Shown in pieces: positions 1-64,000 of a stretch of DNA of 64,000 nt. How positions within the stretch are numbered: position 1 is the first letter of the stretch; every line of letters begins with the position of its first letter. The translations under genes were made by a program, and so were the position numbers. Below the pieces are notes generated by a model. The model was not told where the DNA came from, did no database searches, and worked only from the letters and a program-made list of their open reading frames with translations. Source of the DNA: an uncultured Desulfosarcina sp. (GTDB lineage Bacteria > Desulfobacterota > Desulfobacteria > Desulfobacterales > Desulfosarcinaceae); contig CAXXWQ010000003.1 in the NCBI GenBank assembly GCA_963674945.2, forward strand, positions 1,824,001 to 1,888,000, given 5' to 3'.

Positions 1-1591
1 CACTCGTTTTGGGTTGGTCTTTCCTTTTTACCACCTCGGTGGAAGGTTCTGCTTTTTTCTTTTCCGGTTGGGGAGCCACGATCGCCGGCTTCTGTTCTGG
101 CGGTTCGACACGAGCCATCATCTGATCATCATTCGTGTCCAAAACGGTTTTTACCCGAAAGGCGATCTTCACACGAATACTCTCTCCCTCGTTGATGAAA
201 GCCAGGGGGCGAACTGCGATGATCTTTGCTTCGCTGATGGCATGGCGCTTTGACTCATCGATGAGGCTACCGTTCAGAACATCGGTGGTCGAAGAGTAAT
301 GCTGCATCCGGGCGTCGTTCAAGACGTCCTTCAACTCTTCCAGCACCGCCTCCGCAGAAGCCTCGGCCGGTGTTTCGGACCGTTTCACCGTTACCAGACT
401 CGTCTTGATAATGATCGACTCATGGACCCGCTTCTTATCCAGCAGGATTGTCTGGGCATTCTGGAAAGCAGATGCCGCAGACTCTTTCCGGAGTCGAATC
501 ACCTCGAGTTCGGAAGCCATCTTCTCCAGCTGTTCTGACTTGGCATTTAGCAAAGGGAGGAGCGATGCCTTGTCGTTTCGGGCACTTTCGATCTTCTTCT
601 CCAAATAGGTGATGCGCTCTTGAAAGGAGATCAATTGTTCCCTCTGGTTGGCTTCCGCCTGCCGGTTGGCCAGCGCGATATCGCGAATCATTCCAGACAC
701 ACGACTCAGGTCATATTGATCCGGCGAATAGCCGTTCTGTTTGAGCATGGCGGTAAGATCCTCTTGGGACTCGATGATCTTTGCACCGATATTTCCATCG
801 TCCCCATTGGCCTTCATCTGCTTGGCGTCCGGGGCCTGGAATGGATAGAGTTCATAGCGCTTGACCCGAAGATACGTCGTACCCTGAGACCCCTTGGTCA
901 GGGCGATGCGAACCGGTTCCTCGCGGTTCCATTTCGCGGTTCCCTCTTCGACGGCACGGATGAAATCTCCGGTTAGCACGTTGTTGACGACTTTGCTGAA
1001 AGATTGAATATATGTGCCCATGTGCTCGGCCATGAGGGGTGCAGAAGCCTGGTCGGCGAGGCGCTCCAATTTATGTGCCGAATCCATGAACCCCCGGGTA
1101 TAGATCACCGCAACGAGGGTTTCCCCCTGCTTGGTGGTCTTCAGCCATTTTTTCAGCGCCTCCCGCTGACTTCGAATATCCTCTTGGTACCGGGCAATAG
1201 AGTTGTCCATGTTATCGATACCGGCCTTCATGGTATCGTGATTTTTTTTGGTCTCTTCAAAATCGTAGGAAGCCGTCTGAAATTGTGCCGAAAGATCATC
1301 CAACCGCTTTTTGGTCCGTTTAAAATCGGCGCTGGCAGCATCGATTTGGGCCATATACGCCGAACGTTCCTTATCCCGCTCTCTCTCCACCATATCCGTG
1401 TTGCGACGGGCCTCTTCCGGGGTGGTAAAACCGCGACGGCGCTCTATATCGGACTGGATGATGTGTCGGAGCCGTTCTTTGGAGTCTGCGTCAAGCTGAA
1501 GCCATTTGCTCGATTCGGCATAGGCCGTCAGGGGGCCGGTCAAGAGTAGGAGAAGGGAGATGGCAATCCAGGATGGTACAGCAATTTTCAT
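1..1591 (-). CDS. Secreted coiled-coil protein of unknown function (3' end runs off the window)
   Basis: Absent from the ORF track because it has no stop in the window. Manual translation from ATG 1591 (GGAG upstream) gives MKIAVPSWIAISLLLLLTGPLTAYA-ESSK..., a signal peptide followed by long charged helical segments, open to position 1. Confidence 0.8.
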   Translation of the reverse strand, partial: MKIAVPSWIAISLLLLLTGPLTAYAESSKWLQLDADSKERLRHIIQSDIERRRGFTTPEEARRNTDMVERERDKERSAYMAQIDAASADFKRTKKRLDDLSAQFQTASYDFEETKKNHDTMKAGIDNMDNSIARYQEDIRSQREALKKWLKTTKQGETLVAVIYTRGFMDSAHKLERLADQASAPLMAEHMGTYIQSFSKVVNNVLTGDFIRAVEEGTAKWNREEPVRIALTKGSQGTTYLRVKRYELYPFQAPDAKQMKANGDDGNIGAKIIESQEDLTAMLKQNGYSPDQYDLSRVSGMIRDIALANRQAEANQREQLISFQERITYLEKKIESARNDKASLLPLLNAKSEQLEKMASELEVIRLRKESAASAFQNAQTILLDKKRVHESIIIKTSLVTVKRSETPAEASAEAVLEELKDVLNDARMQHYSSTTDVLNGSLIDESKRHAISEAKIIAVRPLAFINEGESIRVKIAFRVKTVLDTNDDQMMARVEPPEQKPAIVAPQPEKKKAEPSTEVVKRKDQPKTS

Positions 1592-1639
1592 AATTTCGCT
1601 CCATTTTCCACACAAGGATGATCGGTTGCAGTCAATTTT

Positions 1640-3934
1640 TTATTTGCCATCATGGCCCGCATCCACCATCTGCACCTGAAGGGGGCTGATCGAATCCAAA
1701 TGGACGTCTTGTTGGGGAAAGGCAATAACGATCTCATTTTCGTTCAGCAATTCGTTGATATGGTAGCGAAGCTCGCTGGAAATTCGTTTCTTCTCCACGA
1801 CACCTCGAACATAAGCCCAGAAATAGATAACGAAAACCAAGGCGCTGTCGCCAAAATCATCAAATATGACAAATGGTTTGGGTTCTTTGAGAACCTTTTC
1901 GGTCTGATCCGCCGCCTGCAACAGCAACTCGGTCACCTTCTTGACGGGTGACCCGTAAGCCACGCCCACAGCCACCTGAACACGAAGCTTTTGATCGGAA
2001 AAGGTCCAGTTTGTGATGTTGTTCTCCAAAAAACTGCTGTTGGGCACCAGAATGTGAACATTGTCTCCGGTCTTGACCCGCGTACAGCGGGCACCGATCT
2101 CCTCTACGCGTGCCGCTCTTCCTTCCAGTTCGATGAGGTCGCCGATGCGGATGGGGCGTTCGACCATGATGATGAATCCGCTGATGAAATTGTTGATCAG
2201 GTTCTGGGCACCGAAGCCGATTCCGATAGCGATCGCGCCACCGAAAAATGTGAATGCCGTTAGGGGAATGTTGACCATTCGCAAAGCGAAAAGAACGATC
2301 AAGACCAGCCCGATATAAAAAAGCAGCTTCTCCACAACGGAAACGACACCCGCTTCCATCTTGGTTCGTCTCATTCTCGATGATAACAGTCGGATCAGCT
2401 GTTTGAGGAGGAAAAGGCCGAGTACCAAAAGGACGAAGGCCGTGACGACTTTGCGCACCGTAACCCCATTGTCGTCGATGGCCCACAGTTCGAAATTCCA
2501 CACCTCTTCAAATTTAGATCCGACGGCCTTTGCCTTTTCCCACAATGGCAGCTGCTTTTTCCTTGCACCGATCTCATCGATCAAGCGTCCGGCAAGCTGA
2601 CCCGTCGTAAGGAGAGTGGAAAAGTACTCACCACCGAATTCCGCCATTTTGTTCAAGGCGTTCAATCTGTATGTAACATATTTTTCTTGCACCGCATCCA
2701 ATCTCTCCGCTTTCTTTGCAAGGGCGGAGATACGGGACTGCAGATTCACCTGCCAGTTCTGATACAAGGAGATGGACTGCTGCGTCTGTTCTCGAATCGC
2801 TTTCGCCTCTTTCTCCCATTGTTCCATCTCTTTGGAAGATGCCTCCCCTTTCACCAAGGCGTAGCGGGACCTCCAGAGCGAGGCCTGGTTATTGATCAGG
2901 TGTGCCATCTCTTCTGTCTGGGGCAGTACCTTTTCGTAGGCATCCCGCCATGCCTCCATTGCTGCCATGGCGCTCTCGGTGGCGTTACTGCCTGCCTTCG
3001 TGCGATCCTTTTGCCATTGCGCATCGATTCTTTTCTGTTGATCGAGGATGAGTTGGAGTCGTTCGCTCAACTGATCCCGTTGCGCCTCGAGACGGATGAT
3101 TTCCGTGTTCAACGCCTCGGGATCGAAGGAGAGGTCCTTTCTGATAATCGTCAGCTTCTGCTGTGCGGCTTTCAGCTTGCCTTCGATGAGACGGGACTCC
3201 TGCTCGAACCCTTCCATCCGCGCCTGTTGGAGCAAAACGGATGCAACAGCGGCTTCCCGCTCCAGTTGGGCCTTGACGTATTGCAGGCTTTCTTCATCCA
3301 AACCGCCCGTTGTTGTCGTCAGTTCTTCCTTGACCCGTCGGAAGGTTTGTTCGCTGCGCTCCTGCGCTGCTTTATACTCGTCGAGTTTGCTTTCACTGGT
3401 AGCCATGGAGGTGGAAAGGACCTCTTTTTCCTGTTGAAAGGCCACGACCTGGTCCAGGAGTTTGTCGTAATAAGACAGAGAGTAGGGCTTTTGCTCTGCC
3501 AGGGCATAGGCCTCGCCGCTTTCCATGGCAGTCTTCAGTCCGGCGACTTCACCGGCAACAGAGATGTTCTTTTTAACTGCGTTGAGCAGGCGTTGATAGA
3601 CGAGTTTGATCTCCTGGAGCCGGGTCACATTCCGATTTCGTTCTGCCTGTTCCGCCAACGGCCCCTGTTCGGCGAGCATTCTTTCCCTGTCGATTCGCCG
3701 GTTGATGCTTGCCATCTTCTCCTGGGTCGCCATGATATGCTGGACGAAATCGGAGCCCTCCGATTTGACATCGGTGGCACACAAGGCCATGTCCACCGAT
3801 GCCAGATGGCCGGCACAAACCAATAGCATCAGGAGCAGCCACCCCTGCAAACACCACAATATGGACGTCTTCTTGCTACCGAATGCCGCATCTTTCTTAC
3901 CTATCTGTTTGACATCCACTCCGGCTCGTTTCAT
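1640..3934 (-). CDS. Large MscS-family mechanosensitive channel with periplasmic coiled-coil N-terminus
   Basis: C-terminal MscS motifs GAIAIGIGFGAQNLINNFISG, ERPIRIGD, VPNS, VGVAYGS, FGDSAL, IAFPQQDVH. Confidence 0.9.
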   Translation of the reverse strand: MKRAGVDVKQIGKKDAAFGSKKTSILWCLQGWLLLMLLVCAGHLASVDMALCATDVKSEGSDFVQHIMATQEKMASINRRIDRERMLAEQGPLAEQAERNRNVTRLQEIKLVYQRLLNAVKKNISVAGEVAGLKTAMESGEAYALAEQKPYSLSYYDKLLDQVVAFQQEKEVLSTSMATSESKLDEYKAAQERSEQTFRRVKEELTTTTGGLDEESLQYVKAQLEREAAVASVLLQQARMEGFEQESRLIEGKLKAAQQKLTIIRKDLSFDPEALNTEIIRLEAQRDQLSERLQLILDQQKRIDAQWQKDRTKAGSNATESAMAAMEAWRDAYEKVLPQTEEMAHLINNQASLWRSRYALVKGEASSKEMEQWEKEAKAIREQTQQSISLYQNWQVNLQSRISALAKKAERLDAVQEKYVTYRLNALNKMAEFGGEYFSTLLTTGQLAGRLIDEIGARKKQLPLWEKAKAVGSKFEEVWNFELWAIDDNGVTVRKVVTAFVLLVLGLFLLKQLIRLLSSRMRRTKMEAGVVSVVEKLLFYIGLVLIVLFALRMVNIPLTAFTFFGGAIAIGIGFGAQNLINNFISGFIIMVERPIRIGDLIELEGRAARVEEIGARCTRVKTGDNVHILVPNSSFLENNITNWTFSDQKLRVQVAVGVAYGSPVKKVTELLLQAADQTEKVLKEPKPFVIFDDFGDSALVFVIYFWAYVRGVVEKKRISSELRYHINELLNENEIVIAFPQQDVHLDSISPLQVQMVDAGHDGK

Positions 3935-3977
3935 TTTTCTCTCTCTCCAATGCCCAGGGTTGACGAGGCGTTTGCCC

Positions 3978-5537
3978 TTACCACAGTTTCACCTTTTTCG
4001 CATCTCCGTAATAAAACGATAAAATCTTGTCATAGGTTTCTTTTTTGCCCAAATATGCCGATCCCCACTGGGAGTAGCCGACGCCATGGCCCCACCCATG
4101 ACCTTTAAAGATAAAATTGTCACCGTCTCGACGAATCTCGTGAAGGATCTCTGGAAGATCCAATGCCCTTCGCAACGTCGTACGGTTTCGCAGCACCTTG
4201 CTCTTGCCACCGGCCATGACCAACCGAATCTTGACGATACGACCGGAAGGGCCGGTCTCGGCCGATTCGATGGCGGAAAGACCCTTTGCGTCAATATTGA
4301 TCCGGGAAAGGGCCGATACCACTTCTGTGACGGTAAAGGTTCGCGTCCAGTTGGCCATTCCACCGTGCAGGCTGGCCGGATCATTCTGGGCTACCAAATA
4401 GGGCTTGCGCAGGTCAAAAATCGCCTCGGAATCGGCGGTGTGGCCACCGCTATTGGCACTGAACATGGCCAGTATCGGCTTTCCCTCGTAGGTCAGCACC
4501 TCACCGGTCGTCTCCTTGACGGCCTTCGTGCTGCGAGGATGCTCCTTTTCCATGCCACCATAGGCCTGGTCACCGGCATAATCCACCAGATCGTAGGCCC
4601 AGTTCTTTCGATGCTCACGCTGATAATAGGCATAGGTTCTGGCTGCCACGGCTTGGGCTTTCAATGTCTCCAATGGCCAGCTTGCGGGATTTTCCGATGG
4701 CACGACGCTCATCAGATATGCCTCGATGTCCACCAGGTTGATGACCATCAACTTGCCTTTGGCGATCTTCGCATTGAGTTTTCCCCTCACCCGTTTCTTG
4801 GACTCGCCACATAAGACGGTCATGGGAGAGGAACTCGTAAATACCATCGATTTTTCTTCGGCCACCTTACCGCCGACCCGAATCTTACCGTCGGCAAAAA
4901 ACAATTCGAAACGATCCATGCAACCGAATCCATCGGTACAAACGCGACTTCCCGCGATTGTGGCAGACTTCGTGGTTTGGCACATGCGGACGCGCAACTC
5001 CGGATGCGCAGGCACCACATCGGGTGGGGGGGGAACCGGCGGCTCCGGCGGTGGTGTGACTGCCCTGGCAAGCTCTCGCAGCAACGCCTCGGCTTGGTAA
5101 TAAAAACGCCCTTTGGGGTATTGTTGAAGGTATCCTTCCAATGTCTTTTTGGCCGCGTCGGAGCGTTTGAGTTCGAAAAGCAGGATCCCTTCACGATAAT
5201 GAGCAATTTCCGCGGCTTCCGGAAATTCTGTACGTACCTTTCGGTACACGTTCAGGGCATCTTCCGGTGCATCCAAAAATGAGGAGAGGAGTGCGGCCTT
5301 GGCCAGCATGGCATCCACTTTGGTCTTGGAAATGCCCGTCGTCTCTTGGGCTGCATTGTAACTTTCCAGTGCTTCGAGATATTTTCCCACATCGATCAGA
5401 TAGCTTGCGTAATTGATGTAGTATCTGGCCAAATGCTCCTTTTCCAAGGTCTCCTTGCTGATATCTGCCTGCACCAAACCCGCGAAACCGAGACAAAGGA
5501 TGAATATACCGCCCATGCGCAAATAGAATCGATTCAT
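3978..5537 (-). CDS. TPR/BamD-like repeats plus SpoIID/LytB lytic transglycosylase domain protein
   Basis: SpoIID motifs YLMSVVPSE..SWPLETLKAQAVAARTYA, DQAYGG, GWGHGVGYSQWG; signal peptide from ATG 5537; TPR-like helices and a Pro-rich linker. Confidence 0.88.
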   Translation of the reverse strand: MNRFYLRMGGIFILCLGFAGLVQADISKETLEKEHLARYYINYASYLIDVGKYLEALESYNAAQETTGISKTKVDAMLAKAALLSSFLDAPEDALNVYRKVRTEFPEAAEIAHYREGILLFELKRSDAAKKTLEGYLQQYPKGRFYYQAEALLRELARAVTPPPEPPVPPPPDVVPAHPELRVRMCQTTKSATIAGSRVCTDGFGCMDRFELFFADGKIRVGGKVAEEKSMVFTSSSPMTVLCGESKKRVRGKLNAKIAKGKLMVINLVDIEAYLMSVVPSENPASWPLETLKAQAVAARTYAYYQREHRKNWAYDLVDYAGDQAYGGMEKEHPRSTKAVKETTGEVLTYEGKPILAMFSANSGGHTADSEAIFDLRKPYLVAQNDPASLHGGMANWTRTFTVTEVVSALSRINIDAKGLSAIESAETGPSGRIVKIRLVMAGGKSKVLRNRTTLRRALDLPEILHEIRRDGDNFIFKGHGWGHGVGYSQWGSAYLGKKETYDKILSFYYGDAKKVKLW

Positions 5538-5629
5538 TTGATTTTCCCTGCGAAATCCATATATTTCAGGATAGAACCGGTGCTGAGCAAATCCCATTGG
5601 AACACTTTGTCAACCCGGCTTTCGATACG

Positions 5630-7957
5630 TCACTCCCCCATTGCTTCCACATATTGTTTCATGAAAACCAGATTTTGATCCTCGGGATTCATTTTCATGG
5701 CCTTTCCCAGAAGTGCCAGCGCTTTCTCTTTTTGTCCGTTTGCGGCAAGGTACTTGATATAAATCTGATACAGTCGCACTTCATAGGGAAAGTCGGTGAT
5801 CCCGCGCTCCAGCGTCTCGACCATGTTCTCTTCCTCCCCCAGGCTGCTTTGGGTATAGGCCAGGTAAAGATAGACATCCTTGTCTGCTTTTACGGCAAGG
5901 GCCTGGGTCAGGGATTGATGGGCATCACCGTACCTCCTTTGGTTGAAAGCCTCGACGCCTTTGGTTTTCAACTGTTCGAATCGCTCGTCCAACGCTTCGG
6001 CAGTGATATCCGTATCGTCCACAAGAACGACCAGCCGCCCATGGGGAAAAGGAGAATCCAACAGGCTTTTTACCAGCACATCGCCTTCGATTTGAAGGTT
6101 CCTGATATTCGTGGTACCAAAATAGTTGCCCTCGAGCACCACCTTGGTTTCGGAACGAAAATTTGTTCGATGATTGTCGAACAGATTGCAGTCTTGTAAC
6201 GAAAGATCACCCTCTACCAAGTCCAGTCCAACCTCGTTCCCCGTTACCGTACTCGCTTCGATGCTTCCTTTTCCACCTGCCATCGCGATACCCCGGGAAA
6301 AGCCGCTGACGCGTCCCTTTTCTATAGCCAGGACACCATCTTTGTCGACAACGACGCCGTCGCCGGTCTCACCTTCGATGGAAACGGCTGCCATCCGAAC
6401 ACTACCGCCGCGCACTGTGGCGCATGGATTACATCCTCGAATGATGGCATCGGTCAGATTGGCCTGGCCGTTTTCCCCAACGACGATTCCCTTCCATCCT
6501 TCTCCTTCAAAGATAACGGGTCGCTCTTCGGAACCATTGACATTCAATATGCCGCTGACGGAAATGGCTGCATCCGGTCCCAACTTCACCTTTGACCCCG
6601 CCCCGATGTCCAACACATTTCCATGGGAAATCATTGCCGTCTCATTTATCCGGTAAACCCCGGATACCAGATTACCTGTCAGATCGCCGCTAAGGACCAC
6701 CTCGTGGAAATAAGGCATGGTCACCCGGATGGTTTGCAGGGATGGGGAAGTATTACCTGCCAGATCAACGGATCGAATCCGGTAATAATAGACATTGCCC
6801 TGACTTACATCCGCATCCAGATAGGTCAGGTCCTTGGACATCGCCGCGGTCTGGAAATCACCGACGGCCGATTTGCTTTTTTCTACGGCAAAGGTGGACA
6901 GCTCTTCGCCTTTTGGCAAATCCCAGGAAAGGCGAATCCCTTCTCGGCTGGCCTGGGCCTTGGTTCGTTCCACGGCAGGCGGCAAGACGCCGTCCATGGA
7001 AACCGTACCACCTGCTTCGAGCCATATACGCTCCACGCCGTTGGAACGCGAGAGACGAATCTGCAAGGGTTGGTTGGATACCTCATCACCCGCCTGGACC
7101 ACGTAAAATCCCTTATACGTACCCTGGCCATCGTGGGCCAGAGGCAGATTCTTTTTGAAATCTCCGAGATCAAAGCTGCAGGTTAAATCCTTTTCGGCGA
7201 CCACTTCGACGGATACCCGATCGCCCAGTGCAAAAATCTTCTTGTCGATATTCGAGTCCACGTAAACGACATCGGGCAAACGCTTTCCAAGGGGATTGTC
7301 AGGCATGAACTGACATACCTTCCATCCCCAGTCGTAAATCACCAGCCGCATCTGTTTCCTGGCCGACTCGTCGAGCAGGGCTCCGGCGATGGTCGACGCA
7401 ATCCCAACGGGACTCGTGGGGATGGCGATTTTCCGTTTGGAAGACCCATCGCTCCATCGTCCCAGTTCCTCATTCGTCTTGCTGACCAGTTTGATTGTTG
7501 CCTCGATCTTGAAAAGATCGTATGCAACGGCCGTCACCATGGTTGCAGTACCGATTTCGACATAGACGAGCCCATCCACAGAAAGGGTTTCGCATAGCTT
7601 TTCGGCCGATTGCTCCTGCCAATCTTCATCCGGCAGTGTCTGGTCCACCGCCCCCATGATCCGCATGTCGTATCCCTTGCCGGCGAGCTGGTTGTGGATC
7701 ACACTGCGCGCCAATTCGGCGATGAACTTCCCCTTTTCACTGGTCCCATCCAGGGGAAACTCCCCCGGTGTTTCGGCGGGCAAGGAAAGATACGTCGCCG
7801 GCAAGACAGCGAGTTTCGCCGGAATCATCGTCTCCTCGACGTAGGAGACCTCCGGAGGCTTTTCAAATTTCGCGCAGGATGTCGCGACGACGGTAAAAGC
7901 GAAGAATCCCAACAAAATCCTTCCAATTGCGAATATGCGATTGCGATCCCATGCCAT
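5630..7957 (-). CDS. Multidomain lipoprotein (DUF799/GNA1162-like N-terminus, fibronectin III, right-handed beta-helix, C-terminal TPR)
   Basis: Lipobox VATSC; Fn3 signature LSWD...YLDADVSQGNVYYYRIRSVD..GN.S; Gly/Val-rich beta-helix repeats; terminal TPR; TGATG overlap with the upstream gene. Confidence 0.75.
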   Translation of the reverse strand: MAWDRNRIFAIGRILLGFFAFTVVATSCAKFEKPPEVSYVEETMIPAKLAVLPATYLSLPAETPGEFPLDGTSEKGKFIAELARSVIHNQLAGKGYDMRIMGAVDQTLPDEDWQEQSAEKLCETLSVDGLVYVEIGTATMVTAVAYDLFKIEATIKLVSKTNEELGRWSDGSSKRKIAIPTSPVGIASTIAGALLDESARKQMRLVIYDWGWKVCQFMPDNPLGKRLPDVVYVDSNIDKKIFALGDRVSVEVVAEKDLTCSFDLGDFKKNLPLAHDGQGTYKGFYVVQAGDEVSNQPLQIRLSRSNGVERIWLEAGGTVSMDGVLPPAVERTKAQASREGIRLSWDLPKGEELSTFAVEKSKSAVGDFQTAAMSKDLTYLDADVSQGNVYYYRIRSVDLAGNTSPSLQTIRVTMPYFHEVVLSGDLTGNLVSGVYRINETAMISHGNVLDIGAGSKVKLGPDAAISVSGILNVNGSEERPVIFEGEGWKGIVVGENGQANLTDAIIRGCNPCATVRGGSVRMAAVSIEGETGDGVVVDKDGVLAIEKGRVSGFSRGIAMAGGKGSIEASTVTGNEVGLDLVEGDLSLQDCNLFDNHRTNFRSETKVVLEGNYFGTTNIRNLQIEGDVLVKSLLDSPFPHGRLVVLVDDTDITAEALDERFEQLKTKGVEAFNQRRYGDAHQSLTQALAVKADKDVYLYLAYTQSSLGEEENMVETLERGITDFPYEVRLYQIYIKYLAANGQKEKALALLGKAMKMNPEDQNLVFMKQYVEAMGE

Positions 7958-10158
7958 CAGGTCTCCCCTCCCTTTCGCAGAATGCGGTTTACATCCAAAC
8001 GACTCGTCGTTCCCATCACCGTCTTGACTTCACCGGAAAGCGTCAGATGTTTATCCGCAAGGATAAATCGCCCGCTCCCCCTGGCAGTGAACAGTGGCCC
8101 CACCAACGTAAAGCGGTCCACTTCAAGGCGTCCCGCCTGAAACCTGGAATCTACAACCCCGCGACGAAGGGTGAGGGAATCGTCCGATTCCGAGGTGATG
8201 CCACCGGCCTCGAGGATATCCAGGATGAATCCCAGTCGAGGGTCCAGGCCGGAGACCCGGCTTACCTTGGCCCGGGTTACCGTCAACATCAACTCCCCTT
8301 CGGCTCCGTCGATAACTTCTTTCGGTGTATCTCCCTGTGCCGAGAAACTGCCGGAGACGAAAAGTCTTCCCGCCAGGTAAACCGGAAGCGTCTTGGAAAA
8401 ACAGGCAACCAGGGAGTTCAGATCCACGTCGGTTCCATGGGTCTCCACACCGGCGATCAACCGGCCCGGTGGCATGAGATAGGCATCCAGCTTCAGGTTC
8501 ATTCCACACATGCGAACCGATGAATTGAGCAAAGCCTGCTTTTCTTTCACCACCAATAGAAGATTCACGTCATTGAATCGTGTTAGACCATCGAGTTGGA
8601 ATGTCTTGACACGGGCCTTTGCAGAAAAATCCTTGCCGGGAATCAAATCGGCGTCGAATGGTCGATCGAAAAAATTTTGATTGTTATTTAGATGTTCCGG
8701 TGCCTTTGATACCATGCGCAGGACTTTCAGGTGGGAAAGCCAAACCTCAACATCGGTCTTTTCAGATCCGGGAACAACCACCAGGCCGTCGGCGGATATG
8801 TCGAGGGAGGGACTGCGGTACGTCAGGTCCACGGGCACTTTTGAGGTGCCGTTTTTTTCCATATGCAGATCAAGCGTGGAATCGAAAATTCTCAATTCGT
8901 CGATGGCGCAACGGACGATGGCATCTTTCATCTCCAATGGCAATTGAAACGCACCGGAAATCTCTCCCGCCCCTCCTTTGGAGGAATCGAAGGAGAGCTG
9001 TTGCACCTGGATGGATGGGACGCCGTTGACGATTGTTACCGTCGATTCGAGTCGAGTGATCGTGAGCCGCTGCTCTTGATCGGTTTGGGAAACGAGATCC
9101 AACACAAGGTCCTCGGCGGAAATCTGCATTTTCCCGTCTGCAATGCCGCCCATGCCCCCCGATTCGGACAAGGGATCTTCTCCCTTCAACGAAAGGGACG
9201 AGATACGAATTGTACCGGAAGGAACCACACGCTTGAATTTTCCCCTGGCGAGCAGGTCGTCCATCGCCCTCTTTGCATCGACGTTCTGGGCGATCCAATC
9301 CAGAGCCGATTTCACATCCACGACACCTTCGGTACAATGTGCATCCACCAAACGGCCTTGGAATAACTTGGCATCCAGGCCGCGGAGGCGAACCTGATCG
9401 AGATTCAGCGTTTCGGCCGAAAAACCGATCTCTTTTGCCTGTTTGTCGATGGTAATCTGAAAGGTCTCGGCATCCATGACCTGAATGTCGGGAAGGCGGG
9501 CGGCCGCATCCTCCGTCAGATATTGGAAATCAAGAAGAAATTGTTTTACTGCGGCAGGCTTGAACGTCCCTTTGGCGGCATCGACCGAAAATCGCAGGGG
9601 ATCAAGGGCAAGGATATCGATCGTGCCGACGAATTGAAGCCCGATCTCCTCGATATTCGCCTGCGTCAACTGGACTAAGATTCGTTTCTCCGTTTTTTCG
9701 GCCTGTGCCGTCAGGGTAACAGGCAGACGAGTCCCCTGTTCGCCTTCAAGAACGAATTGCCCGCGGTTGACGACCACCTTGGTCTGGGGAATGGTATCGA
9801 AGGAAATGGTTTGTTTTTCATCGTTTCCCTCTTTCCCAAACCCCCTGGCGTGCACGACAGGATCATCGAGAATGGTTTTTTTTACATTGATTTCTCCACG
9901 CAGAATATGACGGAAGTCAGGAAAAAGTTCTATCTTCGGTACGTTGAGAAGGTGCGGCCCTCTTTTCACTTGAAGATCGGTAAGTACGATGGCGGGCAGG
10001 GGAAAGTAGCGGACATCGAAACCGGCGAATTGAATGTCCATGCCGGTGAGTCTGCTGGCGATGACATCGCTCTGGCTTTTCAGCCAGAAGGATGTACCGA
10101 CCAGCAGGATGACGATGATCAAAAAAGATGCACCGACGATCAATCCCAGCTTTTTCAT
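7957..10158 (-). CDS. AsmA-like protein (N-terminal membrane anchor, AsmA-like C-terminal region)
   Basis: ATG 10158 after GGGAGG; single N-terminal TM helix; beta-rich body; C-terminal ..GRLEVDRFTLVGP..ARGSGRF..L.LSG pattern typical of the AsmA C-terminal region. Confidence 0.7.
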   Translation of the reverse strand: MKKLGLIVGASFLIIVILLVGTSFWLKSQSDVIASRLTGMDIQFAGFDVRYFPLPAIVLTDLQVKRGPHLLNVPKIELFPDFRHILRGEINVKKTILDDPVVHARGFGKEGNDEKQTISFDTIPQTKVVVNRGQFVLEGEQGTRLPVTLTAQAEKTEKRILVQLTQANIEEIGLQFVGTIDILALDPLRFSVDAAKGTFKPAAVKQFLLDFQYLTEDAAARLPDIQVMDAETFQITIDKQAKEIGFSAETLNLDQVRLRGLDAKLFQGRLVDAHCTEGVVDVKSALDWIAQNVDAKRAMDDLLARGKFKRVVPSGTIRISSLSLKGEDPLSESGGMGGIADGKMQISAEDLVLDLVSQTDQEQRLTITRLESTVTIVNGVPSIQVQQLSFDSSKGGAGEISGAFQLPLEMKDAIVRCAIDELRIFDSTLDLHMEKNGTSKVPVDLTYRSPSLDISADGLVVVPGSEKTDVEVWLSHLKVLRMVSKAPEHLNNNQNFFDRPFDADLIPGKDFSAKARVKTFQLDGLTRFNDVNLLLVVKEKQALLNSSVRMCGMNLKLDAYLMPPGRLIAGVETHGTDVDLNSLVACFSKTLPVYLAGRLFVSGSFSAQGDTPKEVIDGAEGELMLTVTRAKVSRVSGLDPRLGFILDILEAGGITSESDDSLTLRRGVVDSRFQAGRLEVDRFTLVGPLFTARGSGRFILADKHLTLSGEVKTVMGTTSRLDVNRILRKGGET

Positions 10159-10270
10159 ATTGACCTCCCCTTCTCTGGCCGATCCGGGAAAGGCATAGGA
10201 GGTGAAATGGCCCGCACCCCATCGCTTCGAAGGGGGACGGGCCATTCGGGGGTGTTCCTTGGGGATCGAC

Positions 10271-11170
10271 CTATTTTAGAATGAAAACCACGCGCGCCTG
10301 GGACAGGATGTTGGTGTTTTTATCATGAACGTAAATCGCCGCCGCATCGTCTTCGGAGATTTTGGCATCGGTTAATTTTCGCACGTCCGTGCTTTTGACG
10401 AGCATGGGATTTTTACTTCCCCAGCTATCGAGAAGTGCCTTTGCCTTTCCGTCATCGGTTGTAAATCCGCCACATCCGCGCTCGACCAAAACATTGCTCA
10501 AGATCTTGGAAGGTTCGAAAACCACTTCCTCCTTGTCGGTAAGCACCCGATTGACCAGTGCGGGACGGAACTGAAAGTCACGTACATCGATGATCAGGCC
10601 GTCGTGGGGATTTGTCAATTGAGAAGGTGCTTTCACCTCGGCTCCTTTTCCGGTGTCTTCAGTCGTTGTCTGGGCACCGGTCACCTTGGTTACGGCAGCG
10701 GCGGAAGGTTGGAATTCCGGCTGTTTCTCGGGGATGATCTTATCATCCTGAATAATGGGCAACAGGATTTCATACAGCCCTCCCTGGCCCCGGATGTTCA
10801 TCCGCATGCACACCTCGGCATATCCCTTATTCTCATGGTATTTCTGACCACATTTGGTGGCACCGCGCAAGAAGCCCTCTACGCTGGTTTTGATTTCATC
10901 ACTCATGAGCATTCCGTCTTTGACCGACGTGTTCCCGTATAGACTCAACCCTTGCAGAATTTCCACCATGTCACGCTGGGCGACGACCTGGGCAGCCCGC
11001 AAGGCCTTATACCGTGATTGTCCCTCCTCCGAAAACCCAATGACCTGCAGATACCCCTCTCCGAAAACCTTGACCGGATCGGTCACGGCCTGCATGTTGT
11101 CCTGCGCCCAGGCGCTTGAAAACAAACACACGATAAGAAGAAAAGCGCTTACACCCAGTTTCCTATTCAT
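10271..11170 (-). CDS. Exported LPP20/FlgP-like domain protein
   Basis: Signal peptide (..SSAWA-Q); LPP20-like motif ALRAAQVVAQRDMVEILQGL.L...TSVKD.ML.SDEIKTSVEGFLRGA. Confidence 0.65.
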   Translation of the reverse strand: MNRKLGVSAFLLIVCLFSSAWAQDNMQAVTDPVKVFGEGYLQVIGFSEEGQSRYKALRAAQVVAQRDMVEILQGLSLYGNTSVKDGMLMSDEIKTSVEGFLRGATKCGQKYHENKGYAEVCMRMNIRGQGGLYEILLPIIQDDKIIPEKQPEFQPSAAAVTKVTGAQTTTEDTGKGAEVKAPSQLTNPHDGLIIDVRDFQFRPALVNRVLTDKEEVVFEPSKILSNVLVERGCGGFTTDDGKAKALLDSWGSKNPMLVKSTDVRKLTDAKISEDDAAAIYVHDKNTNILSQARVVFILK

Positions 11171-11189
11171 CGTAATCCCCCTCTTTCAA

Positions 11190-12392
11190 TTAGTATATGT
11201 TCATTGCGTCACGTAACCGTAAAACCGCCAGCAAAAGTTCCGCGCCATCCACCGTTGCGTCCGGTCGAAAGGCCCCGGAAAGCCCGGACTCCATTAGATT
11301 TCGGCTGACGGCATTCATCACGGCATTGAACCAAGGTGAATTCGGCGATACATCCGGAAACGGCGATTTTTTCTGCCCGAAAAAAGCCGTGGGAATGGTC
11401 TCATCTCCCGTAATTTTTGTGAGTACGTCTTCGAGGATGAATGCCAGCTCTTTGCGTTTGATGTTACCATCCGGAACGAAAAGATAGGCACGCGTGGTTT
11501 CATCATAAGCAGGTTCCAAGCCCCGCAAATTCCACTTCAGGACGGTCATGACCTCGGACTGGAAAGGATGATTGACCACGTCGGCTGGTGTGAAATCGGC
11601 CTTGGGATCTGTGCCGGGTACGGGAATGCGACCCGCCATCAGACGGTCCAGGTGAATTTCGTCAACCAAAAGGGCCGCCACATCCGATCGAACCACTTCA
11701 TCCTTGATGGCAATCTTCCCGGCCACGTCCGTCAGTGTGTAGTTTGCCATGGCCCGGACGATCTTATGGACCTTCTTGAAAAGTGCAGCGGCCGGCTGAT
11801 GCCATCTCCCCGGAGGTGCCTTCGTGACATTGGACAAAAGATCCTCGGCATCCCTGAAATGCAATGCCCGAAAGGCAGCCAATCCCATGAAGTAGTCTTT
11901 CGCCTCTTCGCCGCGATAATAGAGGAGCTCTCCCCGATCCACATGTTTCAATCGTGAAGTACGATCATAAAGGTCCTGGGCCTCCTCGATCCAATCTTTG
12001 GGTTTCCCATGGGTGAAAACCCGGATTCCCGTCACCCAGACCGAAAACTTTTCACTGTCGCTGTCCGCGAACCCCTTCGCGTCGTCAAAAAATTCCATGG
12101 CCCGTTCCCATTCCACGGACCGATGGTTCCCATCGTCATAGCCCTCTGCCTTCATGGCGGAAACGAGAGCCATGCCGGCGTGGGCTTGCGGATATTCGGG
12201 ATCCAGCTGGATGGCGCGTTTGAAATGCGATTCTGCCTGGCCGATATCACCCTTGTCCAAAAGGTCCATCCCCTGCAGGAAATGATGAGGCGGATTGTCT
12301 TCTGCGGACATGGGGATTATGCCCTTGGTCGCACATCCGGAAATTGCCAAAACCAATGTAATAAAAGAAAAAAATATCAGAAACCGTTTCAT
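11190..12392 (-). CDS. Lipoprotein with TPR repeats and C-terminal S-layer homology (SLH) domains
   Basis: Lipobox LAISGC; TPR (AESHFKRAIQLDPEYPQAH); SLH-like FPDVSPNSPWFNAV..AVSRNLM.....FRPDATVDGAE; strong GGGAGG RBS. Confidence 0.8.
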   Translation of the reverse strand: MKRFLIFFSFITLVLAISGCATKGIIPMSAEDNPPHHFLQGMDLLDKGDIGQAESHFKRAIQLDPEYPQAHAGMALVSAMKAEGYDDGNHRSVEWERAMEFFDDAKGFADSDSEKFSVWVTGIRVFTHGKPKDWIEEAQDLYDRTSRLKHVDRGELLYYRGEEAKDYFMGLAAFRALHFRDAEDLLSNVTKAPPGRWHQPAAALFKKVHKIVRAMANYTLTDVAGKIAIKDEVVRSDVAALLVDEIHLDRLMAGRIPVPGTDPKADFTPADVVNHPFQSEVMTVLKWNLRGLEPAYDETTRAYLFVPDGNIKRKELAFILEDVLTKITGDETIPTAFFGQKKSPFPDVSPNSPWFNAVMNAVSRNLMESGLSGAFRPDATVDGAELLLAVLRLRDAMNIY

Positions 12393-12668
12393 TCTTCCTC
12401 CCTTGTCTCCTTTTGTTCGTTTATCGCGGTTCGTGATCGAACATCCATGGTACGAAAAACCGATTTTGGCCTTCTCAAAAGCCCCGCCGCTGGTGAAAGG
12501 GGACTCTGTGTCGAGAATCTTTGAAGAAAGAACATCCTGATTTTAAATTGTAAACTGTACGACCATTTGCTGCCTGAATGAGAAAGGATCCCGCGTCCCG
12601 AAACGTTTTCAAATATCGAAAACGCTGCTTATACGGTAGCACGGCAGGACCGGTTTACACAAAATGAG

Positions 12669-12697
12669 AGTATGACAAGAATGGACCTTCATGTCAA
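12669..12697 (-). promoter_or_regulatory. Putative sigma-70 promoter of the envelope operon
   Basis: TTGACA-N17-CATACT on the minus strand, overlapped by an imperfect inverted repeat (AGAGTATGACA...TGTCAATTACTCT). Confidence 0.5.
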
Positions 12698-12759
12698 TTA
12701 CTCTTTCTCTGGTCCGAGGTGGTTGCATTGTGGTTTTATGAATTTGAAAGAATGGATGA

Positions 12760-13734
12760 TCAGGCTAAAAGTGAGAAAATGATCAATGGCAGTGCGTTGT
12801 AGTTGAATTTCACGATCGTTACGCCTGCAAGAAGATAAAAGGCCTTTTTCATGTGCTTGTCGTTCACCCGCTGCCAGATCGTCTCGACTGCCCTGCCGGC
12901 ACGAAGCCTGATCACATTTTTGCTGTAACGGACATTTTTTTCAAACAAATCCGGACAGTTGGTTATGCTATGTTTCAGCTTCGTGCCATTTGACTGGATT
13001 TTTTTCAGCAACTTGGTCTCGGCCCCCATCACCTTGGTATCTTTGCGACGCAAGGCATCCAGGAAGGCCGTTCGGCTGGAAGCGCAGGCGGAATAGGTCA
13101 CCGCACTTCCCATCTGTTGAACCTTGTGACCGTCGCTTCCACCGGTGACGCAGCGATCGAGATTGAACCCCAAAAGGGCACTTTTCATATTCCAGCGCTT
13201 TAGATTCTCCGAATTGATCACCTCTACGCCGTCGGCCATATGCAGAAGCCGGTGGAGGCGTGAAGGAGAAAAGCTATGGTTGCAAACCCCTGTAAATGCC
13301 GCCGAATAGGGATGCGGGAAAATTACCACGCCGTCGTATTTTCTGGCACATTGAACAATGGACATCACATCCAGACCGATTGAAGACATTACCGTTGGCC
13401 CCATATGCGGCTGGATTTCCTGGACAAAAAAGGCTTTCAGGTCGTCTATCCGGCAAAAATAGACCAGCACGTGGGTCCCTTCCCGTGAGGTCACCTCGAT
13501 TCCGGGAATGCTGAGAATGTCCTTGTAACCGTCGATTTCGACGGCACCAGCGATGGCGTTGTGGTCGGTAATGGCGATACCGATTCCCAACTCCCGGGCA
13601 CGATCCGCGATCTGGGGTATGGTATCGGCACCATCGGAATAGTGTGAATGAAAGTGCAGGTCGACTACGGTGTGGCGGTTTTTCAGGCTTTCCAGATTCG
13701 GAGTTTCAAATTGAATGCGGTTGGAATTGTCCAT
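12760..13734 (-). CDS. PHP-domain metal-dependent phosphoesterase
   Basis: DLHFHSHYSDG, AITDHN, PGIEV, HVLVY, FPHPY, GGSDGH. Confidence 0.9.
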   Translation of the reverse strand: MDNSNRIQFETPNLESLKNRHTVVDLHFHSHYSDGADTIPQIADRARELGIGIAITDHNAIAGAVEIDGYKDILSIPGIEVTSREGTHVLVYFCRIDDLKAFFVQEIQPHMGPTVMSSIGLDVMSIVQCARKYDGVVIFPHPYSAAFTGVCNHSFSPSRLHRLLHMADGVEVINSENLKRWNMKSALLGFNLDRCVTGGSDGHKVQQMGSAVTYSACASSRTAFLDALRRKDTKVMGAETKLLKKIQSNGTKLKHSITNCPDLFEKNVRYSKNVIRLRAGRAVETIWQRVNDKHMKKAFYLLAGVTIVKFNYNALPLIIFSLLA

Positions 13735-13786
13735 GCTTTTCCTTTACAGGGCAGCAGCGTGAATACAGGTGCGGTTCAAATCGTAA

Positions 13787-13814
13787 ATTGTAAGCAACCT
13801 GCCCCATGTGTCAA
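13787..13814 (-). promoter_or_regulatory. Putative sigma-70 promoter of the PHP gene
   Basis: TTGACA-N16-TACAAT about 50 nt upstream of the ATG. Confidence 0.55.
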
Positions 13815-13997
13815 CTCTTTTTTTTCCGGGATGCGGTAGGATATCGTTTTTACCTTCGTATAATATCGGCACCAAGATCATTTTCTTTACAAAATTCGTT
13901 TCCGTAAGAAATCAATGGCCGGAAGGCGCCTGTCAAAGGCCTTGTCCCCTGTTTGGATCAGGCTTGAATTTGATAATGGAGGTGCTTATACTGAATC

Positions 13998-15785
13998 ATG
14001 ATGAACGAATACAATGAAAAAATACCCGACCCCAAGGAACTCGAAAAAGAACTCGGCGATTTTCTGGCAAAGAAATTTGGCGGCAGCGTTAAGTTGGCGA
14101 CACCCATCGTCATGCCCCAACCAGCCAAAACCGACGAAGCTGATTCACCAAAAAAGAAGCAAAAAACCATCAATTTCGATTTAAAGCCCAAGGACCTGAT
14201 CTCATACCTGGATCAATACATCGTCAAGCAAACACAGGCCAAGGACATACTGGCGACGAAGGTCTGTACCCATTTTAATCGCATCAAACACATCCAAAGC
14301 ACTTTCGACGATTTCACCGACATGGTCGGTGTCATCAAAAACAACGTGCTGATGCTGGGTCCCACCGGCGTGGGAAAGACCTACATGGTGCGCCTGATCG
14401 CAAAAAAAATCGGTGTCCCGTTTGTCAAGGGCGATGCAACCAAGTTCAGCGAGACAGGCTATGTGGGTGGCGATGTCGAAGACCTGGTCCGTGATCTCGT
14501 CAAAGAGGCAGGTGGAGACATCGAGTTGGCCCAGTATGGAATCATTTACATTGACGAGATCGATAAGATCGCCTCCAGCCAGAACCTTATCGGGGCGGAT
14601 GTCTCCCGGACCGGTGTCCAGCGGGCGTTGCTCAAACCCATGGAAGAAACCGATGTGGACCTGAAAGTTCCCCACGACCCGGTTTCCATGCTCCAGGAAA
14701 TCGACCGATTCAGAAAAACCGGGAAAAAAGAGAAAAGCAGTATCAACACGAAACATATTCTGTTTATCATGAGCGGTGCCTTTTCCGGACTGGAAAAAAT
14801 CATCTCTCGTCGCATTGCCGACCAGAAAATCGGCTTCGGCGCTTCGATCTCCACACCAACCGAAAAGATCGACATGCTCACGAAGGTAAAATCGGAGGAT
14901 CTCGTGTCCTTCGGATTCGAATCGGAGTTTGTCGGCCGCCTCCCCGTTCGCACCGTATTCGAACACCTCACGGAAAAAGACCTTTTCGACATCTTACAGA
15001 ATCCGAACAACCCGATTGTGTTGGGGAAAAAGCTCGATTTTGCCGCCTACGGCATTGACGTCAAATTTCAAACCGAAGCATTGGAACTGATAGCCCTTCG
15101 TGCCCATGGCGAAAACACCGGTGCACGGGGTTTGGTCAGTGCCGTTGAAGGGGCGCTGCTGCCATTTGAAAAGGCACTGCCCTCCAGCACGGTGACAAAC
15201 TTTGCCGTGACCCGGCAGGTGATCGAAAGCCCCGATGCGCATCTGAATCATTTGTTGGCAAATCCTGACGCCGCGGAATTCCGGCAAATCTTCGATGAAC
15301 TTTCCAAGCAGGAGTCAGAGCGAATCGTCAACTATGTTTCTGCGAATCGAATTACCTTTGGCGAAAAATACGGTATTCAATTAACGGATTCGAGAATCCA
15401 GCTTGCCGCCAAAACCTATAGTCTGCAGATCACGGACATGGATCGGGTGATGCAAAAGCTCAAAGCCCATTATGAAGAAACGAAAACCATAGAACTTTAC
15501 TTTATCAAGAATCATGGTATTAACATCGTCCTGGAGGAAGATGCCATCGACCATATTATCGAAAAATGCCTGACCCACCGACAGACGCCGGAAGGGTACT
15601 ATCGTAACTTGAAGGCGGATTTTGAATACGGCTTGAAATTGGTTCGGGAAAAGACGGGTCGAACCCGTTTCTTTATCACGAAAAACGCGCTGGAAAATCC
15701 AGAGCACTTCATCGCCGATCTCCTTCAGCAAAATGAGGGTGGCCTCCATCTGCTCCCAGACAACCAAAACCTTCCAAAAGGCTAA
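13998..15785 (+). CDS. ClpX-like AAA+ ATPase lacking the N-terminal Zn finger and carrying a C-terminal extension
   Basis: Walker A GPTGVGKT, DATKFSETGYVGGDVE, Walker B IYIDEIDK, IGF loop (KIGFGA), EFVGRLP, TGARGL. Confidence 0.85.
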   Translation: MMNEYNEKIPDPKELEKELGDFLAKKFGGSVKLATPIVMPQPAKTDEADSPKKKQKTINFDLKPKDLISYLDQYIVKQTQAKDILATKVCTHFNRIKHIQSTFDDFTDMVGVIKNNVLMLGPTGVGKTYMVRLIAKKIGVPFVKGDATKFSETGYVGGDVEDLVRDLVKEAGGDIELAQYGIIYIDEIDKIASSQNLIGADVSRTGVQRALLKPMEETDVDLKVPHDPVSMLQEIDRFRKTGKKEKSSINTKHILFIMSGAFSGLEKIISRRIADQKIGFGASISTPTEKIDMLTKVKSEDLVSFGFESEFVGRLPVRTVFEHLTEKDLFDILQNPNNPIVLGKKLDFAAYGIDVKFQTEALELIALRAHGENTGARGLVSAVEGALLPFEKALPSSTVTNFAVTRQVIESPDAHLNHLLANPDAAEFRQIFDELSKQESERIVNYVSANRITFGEKYGIQLTDSRIQLAAKTYSLQITDMDRVMQKLKAHYEETKTIELYFIKNHGINIVLEEDAIDHIIEKCLTHRQTPEGYYRNLKADFEYGLKLVREKTGRTRFFITKNALENPEHFIADLLQQNEGGLHLLPDNQNLPKG

Positions 15786-15792
15786 AATCCCT

Positions 15793-16980
15793 ATGATTGG
15801 CATATCAAAGCTGTACTGCGGAACCGTGGAACCTTCGGATGCACTCCGTTACGGTCGTCACTCGTCTACGTTGCCATCTCACCTTCTGCAATTTTCCAAG
15901 GACAAACGACCCGTGGTGGTATGGAACGTGACACAAAAATGTAACCTGCGTTGCGTTCACTGTTATGCCCAAGCCACGGAAGATTGTGTGACAAACGAAC
16001 TTTCCACCGAAGAAGGCAAGCGGTTGATCGATGATCTGGCACAGTTTGGAGCGCCGGTAATGCTCTTTTCCGGCGGTGAACCCCTGGCAAGGCGTGATCT
16101 TCCCGAATTGGCCGCCTACGCCGTCGAGAAGGGCATGCGGGCGGTGATCTCAACCAACGGAACATTAATCACCGCCGATCTGGCCAGAACGCTCAAATCC
16201 ATCGGACTGTCTTACGTCGGCATCAGTTTGGATGGCATGAGGGAGATCAACGACCGGTTCCGGGGGGTATCCGGTGCCTTCGACAAAGCCATGACGGGCA
16301 TTGAAAATTGTCAAACCGCCGGTATAAAGGTGGGACTGCGCTTCACCATCAACAAATTCAACGTAGATGAAATTCCGGCAATTTTCGATCTCTTGGAAGA
16401 GCGGGACATTCCCCGGGTCTGTTTCTATCACCTGGTCTATGCAGGAAGAGGGTCCAAGATGGTGGAAGAGGATTTGAGTCTGGCGGGAACCCGCAAAGCC
16501 GTGGATCTGATCATCGACCGGACCAAGACACTTTGCGACAAGGGTATATTCAAGGAAGTGCTGACCGTGGACAACCATGCCGACGGCCCCTATCTCTACC
16601 TGCGACTGTTGAAGGAAAATCCGGAACGTGCGGATCAAGTCCTCGAGCTGCTCAAAATGAACGAGGGAAACAACTCCGGCCGAGGCATCGGTTGCGTTAG
16701 CTGGGATGGCGAAGTCTATGCCGACCAGTTCTGGCGCCACCATAGTTTTGGAAACGTTCGCAAAAGGCCGTTTTCCCAAATCTGGACCCGGCCGGAAGAC
16801 GATCTTTTGCTAAAGCTCAAGGAAAAAAAGGCCCATGTGAAAGGTCGCTGTGCCTCATGCAGGTGGCTGGATGTGTGTGGCGGAAACTTCCGCGTTCGCG
16901 CAGAAGCGGTTACCGGAGACGTATGGGCCCCGGATCCGGCCTGCTATCTATCCGATGAAGAGATCTCCCAGACGCTGTAG
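15793..16980 (+). CDS. ahbC: 12,18-didecarboxysiroheme deacetylase (radical SAM/SPASM)
   Basis: [11 protein letters not shown]-terminus, [22 protein letters not shown] cysteines; next to hemB and ahbD. Confidence 0.92.
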
Positions 16981-17003
16981 ACAAGAAAGCCAGGAGTGAA
17001 TAT

Positions 17004-17978
17004 ATGTTGTTTCCCGACTATCGCCCCAGACGACTACGACGAAATGAAACCATACGAAAGATGGTCCGAGAGACGGTGCTAACCGTCAACGACTTGGTTC
17101 TCCCGCTGTTTGCCATTGATGGCAAGGACGTGAAAAATCCCATCGACTCCATGCCCGGCAACTATCAGCTCTCTGTCGACAATCTTGAAAAAGTGGCCAA
17201 ACAGGCCTTCGACATGGGAATTCCCGGCGTGATTCTGTTCGGCATCCCATCCAAAAAAGATCCTTTGGGCACCCAGGCCTATGCGAAGAACGGAATCGTG
17301 CAAAAAACGGTCCGCGCCCTGAAGGACAAAATTCCGGAGTTGGTGATCATCACCGACGTCTGCCTGTGTGAATATACCGATCACGGTCATTGCGGCTTCG
17401 TCGACAATGGACACGTGGACAACGACGCCACGTTGGACCTGCTGGCCAAAACCGCCTTGTCCCACGCCCAGGCCGGAGCGGATATGGTGGCTCCGTCGGA
17501 CATGATGGATGGACGAGTGGCGGAGATTCGGTCGGTACTGGATGAAAACGACTTTTCACAGATTCCCATCATGTCCTACGCGGCCAAATACTGCTCCGCA
17601 TTCTACGGTCCATTTCGCGAGGCTGCGGAAAGTGCCCCGAAATTCGGCGACCGCCGAACCTATCAGATGGATCCGGCCAATGCCAGGGAGGCCATCCGGG
17701 AAGTGACCATGGACGTGGAGGAAGGCGCCGATATTATTATGGTAAAACCAGCCCTGGCCTATCTTGACATTATCAGTCGGGTCCGCGACGAAGTGGACCT
17801 TCCCGTTGCCGCTTATAATGTCAGCGGTGAGTTTTCCATGATCAAGGCGGCTGAAAAAATGGGCTGGATCGATGGTCCCAAGGTGATGATGGAAACGCTC
17901 ACTGCCATCAAGAGAGCCGGCGCCGATATTATATTGACCTATTTTGCCATGGAAGCTGCGGCCCTGATCAGCGACTGA
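17004..17978 (+). CDS. hemB: Porphobilinogen synthase
   Basis: [20 protein letters not shown]n site, [23 protein letters not shown]. Confidence 0.97.
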
Positions 17979-17996
17979 CAGTAAAAGGTAAAAACC

Positions 17997-19109
17997 ATGT
18001 CCCCACATCCCCATACAGACAAACCTGCCGGGCCACACGCTCCCGGAAAGAAAAACACCTTGCGACTCGTGGCCTGGGAGACCACGAGAAACTGCAATCT
18101 CTCTTGCATTCATTGCCGTGCCTCCGCCACCAACGGCCCCTATACGGGAGAATTATCGACGGATCAGGCCTTTCGCCTGTTGGACCAGATCGCCGAAGTG
18201 GCAAAACCGATCATCATTCTCACCGGTGGTGAACCGCTATTGCGAAATGATATCTTCGACATTGCCGAATATGGCGATGGATTGGGGCTTCGAATGGTCA
18301 TGGCGCCAAACGGGACCTTGATCACCCGAGAAGTTGCCCATCGGATGGCGGCTTCCGGTATCCAGCGCATCAGCGCCAGTATTGACGGGGCGACAAAAGC
18401 GGTCCACGACCGATTCCGCGGCGTTGACGGTGCATTCGATGCCGCCATCAAGGGAATCGAGCATGTGAAGGCTGCGGGGATCGAATTTCAGATCAACACC
18501 ACCATCACCAAATCCAATCTGGAACAGATTCCCAAGATTCTCGAATTGGCCGAAGAGTTGGGTGCAGTGGCACATCATATTTTCTTGTTGGTTCCCACGG
18601 GAAGGGGAAAGTACATCGTCGATCAGGCCATCGATGCGAAGGCATACGAAGAGACGCTAAATTGGTTTTACGACCAACGGGAAAAGACCACTTTGCAGCT
18701 AAAGGCCACGTGTGCCCCCCATTATTACCGTATTCTCCGTCAACGGGCCAAGGCGGAAGGAAAAACCATTTCTTTTCAAAGCCATGGACTCGATGCCGTC
18801 ACGAGGGGTTGTCTTGCCGGTACGGGATTCTGTTTCATTTCCCACACCGGCATCGTGCAGCCGTGCGGGTACACGGATGTGGCGTGTGGCGATATCACCA
18901 AGACCGACTTTGCAGCGGTGTGGAACCACGCCCCTGTTTTTCAGAGGCTTCGCGATTTTCGGCAATTAGAGGGAAAATGCGGACGTTGCGAATACCGTGC
19001 CGTCTGCGGCGGATGCCGCGCACGGGCATTCGAGGCAACTGGCAATTACATGGCCGAAGAACCTTTGTGCGCCTATCAACCGGAAAAAGCCGCACCATCC
19101 ATTGCATGA
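17997..19109 (+). CDS. ahbD: AdoMet-dependent heme b synthase (radical SAM/SPASM)
   Basis: LRLVAWETTRNCNLSCIHCRA, FLLVPTGRG, LKATCAPHYYR, GCLAG.GFCFISH.G.VQPCGY. Confidence 0.92.
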   Translation: MSPHPHTDKPAGPHAPGKKNTLRLVAWETTRNCNLSCIHCRASATNGPYTGELSTDQAFRLLDQIAEVAKPIIILTGGEPLLRNDIFDIAEYGDGLGLRMVMAPNGTLITREVAHRMAASGIQRISASIDGATKAVHDRFRGVDGAFDAAIKGIEHVKAAGIEFQINTTITKSNLEQIPKILELAEELGAVAHHIFLLVPTGRGKYIVDQAIDAKAYEETLNWFYDQREKTTLQLKATCAPHYYRILRQRAKAEGKTISFQSHGLDAVTRGCLAGTGFCFISHTGIVQPCGYTDVACGDITKTDFAAVWNHAPVFQRLRDFRQLEGKCGRCEYRAVCGGCRARAFEATGNYMAEEPLCAYQPEKAAPSIA

Positions 19110-19167
19110 CGGCTCCGTAAAAAGTCCTTTTAACTTGTGTTAATGAACGAGTCCCTTAGAAGTCCGA

Positions 19168-19785
19168 TTAATAGGCACGCAGTTGGAAGCTGATTTGCCG
19201 GTGAAGGCGATTGATTAGATCTTTCATGATTTCAGATTGATAATCGGTAATCGACATAAACTGCACCCCAACGCCATCTTCCTCTTGGCGAACAACGCAC
19301 CCTTTCAATTTCAAGGACAGATGATCGTCTGTGATGGTGAAACAGATGGAGAGACGCTGCCCCGTGTCGAAGCGCTCGAAACTTTCCACGAACATGCCCC
19401 CGACACTGATATCCATGGCGAAACAGTTGATGGCCCTTCCATTGGTCACCAGGTCCAAGGTAATTTGGCAGGGAACCCGTGGGTACTGCCGGAGCATGGC
19501 GAACTGTTTCTCTTCGTACCGTTTCATGAAATGAATCAGGTCCTGTTCCGACAATTGATGTATCAATAAAAATATGCGGGCAACGAGCAGTTGTCGATCT
19601 TTCATGTCTACACGATTACCCTTTCGAAATTTTGGTATCTGCAGCAATTCAGACTTTTCACGAACGCCCAGGTCCGAAAAAAGGGGAAGCACCGACACCA
19701 ATTGTTCATCCGTCATTTTGTAGATAGCGATGGAAAGACGGGTGACAAGCTTTTTCAGATTCGCCTGTCCGATGGTATCTTTCAT
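19168..19785 (-). CDS. PilZ-domain (c-di-GMP-binding) protein
   Basis: RQYPR (RxxxR) and DISVGG (D/NxSxxG) motifs, then VVR...GVGVQF; start codon uncertain (19785 or 19800). Confidence 0.8.
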   Translation of the reverse strand: MKDTIGQANLKKLVTRLSIAIYKMTDEQLVSVLPLFSDLGVREKSELLQIPKFRKGNRVDMKDRQLLVARIFLLIHQLSEQDLIHFMKRYEEKQFAMLRQYPRVPCQITLDLVTNGRAINCFAMDISVGGMFVESFERFDTGQRLSICFTITDDHLSLKLKGCVVRQEEDGVGVQFMSITDYQSEIMKDLINRLHRQISFQLRAY

Positions 19786-20257
19786 CGATACGATCTCCAT
19801 ATATGGGTACAAAAACGAAAAAGATTTTATCTCCAATGCAAGAAAAAGATCAAGTATCAATGAAATGATACGATATAGAACTAAACGAGCTTACGATGGG
19901 ATCGAAAATCCGTTTCCATAGATGTAGCGTTTTGGCCGAAGGTTTCGAACCCAAATGATCATTTAAAAAAAACGGATTGCCGATGAAAGCGTTATTGAAA
20001 CAGGCATTAGAAATAATAAAAAGCTTGAAAAATCAATAACAAAAAGGGTATTAGAGATAATTACACCTTTTATGACCTTCCCACATCGATATGATTCGTT
20101 TTTGTAACGGCAAGAGGCGAAACCAATCGCCCGGGGGAAAGAATCGTAAGTTACAATGGTGGCGAGACAAGCCTCCAAACCAATACAGATACCGGTGAGG
20201 GCTTGGATGAGGCGGTCACTTTCAAGACAGAATTGAACTAGCAAGGAGGAAGAGACT

Positions 20258-20653
20258 TTGTCGTATATCCTTGATCAAGAGCAACTGGACGGTTTGGAAG
20301 AAGCGTTGACTTCCGATTTGATGACGCTGGGTCTGCAATCCGTTATCCTCATTGACATGGCCGGCAATGTCATCGTTAACCTTGATGATGGCAATGTGCA
20401 CCATGATGTCTATTCCTTGGCGGCATTGGCGGCCGGAAATTTTGGTGCCGTGAACGCGATGGCTTCCATCATCGGTGAAGAAGAGTTCTCCCTTCTCTTT
20501 CATAAAGGAAAGAGCGAGAACATAAACTTCACGAAAATCATGGATGATTTTCTTCTGGTGTCAATTTTCGGAAACGATGTTTCATTGGGGTATTTAAGGC
20601 TTAAAATCGATGAGGTGATAAAGAAAATCAAGGAGCTGATTAATCGGGCGTAG
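20258..20653 (+). CDS. mglB: Roadblock/LC7 protein, MglB-type GTPase-activating partner
   Basis: LIDMAGNVI, SLAALAAGNFGA..AMA.IIGEEEFSLLFHKG; TTG start after AAGGAGG; directly upstream of mglA. Confidence 0.85.
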   Translation: MSYILDQEQLDGLEEALTSDLMTLGLQSVILIDMAGNVIVNLDDGNVHHDVYSLAALAAGNFGAVNAMASIIGEEEFSLLFHKGKSENINFTKIMDDFLLVSIFGNDVSLGYLRLKIDEVIKKIKELINRA

Positions 20654-20737
20654 CATGAAAGCCCCATCACGTAATTGAATCGGCCCTTTTTTCGCCGGGC
20701 TGTACTACCCGAATCCAATCAAATACGGGACGAAAGC

Positions 20738-21343
20738 ATGGCGTTCATCAATACAAAGACGAAGGAAGTTCAGGTAAAAATTGTCTATGTAGGTCCCGGA
20801 AGGGGAGGCAAAACGACCAATCTGGAGTATATCTTCAGCAAGATTCGTCATCGCATCGAATCGGATATGGTCAGTATCAAAACCCAGGGAGACCGGACCT
20901 TATTCTTCGATTTTTTGCCCTTTGAATTAGGTGTTATCAAAGATTACTACGTGAAAACACAGTTGTATACGGTTCCTGGCCAAATCAAGTACAATGCAAC
21001 CCGAAAACTCGTATTGAAAGGCGTGGACGGAATTGTTTTCGTTGCAGACTCCTTGGTTGAACGACGGGAAAACAATATTCATTCTCTGGAAAATTTGGAA
21101 AGTAATTTACAATTTCACGAACTCGACATCAATACGATTCCAATTGTTTTTCAATATAACAAACGCGACATGGCAAAACAGGGCATTCCGATTCTCGATG
21201 TTGAGACCATGGAGAAAGACCTCAACGAAAAACTAAAGGCGCCAAGTTTCACTGCCAGTGCCCTGACGGGAGAAAATGTCGTTCATACTGCGAAAGCCGC
21301 TATCTCGCGGACAATTGTGGCGGTCCGGGATAAACTTCTTTAG
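20738..21343 (+). CDS. mglA: MglA-family small GTPase
   Basis: KIVYVGPGRGGKTTNL, DRTLFFDFLP, YTVPGQ, NATR, NKRD, ASA. Confidence 0.92.
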   Translation: MAFINTKTKEVQVKIVYVGPGRGGKTTNLEYIFSKIRHRIESDMVSIKTQGDRTLFFDFLPFELGVIKDYYVKTQLYTVPGQIKYNATRKLVLKGVDGIVFVADSLVERRENNIHSLENLESNLQFHELDINTIPIVFQYNKRDMAKQGIPILDVETMEKDLNEKLKAPSFTASALTGENVVHTAKAAISRTIVAVRDKLL

Positions 21344-21354
21344 GAGGTGCCGAA

Positions 21355-21957
21355 GTGGACAATAATGCAAAGGATACATTCGCCTTTGATCTGGAAAATC
21401 GTCTCGATGATTTCTTTAGTGATTCCGAGCCTCCCCCGGATGCGGCACCGGAACTCGAAGATGACTTTATTCTAAAGGATTTGAAGTCGGCGGTGCTGGC
21501 CATCGACTGGGAAATCACCGATGATGCACTCGATGATTTCATCACACAGCTCCACAACCTGGAGGAACCATTTGAGAAAGACAAGGTAAACCAGACGTTC
21601 CTCAAAATACAGATCGCACTGGCGAAATATCTTCGTCTCCACAAGTCGAAGGCACATCCAGATGCCATAAAATGTGTGATGGCCGTCTATTCGGCCCTGG
21701 AAAAAGCGGTTACCGAAACGGAACTGAGCCAGGGTGAAAAGGAGGAGATGCTGGCGGAGCAGGTGAAACGATTCAAACAGTTAAAGGCGATGATTTTCCA
21801 GTCTAAATCTGCAACATCCAAGGCAAGCGACGAAGGCCCGTCGTCGAAAAAGCTGCCGGACATGGACAAACTGATCGACGCCATTGCTGATCTCAAATCA
21901 ACGGTTTTGCAGGAGATTGCAGCCATTCGAAAGGAGATCGAACAGCTGCAAAAATAG
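21355..21957 (+). CDS. Hypothetical helical protein (DLENRLDDFF and LKSAVLAIDWEITD motifs)
   Basis: GTG start after AGGAGG, 11 nt downstream of mglA; acidic N-terminus and coiled-coil C-terminus. Confidence 0.75.
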   Translation: MDNNAKDTFAFDLENRLDDFFSDSEPPPDAAPELEDDFILKDLKSAVLAIDWEITDDALDDFITQLHNLEEPFEKDKVNQTFLKIQIALAKYLRLHKSKAHPDAIKCVMAVYSALEKAVTETELSQGEKEEMLAEQVKRFKQLKAMIFQSKSATSKASDEGPSSKKLPDMDKLIDAIADLKSTVLQEIAAIRKEIEQLQK

Positions 21958-22018
21958 GTTTTCGATCCCACCCACCGACAGCACCAGGAAATCCAAACGC
22001 ACGGGCGCACTTTCCGGC

Positions 22019-23062
22019 TCAAGGCCGAAGGATCGTATCAATGCCTTGGACGTTATCTGTTGATGCCCCCAGGGCCAGACGATCATCCACCAGACCGGTT
22101 ATATCTGCATTTTCAATCAATTGGTATCGGACCATGAGATCGGCGATTTCCTGAAGTCCCGATTCTTTCGGGACGAACCGATCGTATATGATCCTGCCTT
22201 TCGGAACGCGCAGAGCATACCCAACGACATCGATGGTTTGGTTCCAGTAACCGGAAACAATCCGCGCCGCTTCGTCAGGATTTCGGCTGGCCCACAGGCC
22301 TGCACGAATCGCCGATTCGACGAGTTTCTTCGCTTCCACCGGGTTGTCGTCGAGCCATTGTTTTTTCACCAATACGAGGTTGCATATGAAATTGGGCCAC
22401 ATGGATTCCGCATGGGCGATCACATCCGCCCTGCCCCCATATACCGTTTGGGCGGCAAAGGGTTCACCGACAAAATAGGCGTCCAGAGTTCCGGCGGTCA
22501 GGGCCGCAGCCATATCCGGCGGGTTCATCTCCACGACCCGAATCGTCCCGGTAAGCCCCTTTTCCTCAATCTCTCGCTGCAATGCGAGATTATGTCCCGA
22601 GTAGCGCATGGGCACGGCGATCGTGCTTCCCGAAAGGGATGTAAGGCCTCTTGCGTTAAGTGTCTTTCTGGCCACAAGTGTACTTTCGTTGCGGTTGCCG
22701 ATTAAAACCACTTTCACGTCAGCACCCTGCTGGCGAAGCACCACGGCCAACGGCGCGATGATAAACGCCACTTGGATGCTGTCATTTCGCAAGGCCTCTG
22801 CCATTTCTGCGAATGACGCAAATTTAATGGATTCAAAACGAATTTCCCCGCCGTCCTTCGTCACGTGATCCAAAATCGGGGCAGCCAGATTGGTGACTAC
22901 AGGCATATATCCCATTCGAATCAACTTCTGCGCCCTTTCGTCATCGTTCAGGCGATGGTGAAGCCAGGAGATGAAGAGCAGCCAGACCAGAAAGCACAGA
23001 AACAATCGAAGTGAAAGTGGCCACCTAAAAAATGTAGATAGACCGTTTTCCCTATACGGCAT
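22019..23062 (-). CDS. NitT/TauT (CmpA/NrtA/SsuA-like) ABC transporter substrate-binding protein
   Basis: IRMGYMP, MNPPDMAAAL.AG.LDAYFVGEPF, N-terminal membrane anchor; overlaps the ATPase gene. Confidence 0.85.
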   Translation of the reverse strand: MPYRENGLSTFFRWPLSLRLFLCFLVWLLFISWLHHRLNDDERAQKLIRMGYMPVVTNLAAPILDHVTKDGGEIRFESIKFASFAEMAEALRNDSIQVAFIIAPLAVVLRQQGADVKVVLIGNRNESTLVARKTLNARGLTSLSGSTIAVPMRYSGHNLALQREIEEKGLTGTIRVVEMNPPDMAAALTAGTLDAYFVGEPFAAQTVYGGRADVIAHAESMWPNFICNLVLVKKQWLDDNPVEAKKLVESAIRAGLWASRNPDEAARIVSGYWNQTIDVVGYALRVPKGRIIYDRFVPKESGLQEIADLMVRYQLIENADITGLVDDRLALGASTDNVQGIDTILRP

Positions 23063-23849
23063 AATTCACTCCCATCAACAGAAACAACTCGTCTCTCAAT
23101 CGATGCAGGGCATCGGATTTTTCAAAATGCCTGGGACGTGGAAAGTCGAGTCTGCGATCCATTACCACACTTGTAGGGGATTTTCCTAAAATTACAATAC
23201 GATCGCCCATGATCAGGGAGTCGTCGATGTTATGTGTGACCAACAAAATGGTGCTATTGATAAATGTGTGCATGTTTACCACTTCCTCTCGCATTTTCAT
23301 ATGCGTGAGGAAATCGAGACCGCTAAAAGGTTCGTCCATGATCATGATGTCAGGATTTACAGCCAGTGCCCGTGCAAGTTCGGCCCGGCGCTGCATACCA
23401 CCCGAAAGCTGTCTGGGATAGTGCTGCTCGAATCCTTCCAATTCAACCATTTCGATGTATTCCATCACCCGCTCCTGCTTCTCCCTTTCGTTTTTCAAGC
23501 GACGAAGCCCCAAACTGACATTTTCGGCCACGGTCAGCCAAGGGAACAGACCACTGTGCTGGAATACGAAAATATGATCCGCCGAAGGCCCTTTTACTGT
23601 TTTACCATCGATTTTTACGCTACCCTTCGTGGGTGATTCGAATCCGGCGATAATTTTGAGCAATGTCGATTTTCCACAACCGGACGGGCCTAAGATACAA
23701 ACCATCTCTCCATCGGTAATTCGAATGTCGATATCCGATAATACGGAAATGAAATCTCCTTGCCGCTGGTCTGAATCACCTTCACACCGAGGGATCCTGC
23801 GGCGATTCACATATGACTTGCTCAGTTTTTCAATGGAAATATTACCCAT
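23052..23849 (-). CDS. NitT/TauT ABC transporter ATP-binding protein
   Basis: GPSGCGKST, LSGGMQRR, MDEPF, VTHN. Confidence 0.93.
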   Translation of the reverse strand: MGNISIEKLSKSYVNRRRIPRCEGDSDQRQGDFISVLSDIDIRITDGEMVCILGPSGCGKSTLLKIIAGFESPTKGSVKIDGKTVKGPSADHIFVFQHSGLFPWLTVAENVSLGLRRLKNEREKQERVMEYIEMVELEGFEQHYPRQLSGGMQRRAELARALAVNPDIMIMDEPFSGLDFLTHMKMREEVVNMHTFINSTILLVTHNIDDSLIMGDRIVILGKSPTSVVMDRRLDFPRPRHFEKSDALHRLRDELFLLMGVNYAV

Positions 23850-23858
23850 TCCTCTCCC

Positions 23859-24671
23859 TTATTCCATCGTCACACGCCAATTTATGGATTCCAATTTCCC
23901 TAGTTTGTGCATGAAAAAATCCAGTGCCAGGCCGACCAGTCCGATGACGATCATGCCATCGATCACATAGTCCATGCGCAATGCATTTCTCGCATCCAGG
24001 ATCAAAAAACCGAGTCCCGACTGAACGGCAATCATCTCCGCAGCCACAACCACCAACCATGAGATGGTCACGGTCATCCGCAAAGCCGTGATCACGTCGG
24101 GAATGATTGCGGGAATCACGAGGCGAAACACGGTTTCGATCCGGGAAAAATTGAAGTTGGATGCCACATAAAAATAGGTGGGGTTGATATTGTCCACGGC
24201 GATCGTAGTGGAGACGGCCATGGGAAAAAAACTGGATAGAAATATCAGGAAGACCGCCGGAGGATCACCGATACCGAACCACAACATGGCCAAGGGAATC
24301 CATGCCAGGGGAGATACCGGACGTAAAAATTGAATCAATGGATTGATGATTGATCGAAAGCTTTTCGTCATGCCGACGGCAATCCCCACGGGGATCCCCA
24401 CGATTGCCGCCAGATAGAAACCCAGTGTGACACGATACAAACTGGCAACGGTGTGCCTGAGAAGTCTTCCGTCGACGATCAGTTCAACCAAACTCTTCAG
24501 CACCAGGACAGGTCCTGGGAATACTCGGCTGTTCCAACCACTGTAACGACTGAGCAACTCCCAAAGGAGAAAAAGCACGGCAAAACCGAAAAAAGGCAAT
24601 ATATGTGCAAGAAATTTTTTTTCGGTCTCTTTTTTCTCTCCAATCATGATTGAATTTTCAAGATTGGTCAT
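23859..24671 (-). CDS. NitT/TauT ABC transporter permease
   Basis: SLYRV..GF, LRPVSPLAWIPL, WLVVVAAEM..SGLG. Confidence 0.92.
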   Translation of the reverse strand: MTNLENSIMIGEKKETEKKFLAHILPFFGFAVLFLLWELLSRYSGWNSRVFPGPVLVLKSLVELIVDGRLLRHTVASLYRVTLGFYLAAIVGIPVGIAVGMTKSFRSIINPLIQFLRPVSPLAWIPLAMLWFGIGDPPAVFLIFLSSFFPMAVSTTIAVDNINPTYFYVASNFNFSRIETVFRLVIPAIIPDVITALRMTVTISWLVVVAAEMIAVQSGLGFLILDARNALRMDYVIDGMIVIGLVGLALDFFMHKLGKLESINWRVTME

Positions 24672-24688
24672 ATTGAACCAAAAGGATA

Positions 24689-25450
24689 TCAGTAACTGTT
24701 ATAAATCAAATGAATTCCGATGAGCGTGAGAAGAAAAATGAAGACTTCCTTGAGTATTCTCTCATTAATCTTCTCGGCAAGCCGAGGGCCAACCTGACCG
24801 CCGATAATAACACCCGGGACGGCCCAAGCAAGCGCCCACAACTCCGCTTTTGCACCGAAGGCCAGATGAATGATGGCGGCAACGACGCATGTACCGAAAA
24901 TCGCCACAATACTGGTGGAAATGGCCGTTCGCATTTGCAGGTTCAATCGTCCCCGCATAAAGGGAACCAGCCACTCGCCGATGCTCACGCTGAGCATCCC
25001 GCTTGCGATGGCCATGGTCGAGACGATCCAGCCATATCGCCATGCCTGCTTCACCGGCACACGAAGCAAACCGGTATCGCTATATTTCTGATTGAACGAT
25101 ACGAAGATAAAGGCCGTCGTCAATGTCAAGATCCCCAATGCCAATTCCAGGTTGGCCGACGAAAGCGACCGGGTAAGCAATGCCCCGAAACCGAGACCGG
25201 GTAGGGTCACCACCAAAAAAAATCCGGCCAGATGAAGGTCCGGTGTTTTCCGTTTGATATAAGCGATGCTTCCCGATCCCATGCCGGCCGTTTGCACAAG
25301 CAGGGAAGTGACGATCGCCGTTTCGGCGGGCAGTTTCAGGAAAATGAGAAAAAAAGGCATCCATAGGATACCACCGCCGATGCCGACCGTCGAAACCAGG
25401 CCGGCGATGATCACACCCACTGGCAGAGCCCATGGCGTAAGGCCCATCAT
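24689..25450 (-). CDS. TauE/SafE family (sulfite exporter-like) membrane protein
   Basis: GIGGG..P, AI.TS repeated in both halves, about 8 TM helices; ATGA overlap with the upstream gene. Confidence 0.85.
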   Translation of the reverse strand: MMGLTPWALPVGVIIAGLVSTVGIGGGILWMPFFLIFLKLPAETAIVTSLLVQTAGMGSGSIAYIKRKTPDLHLAGFFLVVTLPGLGFGALLTRSLSSANLELALGILTLTTAFIFVSFNQKYSDTGLLRVPVKQAWRYGWIVSTMAIASGMLSVSIGEWLVPFMRGRLNLQMRTAISTSIVAIFGTCVVAAIIHLAFGAKAELWALAWAVPGVIIGGQVGPRLAEKINERILKEVFIFLLTLIGIHLIYNSY

Positions 25451-26070
25451 GGCATGCCATCCACAGAATAGAGTTTGAAAAGATCGATGACGCTGCCCAG
25501 AGTGGTCAATTCCGCTTCCAGACGAAAGAGTTTATTGTTGAGAAGTTCTCTTCCCTCCGGCATCACACTACTGTCTGCTTGCTGTTTCTTTGCAATGTCC
25601 ACCACCTTTTTGGAAGACTCACATACACTGCGGGACAGCATGATGATCTCCTGCAGATTGGTGGACATGTCGTCGATGGCGGCTGACAACTGAGACAGTT
25701 CGTTTTTCATCCTCACCCCTGAAGTCTTGCTCAGATCGCCTCCGCAGATTGCCTGGGACACCACCACCATATGCTGCAGTGGTTCGGTTATCGTTTTAAT
25801 GAACATGGTCAGCACGATAACAACAACGGCGAGGATTACACCGACCATCATCATCGCTTTGGTTCGGATTCGCTGCAGTGAATCGACGGCGTATGACTGC
25901 ACGGTCTCTTTGTCATCGATACCATCCCAATCCGCCTTGAGCGCATGGTTCCACTTCCCCGAATGGGTTTCCATGACAAATTCTGCGGCCACCATCAAAG
26001 AGGCAAATCCGATTAAGAGAAAATATACGATCATGGTACGTTGGAGCGAATAAGTATTAGATGGTTTCAT
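25447..26070 (-). CDS. Small two-TM HAMP-domain protein (receptor-like, no MCP signalling hairpin)
   Basis: Two TM helices, ITEPL..M......I..GDL......NELSQL...IDDM HAMP, short tail; ATGA overlaps on both sides. Confidence 0.75.
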   Translation of the reverse strand: MKPSNTYSLQRTMIVYFLLIGFASLMVAAEFVMETHSGKWNHALKADWDGIDDKETVQSYAVDSLQRIRTKAMMMVGVILAVVVIVLTMFIKTITEPLQHMVVVSQAICGGDLSKTSGVRMKNELSQLSAAIDDMSTNLQEIIMLSRSVCESSKKVVDIAKKQQADSSVMPEGRELLNNKLFRLEAELTTLGSVIDLFKLYSVDGMP

Positions 26071-27524
26071 AGTGCCGTATCATTACCGGTTTTCACTACC
26101 GTCTTTACGAGGTCGTCAGGGATCACTTCCACATCTGCAAGACCGCTTTCCACCACACGGTCCAGAGGCTCTGAAACCATGCTGGATTCACGCTTGCGCA
26201 AAATGATCCGACCGCCACTGTTTTTCACTGCCTGCAATCCGGACTGGTCCCCGGCGTATGCGCCGGATAGCAAGACGATCGTCAAGCGATCTTTGAAGAT
26301 TTCGGCGGCCCTGGACAAGAAATGATCGACGGGAACCCTCTGGTCTTCAGGTAAAAAGGGGTCCGGTTCGATAACGAAAGCGTCATCGCCGCTGTTCACC
26401 GAAAGGGGACAACCCACAATTCCCACATATGTGCGCCGGACCAGAAGCGGAGTCCTTCGGTCGATGGATGTTGCATGAATCCCCAATCGATTCTGGAGAT
26501 ATTCGGCAAAGGCGGTGCTAAACGTCGGGGGCAGACTCTCCAGGGCAACAACGGCTGCCGCCATGGAATCCAACGAGGGGATCAGGCCGGACAAAAGGCC
26601 AATCTGATCTGAAAAACCGCCGGCACCACTAATTACGACGACCAAGCTTCGACACGGAAGTTCGGGCGGGGCGACGTATTCCGATTTGGACAGACGTACG
26701 ATCCTGAAATTCTCAACTCTCGCCGTGGCGGCGAGTCGAATTCGCTCGTGTATTTTTTCTTGTTGAACCAGGATATCCTGACTTCTGGTGGGCTTGCTCA
26801 TGAAATCCACGGCGCCCAATTCCAAAAACTTGAAGATTGACCGAAAGGCTCCCTCTCCCGGACTTGACATGATGACCACCGGACAAGGTTTTTTGATCAT
26901 GATATGTTTGATGGTGCTGGTACCGTCCATCACAGGCATGTTCACATCCAGTATCACCAGATCCGGTGAAAGCTCGTCGATCAGTGCAATCGCCTCCCGG
27001 CCATCGCCAGCCATTCCGACCACTTTGACCCAGTCCCGCGAGGTTAAAAGATTGGCGAGAATTTTTCTCATCATGGGCGAGTCATCGACGATGAGAACCC
27101 GCATGCGGGCCTGGTCATTGCTCGCGTCGGCATCGCAGGTTTCCGAGGCGAGTTTCGATTCGGACTTGTATTTTTCGTCGAAACGCCGTGCGGCCTCCAT
27201 GATCAACATGTTGTAATTTTGCGAAATTGTTTTTTCGAAGGGTTTGGATACCGAATCGGTTTCGAAGCGCCCGGTCTGCCAACCCAGCATATGGTAAAAG
27301 GCTGCCTCACCGACAAGCCCCTGGCAGACTGCATGAACGATCTCCCCCTCAACAAAAACGATGGAGCCGGCTTGATCGGCATTTTCAACTTGCAGGCAAA
27401 GGCTGGAAGCCGACAAGCAGAACATCTGGATCAAGTCCACCAAATAGACGTCTTTCAATTTTCCGGTAAAGCCACCTACTTTATCCGGAGAAGCGTCAGT
27501 TATATCGGAGCACTTGATTTCCAT
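26067..27524 (-). CDS. DUF4388 + receiver + degenerate CheB methylesterase-like protein
   Basis: GFTGKL..V.LVDLIQM...G.I.F.EGEIVHA (DUF4388/PatA_N); REC with VLIVDDS and DVNMPVMDG; CheB fold with altered catalytic motifs. Confidence 0.8.
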   Translation of the reverse strand: MEIKCSDITDASPDKVGGFTGKLKDVYLVDLIQMFCLSASSLCLQVENADQAGSIVFVEGEIVHAVCQGLVGEAAFYHMLGWQTGRFETDSVSKPFEKTISQNYNMLIMEAARRFDEKYKSESKLASETCDADASNDQARMRVLIVDDSPMMRKILANLLTSRDWVKVVGMAGDGREAIALIDELSPDLVILDVNMPVMDGTSTIKHIMIKKPCPVVIMSSPGEGAFRSIFKFLELGAVDFMSKPTRSQDILVQQEKIHERIRLAATARVENFRIVRLSKSEYVAPPELPCRSLVVVISGAGGFSDQIGLLSGLIPSLDSMAAAVVALESLPPTFSTAFAEYLQNRLGIHATSIDRRTPLLVRRTYVGIVGCPLSVNSGDDAFVIEPDPFLPEDQRVPVDHFLSRAAEIFKDRLTIVLLSGAYAGDQSGLQAVKNSGGRIILRKRESSMVSEPLDRVVESGLADVEVIPDDLVKTVVKTGNDTAL

Positions 27525-27571
27525 TGCCTTTTTGTCCTAACTTACCAACAGGGAACGATGGCCCCGGGTTC

Positions 27572-30500
27572 TCAAAACACGGTGGCCGATATTTTTTTTT
27601 CCGTGAGCCATTCCTTTGCCATGGTTACCAATTCGTCCACGTTGAGAATCAACGAGATGCCACCGTCTCCCAAAATGGTTGCCCCCGAGATCCCGCTTTT
27701 TTCCTGCAGGTAGTCATCCAAGGGCTTGACGACCACTTCCTGCCGTCCCAACAGCGTGTTGACGATGAATCCGGCCCGTCCTGTGGCTGCATTGACGACG
27801 ACGACACAAAGGCGGCCTGTATCGCTTACCGGTGAAAATGTTTTCATATGCAGGATATCGGTCAGACGGATCAGCGGCAGTGGCTCATCGTGCAGATGGA
27901 TGACTTCGCTGCCGTCTACGAAAAAGATCTCACCCTTATCGACGTGCAATGTCTCTGCCACCGTACTCAACGGGATCGTGAAGTGAGCGCCTTCGCAATG
28001 AACCATCAAGGCGGGAATGATGGCCAGCGTCAGTGGTATCGTAATGCGGATTCGCGTTCCCACATCCTGCCGGGTATCGATCATCATGGTTCCGTTGATT
28101 TTTTCGATGTTGCGTTTGACCACATCCATCCCGACGCCTCGCCCGGAAGTGTGCGTGATCTTACTTGCGGTGGAAAAACCCGGCAGCATGATCAGGTCCA
28201 CCAACTCCCTTTGATTTATGTCGGCCAAAGTCGCCGGATCGACAAGGTTTCTCTCCACGGCCTTTTGCCGAACGCGGGACAGATCGATCCCTTTTCCATC
28301 ATCGGTGATATCGATGACGACGTTGCTCCCCTCCTGGTAGGCGGCAAGGACCAGAACACCCGTTTCGGGTTTGCCCTTGCGTTTTCGTTCCTCCCGGGTC
28401 TCGATACCATGATCCACGGCGTTGCGAATAATATGGATCATCGGATCGGCCAGTTGTTCGATCACCATTCGATCCAGTTCGGTCTCCTCACCCTGGAACT
28501 GCAGTTGAACCTTTTTATCGGTATCCTTGACCAAATCGTGGATTAATCTGGGATACCGATTGAAAAGCTGTGCGATGGGCAACATCCGAACCTTCATTAC
28601 CTGTTCCTGGAGTTCTCCGCTTACCCGTCCTAAAACCGACGTGGCATCATTGATACGGGCGGCCAGACTGTTCACCATGCGAAGATCCGCCTTGTCCATG
28701 TCAAACCGCTGGTTGAGATATTGGATCAAATCTCGCATCTGATGGAAAATCTGGGAAAAGGAGGAACGGTTAACCACCAGTTCACCAACCTGGTTCATCA
28801 AACTATCGATTTTTTCTGCATCGACGCGGATGCTCTTTCGAATCATCTTTCGCGCCTTGAACGCTTCGGTCGATTCCGGCGGTAAAGTCGATCTTTCTCC
28901 AGTTACCTTCTCTTCGGTCGAAGGTATTGAGAAATCGAATGAAGGTGCGACGACAGATTCTTCTTCGGCGGAATCATCGCGGCCCACTGCGGGTATCGGC
29001 TTTGCCATGGGCCACAATTCCACGAAATCGTCCGAAGTCTCTTCGAGTTGCTCGCGCGTCTCTTGGGCAAAATCCGATAGGAGAGAAGCGTCTGCAGCCG
29101 GGGCCGTCGATGACTCCGAGGACAACGGTTCCTGTTGAGGCTCCTCATCCGGGTCCGGGGACAATTCCAACTCGTGCTCATCTTCTTCCTGGTGAAGGCT
29201 GTGGTCCAATTCCTCCTCATCGAGAAGTTGATCTTCGTCAAGGTCTTTTTCCGCGATCGTCTCCGTCGGGCTCGCCATGGACGAAACATCCATATCCGCA
29301 AGCGTCTGAAACTCGGGAAAAAGCGCCTGGATACGCCGGACGGATGGAACCAGGTGGGATTCAACGAACGATGCTGCCGCGTCGGCATCCGGATTTCCGG
29401 CGGGATCGCAAAGGGGCGACAGGGCCGCCGTAAGATCGTCGTAGATCCGGTTGATGGCATCGAATCCCATGTAGTTGGCCGTTGCGGACATCCGGTCCAC
29501 CTGGTCGGCCAGCTTTCCCACCGCGGTCTCAAGATCGCTTCCTTCCATGATCCGCCGCGCCGTCGCCATCAACGCCTCGATCCCGGCGATCAGTTGTTCC
29601 ATGAAAATCGTCAGCAGTTCCGCATCCGTCTCCTTGTCAGCATCCAGGGACCCATCTTCGGCCGTCTCTTCTCCGGACGGTGTCGATTCTTCGGAAAGCG
29701 CCGTCACACGAGAAAGCAGATCGTCGATCTCGCTGCCCTCTTCGCCCGACGATTCGATCTCGGTCACCAACGCCTCCATACGGTCCCGGGCATCGATGAA
29801 AAGGTCCACGGCGATCTTGTCGCAGGATCGCGTGCCGCTTCGATACAGGTCCAACAGATTCTCCAGACGGTGGGACAAATCGGCGATTCGATCGAATCCT
29901 AAGTACTCGGAGGCACCCTTGATCGTGTGAATCGAACGGAAACTGTCATTCAACAGATCCGGATCCGAAGGGTTCAAAGCCATCTGTAACAGCGAGCTTT
30001 CCAATGCGTCGAGATGCTCGCGCGTCTCTTGGGCAAAATCCGCTACCAGGGATGGGTCTGCTGCCGGAGGCATCGATGCCTCCGGTGAAGACGGTTCCGG
30101 TTGGGGCTCCTCGTCCAGGTCCAGGGATAATTCCAACTCGGGTTCATCCTCTTCCTCCTGGCCAAGGCTGTCGTCCAGCACTTCCTCATCAAGGAGCAGA
30201 CCTTCGTCAAGATCAGTTTCCGTGATCGTCTCTGTCGGGCTCGCCATGGACGAAACATCCATATCCGCAAGCGTCTGAAACTCGGGAAAAAGCGCCTGGA
30301 TACGCCGGACGGATGGAACCAGGTGGGATTCAACGAACGATGCTGCCGCGTCGGCAACCGGATTTCCGGCGGGATCGCAAAGGGGCGACAGGGCCGCCGT
30401 AAGATCGTCGTAGATCCGGTTGATGGCATCGAATCCCATGTAGTTGGCCGTTGCGGACATCCGGTCCACCTGGTCGGCCAGCTTTCCCACCGCGGTCTCA

Positions 30501-32002
30501 AGATCGCTTCCTTCCATGATCCGCCGCGCCGTCGCCATCAACTCCTCGATCCCGGCGATCAGTTGTTCCATGAAAATCGTCAGCAGTTCCGCATCCGTCT
30601 CCTTGTCAGCATCCAGGGACCCATCTTCGGCCGTCTCTTCTCCGGACGGTGTCGATTCTTCGGAAAGCGCCGTCACACGAGAAAGCAGATCGTCGATCTC
30701 GCTGCCCTCTTCGCCCGACGATTCGATCTCGGTCACCAACGCCTCCATACGGTCCCGGGCATCGATGAAAAGGTCCACGGCGATCTTGTCGCAGGATCGC
30801 GTGCCGCTTCGATACAGGTCCAACAGATTCTCCAGACGGTGGGACAAATCGGCGATTCGATCGAATCCTAAGTACTCGGAGGCACCCTTGATCGTGTGAA
30901 TCGAACGGAAACTGTCATTCAACAGATCCGGATCCGAAGGGTTCAAAGCCATCTGTAACAGCGAGCTTTCCAATGCGTCGAGATGCTCGCGCGTCTCTTG
31001 GGCAAAATCCGCTACCAGGGATGGGTCTGCTGCCGGAGGCATCGATGCCTCCGGTGAAGACGGTTCCGGTTGGGGCTCCTCGTCCAGGTCCAGGGATAAT
31101 TCCAACTCGGGTTCATCCTCTTCCTCCTGGCCAAGGCTGTCGTCCAGCACTTCCTCATCAAGGAGCAGACCTTCGTCAAGATCAGTTTCCGTGATCGTCT
31201 CTGTCGGGCTCGCCATGGACGAAACATCCATATCCGCAAGCGTCTGAAACTCGGGAAAAAGCGCCTGGATACGCCGGACGGATGGAACCAGGTGGGATTC
31301 AACGAACGATGCTGCCGCGTCGGCAACCGGATTTCCGGCGGGATCGCAAAGGGGCGACAGGGCCGCCGTAAGATCGTCGTAGATCCGGTTGATGGCATCG
31401 AATCCCATGTAGTTGGCCGTTGCGGACATCCGGTCCACCTGGTCGGCCAGCTTTCCCACCGCGGTCTCAAGATCGCTTCCTTCCATGATCCGCCGCGCCG
31501 TCGCCATCAACTCCTCGATCCCGGCGATCAGTTGTTCCATGAAAATCGTCAGCAGTTCCGCATCCGTCTCCTTGTCAGCATCCAGGGACCCATCTTCGGC
31601 CGTCTCTTCTCCGGACGGTGTCGGTTCTTCGGAAAGCGCATCCACACGTGAAAGCAGATCGTCGATCTCGCTGCCCTCTTCGCCCGACGATTCGATCTCG
31701 GTCAACAGCGCCTCCATACGGTCCCGGGCATCGATGAAAAGATCCACGGCGATCTTGTCATAGAATCGCGTGCCGCTTCGATACAGGTCCAGAATATTCT
31801 CCAGACGGTGTGACAACCTGGCGATTCGATCGAATCCCAGGTATTCGGAAGCACCCTTGATCGTGTGAATCGAACGGAAACTGTCATTCAACGGCTCCGG
31901 TTCCGAAGGGTTCAAAGCCATCTGTAACAAGGCGCTTTCCAATGCTTCAAGATGTTCGCGCGTCTCTTGTGCAAATTCCTCTATCAGAGATGGGTCTGTC
32001 AT
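27572..32002 (-). CDS. cheA: CheA histidine kinase with three tandem Hpt/pseudo-Hpt modules
   Basis: Three RSIHTIKGAS Hpt motifs, IRVDAEKIDSLMNQVGELV, HIIRNAVDHGIE, DDGKG, GFST..SGRGVGMDVV, C-terminal CheW-like domain; ATG 32002 after AAGGAG. Confidence 0.93.
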   Translation of the reverse strand: MTDPSLIEEFAQETREHLEALESALLQMALNPSEPEPLNDSFRSIHTIKGASEYLGFDRIARLSHRLENILDLYRSGTRFYDKIAVDLFIDARDRMEALLTEIESSGEEGSEIDDLLSRVDALSEEPTPSGEETAEDGSLDADKETDAELLTIFMEQLIAGIEELMATARRIMEGSDLETAVGKLADQVDRMSATANYMGFDAINRIYDDLTAALSPLCDPAGNPVADAAASFVESHLVPSVRRIQALFPEFQTLADMDVSSMASPTETITETDLDEGLLLDEEVLDDSLGQEEEDEPELELSLDLDEEPQPEPSSPEASMPPAADPSLVADFAQETREHLDALESSLLQMALNPSDPDLLNDSFRSIHTIKGASEYLGFDRIADLSHRLENLLDLYRSGTRSCDKIAVDLFIDARDRMEALVTEIESSGEEGSEIDDLLSRVTALSEESTPSGEETAEDGSLDADKETDAELLTIFMEQLIAGIEELMATARRIMEGSDLETAVGKLADQVDRMSATANYMGFDAINRIYDDLTAALSPLCDPAGNPVADAAASFVESHLVPSVRRIQALFPEFQTLADMDVSSMASPTETITETDLDEGLLLDEEVLDDSLGQEEEDEPELELSLDLDEEPQPEPSSPEASMPPAADPSLVADFAQETREHLDALESSLLQMALNPSDPDLLNDSFRSIHTIKGASEYLGFDRIADLSHRLENLLDLYRSGTRSCDKIAVDLFIDARDRMEALVTEIESSGEEGSEIDDLLSRVTALSEESTPSGEETAEDGSLDADKETDAELLTIFMEQLIAGIEALMATARRIMEGSDLETAVGKLADQVDRMSATANYMGFDAINRIYDDLTAALSPLCDPAGNPDADAAASFVESHLVPSVRRIQALFPEFQTLADMDVSSMASPTETIAEKDLDEDQLLDEEELDHSLHQEEDEHELELSPDPDEEPQQEPLSSESSTAPAADASLLSDFAQETREQLEETSDDFVELWPMAKPIPAVGRDDSAEEESVVAPSFDFSIPSTEEKVTGERSTLPPESTEAFKARKMIRKSIRVDAEKIDSLMNQVGELVVNRSSFSQIFHQMRDLIQYLNQRFDMDKADLRMVNSLAARINDATSVLGRVSGELQEQVMKVRMLPIAQLFNRYPRLIHDLVKDTDKKVQLQFQGEETELDRMVIEQLADPMIHIIRNAVDHGIETREERKRKGKPETGVLVLAAYQEGSNVVIDITDDGKGIDLSRVRQKAVERNLVDPATLADINQRELVDLIMLPGFSTASKITHTSGRGVGMDVVKRNIEKINGTMMIDTRQDVGTRIRITIPLTLAIIPALMVHCEGAHFTIPLSTVAETLHVDKGEIFFVDGSEVIHLHDEPLPLIRLTDILHMKTFSPVSDTGRLCVVVVNAATGRAGFIVNTLLGRQEVVVKPLDDYLQEKSGISGATILGDGGISLILNVDELVTMAKEWLTEKKISATVF
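29040..32002. repeat. 969-bp tandem repeat inside cheA (three modules plus a short fourth remnant)
   Basis: Matching ORF-track entries recur at a 969-nt offset (29475/30444/31413; 30004/30973). Sequence at x and x+969 looks identical from about 29580 to 30650, with scattered substitutions outside that span. Confidence 0.92.
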
Positions 32003-32065
32003 GGAGTACTCCTTCTTTCCATCGGACAGATGTCTATTCGCCACCCGATCCGATCGGTTCGGAGT

Positions 32066-32419
32066 TTACAACCGTTCGATCAAATCCAGTATCTCGGTTG
32101 TTTTATGTTTTTTAATGTATGCTTTTGCCCCGATCTGAGCTGCTTCTTGACCAAACCGGTTTTCATCCAAATTTGACAGCATGATGATGTTGGCGTCCAT
32201 GTCCAGCGATAGAATCGCCTTGGCCGCTGCAACACCATCGGTGCCGCGCATGGTAATATCCATGGTCACGATATCAGGGCTGAGTTCTTGGTATAAAGCG
32301 ATGGCGTCATCTCCGTTGTTGGCTTCTCCGATGACTGTATGGCCGGCGCCAATCAGCGTCTGCTTGATCATTTTGCGCATGATTGACGAATCGTCTACGA
32401 CCAGAATTCTCTTTCCCAT
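32066..32419 (-). CDS. cheY: CheY-like single-domain response regulator
   Basis: ILVVDDS, PDIVTMDITM, between cheW and cheA. Confidence 0.85.
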   Translation of the reverse strand: MGKRILVVDDSSIMRKMIKQTLIGAGHTVIGEANNGDDAIALYQELSPDIVTMDITMRGTDGVAAAKAILSLDMDANIIMLSNLDENRFGQEAAQIGAKAYIKKHKTTEILDLIERL

Positions 32420-32432
32420 TTACCTTTTCCTT

Positions 32433-32960
32433 TTATGCATGTACCGGTATCTTTGGTCGCTTCATGGCCTTTAATTTCTTGATCTCTTCAACCATGAGGA
32501 TTCTGTTAAAATCGAGAAGTATCAAAAGCCGTTTGTCCAGTTTGCAAACTCCTCGCACATACTGACTCTTAAGGCCGGCCACGACAATATCCGGTGGCGG
32601 CTTGATACTTTCCACCGGCACATTCAGGATCTTGGTCACACGATCAACGATGAATCCGGTCACCCTTTCTTCGACGACGAGAACGATGACCCAGTAATTG
32701 GGATTCAGCTTTTCATCTTTCACCAGGTTCAACCGCTTTCGAAGATCGATTACCGGAATGATGTTGCCGCGCAGATTGATCACGCCCTCGATGAATTCGG
32801 GTGTGTTTGGAATCGGTGTAACAGTTGTGGTTCGAAGAATCTCCTGGACACTGAGTATATCAACACCGATAAGTTCTTCTCCGATCGCAATACCAACCAG
32901 TTGCATAAACTGATCACGATTGCTTCGGTCGGCATCCATTTTTCCGTATGAATCATCCAT
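32433..32960 (-). CDS. cheW: CheW adaptor
   Basis: VQEILR, IPNTPEFIEGVINLRGNIIPVIDLRKRL, GFIVDRV; ATG 32960 after AAGGAG. Confidence 0.92.
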   Translation of the reverse strand: MDDSYGKMDADRSNRDQFMQLVGIAIGEELIGVDILSVQEILRTTTVTPIPNTPEFIEGVINLRGNIIPVIDLRKRLNLVKDEKLNPNYWVIVLVVEERVTGFIVDRVTKILNVPVESIKPPPDIVVAGLKSQYVRGVCKLDKRLLILLDFNRILMVEEIKKLKAMKRPKIPVHA

Positions 32961-33088
32961 GTTTCTTATCTCCTTGATCGAAAGGAACGCAACGTTCGGT
33001 CTTTGCGGGAAGACTGCCGACGGAGGGAGGCAAGAGCACCCCGTCTCCCTTCCGTTTATCGGCAACTTGTTGTTTCAACAACGCAGTC

Positions 33089-35713
33089 TCACGCATCGAC
33101 CTGCTGGGATGATTGTTGGAAACCCATATCTTCCTCGATTTTAAACTGGGCAACCTGCTTTGTCAGCTCGTTGGAGAGACTCCGTAATTTTTCGGTGGTT
33201 CCCACGACGACGCCGGCACCCTCCATGGTCTGGGTGGCGGCCAAGGAGGATTCGTCCGTGATTTCCATGAGTTTGGCAGATCGTTTCGCCTGATCGCCGG
33301 TCATCTTTTTCATTTGCTGCGTACGTTTCACAACGCTCTGCATCTGACCACCAATATCGGTCATGCCCTGGTTGGCATCGGTGATCAGCTTGGAGATGGC
33401 ATTGGATTTTTCCACCAGCGCGGCCAGCGCGGACTGGGCGGCGGACCGCCGTTCGCCCTGTTGTCCGGCCATTTCGGCGATCTGGCTTGCCAGTTCATTG
33501 AGGTCTTTCATCAATTGGTCTACCTCCTAGGTCCCGGCGGCGATGTTCTCTGCTTTTTGAGCGATCTCCTGGATGGCCTTCAGGTTGGCGCCACCACCGG
33601 AGGCAATCTTCTCCAGCACCTCACGAGAACGATTGGATAGCTGGGTACCCTCCGTTACACGAGAAGAAGAATCCTTGATCAGCTGTGTAATTTCCTTGGC
33701 CGCTTCGGAGGAACGTTGGGCCAGTTTTCCCACTTCATCGGCGACCACGGCAAAGCCTTTTCCGTGAACCCCGGCGCGCGCGGCCTCGATGGCGGCGTTC
33801 AGGGACAACAGGTTGGTCTGTTCGGCAATATCGGTAATAACGGTGATGATTTCGGATATTTGCTCAGAAGATTCGGCAATTGCCTTCATACCTTCAACCG
33901 TCGCGCCGACCGATTCGGTACCTTCCTCGACCGCCCGAAGCGCATCGTTGGCAAAGTCCATTGCACTGGTCGTGGCGTTCGACAGTTCTTTCACCGCCAG
34001 ACCCATCCGGCTCACCGCCTGGGTAACGGCGACCACCTGGGCTCCCTGGCGTTGGGCATTTTGCACGACCTTGGCCCCCGTGTCACCCATGGCCTGCACA
34101 CGCCCGGTGGCTGCGTTGGCCTCTTCCACCTGGCTACCGGAGGCTGCGGAGACGGTCTTCATGCCCTCCAACAGACGGACAACGTTTCCACTGGAATGCT
34201 CGGCCGCCTCTCTCTGGGCCTCTGATGCACCGGAAACTTCGGCGGCCGTTTTTCGCATATCCTTCACGGTTTGGGTCATGAACTTCATCTGCTGCACCTG
34301 ATTCTCGGCACGCTCCCTGTTGGCCGTTGCCCGCTGGGCCACGTCGCCGGCATGGCTCTGCACTTCTCTTGCGGCGCCGGTAACCACTCGAAAGGACTCC
34401 CTGAGCAGTTTCATCATGCGGTTGAATTCGGAGGCCATGACACCCACCTCGTCTTTACCTTCGACGGGCACCTGGACCGTCAGATCCCGATCCCTGGCAA
34501 CTTTGTTAACGGCCTGGACGATGTTGAGGACGGGGCCTGCAATGGCCCTGGCCACAACGATTCCCAAGAAGCCGAAAAGGATAATGGCGCCGAAGGTTAT
34601 ACCAAACTCGAAAACCAGGCTGCGCTGGGCCAGATCCTCAATCCGGTTGGCGGCATCCAAAAACTCATCTTCGTACGATCCGGCACCGATGACCCAGTCC
34701 CAAGGCTCGAAATACATGATTCGGGCAACCTTCATTCTCGGTTCGGGTTCTCCGGGGTTCTGCCAGGTGTAACGGGTCTGGCCGACGCCGCCTTTGTCGA
34801 GGGCCAGCGCTTGTGCAACGATATCTTGAACAAACAGATTGCCATCACTATCTTTTGACTGGGATATATCCTGCCCGTCACGTTTTCCCTTTTCGGAAAT
34901 CACATAGTGTCCCTGGCTGTCCAATACGAAAAGATAGCCGGTTTTACCGATTTTGATGTTGTAAATCGCCTGCCGGAGGCTTTTTACACTTTCCTGGGGA
35001 ATTCCCACGGAGAGCATGCCCGTGACATTTTTATTTGCATCGTAAATGGGCTCATATACGGTCAGATACCATCGGTCCACGACGAAGGCGCGCCCTTGAT
35101 ACGTCTTGCCGGAAAATACACTGGTCAGAACCGGATTCTCCTTTCCGTCGAGATTAAACCGCGGGATATAGGTTCCCAACGCCCGTGCGCCATCGGCTTC
35201 GACCACGTTGGTGGCGGCACGGATCATGTCACCCTTTTCATTCATTCGTTGGAAAATCGTACAGGAGACATCTTCCGCGAGATTTCCGATCTGATCGACC
35301 ACGGGCACGGGTGTGGCGGTGTCGCGTACCTGCCCGAACGGGGAAGCTCCCACCATCATCTTCGGAAGCCTCACCGACCGACTCTCTTTGGTGATCTGGT
35401 TCACTGCATCCCAGGCGACCGTGTCCTTCGCAAATGAGATCCCCCCCAGATCCGAAGTCATTTTGCGAACGACGTTAAGGTAGTTTCTCAACGATTTGGT
35501 CAGCACATCGTTCTGTGTCTGACACATTCGGTATACGCCGTCCGCGATGTGATCCAGGTCTGTCGTGGCCAGTTTGATACTTTCCTCAGTGGAAACATTC
35601 CGCATTTTAGTATTCTCATAAGATGAGAAGATGGAGACAATCAATACCGGCACCATCGTTGCCGATACTGCAAGCAAAATGATTTTCGTCCTGAGCTTAA
35701 GATCTTTAAACAT
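33089..35713 (-). pseudogene. Methyl-accepting chemotaxis protein (Cache-type sensor, HAMP, MCP signal) interrupted by an in-frame TAG at 33527-33529
   Basis: ORFs 33527-35713 and 33089-33514 are in one frame: ..GGG ACC TAG GAG GTA GAC CAA TTG ATG.. The signalling tip [26 protein letters not shown] lies before the stop and the return helix continues after it. Confidence 0.75.
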
Positions 35714-35815
35714 AATGGATTCTCCCTGGTTGATGTATGATTCTAAATCTTTGTTTTGTCATCCATATGAATTTGCGATGCTTTTCTTCGTTGTTTTGAA
35801 AGGAAAACGTCATTA

Positions 35816-37042
35816 TCAAGCGCCGGCCAGACAATGGGAACGAACCGTCTCTGCCATATCGCGCCCGGGCAGGAAAATGGGTAACCCGTATCGTTGGACG
35901 GCCGCCGCCGTCGTATCCTTGCACAGGCATGTCTTCGGATCCTGGACGATGGCGTTTCCGCCACCATCCAGGATGCGTCCGACACCGGCGACACCATCGT
36001 CTCCGATACCGGATAATAAAATTGCAGAGGCCTGGGCCCGCAATGCTTCTGATAATGAAGTCATCAGGTGGTCGGAGGCCTGTTTTGGATCCGTTCCGTT
36101 TCTTTCTTTCAGCCGGAAGGACAGGACGTCGGAATCTTTGGTTAAGGCAATCTCTTCGAAGGCCGAGGCCAGGTAACAATGGCCGGCAGCAAGGGGCATG
36201 CCGTCCTGTGCACGGCAAACCGTCAGCCGGCTATACTGCCCCAGATACCGGGAAAAGGCGTCGACATGGGAGGGTGTCGCATACAATACAGAAACGAAGG
36301 CGGCCGGAAGATCAGGGTCGATTACCGGGATCAGACCCAGAAGAGCGCCGTAGCTACCGTACGTGCTTCCGATGGCGAAAACCCGTCGACACACCCTGTT
36401 GTCATCGGTTATCTTGCCATCGTTCACCTTTGCCGGTCGCAGATATCGGATGGTATCGATACCTGCACGGGCAGCATTCTTCACGCGGCTGATGATCAGT
36501 TCGTGTTGACTCTTCAGATCTTCTTTTTGCAGCCTGGAGGGTTTCTGTAGAAAATCGACGGCACCGTACCGCAGTGCCTCGAAGGTCTCTGTGGCACCCT
36601 GCCCCGTGAGCGTGCTGAACATGACCACCGGTGTGGGACACTTTACCATGATGTGTTTGATGGCGGTCAGGCCGTCCATCACCGGCATGTTCACATCCAG
36701 TGTCACCACATCCGGTCGCAGGGCCGGAATCAATTCCAGCGCCTTCTTGCCGTTTTCGGCCTCGCCGACCACTTGCAGTTGCTCGTCACCGGCGAACAGT
36801 TCTTTGATCATTCTTCGCAATAGGGTCGAATCATCGACGATCAGGACGGTAATGGGACGCCTCTGATCGGACGCTGACGCCAGGATGTGCGAGAAGGTAT
36901 TGATACGCCCATTATCCGTTGTGGGCTTGGAAATCATCAGCACTTCACTGCATTGACAGCACTCGAATGAGTGCATCTGAACATCGATATTCTCTACATT
37001 CAGTTCGTTTCTGGCACCACACTCCTCACAAAAAATGACCAT
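35816..37042 (-). CDS. Zn-ribbon + receiver + degenerate CheB-like protein
   Basis: N-terminal CEECG...CCQC; REC with DVNMPVMDG; CheB-like domain with GSTYGS, VLYATP and LSGIGDDG. Confidence 0.8.
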   Translation of the reverse strand: MVIFCEECGARNELNVENIDVQMHSFECCQCSEVLMISKPTTDNGRINTFSHILASASDQRRPITVLIVDDSTLLRRMIKELFAGDEQLQVVGEAENGKKALELIPALRPDVVTLDVNMPVMDGLTAIKHIMVKCPTPVVMFSTLTGQGATETFEALRYGAVDFLQKPSRLQKEDLKSQHELIISRVKNAARAGIDTIRYLRPAKVNDGKITDDNRVCRRVFAIGSTYGSYGALLGLIPVIDPDLPAAFVSVLYATPSHVDAFSRYLGQYSRLTVCRAQDGMPLAAGHCYLASAFEEIALTKDSDVLSFRLKERNGTDPKQASDHLMTSLSEALRAQASAILLSGIGDDGVAGVGRILDGGGNAIVQDPKTCLCKDTTAAAVQRYGLPIFLPGRDMAETVRSHCLAGA

Positions 37043-37103
37043 ATTCCCTTCTCCGGTGGAAAGCTACAGCAATTTCAAGAAACAGTTGATGTTTTGTGGC
37101 TAA

Positions 37104-39012
37104 GGGCTCGCGCAAAAATAAATTCACATTTTCATGGTGAGATCGAATAGTTCCAATTTGGCCGTTGAGTATATCGTCTCAAGTTTATTTGATGCATTTG
37201 TTGGTCGGAGACCTTTTTACCTTTACGGTAATTCTTGTTGTTAAGAAAAACGCGGATTTTCAACCCTGTCGCGGTTTTGGTCGAACGAATGAATTTCAAC
37301 ACAGTTTCGTAATCAAGCAAGGGTTGTGCTGCCCAGTTGTTGCTAATGAAAGAAAACATACGGTGTTCGATGGGATTCCACTTGGAGGAACCGGGTGGAT
37401 AATGACATACTTTGACCTTCAGGCCGAAGCGGCTGCAAAGACGGATCTGCAGCTGCTGTTTCCAAAGCCGGATTCTGTAGCCATTGCTTCCACCACAATC
37501 GGCCAGAATGAGCAGACGATCGGCATCAGGATAGTGGCGAGAACCAACTTTTTGCCACCATGTACGGATAGAATCTACGGCAAACTCGGAAGTATCGCGA
37601 CTGGTGCCAACACATACAAAGCCCTTGTTTTGAATAATGTCATAGATACCGTATGGGATCGCAACACCATTGGCGTCAGAGGGGAAATCATGATCCAAGA
37701 CTTTTATCGGTGCTTGGCTCCATCGACGCCCGGCCTGATGGAACGGTCCTATTAGTTCTCGGCTTTTGGTATCAACACTGATCACGGGCATTCCGTCGGC
37801 TTTATAGCAGCGTATCTGGCTGCGAAGATAGCGAAACTGTAAATCACGCTGGTGGGGATCGGGTGGTTTACTCTGCCCGGATTCAAGACATTTAAGATTC
37901 AAGCGTAGGGAATAGTTCATTTGCTTTAACAATCTACCCACTGTTTTGGCCGATACCCGGATGCCGGCACGTTTCAATTGTTGGGCGATTTTTCCTGTGG
38001 TCTTGCGTGTCCACTTACACCCACTTACCGGATCACCAGCGGTCTCGTGCTCCATGATGACGGCGATGGCGTCTATGATTTCGGGCGTTTTTTTTCTTGC
38101 AGAAGGCGCCCGCCTCCTGCTGCCCGAACTTTTTGGGTACTCAAATCGCCGCTGATCAGTTCTTGTCGACCACGTGCTACGGTATGAGGATCCATGCCAA
38201 GCAGCGATGCGATGTAGGCGTCACCGCCGTGGCCCAACTTTAACGATTCAAGCCCGGCGTATAGCCGGCGTTGGCGTTCATCGAGCATACTGCAAAAAAG
38301 AACAATTATGGCCTTGGCCTCTTCTGCGGCCAAGTCGGGATTGGTTACGATAACAGAAGCCAAGGACTTTTTTAAACGGGATTTGCGAACTTTCTCCTGT
38401 CTGCGAGCAACAACGTTTTCAGGAGACAGATAAATGTAGACAGCCTCGAATTTTTTACGCTGAAGCCGGTTGTCGCGTACCAGTTGGGTCAACGCATGTT
38501 TGGTCTTGACGTGCAAAATATCTTTTAGTTCGGCGGCGCTGTACCCCGCCTCTGATCGGGCAACAAGGGTCTCGGCTGTTTGAAGCAAATTACCGAAACG
38601 TGAAAACCAAACATATTTGCAAGACCAAAGGCCAAGTTTAGAAAATCGCGCAATGCATAAAAGAGTATAAAATTTACCTCGATGCGAATAACTGCTCAGA
38701 TACTTCAGCTGCGCCAATTTTCGAAACAGCGTTGCTCGAGCCGGATTTCCAAGCGCCTCTTGAAGTTGATTAAAAGTGGCGATTTTGTGAACACCAAAGA
38801 AATCCTTTATGTCTTGGAGATGGTATTTTGTCTTATTCATAATGATACAATTAGCCCTACAGGTCGATTCTGTCAAGGCCAATGATCTCATTATGAGCAA
38901 CAGGACAATATATTGCTATTTAGCCAATTATACGGATTTGTTGCAAACAACCATAGGATAGTTAATGAGACTATTAGCCTCATAATATGTTAAATTATTT
39001 TTGCGCGAGCCC
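37104..39012 (-). mobile_element. ISAzo13-family insertion sequence, 1909 bp
   Basis: Perfect 18-bp terminal inverted repeats GGGCTCGCGCAAAAATAA (37104-37121 and 38995-39012), flanked by a TAA target duplication (37101-37103 and 39013-39015). Confidence 0.92.
37132..38840 (-). CDS. ISAzo13-family (Rhodopirellula-type DDE) transposase, orfA/orfB joined by a -1 frameshift
   Basis: orfA LDERQRRLYAGLESLKLGHGG..GGGR; orfB TAGDP, ISVDTK, DHDF, ADCGGSNG, HYPPGSSKWNPIEHR; A8 run at 38088-38095 joins EKK to TPEIID. Confidence 0.88.
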
Positions 39013-39017
39013 TAAGT

Positions 39018-39044
39018 ATATCGGTCTGTGCAAAATAAACTTAA
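39018..39044 (-). promoter_or_regulatory. Sigma-28 (FliA)-type promoter, probably the original promoter of the chemosensory operon
   Basis: TTAAGTTT-N11-ACCGATAT versus consensus TAAAGTTT-N11-GCCGATAA; lies 5 nt outside the IS end. Confidence 0.7.
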
Positions 39045-39283
39045 AGAAAATTAGCCGGTAAACCAAATTCAGTTGCTGATACAAATTCGGCTTGTGAGAA
39101 TGATGTTTTATTGCGGAGTGGTAATGGTTTGGTGACGGTTCTTCGGATGTGAAGAGAATGGATACGGAATCGGTCGAACAGGGATTGTCAAGCCATACAG
39201 CGGTGATCCGACAAGGAAGCGGCAAACAGACGATTCGGATCGTCAGGACGAATGTGTCTTTGAGAGTAAGGCCTTCTTTCGAA

Positions 39284-39634
39284 TCACGTTGTCTTATCTT
39301 TGGACGACCGGTAGATGCGTACCCTGGCCTTTTCCACGGTGACGATCCCCTCGGCAATGACGGGATCGATGGTCTGGATAAACGTTTCGATTTTCTCGGG
39401 AGTGTCGATGATTTCCACAATCACGGGCAAGTCCTGAGACAGTCGTAAGATCTTGGTTGTATGAATCAAGCTGTTGGCGCCGAATCCTTGAATCCCCCGA
39501 ATCACGGTGGCGCCGGCCATTTTCTCGGCCCTGGCCGTTCGAACGATCCATTCGTAGAGCGGAATGCGTCCGTGCCGGCTCGATTCTCCGATGAAGATAC
39601 GCAGCAACAGCCCTGCTTCCTTAAATACGATCAT
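39284..39634 (-). CDS. DUF190 (PII-like) protein
   Basis: LLRIFIGES, PLYEWIV, AGATVIRGIQGFG, LSQDLPVIVEIID; ATG 39634 after GAGGAGG; the usual crcB partner. Confidence 0.9.
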   Translation of the reverse strand: MIVFKEAGLLLRIFIGESSRHGRIPLYEWIVRTARAEKMAGATVIRGIQGFGANSLIHTTKILRLSQDLPVIVEIIDTPEKIETFIQTIDPVIAEGIVTVEKARVRIYRSSKDKTT

Positions 39635-39698
39635 ACAAGCACCTCCTCGGCGCCCTCTGCGGTTCAACCGATGTTCTTCGCCTTGCAATACGTTTCGC

Positions 39699-40079
39699 TC
39701 ACAGTAATCGGGATAGCATGTGGCCGGCCAAGACGGCACTGAATCCAATGAACAGACTGCCCCCCACATTTCCCATGGCGGTCAGCCATTGCCCCGCTTT
39801 GACAAGGTTGAAGGTCTCCAGGCCGAAGGTGGAAAAAGTCGTGAAACTGCCCAAAATTCCCACGAATAAAAAAGCTCTCAGTTCCGCCGAAAAAAGCTGG
39901 TGGCTCTCCATAAGCCCGCCACCGAATCCGATGAGCCAACAACCGATGACATTTACCGTCATTGTACCGATGGGAAAAGATTCGAATCGGGTAAGGGAGT
40001 GCACACCACCTGCAACCAGATATCGCAAGATCGCTCCCAAAAAACCACCAAAGCCGACATAAACGATATTCGGCATCAT
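39699..40079 (-). CDS. crcB: Fluoride channel Fluc/CrcB
   Basis: GGFLGAILRY, FPIGTMTVNVIG, GILGSFTTFSTF. Confidence 0.95.
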   Translation of the reverse strand: MMPNIVYVGFGGFLGAILRYLVAGGVHSLTRFESFPIGTMTVNVIGCWLIGFGGGLMESHQLFSAELRAFLFVGILGSFTTFSTFGLETFNLVKAGQWLTAMGNVGGSLFIGFSAVLAGHMLSRLL

Positions 40080-40274
40080 CAACTCCCATAATTTTCAGTC
40101 AATGATTAGATCCAACGCAATGGTATCCATATCAACTATCCGTCGGGATGTCTTCATCCTTTTTCTTGAAACGATAAACATATCCCCATCACGCAATCGG
40201 ATTCCGAATGTATTTTATTCTTGACATAATGCTTTTCTGTGAATATTTCTTGGTTAAAAAAGGTTTTTATCAGC

Positions 40275-40742
40275 ATGATTGACGAAATTAGCTTAAAAAT
40301 CCTGAAGATTCTTCAAAAGAAGGCGCGGATCCCCAATGTGGAAGTGGCCCGACAGGTGGGAATGGCCCCATCGGCCGTTCTCGAGCGCATTCGGAAACTG
40401 GAACGAACGGGACTCATCGACGGCTATGAAGTGCGTCTCAACCCGGAACGGTTCGGGAAAAGCCAGGTCGCCTTCATCCAGGTCCGAACCGATGGGAAAA
40501 ACGATGAAAGAAAACTGGTGGAAGCATTATCCGGTCTGGACCAGGTCCAGGAGATCCATTATGTCGCAGGCACGGATGGCTATCTGTTAAAAGTCCGGGA
40601 GACTGACACCAAGTCCTTGGGGGCATTGGTGAGAACGAAAATCGTTACCATCAAAGGTGTCATTTCCACGAAATCCATCATCGTCATGAACACTTTCAAG
40701 GAAACCGCAAGAATCCCCATTGACGATCAGGATCCTGTATGA
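40275..40742 (+). CDS. Lrp/AsnC family transcriptional regulator
   Basis: MIDEISLKILKILQKKARIPNVEVARQVGMAPSAVLERIRKLE..G.I.GY HTH. Confidence 0.92.
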   Translation: MIDEISLKILKILQKKARIPNVEVARQVGMAPSAVLERIRKLERTGLIDGYEVRLNPERFGKSQVAFIQVRTDGKNDERKLVEALSGLDQVQEIHYVAGTDGYLLKVRETDTKSLGALVRTKIVTIKGVISTKSIIVMNTFKETARIPIDDQDPV

Positions 40743-40805
40743 CAACCCTTGACGGCTTGTTACGAGTTTATAAAAAATTTATCAGAATGAAAAAAGAGGC
40801 ATCGT

Positions 40806-42035
40806 ATGATTCGAATCAATGAAAATTATCTGAAGTTAAAAGCATCCTACCTCTTCTCCGATATCGCCAAACGGGTGGCGAAATATCAGCAGGATCATCC
40901 GGAGGCCGAAGTGATTCGACTGGGCATCGGCGACGTCACCCGTGCCCTTCCCAACGCGTGCATCGACGCCTTTCATTCGGCTGTGGACGAAATGGCAGAC
41001 GATGCCAGTTTCCGGGGATACGGACCGGAACAGGGCTATGAATTTTTACGAGATGCCATCTCAAAAAACGATTTTTCATCTCGCGGAGCGGATATCCATG
41101 CCGATGAGATTTTCATTAGCGACGGCGCCAAATGCGACACCGGCAACATTCAAGAGATCTTCGATGAAAATGCAGTTGTCGCTATCCCCGACCCGGTGTA
41201 CCCGGTATACCTGGATACCAACGTCATGGCCGGTCGCACGGGTGCTTACAAAAACGGACGTTACGAAAGAATCGTTTATCTCGACGGCAATGCCGAAAAT
41301 GGCTTCATTCCCGAGCTTCCCCGTCAGACGGTGGATTTGATATACCTTTGCTTTCCCAACAATCCCACCGGTGCTACGATCACCAAGGACCAGCTGGCGA
41401 CCTGGGTGGACTATGCCAGGGACAATCGCGCCATCATCTTATTCGATGCCGCCTATGAGGCCTTTATCCAAGACGCCACCATTCCCCGCTCCATTTATGA
41501 AATCGAGGGAGCAAAAGAGGTCGCCATCGAGTTCAGGAGCTTCTCCAAGACCGCAGGGTTTACCGGCACCCGATGCGCCTACACCGTGATTCCCAAAAGC
41601 TTGATGGCCTACAGTGCCAAGCACGAGGCCCATTCGGTTCATGGTTTATGGAATCGACGGCACAGCACGAAATTCAACGGTGTATCCTACCCGGTACAGC
41701 GCGCGGCGGCGGCGATTTACGAGGAGGATGGCAAGAGGCAGGTGAGGACCCTTATCGATTACTACATGACCAATGCCCGATTGATACGGGAATCGATGCA
41801 GGAGCTGGGCTATGATTGTATCGGCGGTGAGAACTCCCCGTATATCTGGATATCGACCCAGACCGACTCATGGTCCTTTTTCGATATGCTGCTTGACAAA
41901 GCCGGTGTAGTTTGCACGCCGGGAGCCGGATTCGGAAGCTGTGGTGAAGGCTATATCCGAATCAGCGCCTTCAACAGCCGTGAAAATGTTACCACCGCAA
42001 TGTCCCGTATCGCTCGTGCGCTTTCCGATTCTTGA
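40806..42035 (+). CDS. dapL: LL-diaminopimelate aminotransferase
   Basis: [45 protein letters not shown]. Confidence 0.95.
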
Positions 42036-42052
42036 TCATAGGAGTGTCTCCC

Positions 42053-43342
42053 ATGCCCATGTCAACCGACTTTGAGAACCGACTCTACCCGCAGATAAAT
42101 GAGATTGCCAAGCACTTCGGCACGCCGTTTCACATCTACGACGAAGTGGGGATTCGCGAAACCGGAGAACGTCTGAAGCATGTCTTTTCGGCTATCCCCG
42201 GCTTCCGCGAGTACTTTGCGGTAAAAGCCCTCCCCAACCCTGCCGTACTTTCCATCATGGCCGATATGGGATTCGGTTTTGATTGCAGCTCTCTTGCAGA
42301 ACTATCCCTTGCGCGGCGGGTGGGTGCCTGCGGCGACGACCTGATGTTCACCTCCAACAATACAACCCGAGAAGAATTTTCCATGGCCATGGAAAGTGGC
42401 GGCAGCATCATTAACCTGGACGACATCTCCCTGGTGGAAAAACTTCCCGCTATACCGGAGATGATCTGCTTCCGATACAACCCGGGGCAGCGCCGGACTG
42501 GAAACTTTATCATCGGAAGTCCCATGGAAGCCAAGTACGGCGTCAGCCACGACCAATTGGTCCAGGCATACCGACTCGCAATGGATCGGGGCGCCGAACG
42601 ATTCGGTCTTCATACCATGCTTGCCTCCAATGAACGGGACTACACATACATGGTCGAAACGGCCAAGATGTTGTTGGACCAGGCAAAGCGAATCACCGAT
42701 GCCTTGGGCATCGATTTCGATTTCATCAACATCGGCGGTGGATTGGGGATTCCCTACCATCCGGAGGACGAACCGTTGGATCTTGCTGCCATGGCCCGTG
42801 ACATAACGGCCGTCATCGACACCTTCGGGAAACGACACGGCCGCCAACCGAAGCTTTTTATGGAGAGCGGTCGCTATATGACCGGACCTCATGGGGTCCT
42901 CGTGGCAAGGGCCATCAACCGGAAAGAGATCTACCGCACCTATGTGGGCCTGGACGCGTGCATGTCCTCTTTAATGCGACCGGCCATTTACAATGCCTAT
43001 CACCACATTACCATTCCCGGAAAGGTACCGGGGATCAATGAAGTTGTCGATGTGGTGGGCTCCCTTTGTGAAAACAACGACAAATTCGCCATACAGCGCT
43101 CCCTTCCTCCCATTGATGATGGGGACCTGGTCGTCATTCACGATACGGGTGCTCACGGCCACGCCATGGGTTTTAACTATAACGGTAAACTTCGCCCGAA
43201 GGAACTACTGCTCAAGGAGGATAAAACGGTGGAACTGATCCGCCGTGAGGAGCAACTGGATGATTATTTCGCCACCCTTTCCTTCACACCGGACGTCTTT
43301 TCTTCCCAACTGAATAATTCTGCTCGACAATTGGCCAATTAA
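42053..43342 (+). CDS. lysA: Diaminopimelate decarboxylase
   Basis: FAVKALPN, INIGGGLGIPY, ESGRY, GSLCENNDKF, GAHGHAMGFNYNG; ATG 42053 after AGGAG. Confidence 0.93.
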   Translation: MPMSTDFENRLYPQINEIAKHFGTPFHIYDEVGIRETGERLKHVFSAIPGFREYFAVKALPNPAVLSIMADMGFGFDCSSLAELSLARRVGACGDDLMFTSNNTTREEFSMAMESGGSIINLDDISLVEKLPAIPEMICFRYNPGQRRTGNFIIGSPMEAKYGVSHDQLVQAYRLAMDRGAERFGLHTMLASNERDYTYMVETAKMLLDQAKRITDALGIDFDFINIGGGLGIPYHPEDEPLDLAAMARDITAVIDTFGKRHGRQPKLFMESGRYMTGPHGVLVARAINRKEIYRTYVGLDACMSSLMRPAIYNAYHHITIPGKVPGINEVVDVVGSLCENNDKFAIQRSLPPIDDGDLVVIHDTGAHGHAMGFNYNGKLRPKELLLKEDKTVELIRREEQLDDYFATLSFTPDVFSSQLNNSARQLAN

Positions 43343-43356
43343 TTGCGAAAATAAGT

Positions 43357-43389
43357 ACCGGATGTCGAGATGATCCCTCGATATCCGGT
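43357..43389 (+). terminator. Stem-loop after lysA, possible terminator
   Basis: ACCGGATGTCGAG-N7-CTCGATATCCGGT; the U-tract is weak and displaced. Confidence 0.45.
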
Positions 43390-43463
43390 CGACACTTTTA
43401 TAGCGAATCCGCCTGCATCCAGCAAATAGCAGAATGTTCAGTCGTCTATATCCGTAATTTGGC

Positions 43464-43491
43464 TAAAGTTATACCTTTGCCCGGCCGATAT
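43464..43491 (+). promoter_or_regulatory. Possible sigma-28 promoter
   Basis: TAAAGTTA-N12-GCCGATAT (spacer one nt longer than consensus), overlapped by inverted repeat ATACCTTTG/CAAAGGTAT. Confidence 0.5.
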
Positions 43492-43645
43492 GACAAAGGT
43501 ATGGTCGTGTCGCGGACGTGGTGACTCTCAGCCGGTTTCAGCCATGACGGTAGTGCCCTCTTCCAGGTTTTTACCCAACTTGGCAATTCATCGTTGACTA
43601 TTTTCACGGGTACTGATTAATAACGGAACTTAAAAAGGAGAACCC

Positions 43646-44233
43646 ATGGATGATTTTTTGCATAATTTGAGAAGTGGAAAGCTCAAACAAGCGGATCGAA
43701 ATCGGCGAGACTACACGGAATACAAGGGCCCACAACGTCGCGCAGGAAATGAACGACGGCGACCGGATTATTATACCAAGGTCACCAACGAGAATTTTGC
43801 GCTCGTTAGAGACAGCCTTGATGTTCTGGCAAATTGCCAAAAACGCATTGAAGACAAGTTATCCGAATTGAACGAAACCGGCCTTCGAATTGCGAATGCC
43901 TTGGAAACATTGGCAGGTTTCGGAAATAACCATTCTCATCCATCGACCATTTCACATTTACCGGAGTCAGCCGCCACGGAGCCCATAGAAAAAAACGAAA
44001 GAAATGATGTACAAGACGTCTCGCCCGAAAAGCAAAAATGGAACTTCGCAAAGGAAAAGCTAGAAGAGGCGGATAGACCCGGGTTGCTGGACATCATTTC
44101 AACGATGCGAAAAGAGGGAAAAAGCTGGGAAAAAATCGCCGGGCACATGGACGAAGTCAATATTCCCACCATATCAGGCAAGGGAAAATGGCGTGGCGCA
44201 TCCGTTAAAAAATTCTGGGATACGTATTCATAG
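43646..44233 (+). CDS. Hypothetical protein with coiled coil and C-terminal recombinase-type HTH
   Basis: AAGGAG RBS; C-terminal MRKEGKSWEKIAGHMDEVNIPTISGKGKW pattern. Confidence 0.75.
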   Translation: MDDFLHNLRSGKLKQADRNRRDYTEYKGPQRRAGNERRRPDYYTKVTNENFALVRDSLDVLANCQKRIEDKLSELNETGLRIANALETLAGFGNNHSHPSTISHLPESAATEPIEKNERNDVQDVSPEKQKWNFAKEKLEEADRPGLLDIISTMRKEGKSWEKIAGHMDEVNIPTISGKGKWRGASVKKFWDTYS

Positions 44234-44358
44234 GCAAACAGTATGTGAGAGCCGACCACGACCCGCCATCGTTATTTCTTACGTACATCTCATACCATCA
44301 CAAATGCTCTGTTACGATCGACCTCAATGACGTTGATGATCCGGCAGGAGTAAACACT

Positions 44359-45303
44359 TTATTTCGCATTGCGGTACCATGCGAGTGTCGTTCGTAATCC
44401 CTGCCGAAGCTCTGTTTCCGGTCGAAACCCAAGCATACGCCGTATATTGTCGATATCGGAAACAGACTCCCGAATGTCTCCCTGGCGTGCGGGGGCGAAG
44501 ACGGGATCGATCTTTACATCTGAAAGTTCGCCAATCATTGTCCACAGTTCGTCGATACGTGTGGACGCGCCGGTTCCCACATTGAAAACCTGTCCGGCCG
44601 CTGCTTTTTCGGTGGCCGCCAGCCAGTTAGCGCGGACCACATCCCCGACATAGACAAAATCACGGAATTGTCCACCGTCCCCATAAATCGTGGGAGAAAG
44701 GCCCCCGGTGGCGTTGGACATAAAGATGGATATCACTCCGGAATAGGGAGAAGATGGATCCTGGCGGGGACCGAATACGTTAAAGTATCGAAGGCACACG
44801 GTCTCCACCCCGTATAGTCCGGTAAAAACCGATGCATAAAGTTCACCGGTAAGTTTATTCACCGCATAGGGGCTCAAAGGTTTCGGTGTCATATCCTCGG
44901 TTTTGGGTAGATGGGGGTCGTCGCCATAAACCGCACTGGAACTGGCCATGACCACGCGCCGTATACCGTTTCTCCGTGCCGCATCCAATACGTGAACCGT
45001 ACCCAGATCATTCACCGCACAGGAAAAGCTGGGATCCTGAACGGAAAGCGAAACCGATACCACCGCTGCCTGGTGAAAGACGACATCACATCCCTGACTG
45101 ATCCGATTGACCAGTGGGGCATCTCGGATATCCCCTTCGACAAATTCGATTCGGTCTCCCAAATGTTTGATATTTCGACGATGTCCGGTGGAAAGGTTGT
45201 CCAGTACGATCACGCGGCACCCTTCGGCCACGAGGGCATCCACCAGATGGGATCCGATAAAGCCGGCGCCGCCGGTCACCAGTGCCTGTTCCACCTTCTC
45301 CAC
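44359..45303 (-). CDS. NAD-dependent nucleotide-sugar epimerase/dehydratase (SDR)
   Basis: VTGGAGFIGSH, SSSAVYG, YAVNK (YxxxK), LRYFNVFGPRQDP; GTG start at 45303. Confidence 0.92.
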   Translation of the reverse strand: MEKVEQALVTGGAGFIGSHLVDALVAEGCRVIVLDNLSTGHRRNIKHLGDRIEFVEGDIRDAPLVNRISQGCDVVFHQAAVVSVSLSVQDPSFSCAVNDLGTVHVLDAARRNGIRRVVMASSSAVYGDDPHLPKTEDMTPKPLSPYAVNKLTGELYASVFTGLYGVETVCLRYFNVFGPRQDPSSPYSGVISIFMSNATGGLSPTIYGDGGQFRDFVYVGDVVRANWLAATEKAAAGQVFNVGTGASTRIDELWTMIGELSDVKIDPVFAPARQGDIRESVSDIDNIRRMLGFRPETELRQGLRTTLAWYRNAK

Positions 45304-45606
45304 GCTGCTACCCCTTTCATTGTGAATAACAAAAAAAAGAAACTTGATACCAGTTGCGCTATGGGCTACAAATTTCTTAGTTGCACCGAACCGAGAGCCG
45401 ATAGACAGCCGCCATGACACCCAAAAAGACCGTCGTCTGCCGAAAGTGTAAATTTTACTATATCACATGGGACACACGCCAACCCCATGGTTGCAAAGCC
45501 ATGAACTTCAAGAGCAAGCGCCCCCCCAGCCTCGTCGTCCGAGAGCAATCGGGCAAAGAGTGCCTTCGGTACACACCGAAGTAGGGGATGATATTATAAT
45601 TTTGTA

Positions 45607-45861
45607 ATGATGCCACAAGATAACATGACACCATCTGTAATTCAACTAAAGCTGTTCGCCGGGCTGACCCCTTTTTCACCGGAGAATGCCGATCGATATC
45701 CAATCGAACCGGGTACGTCGGTGAAAACGCTGTTGGCAACGCTCAATGTGCCGATTGCCAAAGCCCATCTGATTTTCATCAACGGCGTCAAAGGATCACT
45801 CGACACACCACTTTCCGGAGGGGAACGCGTCGGCATCTTTCCTCCCGTTGCCGGAGGATAA
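45607..45861 (+). CDS. MoaD/ThiS-family sulfur carrier protein
   Basis: KLFAGL near the N-terminus and FPPVAGG at the C-terminus. Confidence 0.9.
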   Translation: MMPQDNMTPSVIQLKLFAGLTPFSPENADRYPIEPGTSVKTLLATLNVPIAKAHLIFINGVKGSLDTPLSGGERVGIFPPVAGG

Positions 45862-45863
45862 TC

Positions 45864-46733
45864 ATGGCTCGATCCTTTTCGGACCAACTGGATGCACATG
45901 CAAAAAATGCATCCCTGGCCGACGGCACCCCCTGCCGCGTCATACCGGCTACGGCGATTCGGTGCCTTAGCGAAGAGAGTGGCATGGCAGGGCGTTTGGT
46001 GGAGATTACGGCACTGAATCGAAGCATCATTCCCGAACGATATATACGAAATCGGAAAACCTTGAGTGAGAAAGATCAGCGCCGACTCCTCGAATCGGCC
46101 GTCTGCATCGTGGGATTGGGCGGACTGGGAGGAGGCGTTGCCGAAACCCTTGCCCGCATGGGGGTCGGACAACTTCATCTCGTTGACGGGGACACCTTTG
46201 AGGCCCACAATCTGAACCGTCAGATTTTCAGCACCGAAGACGGTATCGGCACGTATAAGGTGGACGCCGCCGCCTTTCGATTGAAGCAGACCAATCCGAG
46301 CGTTGAAGTTTTCACCCACCGCCTCCATCTGACGGCCGATAATGCCGATTCGTTGATCGACCAATGCCACCTGGTAGTGGACTGCCTGGATAACCTTCCT
46401 TCTCGGTTCATCGTCCAGGCGGCTGCAAGACGCATTGGCATTCCCATGGTTTCTGCGGCCGTCGCCGGTATCTGCGGTCATGTAACAACGATTTTCCCCG
46501 AAGATCAGGGACTGGAATCCTTCTATGGTCCCGAATCGCAGTTGTCGGGGGACAAGGGCGTCGAAACCGAACTTGGATGCCTTGCACCGGGTGTCAATCT
46601 TATCGCGTCTCTGGAGTGCTCGGAGGTGTGCAAGGTGCTTTTGGGAAAGGCAGAGCCATTACGCAGACGGTTGCTGCTAGTGGACCTGACCGATTATACC
46701 TTCGAGACGCTTTCGCTTACCCCGATGGGATGA
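45864..46733 (+). CDS. HesA/MoeB/ThiF-family adenylyltransferase
   Basis: RYIRN, IVGLGGLGG, VDGDTFEAHNLNRQ, VVDCLDN. Confidence 0.9.
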   Translation: MARSFSDQLDAHAKNASLADGTPCRVIPATAIRCLSEESGMAGRLVEITALNRSIIPERYIRNRKTLSEKDQRRLLESAVCIVGLGGLGGGVAETLARMGVGQLHLVDGDTFEAHNLNRQIFSTEDGIGTYKVDAAAFRLKQTNPSVEVFTHRLHLTADNADSLIDQCHLVVDCLDNLPSRFIVQAAARRIGIPMVSAAVAGICGHVTTIFPEDQGLESFYGPESQLSGDKGVETELGCLAPGVNLIASLECSEVCKVLLGKAEPLRRRLLLVDLTDYTFETLSLTPMG

Positions 46734-46769
46734 AAAACACATGGATTGGATGCATAGCAAGAAAGGGGC

Positions 46770-47462
46770 CTAATCGTCCATGTTACTTTCGGCGAGAGCC
46801 CGTGCAAAGATCAAATCATCGGGTGTGGTAATCTTGATGTTTATCTTATCTCCGATAACGGTGGCCACTCGTCCACCGGCAAATTCGACCATGGAGGCAT
46901 CATCGGTGGCAAAAAATCCTTTTTCTATAGCCAACCGATGGGCTTTACGAATCAGGGGGATGGAGAAAGTCTGCGGCGTCTGGGCCGTGTAAATCCTTCG
47001 GCGATCCAATGTCTCCACCACCATTCCTTGTCGATCCACCCGCTTGAGAGTATCCGTTGCCGGCAGTACAGGAATGCATGCGCCGGTTGTTTTTACACCG
47101 GCAATACAGGCGTCCATGAGAGAAGTTGATATGAAAGGCCTCACCCCGTCGTGGATCATCACAATTCCATCCGACGCGCCCAACACTTGCAAACCGTTTG
47201 CAACCGATTCCTGGCGCCTTTTTCCACCCGCCACGACTTGAATGTGATGACGCCAGGAAAACGGCCCCAGAACATTTTCCGTAACATCATTTTTGTCTTC
47301 TTCGGGTATCACCACGATAATTTTTTCCATTTTGGGGTATGCATCGAAAGCCATCAAGGTACGGGCCAAAACGGGTACGCCGGCTAAAGCCAAATACTGC
47401 TTCTTACCAGACATCTGCATGCGGGAACCGCTTCCGCCCGCGGCGATGATCGCACAAATCAT
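46770..47462 (-). CDS. ispD: 2-C-methyl-D-erythritol 4-phosphate cytidylyltransferase
   Basis: AAGGSGSRM..KQY, GGKRRQESV, IHDGVRPF, QTPQ, TDDAS, NIKITTPDD. Confidence 0.95.
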   Translation of the reverse strand: MICAIIAAGGSGSRMQMSGKKQYLALAGVPVLARTLMAFDAYPKMEKIIVVIPEEDKNDVTENVLGPFSWRHHIQVVAGGKRRQESVANGLQVLGASDGIVMIHDGVRPFISTSLMDACIAGVKTTGACIPVLPATDTLKRVDRQGMVVETLDRRRIYTAQTPQTFSIPLIRKAHRLAIEKGFFATDDASMVEFAGGRVATVIGDKINIKITTPDDLIFARALAESNMDD

Positions 47463-48763
47463 CTCAGATAGCTCAGCTCTGGGGGTAGGGGAACGCCCTT
47501 TCCCATCGTATCTTCGCCATAATTGACACTGGCAAGAACTTCTATGTCGGAAAGCGCGCGAACGTCTCCTTCAAAGTCCACCTCGGTGATTTGTTCTTTC
47601 TGGATTTTTCCACCGGCCCACTGGATATCCAAAACACTGCTGGCATCGAAACGGTCATTTCCTACGACGAGTTCGACCTGGCCACCAAAATGCTGAACGA
47701 TCTTGGCAACCAGAAGACTGGGACGGCTGTGAAATCCCAATTTCACCGGAATCCCAACCGTTATTCTGGAACGTTCGATATTCTCGTTGAGAATTTCCCG
47801 TGCCAGCTTCTTTCCGGAATTGAGGTAATGGCAGGCGTAATAAAGGCCGAAGTTAATGGTTCGGTCCAGAAGCTTCACCGGATCCACCAAAGACGCTAAT
47901 TTCTCCTGAACCCGTTTATAGGTATTCTTGTAGCCCGCTTCATAGAGATGACGCTCGTAAAAATGGAGAAGACGTCCCATCATCTGGAGAAGGTGAAAGA
48001 CGATGGAAAAGAAGCTTCTGAGAGATTTCAACTTCCGGTCACCAAATCGGTACCCGCCATGAATCACATAAGTATCAAAGGAAGATTGCAGATTGTGCAC
48101 GAGCATTTCGAAGCGACGGATCTCAACCTCGTTGACTTTTTCAGGGACCAGCGCAAACATCTCCTCTTCTTTATATGGCTCATAAAACCCCATTGGATCA
48201 AAGCTGTTGGCGATAAAGAGAAATTCGTTAGCGATCTTGACGATATTCCGTTTCTGGACATCCTTGGCATCGTCGTCGATATCGTATTTGAGCATTTCAC
48301 CAGTTGTGATTCCGGGAAAGTCCTCCGGTCCGAAGCGTTCTTCGGGAATGGCAATATTAAGACGCTTGGCCTCATCGATAATGACGGGTGCCAGTTTCCG
48401 AAGTGCGTCATTCAAGAAATTGAGTGTGTGCTCCCCCTGTTCACGAAACACTTCGGTATCGGGAATATCATAGAAGATCAAACGGTTTAAGATGTGTTTC
48501 TGGCAGTACGTGCCGAGGCTCAGGTGCCGGATCGTGGCGCATAATTCCCTGTACAGGTACCAGTCTTCACTGTTCTTTGCGCCGTGAAAGTCCAGAAAAT
48601 CTTCCAGTACTTGGGAGGTACCAATCAATTTGGAATAGAGCTTTTTGGTAAACACATAGCTTGGCGTTTGTGGATCCGAAATATAGGTGCAACATTTTAG
48701 ATAATCCGAGGAGAAAATTCTTACCTTTTCGGAATAGGAAATTTCACAGTACGGATCTTTCAC
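47459..48763 (-). CDS. 434-aa protein with C-terminal HPr phosphocarrier-like domain
   Basis: GFHSRPS (HPr GLHARP, His15) and FDASSVLD (Ser46 region) at the C-terminus; large unassigned N-terminal helical domain. Confidence 0.8.
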   Translation of the reverse strand: MKDPYCEISYSEKVRIFSSDYLKCCTYISDPQTPSYVFTKKLYSKLIGTSQVLEDFLDFHGAKNSEDWYLYRELCATIRHLSLGTYCQKHILNRLIFYDIPDTEVFREQGEHTLNFLNDALRKLAPVIIDEAKRLNIAIPEERFGPEDFPGITTGEMLKYDIDDDAKDVQKRNIVKIANEFLFIANSFDPMGFYEPYKEEEMFALVPEKVNEVEIRRFEMLVHNLQSSFDTYVIHGGYRFGDRKLKSLRSFFSIVFHLLQMMGRLLHFYERHLYEAGYKNTYKRVQEKLASLVDPVKLLDRTINFGLYYACHYLNSGKKLAREILNENIERSRITVGIPVKLGFHSRPSLLVAKIVQHFGGQVELVVGNDRFDASSVLDIQWAGGKIQKEQITEVDFEGDVRALSDIEVLASVNYGEDTMGKGVPLPPELSYLR

Positions 48764-48844
48764 GGCAAGTTCCTTTGCATCACACGATATCAGCGGATTC
48801 GATATGTGGTACTCTCAAAACAGCGCCTATCCAGAAATAGCGGC

Positions 48845-49221
<377 letters not shown>

Positions 49222-49225
49222 ACCG

Positions 49226-49951
49226 CTATTTTGGATCACTCCCTTTCCAATACACGATTCGATGACAATGGGGGCAAAACCGAAGTTCGTCGAAACGCTG
49301 GAGTTCATTGTACAGCTGTGCCGGAATGTTCATGTTGCATCCCGAACAGACGGCACCGCTGACGGCCACCACCGCTTGCCCCCGTGTCTTTTTCTTTACC
49401 TCTTCCAGGGTGGCCAGCACCTTCGGATCGGCAGTTGCGCCGATCTTTTGTCTTTTTTCACACAATCGATCGACCACCTCTTGATCCGAAGCTGCCTTTT
49501 CGGCAAGTTCGACCTTCTTTTCCTCGCAGGATTTTACAAAAGTGGCCAAATGAGCTTCGATTTCGGCAAGTTCTTTTTCTGCCAACTCGATCCGATCCAG
49601 CTCTTCGATCATTCGATCCTCCAACGCAGAATTTCTTTTCTGCATCTCCTCGATCTCCTTGAGCATGGACTGATATTCCTTATTTGTTTTGACAGATCGA
49701 AGCTTTTCATTGCTTTTTTCGATCAATTGGCTGTTGTCCCTGGACTCGGATTCGAGAACACGATACGCTTTTTTACTCTCGTCCAAGGCCTGTCGTGCAT
49801 TGTTGACATTGTCCTTACGTTCGGCTAACTGCCGGTCCAAAGCAGTCGCTTCGTCATGGTGCACCCTTACTTGACGGTTGGCTGTGAGAATGCTCATCTC
49901 GACTTCTTGCACTTCGATGAGGATTTTGATCTGCTCGGCAATATTACTCAT
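49226..49951 (-). CDS. Coiled-coil protein with C4-type zinc ribbon (DUF164)
   Basis: VKTNKEYQSMLKEIE, CSGCNMNIP, FCPHCHRIVY. Confidence 0.9.
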   Translation of the reverse strand: MSNIAEQIKILIEVQEVEMSILTANRQVRVHHDEATALDRQLAERKDNVNNARQALDESKKAYRVLESESRDNSQLIEKSNEKLRSVKTNKEYQSMLKEIEEMQKRNSALEDRMIEELDRIELAEKELAEIEAHLATFVKSCEEKKVELAEKAASDQEVVDRLCEKRQKIGATADPKVLATLEEVKKKTRGQAVVAVSGAVCSGCNMNIPAQLYNELQRFDELRFCPHCHRIVYWKGSDPK

Positions 49952-49983
49952 TACACCCCTTCTCTCCTCCGGTCCTCCTTCGA

Positions 49984-51102
49984 TCAGATATATCGAAACG
50001 GATCCGTTTCCAAGTCGATGGCTGTAACAGCGGCTGTCAAAGCCGACGATTCCATTGCATCTTTTAGTTTTTTTGCCAAGACGCCTGCAATCAGATGCTC
50101 CGACGCAAAATGGCCGATGTCAACGAGCCCGATACCTTCCTGCTGTGCATCCCTGGCGGTGTGATATCCCAAATCCCCGGTAACGTAAACCTGCGCTCCT
50201 GAGGAGACGGCTGCCGTCATGAGACTGGATCCGCTTCCTGAACAGACCGCCACCGTCTCCACGACCATGTTGGGGTTTCCCACCATCTTCACCCTTTTCA
50301 GATCGAATTCAGATTTGATCTGCTTTGCAAAAGCGACAAGGGATAAGGGGCTTTTCAGCTTCCCTATGCGCCCCAGTCCCGTTCGTGGATCGCTGGCGAT
50401 AACAGGATAAACGTCATAGGCCATCGTTTCGTAAGGATGCGCCGTTTTTAACGATTCAATTACCGGCCCCAACCGATCCTTGGGAACGATGGTTTCGAGC
50501 CGACTCTCTTGTACCTCGTTGCGCAACCCCTTCTCCCCCAAGGCCGGATTGGCCTTTTCCTCCGGCAAGAACGTTCCGATCCCTTCAGCCCGAAAGGTAC
50601 AGCACCGGTAGTTACCGATCCGCCCAACATCCAGGGCGTTTACCGTGGAAAGCATCGATGCGACATGATCCGACGGAACAAAAACGACCAGCTTGCAAAG
50701 ATTGGCATCCGAACCATTGCCCAGCACGCGAAGGTCTTCGATTCCAATTCGATGGGCCAGTGCATCGTTCACCCCGCCCATCACCTTGTCAAGGTTGGTA
50801 TGTGCGCAAAAGATGGCCAACCGACGTGTCAAGGCCAACGCGATGATTCTTCCCAGGGGGGATTCGCCGTCGACGTTCCGGATAGGTGCAAAAAAGAGCG
50901 GATGGTGTGTCACCAATAGATCTGCACCGTGATCACAGGCCCATGTGACCACCTCGAGGCTTGGATCCAGGGCCGTGCAGACCTTTTTTACCGTCCAGGA
51001 GGGGCTCCCAATTTGAAGACCGACGTTATCCCAGGACTCCGCGAGCCGTACAGGCGCCAATTGTTCCAGTATACGAATGTATTGTTCAACACGTCCTGTC
51101 AT
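49984..51102 (-). CDS. Nif3-like dinuclear metal center protein with PII-like insert
   Basis: ESWDNVGL, THHPLFF, HTNLD, HPYE..AYD, GHFASE. Confidence 0.93.
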   Translation of the reverse strand: MTGRVEQYIRILEQLAPVRLAESWDNVGLQIGSPSWTVKKVCTALDPSLEVVTWACDHGADLLVTHHPLFFAPIRNVDGESPLGRIIALALTRRLAIFCAHTNLDKVMGGVNDALAHRIGIEDLRVLGNGSDANLCKLVVFVPSDHVASMLSTVNALDVGRIGNYRCCTFRAEGIGTFLPEEKANPALGEKGLRNEVQESRLETIVPKDRLGPVIESLKTAHPYETMAYDVYPVIASDPRTGLGRIGKLKSPLSLVAFAKQIKSEFDLKRVKMVGNPNMVVETVAVCSGSGSSLMTAAVSSGAQVYVTGDLGYHTARDAQQEGIGLVDIGHFASEHLIAGVLAKKLKDAMESSALTAAVTAIDLETDPFRYI

Positions 51103-51140
51103 ATTCCATCACCAGATGACGCGTTTTGATACCATCAGAT

Positions 51141-51174
51141 AAAAAAAGGCGTGGTCACTGCATCACACCACGCC
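51141..51174 (-). terminator. Rho-independent terminator downstream of the tRNA
   Basis: GGCGTGGT-N11-ACCACGCC followed by T7 on the minus strand. Confidence 0.7.
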
Positions 51175-51252
51175 AAATCGCATTGTTTTTTTCACCCAGT
51201 CCCGAAACTCCAGGCGTCTTGCAGTGACGGATGGCACTGGAATGAAAGTAAG

Positions 51253-51325
51253 TGGGCCCACCTGGGATCGAACCAGGGACCGACCGGTTATGAGCCGGTG
51301 GCTCTGCCAGCTGAGCTATGGGCCC
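51253..51325 (-). tRNA. tRNA with CAT anticodon, probably tRNA-Ile2 (lysidine-modified); CCA not encoded
   Basis: GGGCCCATAGCTCAGCTGGCAGAGCCACCGGCTCATAACCGGTCGGTCCCTGGTTCGATCCCAGGTGGGCCCA folds as a cloverleaf; paired G1-C72 excludes initiator tRNA. Confidence 0.93.
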
Positions 51326-51348
51326 ATATCAGGGCGACAGCGAACGCT

Positions 51349-51378
51349 GTTCTACAGCCCGTACCAACTTCTTGTCAA
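51349..51378 (-). promoter_or_regulatory. Putative sigma-70 promoter of the tRNA
   Basis: TTGACA-N18-TAGAAC ending about 24 nt upstream of the tRNA. Confidence 0.5.
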
Positions 51379-51453
51379 GTAAATCCAACCTTTATTTTAA
51401 TGCCCCCCGACTTTCCGATGTCCAAAGGGTCGCCGATTCTCTTTGTAACCCCA

Positions 51454-53328
51454 TCAATTGTCGATGAAACTCTTGAGTTTTCGACTTCGGGTCGGATGGC
51501 GCAGTTTCCTGAGCGCTTTTGCCTCGATCTGCCGAATCCGCTCACGGGTGACGGTGAAATCCTGCCCGACTTCTTCCAAGGTATGGTCCGCCTTTTCGCC
51601 AATGCCGAAGCGCATTCGGAGCACTTTCTCTTCCCGTGGGGTCAAGGTGGCCAGCACTTTACGGGTTTGCTCGGCCAAATTCATGCTGACGGCCGCTTCG
51701 GATGGCAGCATGAATTTCTTATCTTCGATAAAATCCCCCAGATGGCTATCCTCCTCTTCACCGATGGGAGTCTCCAAAGATATGGGTTCACGGGCAATTT
51801 TCAACACCTTTCGAACCTTGTCGATGGGAATCTCCATCTTCTCCGCGATCTCTTCCGGTCGGGGTTCCCGCCCGAACTCTTGGACCAGGTATCGGGAAGT
51901 TCGGATCAGTTTGTTAATGGTTTCGATCATATGAACCGGGATTCGAATCGTCCTCGCCTGGTCGGCGATAGCCCGGGTAATGGCCTGCCGGATCCACCAA
52001 GTTGCGTAGGTGCTGAATTTATATCCGCGGCGGTATTCAAACTTATCCACCGCCTTCATCAGCCCGATATTGCCCTCTTGGATGAGATCCAGGAATTGCA
52101 GACCGCGGTTGGTATACTTTTTTGCGATACTGACGACCAATCGCAAGTTGGCACGGATCAACTCACTCTTGGCATATTTTGCCCGCAAACGCCCTTCGTC
52201 CACACTGGCCATGACCCGCTTGAGGTTCCTGTTGTTGGCCTTAAAGTCGTTCTCCTTTTCGGCCAAAAGGGTTTGTACCGATTGCAGATGGTCGTAAATT
52301 CGCCCCAACTGGACTTCGTCCAGCGTGGTCTTATCACTGGCCCAGGATATGAAACCCGCTTTGCTTTCCTGATTTTCCCGAAACTCTCGAATTGTCACCC
52401 CAAGGGATTCGGCCGTGAAAGACACCAGCTTGTTCTGTGTGTCAAACCATTCAATGAGTCGACGAATGTGCTCCTCGATCCGGTCAATGACGCCGCCTTC
52501 CAATCGCCAGCTTTTGAGCAGATCGAAAATCTTGTTATTCCGACGCATAATGCAACGTCGAATCCGGCGGGCTTCATCGGGCTCCAATTGTTCGGTAAAG
52601 AGGCGCTTGCGATATTCGCGATTCTCGTCATTTACCTTGCGAATAGCGGAAATGGTATCGAGAAAATTGTCGATCTGAACCTTTTCATCCACATAGGCGT
52701 CCCCTTCGTCCACGTCCCGCAGAACATGTTTGGGGCGAAGGGCGCCCTTTTCGATCAGGTCGCCGAACTCGAGAATATATTTCACTCCCAGGGAGGTCTC
52801 CAAGAGCGCCTTGAGGACATTTTGCTCTCCTTCTTCGATTTTTTTGGCAATCTCCACCTCCCCTTCACGGCTTAAGAGGGTGACCATTCCCATTTCTCGA
52901 AGATACATTTTGACCGGATCGGTGACGGAACCTATATCGGCAACCGTTACCGCCTTGTTATGATCCTCTTTTTTTCCACTGGAATTCTCCTTGCCCGAAG
53001 GACCGTTATCCTTTTCGATGATCTCGATATCCATATCATCAAACATCATCAATGTATCGTCGATCATCTCCGAAGACATCATTTCATTGGGAAGTGCCTC
53101 GTTGATCTCTTCGTAGGTGAGTGACCCCTTGGCCTTTCCCTTTCTTATCAGTGCCTTAAGTGCAGTCTGATCGCTTTTCTTGATTGTCATTTTCCCGTTT
53201 TCCGGTGTGGTTGCATCTGATGAGTTACCGGCAGATTTTTTGCCGACTGCTTCGGCTTTCTTCGCGGCAGACATCCCCTTTGCTTTTGTTGTCGCCCCGT
53301 TGCGCTTCTTTTCATTTTTTTTGGTCAT
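51454..53328 (-). CDS. rpoD: Primary sigma factor sigma-70
   Basis: Region 1.1, [62 protein letters not shown] 53328 after AGGAGG. Confidence 0.97.
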
Positions 53329-53426
53329 GCCTTTTGCCTCCTGGAACCAAACAGGATTGTCGTTGCAACCTATCGGTAGTTCGATCTTGTATGTACCCAT
53401 TTCGTTTATGCGCCGGTCACTGCAGG

Positions 53427-55304
53427 TCAAATATCGTCGGACGTCGACACCAATCGTGTATCGGCACCACCATGCCGATGTGTCACCCTTTGGGCCTGGT
53501 GCTGTTTCTCTTGCAACAAGGAAGCAAGCAGCTCTACGTCACCACTTTTTTCTGCCGCCTCGATTCGCTGTAACAACGACTTATCCCTGCGGCGGATGCT
53601 TTGGTGAAACTGGTTTATCAGATTCATACAGCCATCTTTGTCCCATTGCTCGTCGGTCAAGGAGAGCCGTGCGACCATGGCTTTCGTCTCCACATCCGTC
53701 CACCTCGACACCAACCCGGCCACATCGCTGCCGGATTGGGCAAAGTGGTCGATGATTCCTTTTCCGATTTTCTCCAGCAGCGGATCCGCGAATTGGGTCA
53801 CATACCGGTGTTTCGCTATATAAGGAATCATTTCTGGATATTGCAGCATCATTGCCACCATCTGGCGTTCCAACCGGTAGGTCTCTCCCTTTGGTTTTGA
53901 AACACAACGGTGTTCCTTTGGATTCGTATCCGGTCGTCCCGTCATCCATTGCCTTTTTGCAGGTACGGGGCCGCCCTGTCGAACTTTTTGTAAGAGAATC
54001 GATTCCTCGACTCCCATTCGTTCCGATAACTGCTTTACCCGAAGAGCCCTTTCCACCGGATCGCCGATTGCCAGGATAGCATCTTTCAGATCATTTATTA
54101 TGCGGACCTTGCCTTCTATGGTTAGGCCGTATTTGGCAATGGCCGACGCCACCATGAAGTCCATCATTCCCTTTGCATCCTTTGCAATCTGCAAGAAGGC
54201 GCCCGCACCGTTTTTCATGATGAACGAATCTGGATCCTGGTCCTTGGGAAGAACCAAAACCCGGGCCGCGAGCAAACCCTTTTGAAACACCGCAACGCTA
54301 CGCTGGGCCGCCTTTACGCCGGCCTGGTCCGAATCGAAAACCAAAATCGCCTCTCCCTTTTGTCCGACCAATCCCTTTAGGATCTGCACGTGTTCCAGGG
54401 TCAGGGAGGTACCCAGTGTCGCCACGGTGTTTGAGATCCCAAACTGGTGCATGGTAAGAAGATCGAAATATCCTTCCACCACATAGACCGCTTCCGACTG
54501 GCGGCTCTGCTGACGTGCCCGGTTCAGCCCGTACAGGGATCTACGCTTGTTGTACACCGGTGTTTCCGGACTGTTGAGATATTTGGGCAGTGCATCATCC
54601 ATCACGCGGCCGCCGAAACCCACCGGTTGGCTCTGTGCGTTGAATATGGGGAAAATAATGCGATTTCGAAACCGATCGTAGTAGCTCTGCCCCTTCTCTT
54701 GTGGCCCCTGCACTGGGGAACCCTTCTTCCGTGGAATGATCAGCCCGGCCAACGCCGCCATGGTCACGGATCTCTTTTTCTTTCCCAAGAAACGCGTCAG
54801 ATGATCCCATCCATCCGGAGCGAATCCGATATCGAAATCGTCAATGGTCTCTTTTCGCATCCCCCTTTCGCGCAAATAGTCCATCGCCCGCTGGCCATGG
54901 TTCTTCGAAAAAAGGCAATCACGATAAAATTTCAGTGCATCGCCATTAAGCGTTACTATCGATTCGCGCTCCGTCAACTTTTTTTTATCAGCCGGAGACA
55001 TTTTTCTTGTGGGGAGGCGGATACCATACCGGTTGGCAAGACTTCTGACTGCCTCTGGAAAGGTAAGCCCCTGGTGTTTCATCAAGAAGCTGAATACGTT
55101 GCCACCGGCACCACATCCAAAGCAATAGAAAATCTGTTTGTCCGGACTCACCGTAAACGAAGGGGTTTTTTCTGCGTGAAAAGGACACGATCCCAAAAAG
55201 TTACGCCCTGCGCGACGCAAGGAGACGAACTCCGATACGATCGCTACAATATCAGACGCGTTCTTTATTTCGGTAATTTTATCTTCGGGAATGTATGCCG
55301 CCAA
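53427..55304 (-). CDS. dnaG: DNA primase
   Basis: [57 protein letters not shown] start at 55304 after GGAGG. Confidence 0.96.
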
Positions 55305-55481
55305 AAAAAGCCGCCTCCATTGCAAATGGATTCGGGTTTATTCGTGCTCCGGTAGGACCTGGGCCATTCATCACTAAACAGGTATGCTCAGGGAACGGAT
55401 TGGCGTTGAAACGGGCGCATTGCCGCCATGGTCGTGATAGAACTCTCTCTGCGCATAAGATCTACCTTCTTTAAATTTTCT

Positions 55482-55510
55482 AATTTAGATCATCGACTAC
55501 TGCTTGTCAA
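55482..55510 (-). promoter_or_regulatory. Putative sigma-70 promoter of dnaG-rpoD
   Basis: TTGACA-N17-TAAATT. Confidence 0.55.
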
Positions 55511-55527
55511 CCAAAAGCGATATTTTT

Positions 55528-56115
55528 TCACAAGACGCCTTTTGAAGTCCGGGCACCCGGACGATTGGGATCAACGGTAACCGCCTGCTTCAGGGCGCGT
55601 CCGACGGATTTGAAAATGGATTCCAGCACGTGGTGTTCATTTTCACCATATGGGACATTGATGTGGAGGTTCATTCCTCCTTTGACGGAAAAGGCCCTGA
55701 AAAACTCCTTGGCCAACCCGCGATCCAGCGGACCGGCCGACTCCAACTGGGATGGTAGGTTGAAAACCAAGAAGGGTCGATTGGACAGATCGATGGCAAC
55801 CTCCGCCAGTGCCTCGTCCATGGGGGTAACGGCAAAACCGTAGCGGAAAATACCGCTGCGGTCGGCAAGGGCATTGGAGATACATGCGCCCAGGACCAAA
55901 CCGACATCTTCGACGGTGTGGTGGTAATCCACTTCCAGATCGCCGCGTGCATCGAGGAAAATATCGAATCCACCGTGGAAACAGAACAGGTTCAACATAT
56001 GATCGAAAAAGGCGATGCCGGTGCTGATCTTCGCCTTTGCCGCACCGTCGAGATTGAGTTCGGCGGTAATTTGTGTTTCCGTTGTATTTCGGTCGATCCG
56101 ACTCTTGCGGTCCAT
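55528..56115 (-). CDS. hisB: Imidazoleglycerol-phosphate dehydratase
   Basis: RNTTETQI, FFDHML, DYHHTVEDVG, PMDEAL, GENEHH, SKGVL. Confidence 0.96.
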   Translation of the reverse strand: MDRKSRIDRNTTETQITAELNLDGAAKAKISTGIAFFDHMLNLFCFHGGFDIFLDARGDLEVDYHHTVEDVGLVLGACISNALADRSGIFRYGFAVTPMDEALAEVAIDLSNRPFLVFNLPSQLESAGPLDRGLAKEFFRAFSVKGGMNLHINVPYGENEHHVLESIFKSVGRALKQAVTVDPNRPGARTSKGVL

Positions 56116-56379
56116 GTTGCATCTCCTCGTGGTTTTGAATTCCCACCTTTCCGGTGGCCAAATGAACATCCACTGTCAATATTGACACGTGACGACACCG
56201 TTTCGTAAAGTACCGCGTCCACTGCCGCAACATCGATAAAATGTGTTCACGGAAAAATAACCCGTTTCGCCTTTGGAAGCAAGGGATTCGGTCACACCGC
56301 CGCATTTGGCATTGGACACATTGTGGTAGGTGTGCCTATATAGACGTTTTCTATCTGTTCGACCAGCCAAGGAGATGAA

Positions 56380-58125
56380 ATGAAACATGCCCGTCCCATC
56401 GAATTGAAAGACGCCTTCAAACAGGCAACCGATGACCAGGACAAAATCATACCGCCGGAAAAGACGGTGTCACGGGTGAAAAAGCAGATGCAGGCCATGG
56501 ATTCGAAAATCCTGGACCAAACCGTTCGAATCGACAACGGTCGTCTGGACATTCCCGTTTTTTTCAGCACCTGCGGTCACGATGCGTTAAAAGTCATCGG
56601 CACAAAAAAGCAGATGGGCAAGGGGGCAACACCGGCACAGGCCGAGGCCAGCGCAGTCATGGAACTGGCCGAGCGATTCAGTTTTTTCAGTTTCTATCAA
56701 AATGACGCGAACACTTGTTTGGGCACGTATGGACAATTCGCCCGTGAAGCCATCCCCTTCGAACAAATTGCCAAATCGGTTCACGACGAATCCGACGAAC
56801 TTGCGATCTCCCGAAAGATTTTCGAAGGACTGCCCTTGCGGTGGACCGGTGCCTGGAGCCTGACCAGGGAGAAAGCGGTCTTCGTGCCCCTGGACTGGTT
56901 CTATGCCATTAATGCCTTCAATGGCCCGTCTGCCGGCAACTGTGTGGAAGAGGCACTTTGTCAGGGAATCTGTGAAATCGTCGAGCGCCACGTATCATCC
57001 ATCATCAGCCGCCAAAAGATTGCCACCATGCGGATCGATCAAGCTTCGGCAACGGATCTGTGCGTACGCCAGATGCTGGACAAATACGCACGTGCCGGCA
57101 TTCGTTTGGCCATCACCGATTTCACCCTGGACATGGGCATTCCTTCGGTGGGTGTCTTGGCATACGATCCTTCCACCTTCCCGAATAAGAGCGAAATCGT
57201 ATGGACCGCCGGCACCACCCCCGGTCCGGAAAAGGCCCTGAGCCGGGCGCTTACGGAAGTCGCCCAACTCGCCGGGGATTTTAGCACCGGATCCAATTAC
57301 GTGGCCTCGGGCCTACCCAAATTTTCGCGTCTGGAAGATGCCGCCTACGTGATCAATGCCCCGGGCAACAGACGACTGGACGAATTGCCGGACATTTCCC
57401 ACCCGAACATCCGCCATGAGGTGCAGGCTTGCATCCAGGCGCTGGCCCAGCGGGACTTCGAGGTACTGGCGGTGGATACCACCCATCCGAAACTGGCCGT
57501 TCCCGCTTTCTACACCATCGTGCCGGGCGCCCATTTCCGGGAACGCGCTGCCGGTACCAGCGTGGCCATGTTCGCCGCCAAGCTGACCATGGAACGCTTC
57601 GCACCCGACGAGGCCATCGGCCGCCTTCTGGATATGGATCGGCTTTTGCCCGGCAAGTACTTCATCCAGTTTTATTTGGGCAATTGCCATTTGGAAAAAA
57701 ACGATCCGAGAAAGGCCCTAACCCATTTCGAAAAAGCCCTGGACCTGTCGCCGACGGGCCAGGACATTGTCAGCATCTACTCGTACATGGGTGTGTGCCA
57801 CAAAGAGATGGGCCAGTATGACAAGGCCCTGACCGTGCTGGCCAAGGGCGAAAAACGGGATGACCAGCGAACAGACATCCACAACCTCATGGGATTTTGC
57901 CACTTCATGCAAAAAAATCACGAAGCGGCCATCCGAAGCTTCGAAAAGGTAATCGCCTTGGATCCCAGTTCAGCCATCGACTATGCCAACATCGCTTCCA
58001 ACTACCGGGACATGGGGAAAAAGGACGATGCCATTCGCTACTATCGCCTGGCCCTGGAACTGGACCCGACCATCGCGTTCGCCCGGGAGAACCTCACGCG
58101 GCTCATTGGCAACGGGTCGAATTGA
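56380..58125 (+). CDS. YcaO-family protein with C-terminal TPR repeats
   Basis: YcaO ATP-binding motifs GKG.T..QA.ASAVME.AER, SAGN..EEA..QG.CE.VERH, ALSRALTEVAQ; about 4 C-terminal TPRs. Confidence 0.9.
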   Translation: MKHARPIELKDAFKQATDDQDKIIPPEKTVSRVKKQMQAMDSKILDQTVRIDNGRLDIPVFFSTCGHDALKVIGTKKQMGKGATPAQAEASAVMELAERFSFFSFYQNDANTCLGTYGQFAREAIPFEQIAKSVHDESDELAISRKIFEGLPLRWTGAWSLTREKAVFVPLDWFYAINAFNGPSAGNCVEEALCQGICEIVERHVSSIISRQKIATMRIDQASATDLCVRQMLDKYARAGIRLAITDFTLDMGIPSVGVLAYDPSTFPNKSEIVWTAGTTPGPEKALSRALTEVAQLAGDFSTGSNYVASGLPKFSRLEDAAYVINAPGNRRLDELPDISHPNIRHEVQACIQALAQRDFEVLAVDTTHPKLAVPAFYTIVPGAHFRERAAGTSVAMFAAKLTMERFAPDEAIGRLLDMDRLLPGKYFIQFYLGNCHLEKNDPRKALTHFEKALDLSPTGQDIVSIYSYMGVCHKEMGQYDKALTVLAKGEKRDDQRTDIHNLMGFCHFMQKNHEAAIRSFEKVIALDPSSAIDYANIASNYRDMGKKDDAIRYYRLALELDPTIAFARENLTRLIGNGSN

Positions 58126-58436
58126 AAGGATACCAGCAGCCGTCTTCAATGTCCAACCCCTCTTCGAATCCCGATTCGACTCGTTCGGTAATTGTTTCAA
58201 CCACCACAAGAAAAATTGATATAGCATCCGCATTTCAGATATGGTAAAGTAACATATGCTTAAAATCCAATGGGGAATGCAGCATTATTCGCGAATGCTG
58301 CATTCGCACCGGCAAAGACGATACGATCGTCAGCTGCAATGTCGGGAACAAGTCAATCCGCCAACTTCATCGGGGGTGGTATGGGTTTGGCCCCCGGGAA
58401 GAAGGCATTGGGCAAAAACAAAGAAAGGGGAAGAAA

Positions 58437-58781
58437 ATGGATCGAGTAGCAGTTATCGGATGCGGCGCCTACATGGACAGCGGGTACGGATGTCCGGGTG
58501 AGTGGCGGTGCCTGAAAGCGGCAGCCCTGGGTGAGGGGAAATTCGAGAGTCCGGCCCAAGTGGTCTCCTTTGTCAAATGCGAGTGTCCGGGAAGAGCCGT
58601 ACTGCCAACCGTTGGCATGGCGGCCAAACTTTCACAGATCAAACCGGATAAGATTTATCTCAGTTCCTGTCTTGTAAATGCCAAACCAGGCTGCCCCTAT
58701 ATGTCGGCCGACGAACTGGCAACGATGCTGGAAGGCAAGTTCGAGGTGCCGGTTGTTAAAGGGACCCACGACTACCACTAA
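58437..58781 (+). CDS. CGGC-domain small Cys-rich protein
   Basis: VAVIGC..CPG..C, CECPG, IYLSSC..CP, VVKGTH. Confidence 0.8.
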   Translation: MDRVAVIGCGAYMDSGYGCPGEWRCLKAAALGEGKFESPAQVVSFVKCECPGRAVLPTVGMAAKLSQIKPDKIYLSSCLVNAKPGCPYMSADELATMLEGKFEVPVVKGTHDYH

Positions 58782-58783
58782 AT

Positions 58784-58929
58784 AATGCTCATCCAGAAAC
58801 GGCATCTCATGGCCCATGCCGGCGTTTTCACTCCGTCGAAATCCTCAACGTAGCGCTGCTACGCCTCCGGTTTCAACGTCGTTGCGGCCTTGGCCGTAAG
58901 CCATGATCTACCATTTCTGGACGGACACT
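58784..58929. repeat. About 146-bp palindromic intergenic element (MITE/REP-like)
   Basis: Imperfect terminal inverted repeats (14/19; AATGCTCATCCAGAAACGG vs AGTGTCCGTCCAGAAATGG) and a central hairpin CGTAGC-GCT-GCTACG. Confidence 0.55.
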
Positions 58930-58959
58930 GATCGCTATCATTACATTCGATTACGGATC

Positions 58960-59005
58960 AAAGAGCCAAAAGCAGGAAGGGTGGATCTGCTTTTGGCTCT
59001 TTTTT
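58960..59005 (+). terminator. Rho-independent terminator between convergent genes
   Basis: AAAGAGCCAAAAGCAG-loop-CTGCTTTTGGCTCTTT followed by TTT. Confidence 0.75.
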
Positions 59006-59161
59006 GTCTCATAGCTGTGTCAAAGGGAAATCACCGACAACCCGCTGAGTGAGCGGTTTGATGTTCGACGTTTAAAAATCGACTTTCGGACTTATTGAGC
59101 CCCGGATCGGTCCGAATCTTTTTAGGTCGCTCGGGCTTTGCCCGAGGTTAATGAACTGCAA

Positions 59162-60811
59162 TTAATTCCCTTCCAGCCATCTTTTCAACCACATGATCCG
59201 GATCGGATGGTCCGATGCGAGGGCAAGTGCTTTTTCCTTATGATCATCAAAACGATGAAGAAAGGCGCCTTTGCCGGGATTTGCCGCCGAGGCGTCTAAA
59301 TACCGCCGCGCATAGGTGTAGGTCAGGTAGACATGCGCGTAGCAGTTGTCCGGATCGATGGCCAAGGCCCGTTCAAAGGCTTTGGTTGCGCCCCGATCGT
59401 CTTTTTGCCGGTAACGGATATACCCTGATAAATTGTGGCCGATGGGGTCGTCATCGACGCAATCGACGTACGCGTCGATGTGGGTTTTCGCCGTACGATA
59501 CTGATAGTGTGCATCCACGTGGGCCATGGCCAGGTATTTTCGCACGAGAATCAAATCAGGATCCAGCCGAAGGGCTTTGTTTAATATGGGAATCGCCTTT
59601 GCGCTCATTGCCGTAATCGTGTAAAGGCGGCCCAATTCCAGCAACTGATTGGGGTTGTCCGGATCATGGTCGACGCGTTCTTCAACGGCCAACATCCGAT
59701 TTGCGATTTCCCCGTCTCGATCGATGGTATACCGGTCGTTTTCGGACAGAGGAAAGTCCTGACCCTGAAAAGAAAAAGCATCTATAAGGAGCTTCATATG
59801 GGGGTAGTCGGAGAATTCGACACCCCAGTGCGGCGATTTCCCCATGCGGATGAATCGACGCTGGTGGACGATGTCGAATTGCCATCCCGCATTGGTGCGA
59901 CACAGCAGAAAAGGGGCATTGTCCCATCCCGTCTTCCGGCCGAAGTAAATCACGGCCCATTCACCGTCTTGCCTTACCGTGTACGGTTTTGATTTGTAGG
60001 TGGCGTATTCCCTTTCCAGGCTGGCATCGGGACGATTGGCGAAATCGCGGTACGAAAGCCGGGTGACCGCCGTGTATACGCCCAGGTACGGGTCCTTAAC
60101 CTTTTCCTTCCAGCTCCGGATCATGGTCTGCCACGCCTGGTCAGGTGTATCCCCCGACGGATAGTCATTATTTACGGGAAGACGGGCTCCTATCGACCGA
60201 CTGCCATTTTCCGGTCGGCGAAGCGTCAAACGGTGTCCGGCACCGGCGCCCTGGGAGAGGAAATCGAGGTCCAAACCGGCGATGGTGGAGGGGGTATAGT
60301 CTCCCGTGTACTTGACCTGGGCTCGGGCTTCGATGGCTTCTATTACGGCAATCAACCCGATGGACAGTTGATCGGCCGCGAAGCGTGTCTGAAGCAGGAG
60401 ATCCTGGACACGGCCGGTGAAGGCGTCGGTGAAGACATCCTCGAGGTCGTAGCTGACTTCGATTTTCACCTCTTTTTCATCATCCACCAATAAAAACAGC
60501 AGACCTCGCCCATCAAAGTCCTTTCCGATTTTCCAATTGGTAAAAATCTCGACGGCGGCACTCGTGGCGGTGTATCTGTTTCCCAACGAAGGCAAGGTAA
60601 CGATCAGCATTTCGATGCCATATTGTTCCCGAATGTTCGCAAGATGGCGATTGGTCGCGTCGCGTGCATCGTCCATCAGTCCAACATGGTCGAATAGCGC
60701 TTCTTTGTTGCGCGGCCGTTGTTTAATGACATCTTCTATGCTGAAGTCTTCCCCTTGACTGCAGGCAAAAAGCAGAAAGGACAAGAATATATAAAAAACG
60801 TGCTTGATCAT
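59162..60811 (-). CDS. TPM (DUF477) domain lipoprotein with C-terminal TPRs
   Basis: Lipobox LLFAC; TPM motif WKIG...GRGLLFLL..KEVKIEVSYDLE.VFTD; TPRs; start uncertain. Confidence 0.8.
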   Translation of the reverse strand: MIKHVFYIFLSFLLFACSQGEDFSIEDVIKQRPRNKEALFDHVGLMDDARDATNRHLANIREQYGIEMLIVTLPSLGNRYTATSAAVEIFTNWKIGKDFDGRGLLFLLVDDEKEVKIEVSYDLEDVFTDAFTGRVQDLLLQTRFAADQLSIGLIAVIEAIEARAQVKYTGDYTPSTIAGLDLDFLSQGAGAGHRLTLRRPENGSRSIGARLPVNNDYPSGDTPDQAWQTMIRSWKEKVKDPYLGVYTAVTRLSYRDFANRPDASLEREYATYKSKPYTVRQDGEWAVIYFGRKTGWDNAPFLLCRTNAGWQFDIVHQRRFIRMGKSPHWGVEFSDYPHMKLLIDAFSFQGQDFPLSENDRYTIDRDGEIANRMLAVEERVDHDPDNPNQLLELGRLYTITAMSAKAIPILNKALRLDPDLILVRKYLAMAHVDAHYQYRTAKTHIDAYVDCVDDDPIGHNLSGYIRYRQKDDRGATKAFERALAIDPDNCYAHVYLTYTYARRYLDASAANPGKGAFLHRFDDHKEKALALASDHPIRIMWLKRWLEGN

Positions 60812-61065
60812 GGTAACAATATCGAACCGTTTCAACTGACGTTTCATTTCATCTGCCAATGGCGGGGAACAAAATTGCCCAGCCGATCATTCTGTCACCT
60901 ATTATCGCGATAATTTCCCATGACTTGAATTTCTTTACGCCATTCATCCAGCAACTTGCTTCACGCACGCTTAAAAAAAATCGGAGTAACTTTTGGGATC
61001 CATCCCAAACAAAACGAATGGGATGAGGTATGTTGCTGTATATACGCGATCATGCAACCATCCAT

Positions 61066-61092
61066 TTAAGTTTTTGGCCAATTCGACGATAT
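61066..61092 (+). promoter_or_regulatory. Possible sigma-28 promoter
   Basis: TTAAGTTT-N11-GACGATAT about 100 nt upstream of the acyltransferase. Confidence 0.5.
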
Positions 61093-61192
61093 TTACTGGG
61101 AAAAAGGCAGTAAATTATCGTAAAGTTGACTCATTTTCAATTTTCGGGTAAGTAATTGGAAATTGTGAGACACAACCGCTTCAGGAAAGAAC

Positions 61193-62299
61193 ATGCCCAA
61201 CCGTATCGGACACATCGATATTGCAAAAGGAATTTCGATTATTCTTGTGGCACTCTTTCACAGCAATTTGTCATCTTATTTCCCCCAAATAATAGGCCCC
61301 ATGGCGCTATTTCGACTGCCGCTTTTCTTCTTTCTTTCAGGTGTCTTCTTCAAATCCACCATGGCGCCGAATGTCTTTTTCTGGAAAAAATTTGATGCAT
61401 TGCTCAAACCCTATTTCGCAACATTAATCGTTGTATCAATCATTTCTACCCTTTATGGCGGAGGGGTTTATCTTGGGCAATTGAAAGGATTGGTATACGG
61501 AAATGGGTCTACCATCAATTGGCTATGGCTCCCCATGTGGTTTCTCCCCCATCTTTTTGCGGTTTATTGTTTCGTCTATCTGATTTTCAGATATACACCA
61601 TTTCAAAACAGTTCTTCGATCATCCGGTATGGCGTCCTTTTTGTTATGATAACGGTCGGCTCCTATTTTATCGATCTATTCTGGCAACTCGACATCACTT
61701 TATTTGGAAAAACGAGGCAGTTGCCGGGGCTCCCTTTCAGTACCGACATTATTTTTATCAGTTCGTTCTTTTTTGCCATGGGCGCATTGATGAAACAGAA
61801 GGTTGTTTCCTTTCGTCCCAATCCATATTGGTTGATGTTCTCTTTGGTGCTCTTTTTTTTCATTGCATCGGAAACGGAAGCGTACATCGACCTGAACGCC
61901 AGATATTACAACCTGCCCATTATTGCTACGATTGGCGCTGCCTGTGGGATATACATGATCCTTACCATCTCTTTTCACATCGACAGCCTTCCCAAGTTGT
62001 TTCCGATAAAAAAAGCCCTTTTGGCGTTTGGAAGTTCAAGCTTATTCATACTCATCTTTCATTTTTATATCTATTACAATATCTATGAAGTACTTTATCG
62101 ACTCGGTGGCAGTGAGCCAAATTTTATTCTCACAATACTGGCATTCCTTACGAGCATCACAGCACCACTGATGATAAGGGGCCTCATATCCAAAAGTGAA
62201 ATACTCTCTCTATTCTATTTTCCTATGCAATCCAATTCATTGGCCAAACGGATGCTGCAAAACATGCCATTGTGTCTCAGCAGGCAGGTAAGCAAATAA
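61193..62299 (+). CDS. Acyltransferase-3 family (OafA-like) membrane O-acyltransferase
   Basis: RIGHIDIAKGISIILV..H, FRLPLFFFLSG, WFLP.LF, G..SL.I.IFH; about 10 TM helices; visibly AT-rich. Confidence 0.9.
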   Translation: MPNRIGHIDIAKGISIILVALFHSNLSSYFPQIIGPMALFRLPLFFFLSGVFFKSTMAPNVFFWKKFDALLKPYFATLIVVSIISTLYGGGVYLGQLKGLVYGNGSTINWLWLPMWFLPHLFAVYCFVYLIFRYTPFQNSSSIIRYGVLFVMITVGSYFIDLFWQLDITLFGKTRQLPGLPFSTDIIFISSFFFAMGALMKQKVVSFRPNPYWLMFSLVLFFFIASETEAYIDLNARYYNLPIIATIGAACGIYMILTISFHIDSLPKLFPIKKALLAFGSSSLFILIFHFYIYYNIYEVLYRLGGSEPNFILTILAFLTSITAPLMIRGLISKSEILSLFYFPMQSNSLAKRMLQNMPLCLSRQVSK

Positions 62300-62645
62300 A
62301 AGACCCTTTGTTCAATTTTCAAACCGATGGTTAACTGGTCACGCTGTTCGTTTCAATCGATGCCATGGGCTATTAAGGGCAACATCCTTTCATCGGGAAA
62401 GCATCCGTAAAAAAACGGACAACGGCTATCGATACCCGATTCATCCGAACCAGAGAAATACCTCTTGACTCCATTGGATGTTTTTCAGAATATCGTAATC
62501 ATCGCAAGGCCTGATATTTGATGGCCTTATCGATTTTTTGCTTTTTCCTTGATGTGATAGCATTCCTTTTTCACAGAAGTTTTGATGCGGTCTTTTGAAA
62601 GACCGGTAGTTACGACTACCTATAGCGCGATGCGGAGGTTCGGCC

Positions 62646-63989
62646 GTGACCCCTCGTAAAAACGGAACTATTGTGAGCGCCCTTCTTTTCCTGGCTTTCT
62701 TATTGATTTCGGCGCCTGCTTTAACGGCATCATCAAAAGAAGACAGTCAGTGTGTCCTCTGCCACACCAACCTGAAGAGCCTGATCCGGTTGTGCTGGAA
62801 AGTGGAAAAAATAAAACCGAAACCCAAACAATCCAGCGAGACTGCGGGTGAGGGGTGAGGCGGCCCCTTGGCTCCGTTGGAGCTGTATCAGAAAATATAT
62901 GTGGATCCGGGTTTCCTTGAAACCAACCATGGCCAAATTCCTTGTAATAACTGCCACGGCGGCAACCCCGACGATTCCAACTGGCTAACGGCCCATGATT
63001 CGATGATAAAAGATCCCACAACGAGTAAAGCCCTGGCCATTTGCGGAGAGTGCCACGAAGAGATCGCCGCCAAAGCGGTAAGCAGTCTGCACTATACGCT
63101 GGCACCTTTTTCGCGCGCCATTGCAGCCAGAATGGGCGATGTACGCAAAGACGCCCGAAAACTTGTCGATCACGCCATGGACATCCATTGCAATACCTGC
63201 CATGCCAGTTGCGGACAATGTCATGTCAGCAGACCGGATTACGTTGGCGGTGGATTTTTGGCAAAGCACCATTTCAAGAGAACACCGGACATGGATACGA
63301 CGTGTGCCAGTTGTCACGGTGGTCGTGTCTACGGAGAGTATACGGCGGCAAACGAAGACAACGAAGCCGATGTCCACTTCGACGACGAAGAAATGACTTG
63401 CATGCAATGCCACAAATCACCCGAAATGCATGCGTGTGCAACGGATGTCACCAGCCGTTTCGAACTTCCGGAACGACCGAGATGTCTGCAATGCCACGAG
63501 GACGTTGTCGCTGAGAAGCCGAAGACGCAATCACACAAAATTCACGGAAACAAGGTGGCCTGCCAGGTATGTCACGCCCAAGCCACGAAAAATTGTTACA
63601 GTTGCCACGTGGGCACCGACAAAAAGGGGCTTCCCTATTTCAAGTGCCGCAAAACCGCGTTTGACTTGAAAATCGGACTGAATCCCAGAAAAACCAAAGA
63701 CAGACCCTATGACTGGGTCGTCTTGCGGCATCCGGCTGCAGATCCGAAGATTTTCGATCACTATGTAAAAAACAGCCTGCCCGATTTCAACGCCCTTCCT
63801 ACCTGGAAACTGGATACCCCGCACAGCATCCGACGTTCGACGGCACAAAACAAGGAGTGCAATAATTGCCATGGCAAAAAGGAGTTGTTTTTGACCCGAG
63901 ATGACGTTGCTGATGGAGAAGTCGAAGCAAACCGTAGCGTGATCGTTCCGGAATCTAAAATTCCCGAACCTGTTACATCCAAACCATAA
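62646..63989 (+). CDS. Exported multiheme c-type cytochrome (11 CxxCH) with a predicted selenocysteine at TGA 62856-62858, 447 aa
   Basis: GTG start after GGAGG; signal peptide and CVLCH before the TGA; GAG GGG TGA GGC GGC CCC TTG continues in frame into 10 more CxxCH motifs; SECIS-like hairpin follows the TGA. Confidence 0.82.
62859..62885 (+). promoter_or_regulatory. Putative bacterial SECIS element
   Basis: Stem TGGCTCC / GGAGCTG with an apical GTT loop starting 17 nt after the UGA. Confidence 0.65.
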
Positions 63990-64000
63990 AGGAGGTTGAC

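Follow-up and report, generated by a model that had tools for sequence, protein, structure and literature searches.

The characterisation of a first multiheme selenoenzyme is recent, and the report concerned (PMC13510729) presents MccSep, also named ExtKL (GSU2937-2936; profile NF040886), as the polysulfide reductase of Geobacter sulfurreducens, with a chemistry in which selenocysteine (Sec), heme and Arg take part. Like the cytochrome described here, MccSep/ExtKL is an exported multiheme c-type cytochrome from the same phylum, it is split by annotation at its Sec UGA with a SECIS just downstream, and it has Sec/Cys pairs; the same kind of chemistry is what we propose, by analogy, for our protein. 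Nonetheless, MccSep/ExtKL carries 5 hemes, with U325 in a C-terminal Ig-like domain after the last heme, whereas our cytochrome has 11 hemes and a putative Sec71 between hemes 1 and 2, and the second MccSep Cys, the heme-ligating C239, has no conserved counterpart in the family studied here. Another reference is the octaheme tetrathionate reductase (OTR) of Shewanella (PDB 1sp3; TIGR04315), an enzyme of tetrathionate, nitrite or hydroxylamine reduction. In its heme II, attachment is through C74-H78 and Lys56 serves as ligand (PMC3769277); the catalytic heme is described in PMC13562315 as Lys-ligated, with the motif His rotated away. A Sec form of OTR appears in PMC13188914, whose Table 1 gathers 119 selenoprotein families, three of them heme-related (ExtKL, GSU2204 and OTR); the cytochromes ExtM, ExtN and ExtO, which share the Geobacter selenite/tellurite operon with the rhodanese ExtH and thus likewise combine cytochrome and rhodanese in one operon, are not in that table. 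The sulfur enzymes TsdA and SoxAX, with His/Cys-ligated heme, have far fewer hemes and Cys instead of Sec, and the likeness that we propose to them lies in a cationic pocket and a chemistry with a chalcogen at the heme. SoxAX, too, acts together with a sulfur-carrier protein.

Here we describe a gene of an uncultured Desulfosarcina sp., located in a 64,000-nucleotide stretch of one contig (the window), whose in-frame UGA is very probably read through to give one exported 11-heme selenoprotein. On the forward strand, one frame runs from a GTG at 62646 to a TAA at 63989, comprising 447 codons with a single TGA (62856-62858) as codon 71, so that the two open reading frames that had been taken in the original prediction for one gene are indeed in the same frame and separated only by that TGA. 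The ribosome-binding site that it had named, a GGAGG at 62634-62638, is likewise present, 7 nt before the GTG. A likely signal peptide covers approximately residues 1-27 (62646-62726; cleavage site inferred), and a count of CxxCH motifs returned the expected 11, with heme 1 (CVLCH, 62751-62765; C36) as the only one upstream of the UGA and ten downstream. With the TGA read as U, the junction peptide is ETAGEG-U-GGPLAPLE, placing the putative Sec71 in a Gly-rich GEG-U-GG loop; the apoprotein mass is 49.5 kDa (Cys in place of Sec), or about 46.7 kDa without the signal, the 11 hemes being extra. The claim that only the upstream part carries an export signal was borne out across the family, since, judged by hydrophobicity alone, a hydrophobic stretch precedes heme 1 in 89/89 representatives and follows the UGA in 0/89.

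The same TGA was found in contigs from three samples of one study, one of these samples being possibly the source of the assembly. To map the distribution of the gene, 401 genomes of the phylum were searched in all six frames; it occurs in 44 of them (about one in nine) from 22 families, and 45 of 46 places have one in-frame TGA, the exception being a fragment spanning residues 165-444. Among 251 genomes of the order the gene was present in 32, a scan of genome contigs for related loci gave 2 loci, and scanning of metagenomes yielded 536 confirmed relatives, the best 80 of which were retained. We analysed 139 fetched loci, excluding L001 and L034-L036 as own-genome duplicates or unrelated matches. 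The TGA lies between hemes 1 and 2 in 132 of these 139; two more display GEG-U-GG but are truncated upstream, and 5 fall short of the UGA site. Consequently, TGA is fixed in all 134 loci that span the linker, none of them having TAA, TAG or a sense codon at the site, which is the conservation that the original prediction had proposed to look for; these loci are the best matches of each search, hence biased to closer relatives and non-independent, and 77 are left at below 80% identity. A sequencing error as origin of the TGA is rejected, as the codon recurs in the contigs of three samples and in 134 loci. Since many anaerobic bacteria have kept both this stop and a hairpin for selenocysteine insertion, the UGA very likely encodes Sec.

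The hairpin, TGGCTCC-GTT-GGAGCTG, is found where it had been predicted, at 62869-62885 on the forward strand, with a 7-bp stem and a G-led GUU loop whose G is 17 nt from the UGA. Its local fold has an energy of -8.2 kcal/mol, with a closing-pair probability of 0.97-0.99 in two folding windows; in a third, in which an alternative fold competes, it is 0.41. Loop, stem, distance and energy all agree with the bSECIS constraints given in PMC13188914. The folding energy of the single sequence showed no excess stability over shuffled sequences (z from -0.4 to +1.9) and was left out of the support, so the hairpin is established by comparison and not by energy. In an alignment of 30 loci (29 distinct rows), 87% of the cells pair, against 70% when shuffled, and the covariation that had been suggested as a check amounts to 0.479, against 0.186 in shuffled rows and at most 0.194 in slid-partner controls, a comparison in which kinship by itself can exceed the shuffled values. 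Reciprocal changes that retain the stem are visible in the encoded protein, where A-P-L-E becomes E-P-L-A, V-P-L-E or D-P-L-D. Codons 76-79 each use a single codon in 93-100% of rows from 77 representatives, whereas the range over the other 82 positions listed is 26-74%. Further, 101 of 132 family TGAs are followed by a stem with a G-led loop under strict criteria, whereas such a stem occurs at 23 of 2790 control positions taken from 90 of these genes and after 1.3% of the 240,423 TGAs in the six frames of the genome; the remaining 31 family TGAs fail the strict test mostly by one mismatch or by added wobble pairs. Fold energies at or below -7.5 were obtained for 83 of 90 representatives and 113 of 2790 controls. 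Judged from these comparisons, the putative bacterial SECIS is under selection, and the family may serve as a textbook example of an RNA hairpin driving amino-acid swaps.

An exhaustive protein search revealed 43 uninterrupted full-length homologs among the 150 matches listed. Within these 43, a Cys occupies the linker in 15, for instance as GEG-C-GG in P0165, which provides the Cys homologs that the original prediction had anticipated, and neither Cys nor Sec is found in the other 28, which are distant and several of which have Trp. Homologs with Trp, Arg or Gly at this position had been named as evidence against the selenoprotein, pointing to a simple nonsense mutation or a sequencing error, and such counter-evidence turned up in part: the 28 of 43 without Cys or Sec among the matches listed exist, but they are restricted to distant homologs, and their losses are scattered. 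On a quick tree of 74 rows used for the chalcogen state, the chalcogen-free condition requires 8 changes, at least 5 of them forced by well-supported branches, so that the chalcogen-free homologs, as reconstructed, are scattered losses. Given that 28 of 43 uninterrupted homologs among the matches listed have neither residue, the fold works without a chalcogen, and the repeated losses on the tree indicate that the residue can be lost in distant lineages. Such losability argues against an essential role across the superfamily and not against Sec in the UGA forms, and scattered losses give no explanation for a fixed UGA plus hairpin. The family thus offers a clean natural series of Sec, Cys and neither.

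The Sec machinery is encoded in the genome, all four of the sel genes whose presence was to be confirmed having been found: selA, two selB, a selD with its own TGA, and two UCA tRNAs, the canonical tRNA-Sec included. The genome also has dsrA and cytochrome c assembly genes. Among the carriers, selA was detected in 42 of 44 and selB in the remaining two; since selA is present in 371 of the 401 phylum genomes, this co-occurrence is weak and uninformative evidence. The fixation of the TGA, a covarying bSECIS-type hairpin, the Sec machinery, the Cys homologs and a confident single-fold model (below) support the read-through, and with it the single 447-residue exported seleno-multiheme cytochrome (62646-63989, forward strand) that the original prediction had put forward.

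Other decodings of the locus were weighed against this reading. One UCA tRNA bears A1:U72 and U73 and adjoins the second selB, and these are marks of the selC* tRNA-Cys of Desulfobacterales in PMC7609411; a selC*/SelB*-type pair in this genome could therefore put Cys at some UGAs, and read-through mainly as cysteine at this codon might follow from it. We regard that outcome as very improbable, given that the canonical tRNA-Sec is present too, with selA, selB and selD, that a truncated CysRS* was not found in the genome by tblastn with its own CysRS, and that a UGA fixed family-wide would be unexplained unless every carrier had the pair. It is harder still to credit that the locus consists of two genes, with a true stop and reinitiation at a downstream TTG or GTG using GGGUGAGG as ribosome-binding site, which we consider exceedingly improbable. 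Gene callers do split the locus, none of the best 120 database matches carries 11 motifs, and potential starts recur after the UGA, codon 4 being GTG, TTG or ATG in 86 of 132 loci and codon 7 TTG or GTG in 121 of 132. But the TTG at codon 7 forms the loop of the hairpin, the downstream part lacks a signal-like stretch in 89/89 representatives, neither TAA nor TAG replaces the TGA in any of 134 loci, and the 43 uninterrupted homologs among the matches listed join both parts. Moreover, retention of the UGA as an element of a ribosome-binding site is rejected, because codon usage is frozen at the hairpin codons but not at G68-G70 (0.30-0.60). Read-through as Sec thus remains the reading adopted below.

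Current annotation does not capture this family. The best 120 database matches all cover 72-83% of the query; as none of them is full length, we conclude that annotation splits the family, in agreement with the anticipated mis-annotation as two genes, and because the examined database records end at the UGA, the predicted active-site residue is invisible to annotation. With the profiles of NCBIfam release 20 there was no match near any cut-off, and none to ExtKL, OTR or GSU2204. NF040886 (cut-off 250 bits) gave no match at E 0.1, while an ExtKL used as positive control (L144) scored 623 bits; TIGR04315 (cut-off 375 bits) did not match the protein but finds two other genes in the genome; among profiles of other selenoproteins with heme or GUxG, the GSU2204 profile NF041027 and the hypothetical DG profile NF049953 gave no match. 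Matches to the ExtM/ExtN/ExtO profiles were weak, 27-50 bits versus cut-offs of 200-800, that to ExtM (NF040943) reaching 26.6 of 800 bits. BLASTP against an ExtKL returned CxxCH-level pieces only (best E 0.016), with no sequence kinship, and a PDB sequence search gave matches driven by CxxCH, none of them whole-length. As for the literature, no named entry matches the family in the 2026 list of 119 selenoprotein families (PMC13188914, Table 1), the term cytochrome is absent from the searched main text of PMC12013277, PMC13326102 and PMC13745706, and PMC9312934 lists, in its available part, one cytochrome c family entry. Our literature search found no description of the family, although deep-Sep supplements, BSepDB entries and reference 64 of PMC13188914 could hold members. 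In line with the earlier failure to recognise the architecture, we conclude that this predicted 11-heme exported selenoenzyme family is apparently undescribed and is not MccSep/ExtKL. It has an unrelated architecture and is a candidate enzyme of sulfur or selenium turnover among numerous uncultured anaerobes.

The fold of residues 31-447 was predicted with AlphaFold2, with Cys for Sec and 116 sequences, at pLDDT 94 and pTM 0.90 across the UGA junction, the Gly-rich loop itself having a pLDDT of 86-93. The best fold match was Shewanella OTR (1sp3; Z 9.1, rmsd 4.5, 258 aligned residues), the next best reaching Z 4.2; Foldseek also ranked OTR first, weakly (E 2.7e-3, TM 0.39). Profile alignment with hhalign gave a probability of 97.5-98.3 for OTR, with hemes 3-9 colinear with OTR hemes I-VII, heme 11 pairing weakly with OTR heme VIII, and the landmarks SLH/SHW and DVH shared; hemes 1, 2 and 10 are extra, which accounts for 11 hemes versus eight. 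As predicted, the fold is related to that of OTR, at a distance and in expanded form, which is newly recognised here, and this shared fold does not show function. MccSep, TsdA and SoxA, which may nonetheless resemble it, were not among the fold matches listed. From these comparisons we infer a protein that would work like MccSep and whose build is apparently that of an enlarged OTR, while it belongs to neither of the two families.

Because hemes 3-9 are colinear with OTR hemes I-VII, heme 4 (CNTCH, C182-H186; 63189-63203, forward strand) matches the catalytic heme II of OTR and is the candidate active site. Neither the Lys56 ligand nor the NNFC segment of OTR has a conserved equivalent in the family: no conserved Lys or Cys lies between H149 and heme 4 (residues 150-181) in 77 representatives, and no invariant or nearly invariant Cys was found in the alignment outside the CxxCH motifs. 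The Cys of NNFC and the loop after heme IV presumably line the active site of OTR. In a Sec-OTR of the same genome, a 13-heme form, the TGA falls exactly at the NNFC cysteine, whereas the Sec of the present family would lie in an N-terminal loop. Nine non-motif His are conserved in 75-77 of the 77 representatives, which leaves all-bis-His ligation of 11 hemes short of ligands; H181 (61/77) and H362 (67/77) could fill the two missing sites, making all hemes bis-His.

Mean-field couplings, noisy at about 118 effective sequences, pair U71 with R227, G73 with G225, S63 with H181 and A67 with P154, and point to the region of heme 4, where they may place Sec71. Arg227 (63324-63326, forward strand), a candidate substrate-binding residue, is present in 77/77 Sec forms, 11/15 Cys forms and 8/20 forms with neither, being mostly lost together with Sec or Cys. 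Among 97 representatives, the columns most often lost along with the chalcogen are R227, K388, R361, I140, R271 and R196, so that Arg and Lys make up five of the top six, in a test of 99 columns that is confounded by kinship and by greater divergence. The packing of both parts of the Cys homolog P0165 was also assessed by complex prediction, which gave 0.58 versus 0.02 for the best control, with contact agreement between runs of at least 69% and partner pLDDT of at least 62; this is weak support for the packing, in a pairing of halves of one protein. The mark applied was attained by 116 out of 157 solved and by 2 out of 215 mismatched pairs, of which 18 solved and the two mismatched ones lay at or below 0.60. 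Were Sec to bind the heme iron, it would constitute a new cofactor arrangement for c-type cytochromes. Among P450 enzymes, a precedent for a Sec-heme link may exist.

The next gene, whose AGGAGG and start occupy 63990-64000 on the forward strand and which continues past the window (L001 2996-3583), encodes a single-domain rhodanese whose N-terminus is hydrophobic and whose loop reads CRSGNRS. Among loci flanked by 800 nt or more on each side, a rhodanese on the same strand is adjacent or fused in 74 of 82 (57 of 63 representatives), as judged with a profile built from the neighbours themselves and examples checked against Pfam; it lies downstream in 67, is scored as fused in 5 (L124 being doubtful) and lies upstream in 2, and 8 of the 82 loci have no nearby same-strand rhodanese, so that an invariable pairing is rejected. 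The remaining neighbours are variable in the 73 loci scanned. Formate dehydrogenase genes are found within 4.5 kb in 11 loci, cytochrome b neighbours the cassette in 5, and FdhD, cytochrome c3 and a UshA-like (seleno)protein were also observed. In four forms, fusion to two further hemes brings the number to 13, and three of these four are shown with a cytochrome b immediately behind. Neither a conserved membrane anchor nor a conserved electron partner was detected in the scanned neighbourhoods, and sel genes were absent from the recurring neighbours.

Integrating these findings, we propose, at slightly better than an even chance, that this single UGA/SECIS gene encodes a periplasmic 11-heme c-type selenoenzyme that cleaves sulfane-sulfur or polysulfide chains coming from the neighbouring rhodanese. 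SelB would read the hairpin and insert Sec71, and the signal peptide would take every one of the 11 heme sites into the periplasm, where they would mature. Approximately nine bis-His hemes would act as an electron wire, supplied in certain lineages by formate dehydrogenase or cytochrome b. To heme 4, the counterpart of the OTR catalytic heme without its Lys ligand and Cys, the Gly-rich loop would bring Sec71 either as axial ligand or as neighbouring nucleophile. Arg227 and other basic residues would hold the anionic sulfur chain, the selenolate would attack an S-S bond, and the hemes would reduce the Se-S intermediate with release of sulfide, while the rhodanese would deliver or remove the sulfur chain. 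If true, the task that MccSep performs would have been solved a second time, on an unrelated scaffold. A bolder version, which we consider possible but rather unlikely, makes this a widespread OTR-fold family in which the N-terminal-loop Sec is a natural axial ligand of a c-type heme, replacing the OTR Lys, and which together with the rhodanese would sustain an independent periplasmic sulfur respiration in anaerobes without MccSep, many of them without dsrA.

Other functions were considered for the same protein. The chemistry might run in the oxidative or disproportionating direction, in a manner resembling TsdA or SoxAX, with sulfide or thiosulfate-derived sulfur loaded onto Sec71, electrons leaving through the hemes and the rhodanese taking the product away; all the structural evidence is neutral on direction, the 17 of 43 carriers with dsrA need no additional sulfide-forming enzyme, and His/Cys hemes act in thiosulfate oxidation according to PMC13510729. 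We nevertheless hold it improbable, although foremost among these alternatives, as the flanking formate dehydrogenase (11 loci) and cytochrome b (5 loci) fit an electron-accepting role, and OTR and MccSep are reductases. Next in rank, and also improbable, is a non-catalytic electron-transfer hub in which Sec71 merely tunes the potential of one heme or protects that heme. This would agree with the 28 of 43 uninterrupted homologs that lack a chalcogen among the matches listed, with the 13-heme forms with cytochrome b and the cytochrome c3 and formate dehydrogenase neighbours, and with a bis-His ligation completed by H181 and H362, but it leaves unexplained the rhodanese linkage or fusion in 74 of 82 loci, the loss of basic residues together with the chalcogen, and the kinship with a catalytic fold. 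We place last among them, as improbable too, a selenium-handling enzyme that would reduce selenite and charge the rhodanese with selenium destined for selenoenzymes, formate dehydrogenase among them. Formate dehydrogenase, FdhD and the UshA-like (seleno)protein nearby would suit it, as would the weak matches to the selenite/tellurite-operon ExtM/N/O and the reduction of selenite by MccSep reported in PMC13510729; against it stand the existence of Cys and chalcogen-free forms, the lack of sel genes among the recurring neighbours, and Ext scores far under their cut-offs.

A tie of the family to sulfate reduction was rejected, given that dsrA is present in only 17 of 43 carrier genomes, none having been found in the other 26. 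With regard to the described polysulfide reductase, mutual exclusion between MccSep and the present gene vanishes at the level of families (P 0.56) and is retained only as a hint; by genomes, MccSep occurs in 43 and the present gene in 44 of the 401 of the phylum, with 0 shared (P 0.005).

In addition to the 11-heme architecture, the cytochrome family includes 13-heme Sec forms (L085, L089, L113 and L116), most of which have a cytochrome b gene directly downstream, and two of these four loci also carry ResB/CcsA and formate dehydrogenase genes. No same-strand rhodanese gene adjoins any of the four, which by their gene context constitute a membrane-linked subtype.

Variation was also found at the Sec site itself. 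A cysteine immediately precedes Sec (GEC-U-A) in loci L054, L057, L059 and L080, and in three of these the hairpin loop differs from the usual one (GCT-TGG-TCC-GAG). Some uninterrupted homologs, i.e., full-length proteins without an in-frame stop, carry Cys-Cys at this site (P0144, P0150). In locus L115 the motif is degenerate (EPEGER-U-RGY) and the rhodanese gene is absent; this copy is possibly decaying or repurposed.

Regarding other neighbours of the cytochrome-rhodanese cassette, a UshA-like (seleno)protein fragment is located downstream of the rhodanese gene in two loci (L061, 8307-9098, and L062), both with a formate dehydrogenase operon and a LysR regulator upstream of the cytochrome. 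The window encodes a small Cys-rich protein (58437-58781, +) resembling, by eye, the CGGC-domain family; a CGGC-domain gene is also present in L118, where it lies downstream of the cassette.

Elsewhere in the source genome (G000), a 13-heme gene at C4:2870082-2871350 (-) scores above the cut-off of TIGR04315, the octaheme tetrathionate reductase (OTR) model. Its in-frame TGA occupies the cysteine position of the OTR NNF-C segment and is followed by a hairpin; thus, the gene is a predicted Sec form of OTR with five additional N-terminal hemes. A second OTR (C4:1477692-1479026) is a Cys form, and an octaheme paralog-like protein (C3, about 2337.4 kb; L034 1348-2466; 29% over residues 147-324) lacks both the N-terminal hemes and the UGA.

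The genome also harbors a UCA tRNA of selC* type (A1:U72, U73) with an adjoining second selB at C3:570751-572793 (-), facing a gene that we take to be YedE-like. A tblastn search of the genome with its own cysteinyl-tRNA synthetase (CysRS) as query found no truncated CysRS*. On C1 (about 208.7-211.0 kb, +), a 763-aa frame fuses an N-terminal part, cysteine-synthase-like by eye, to a second CysRS.
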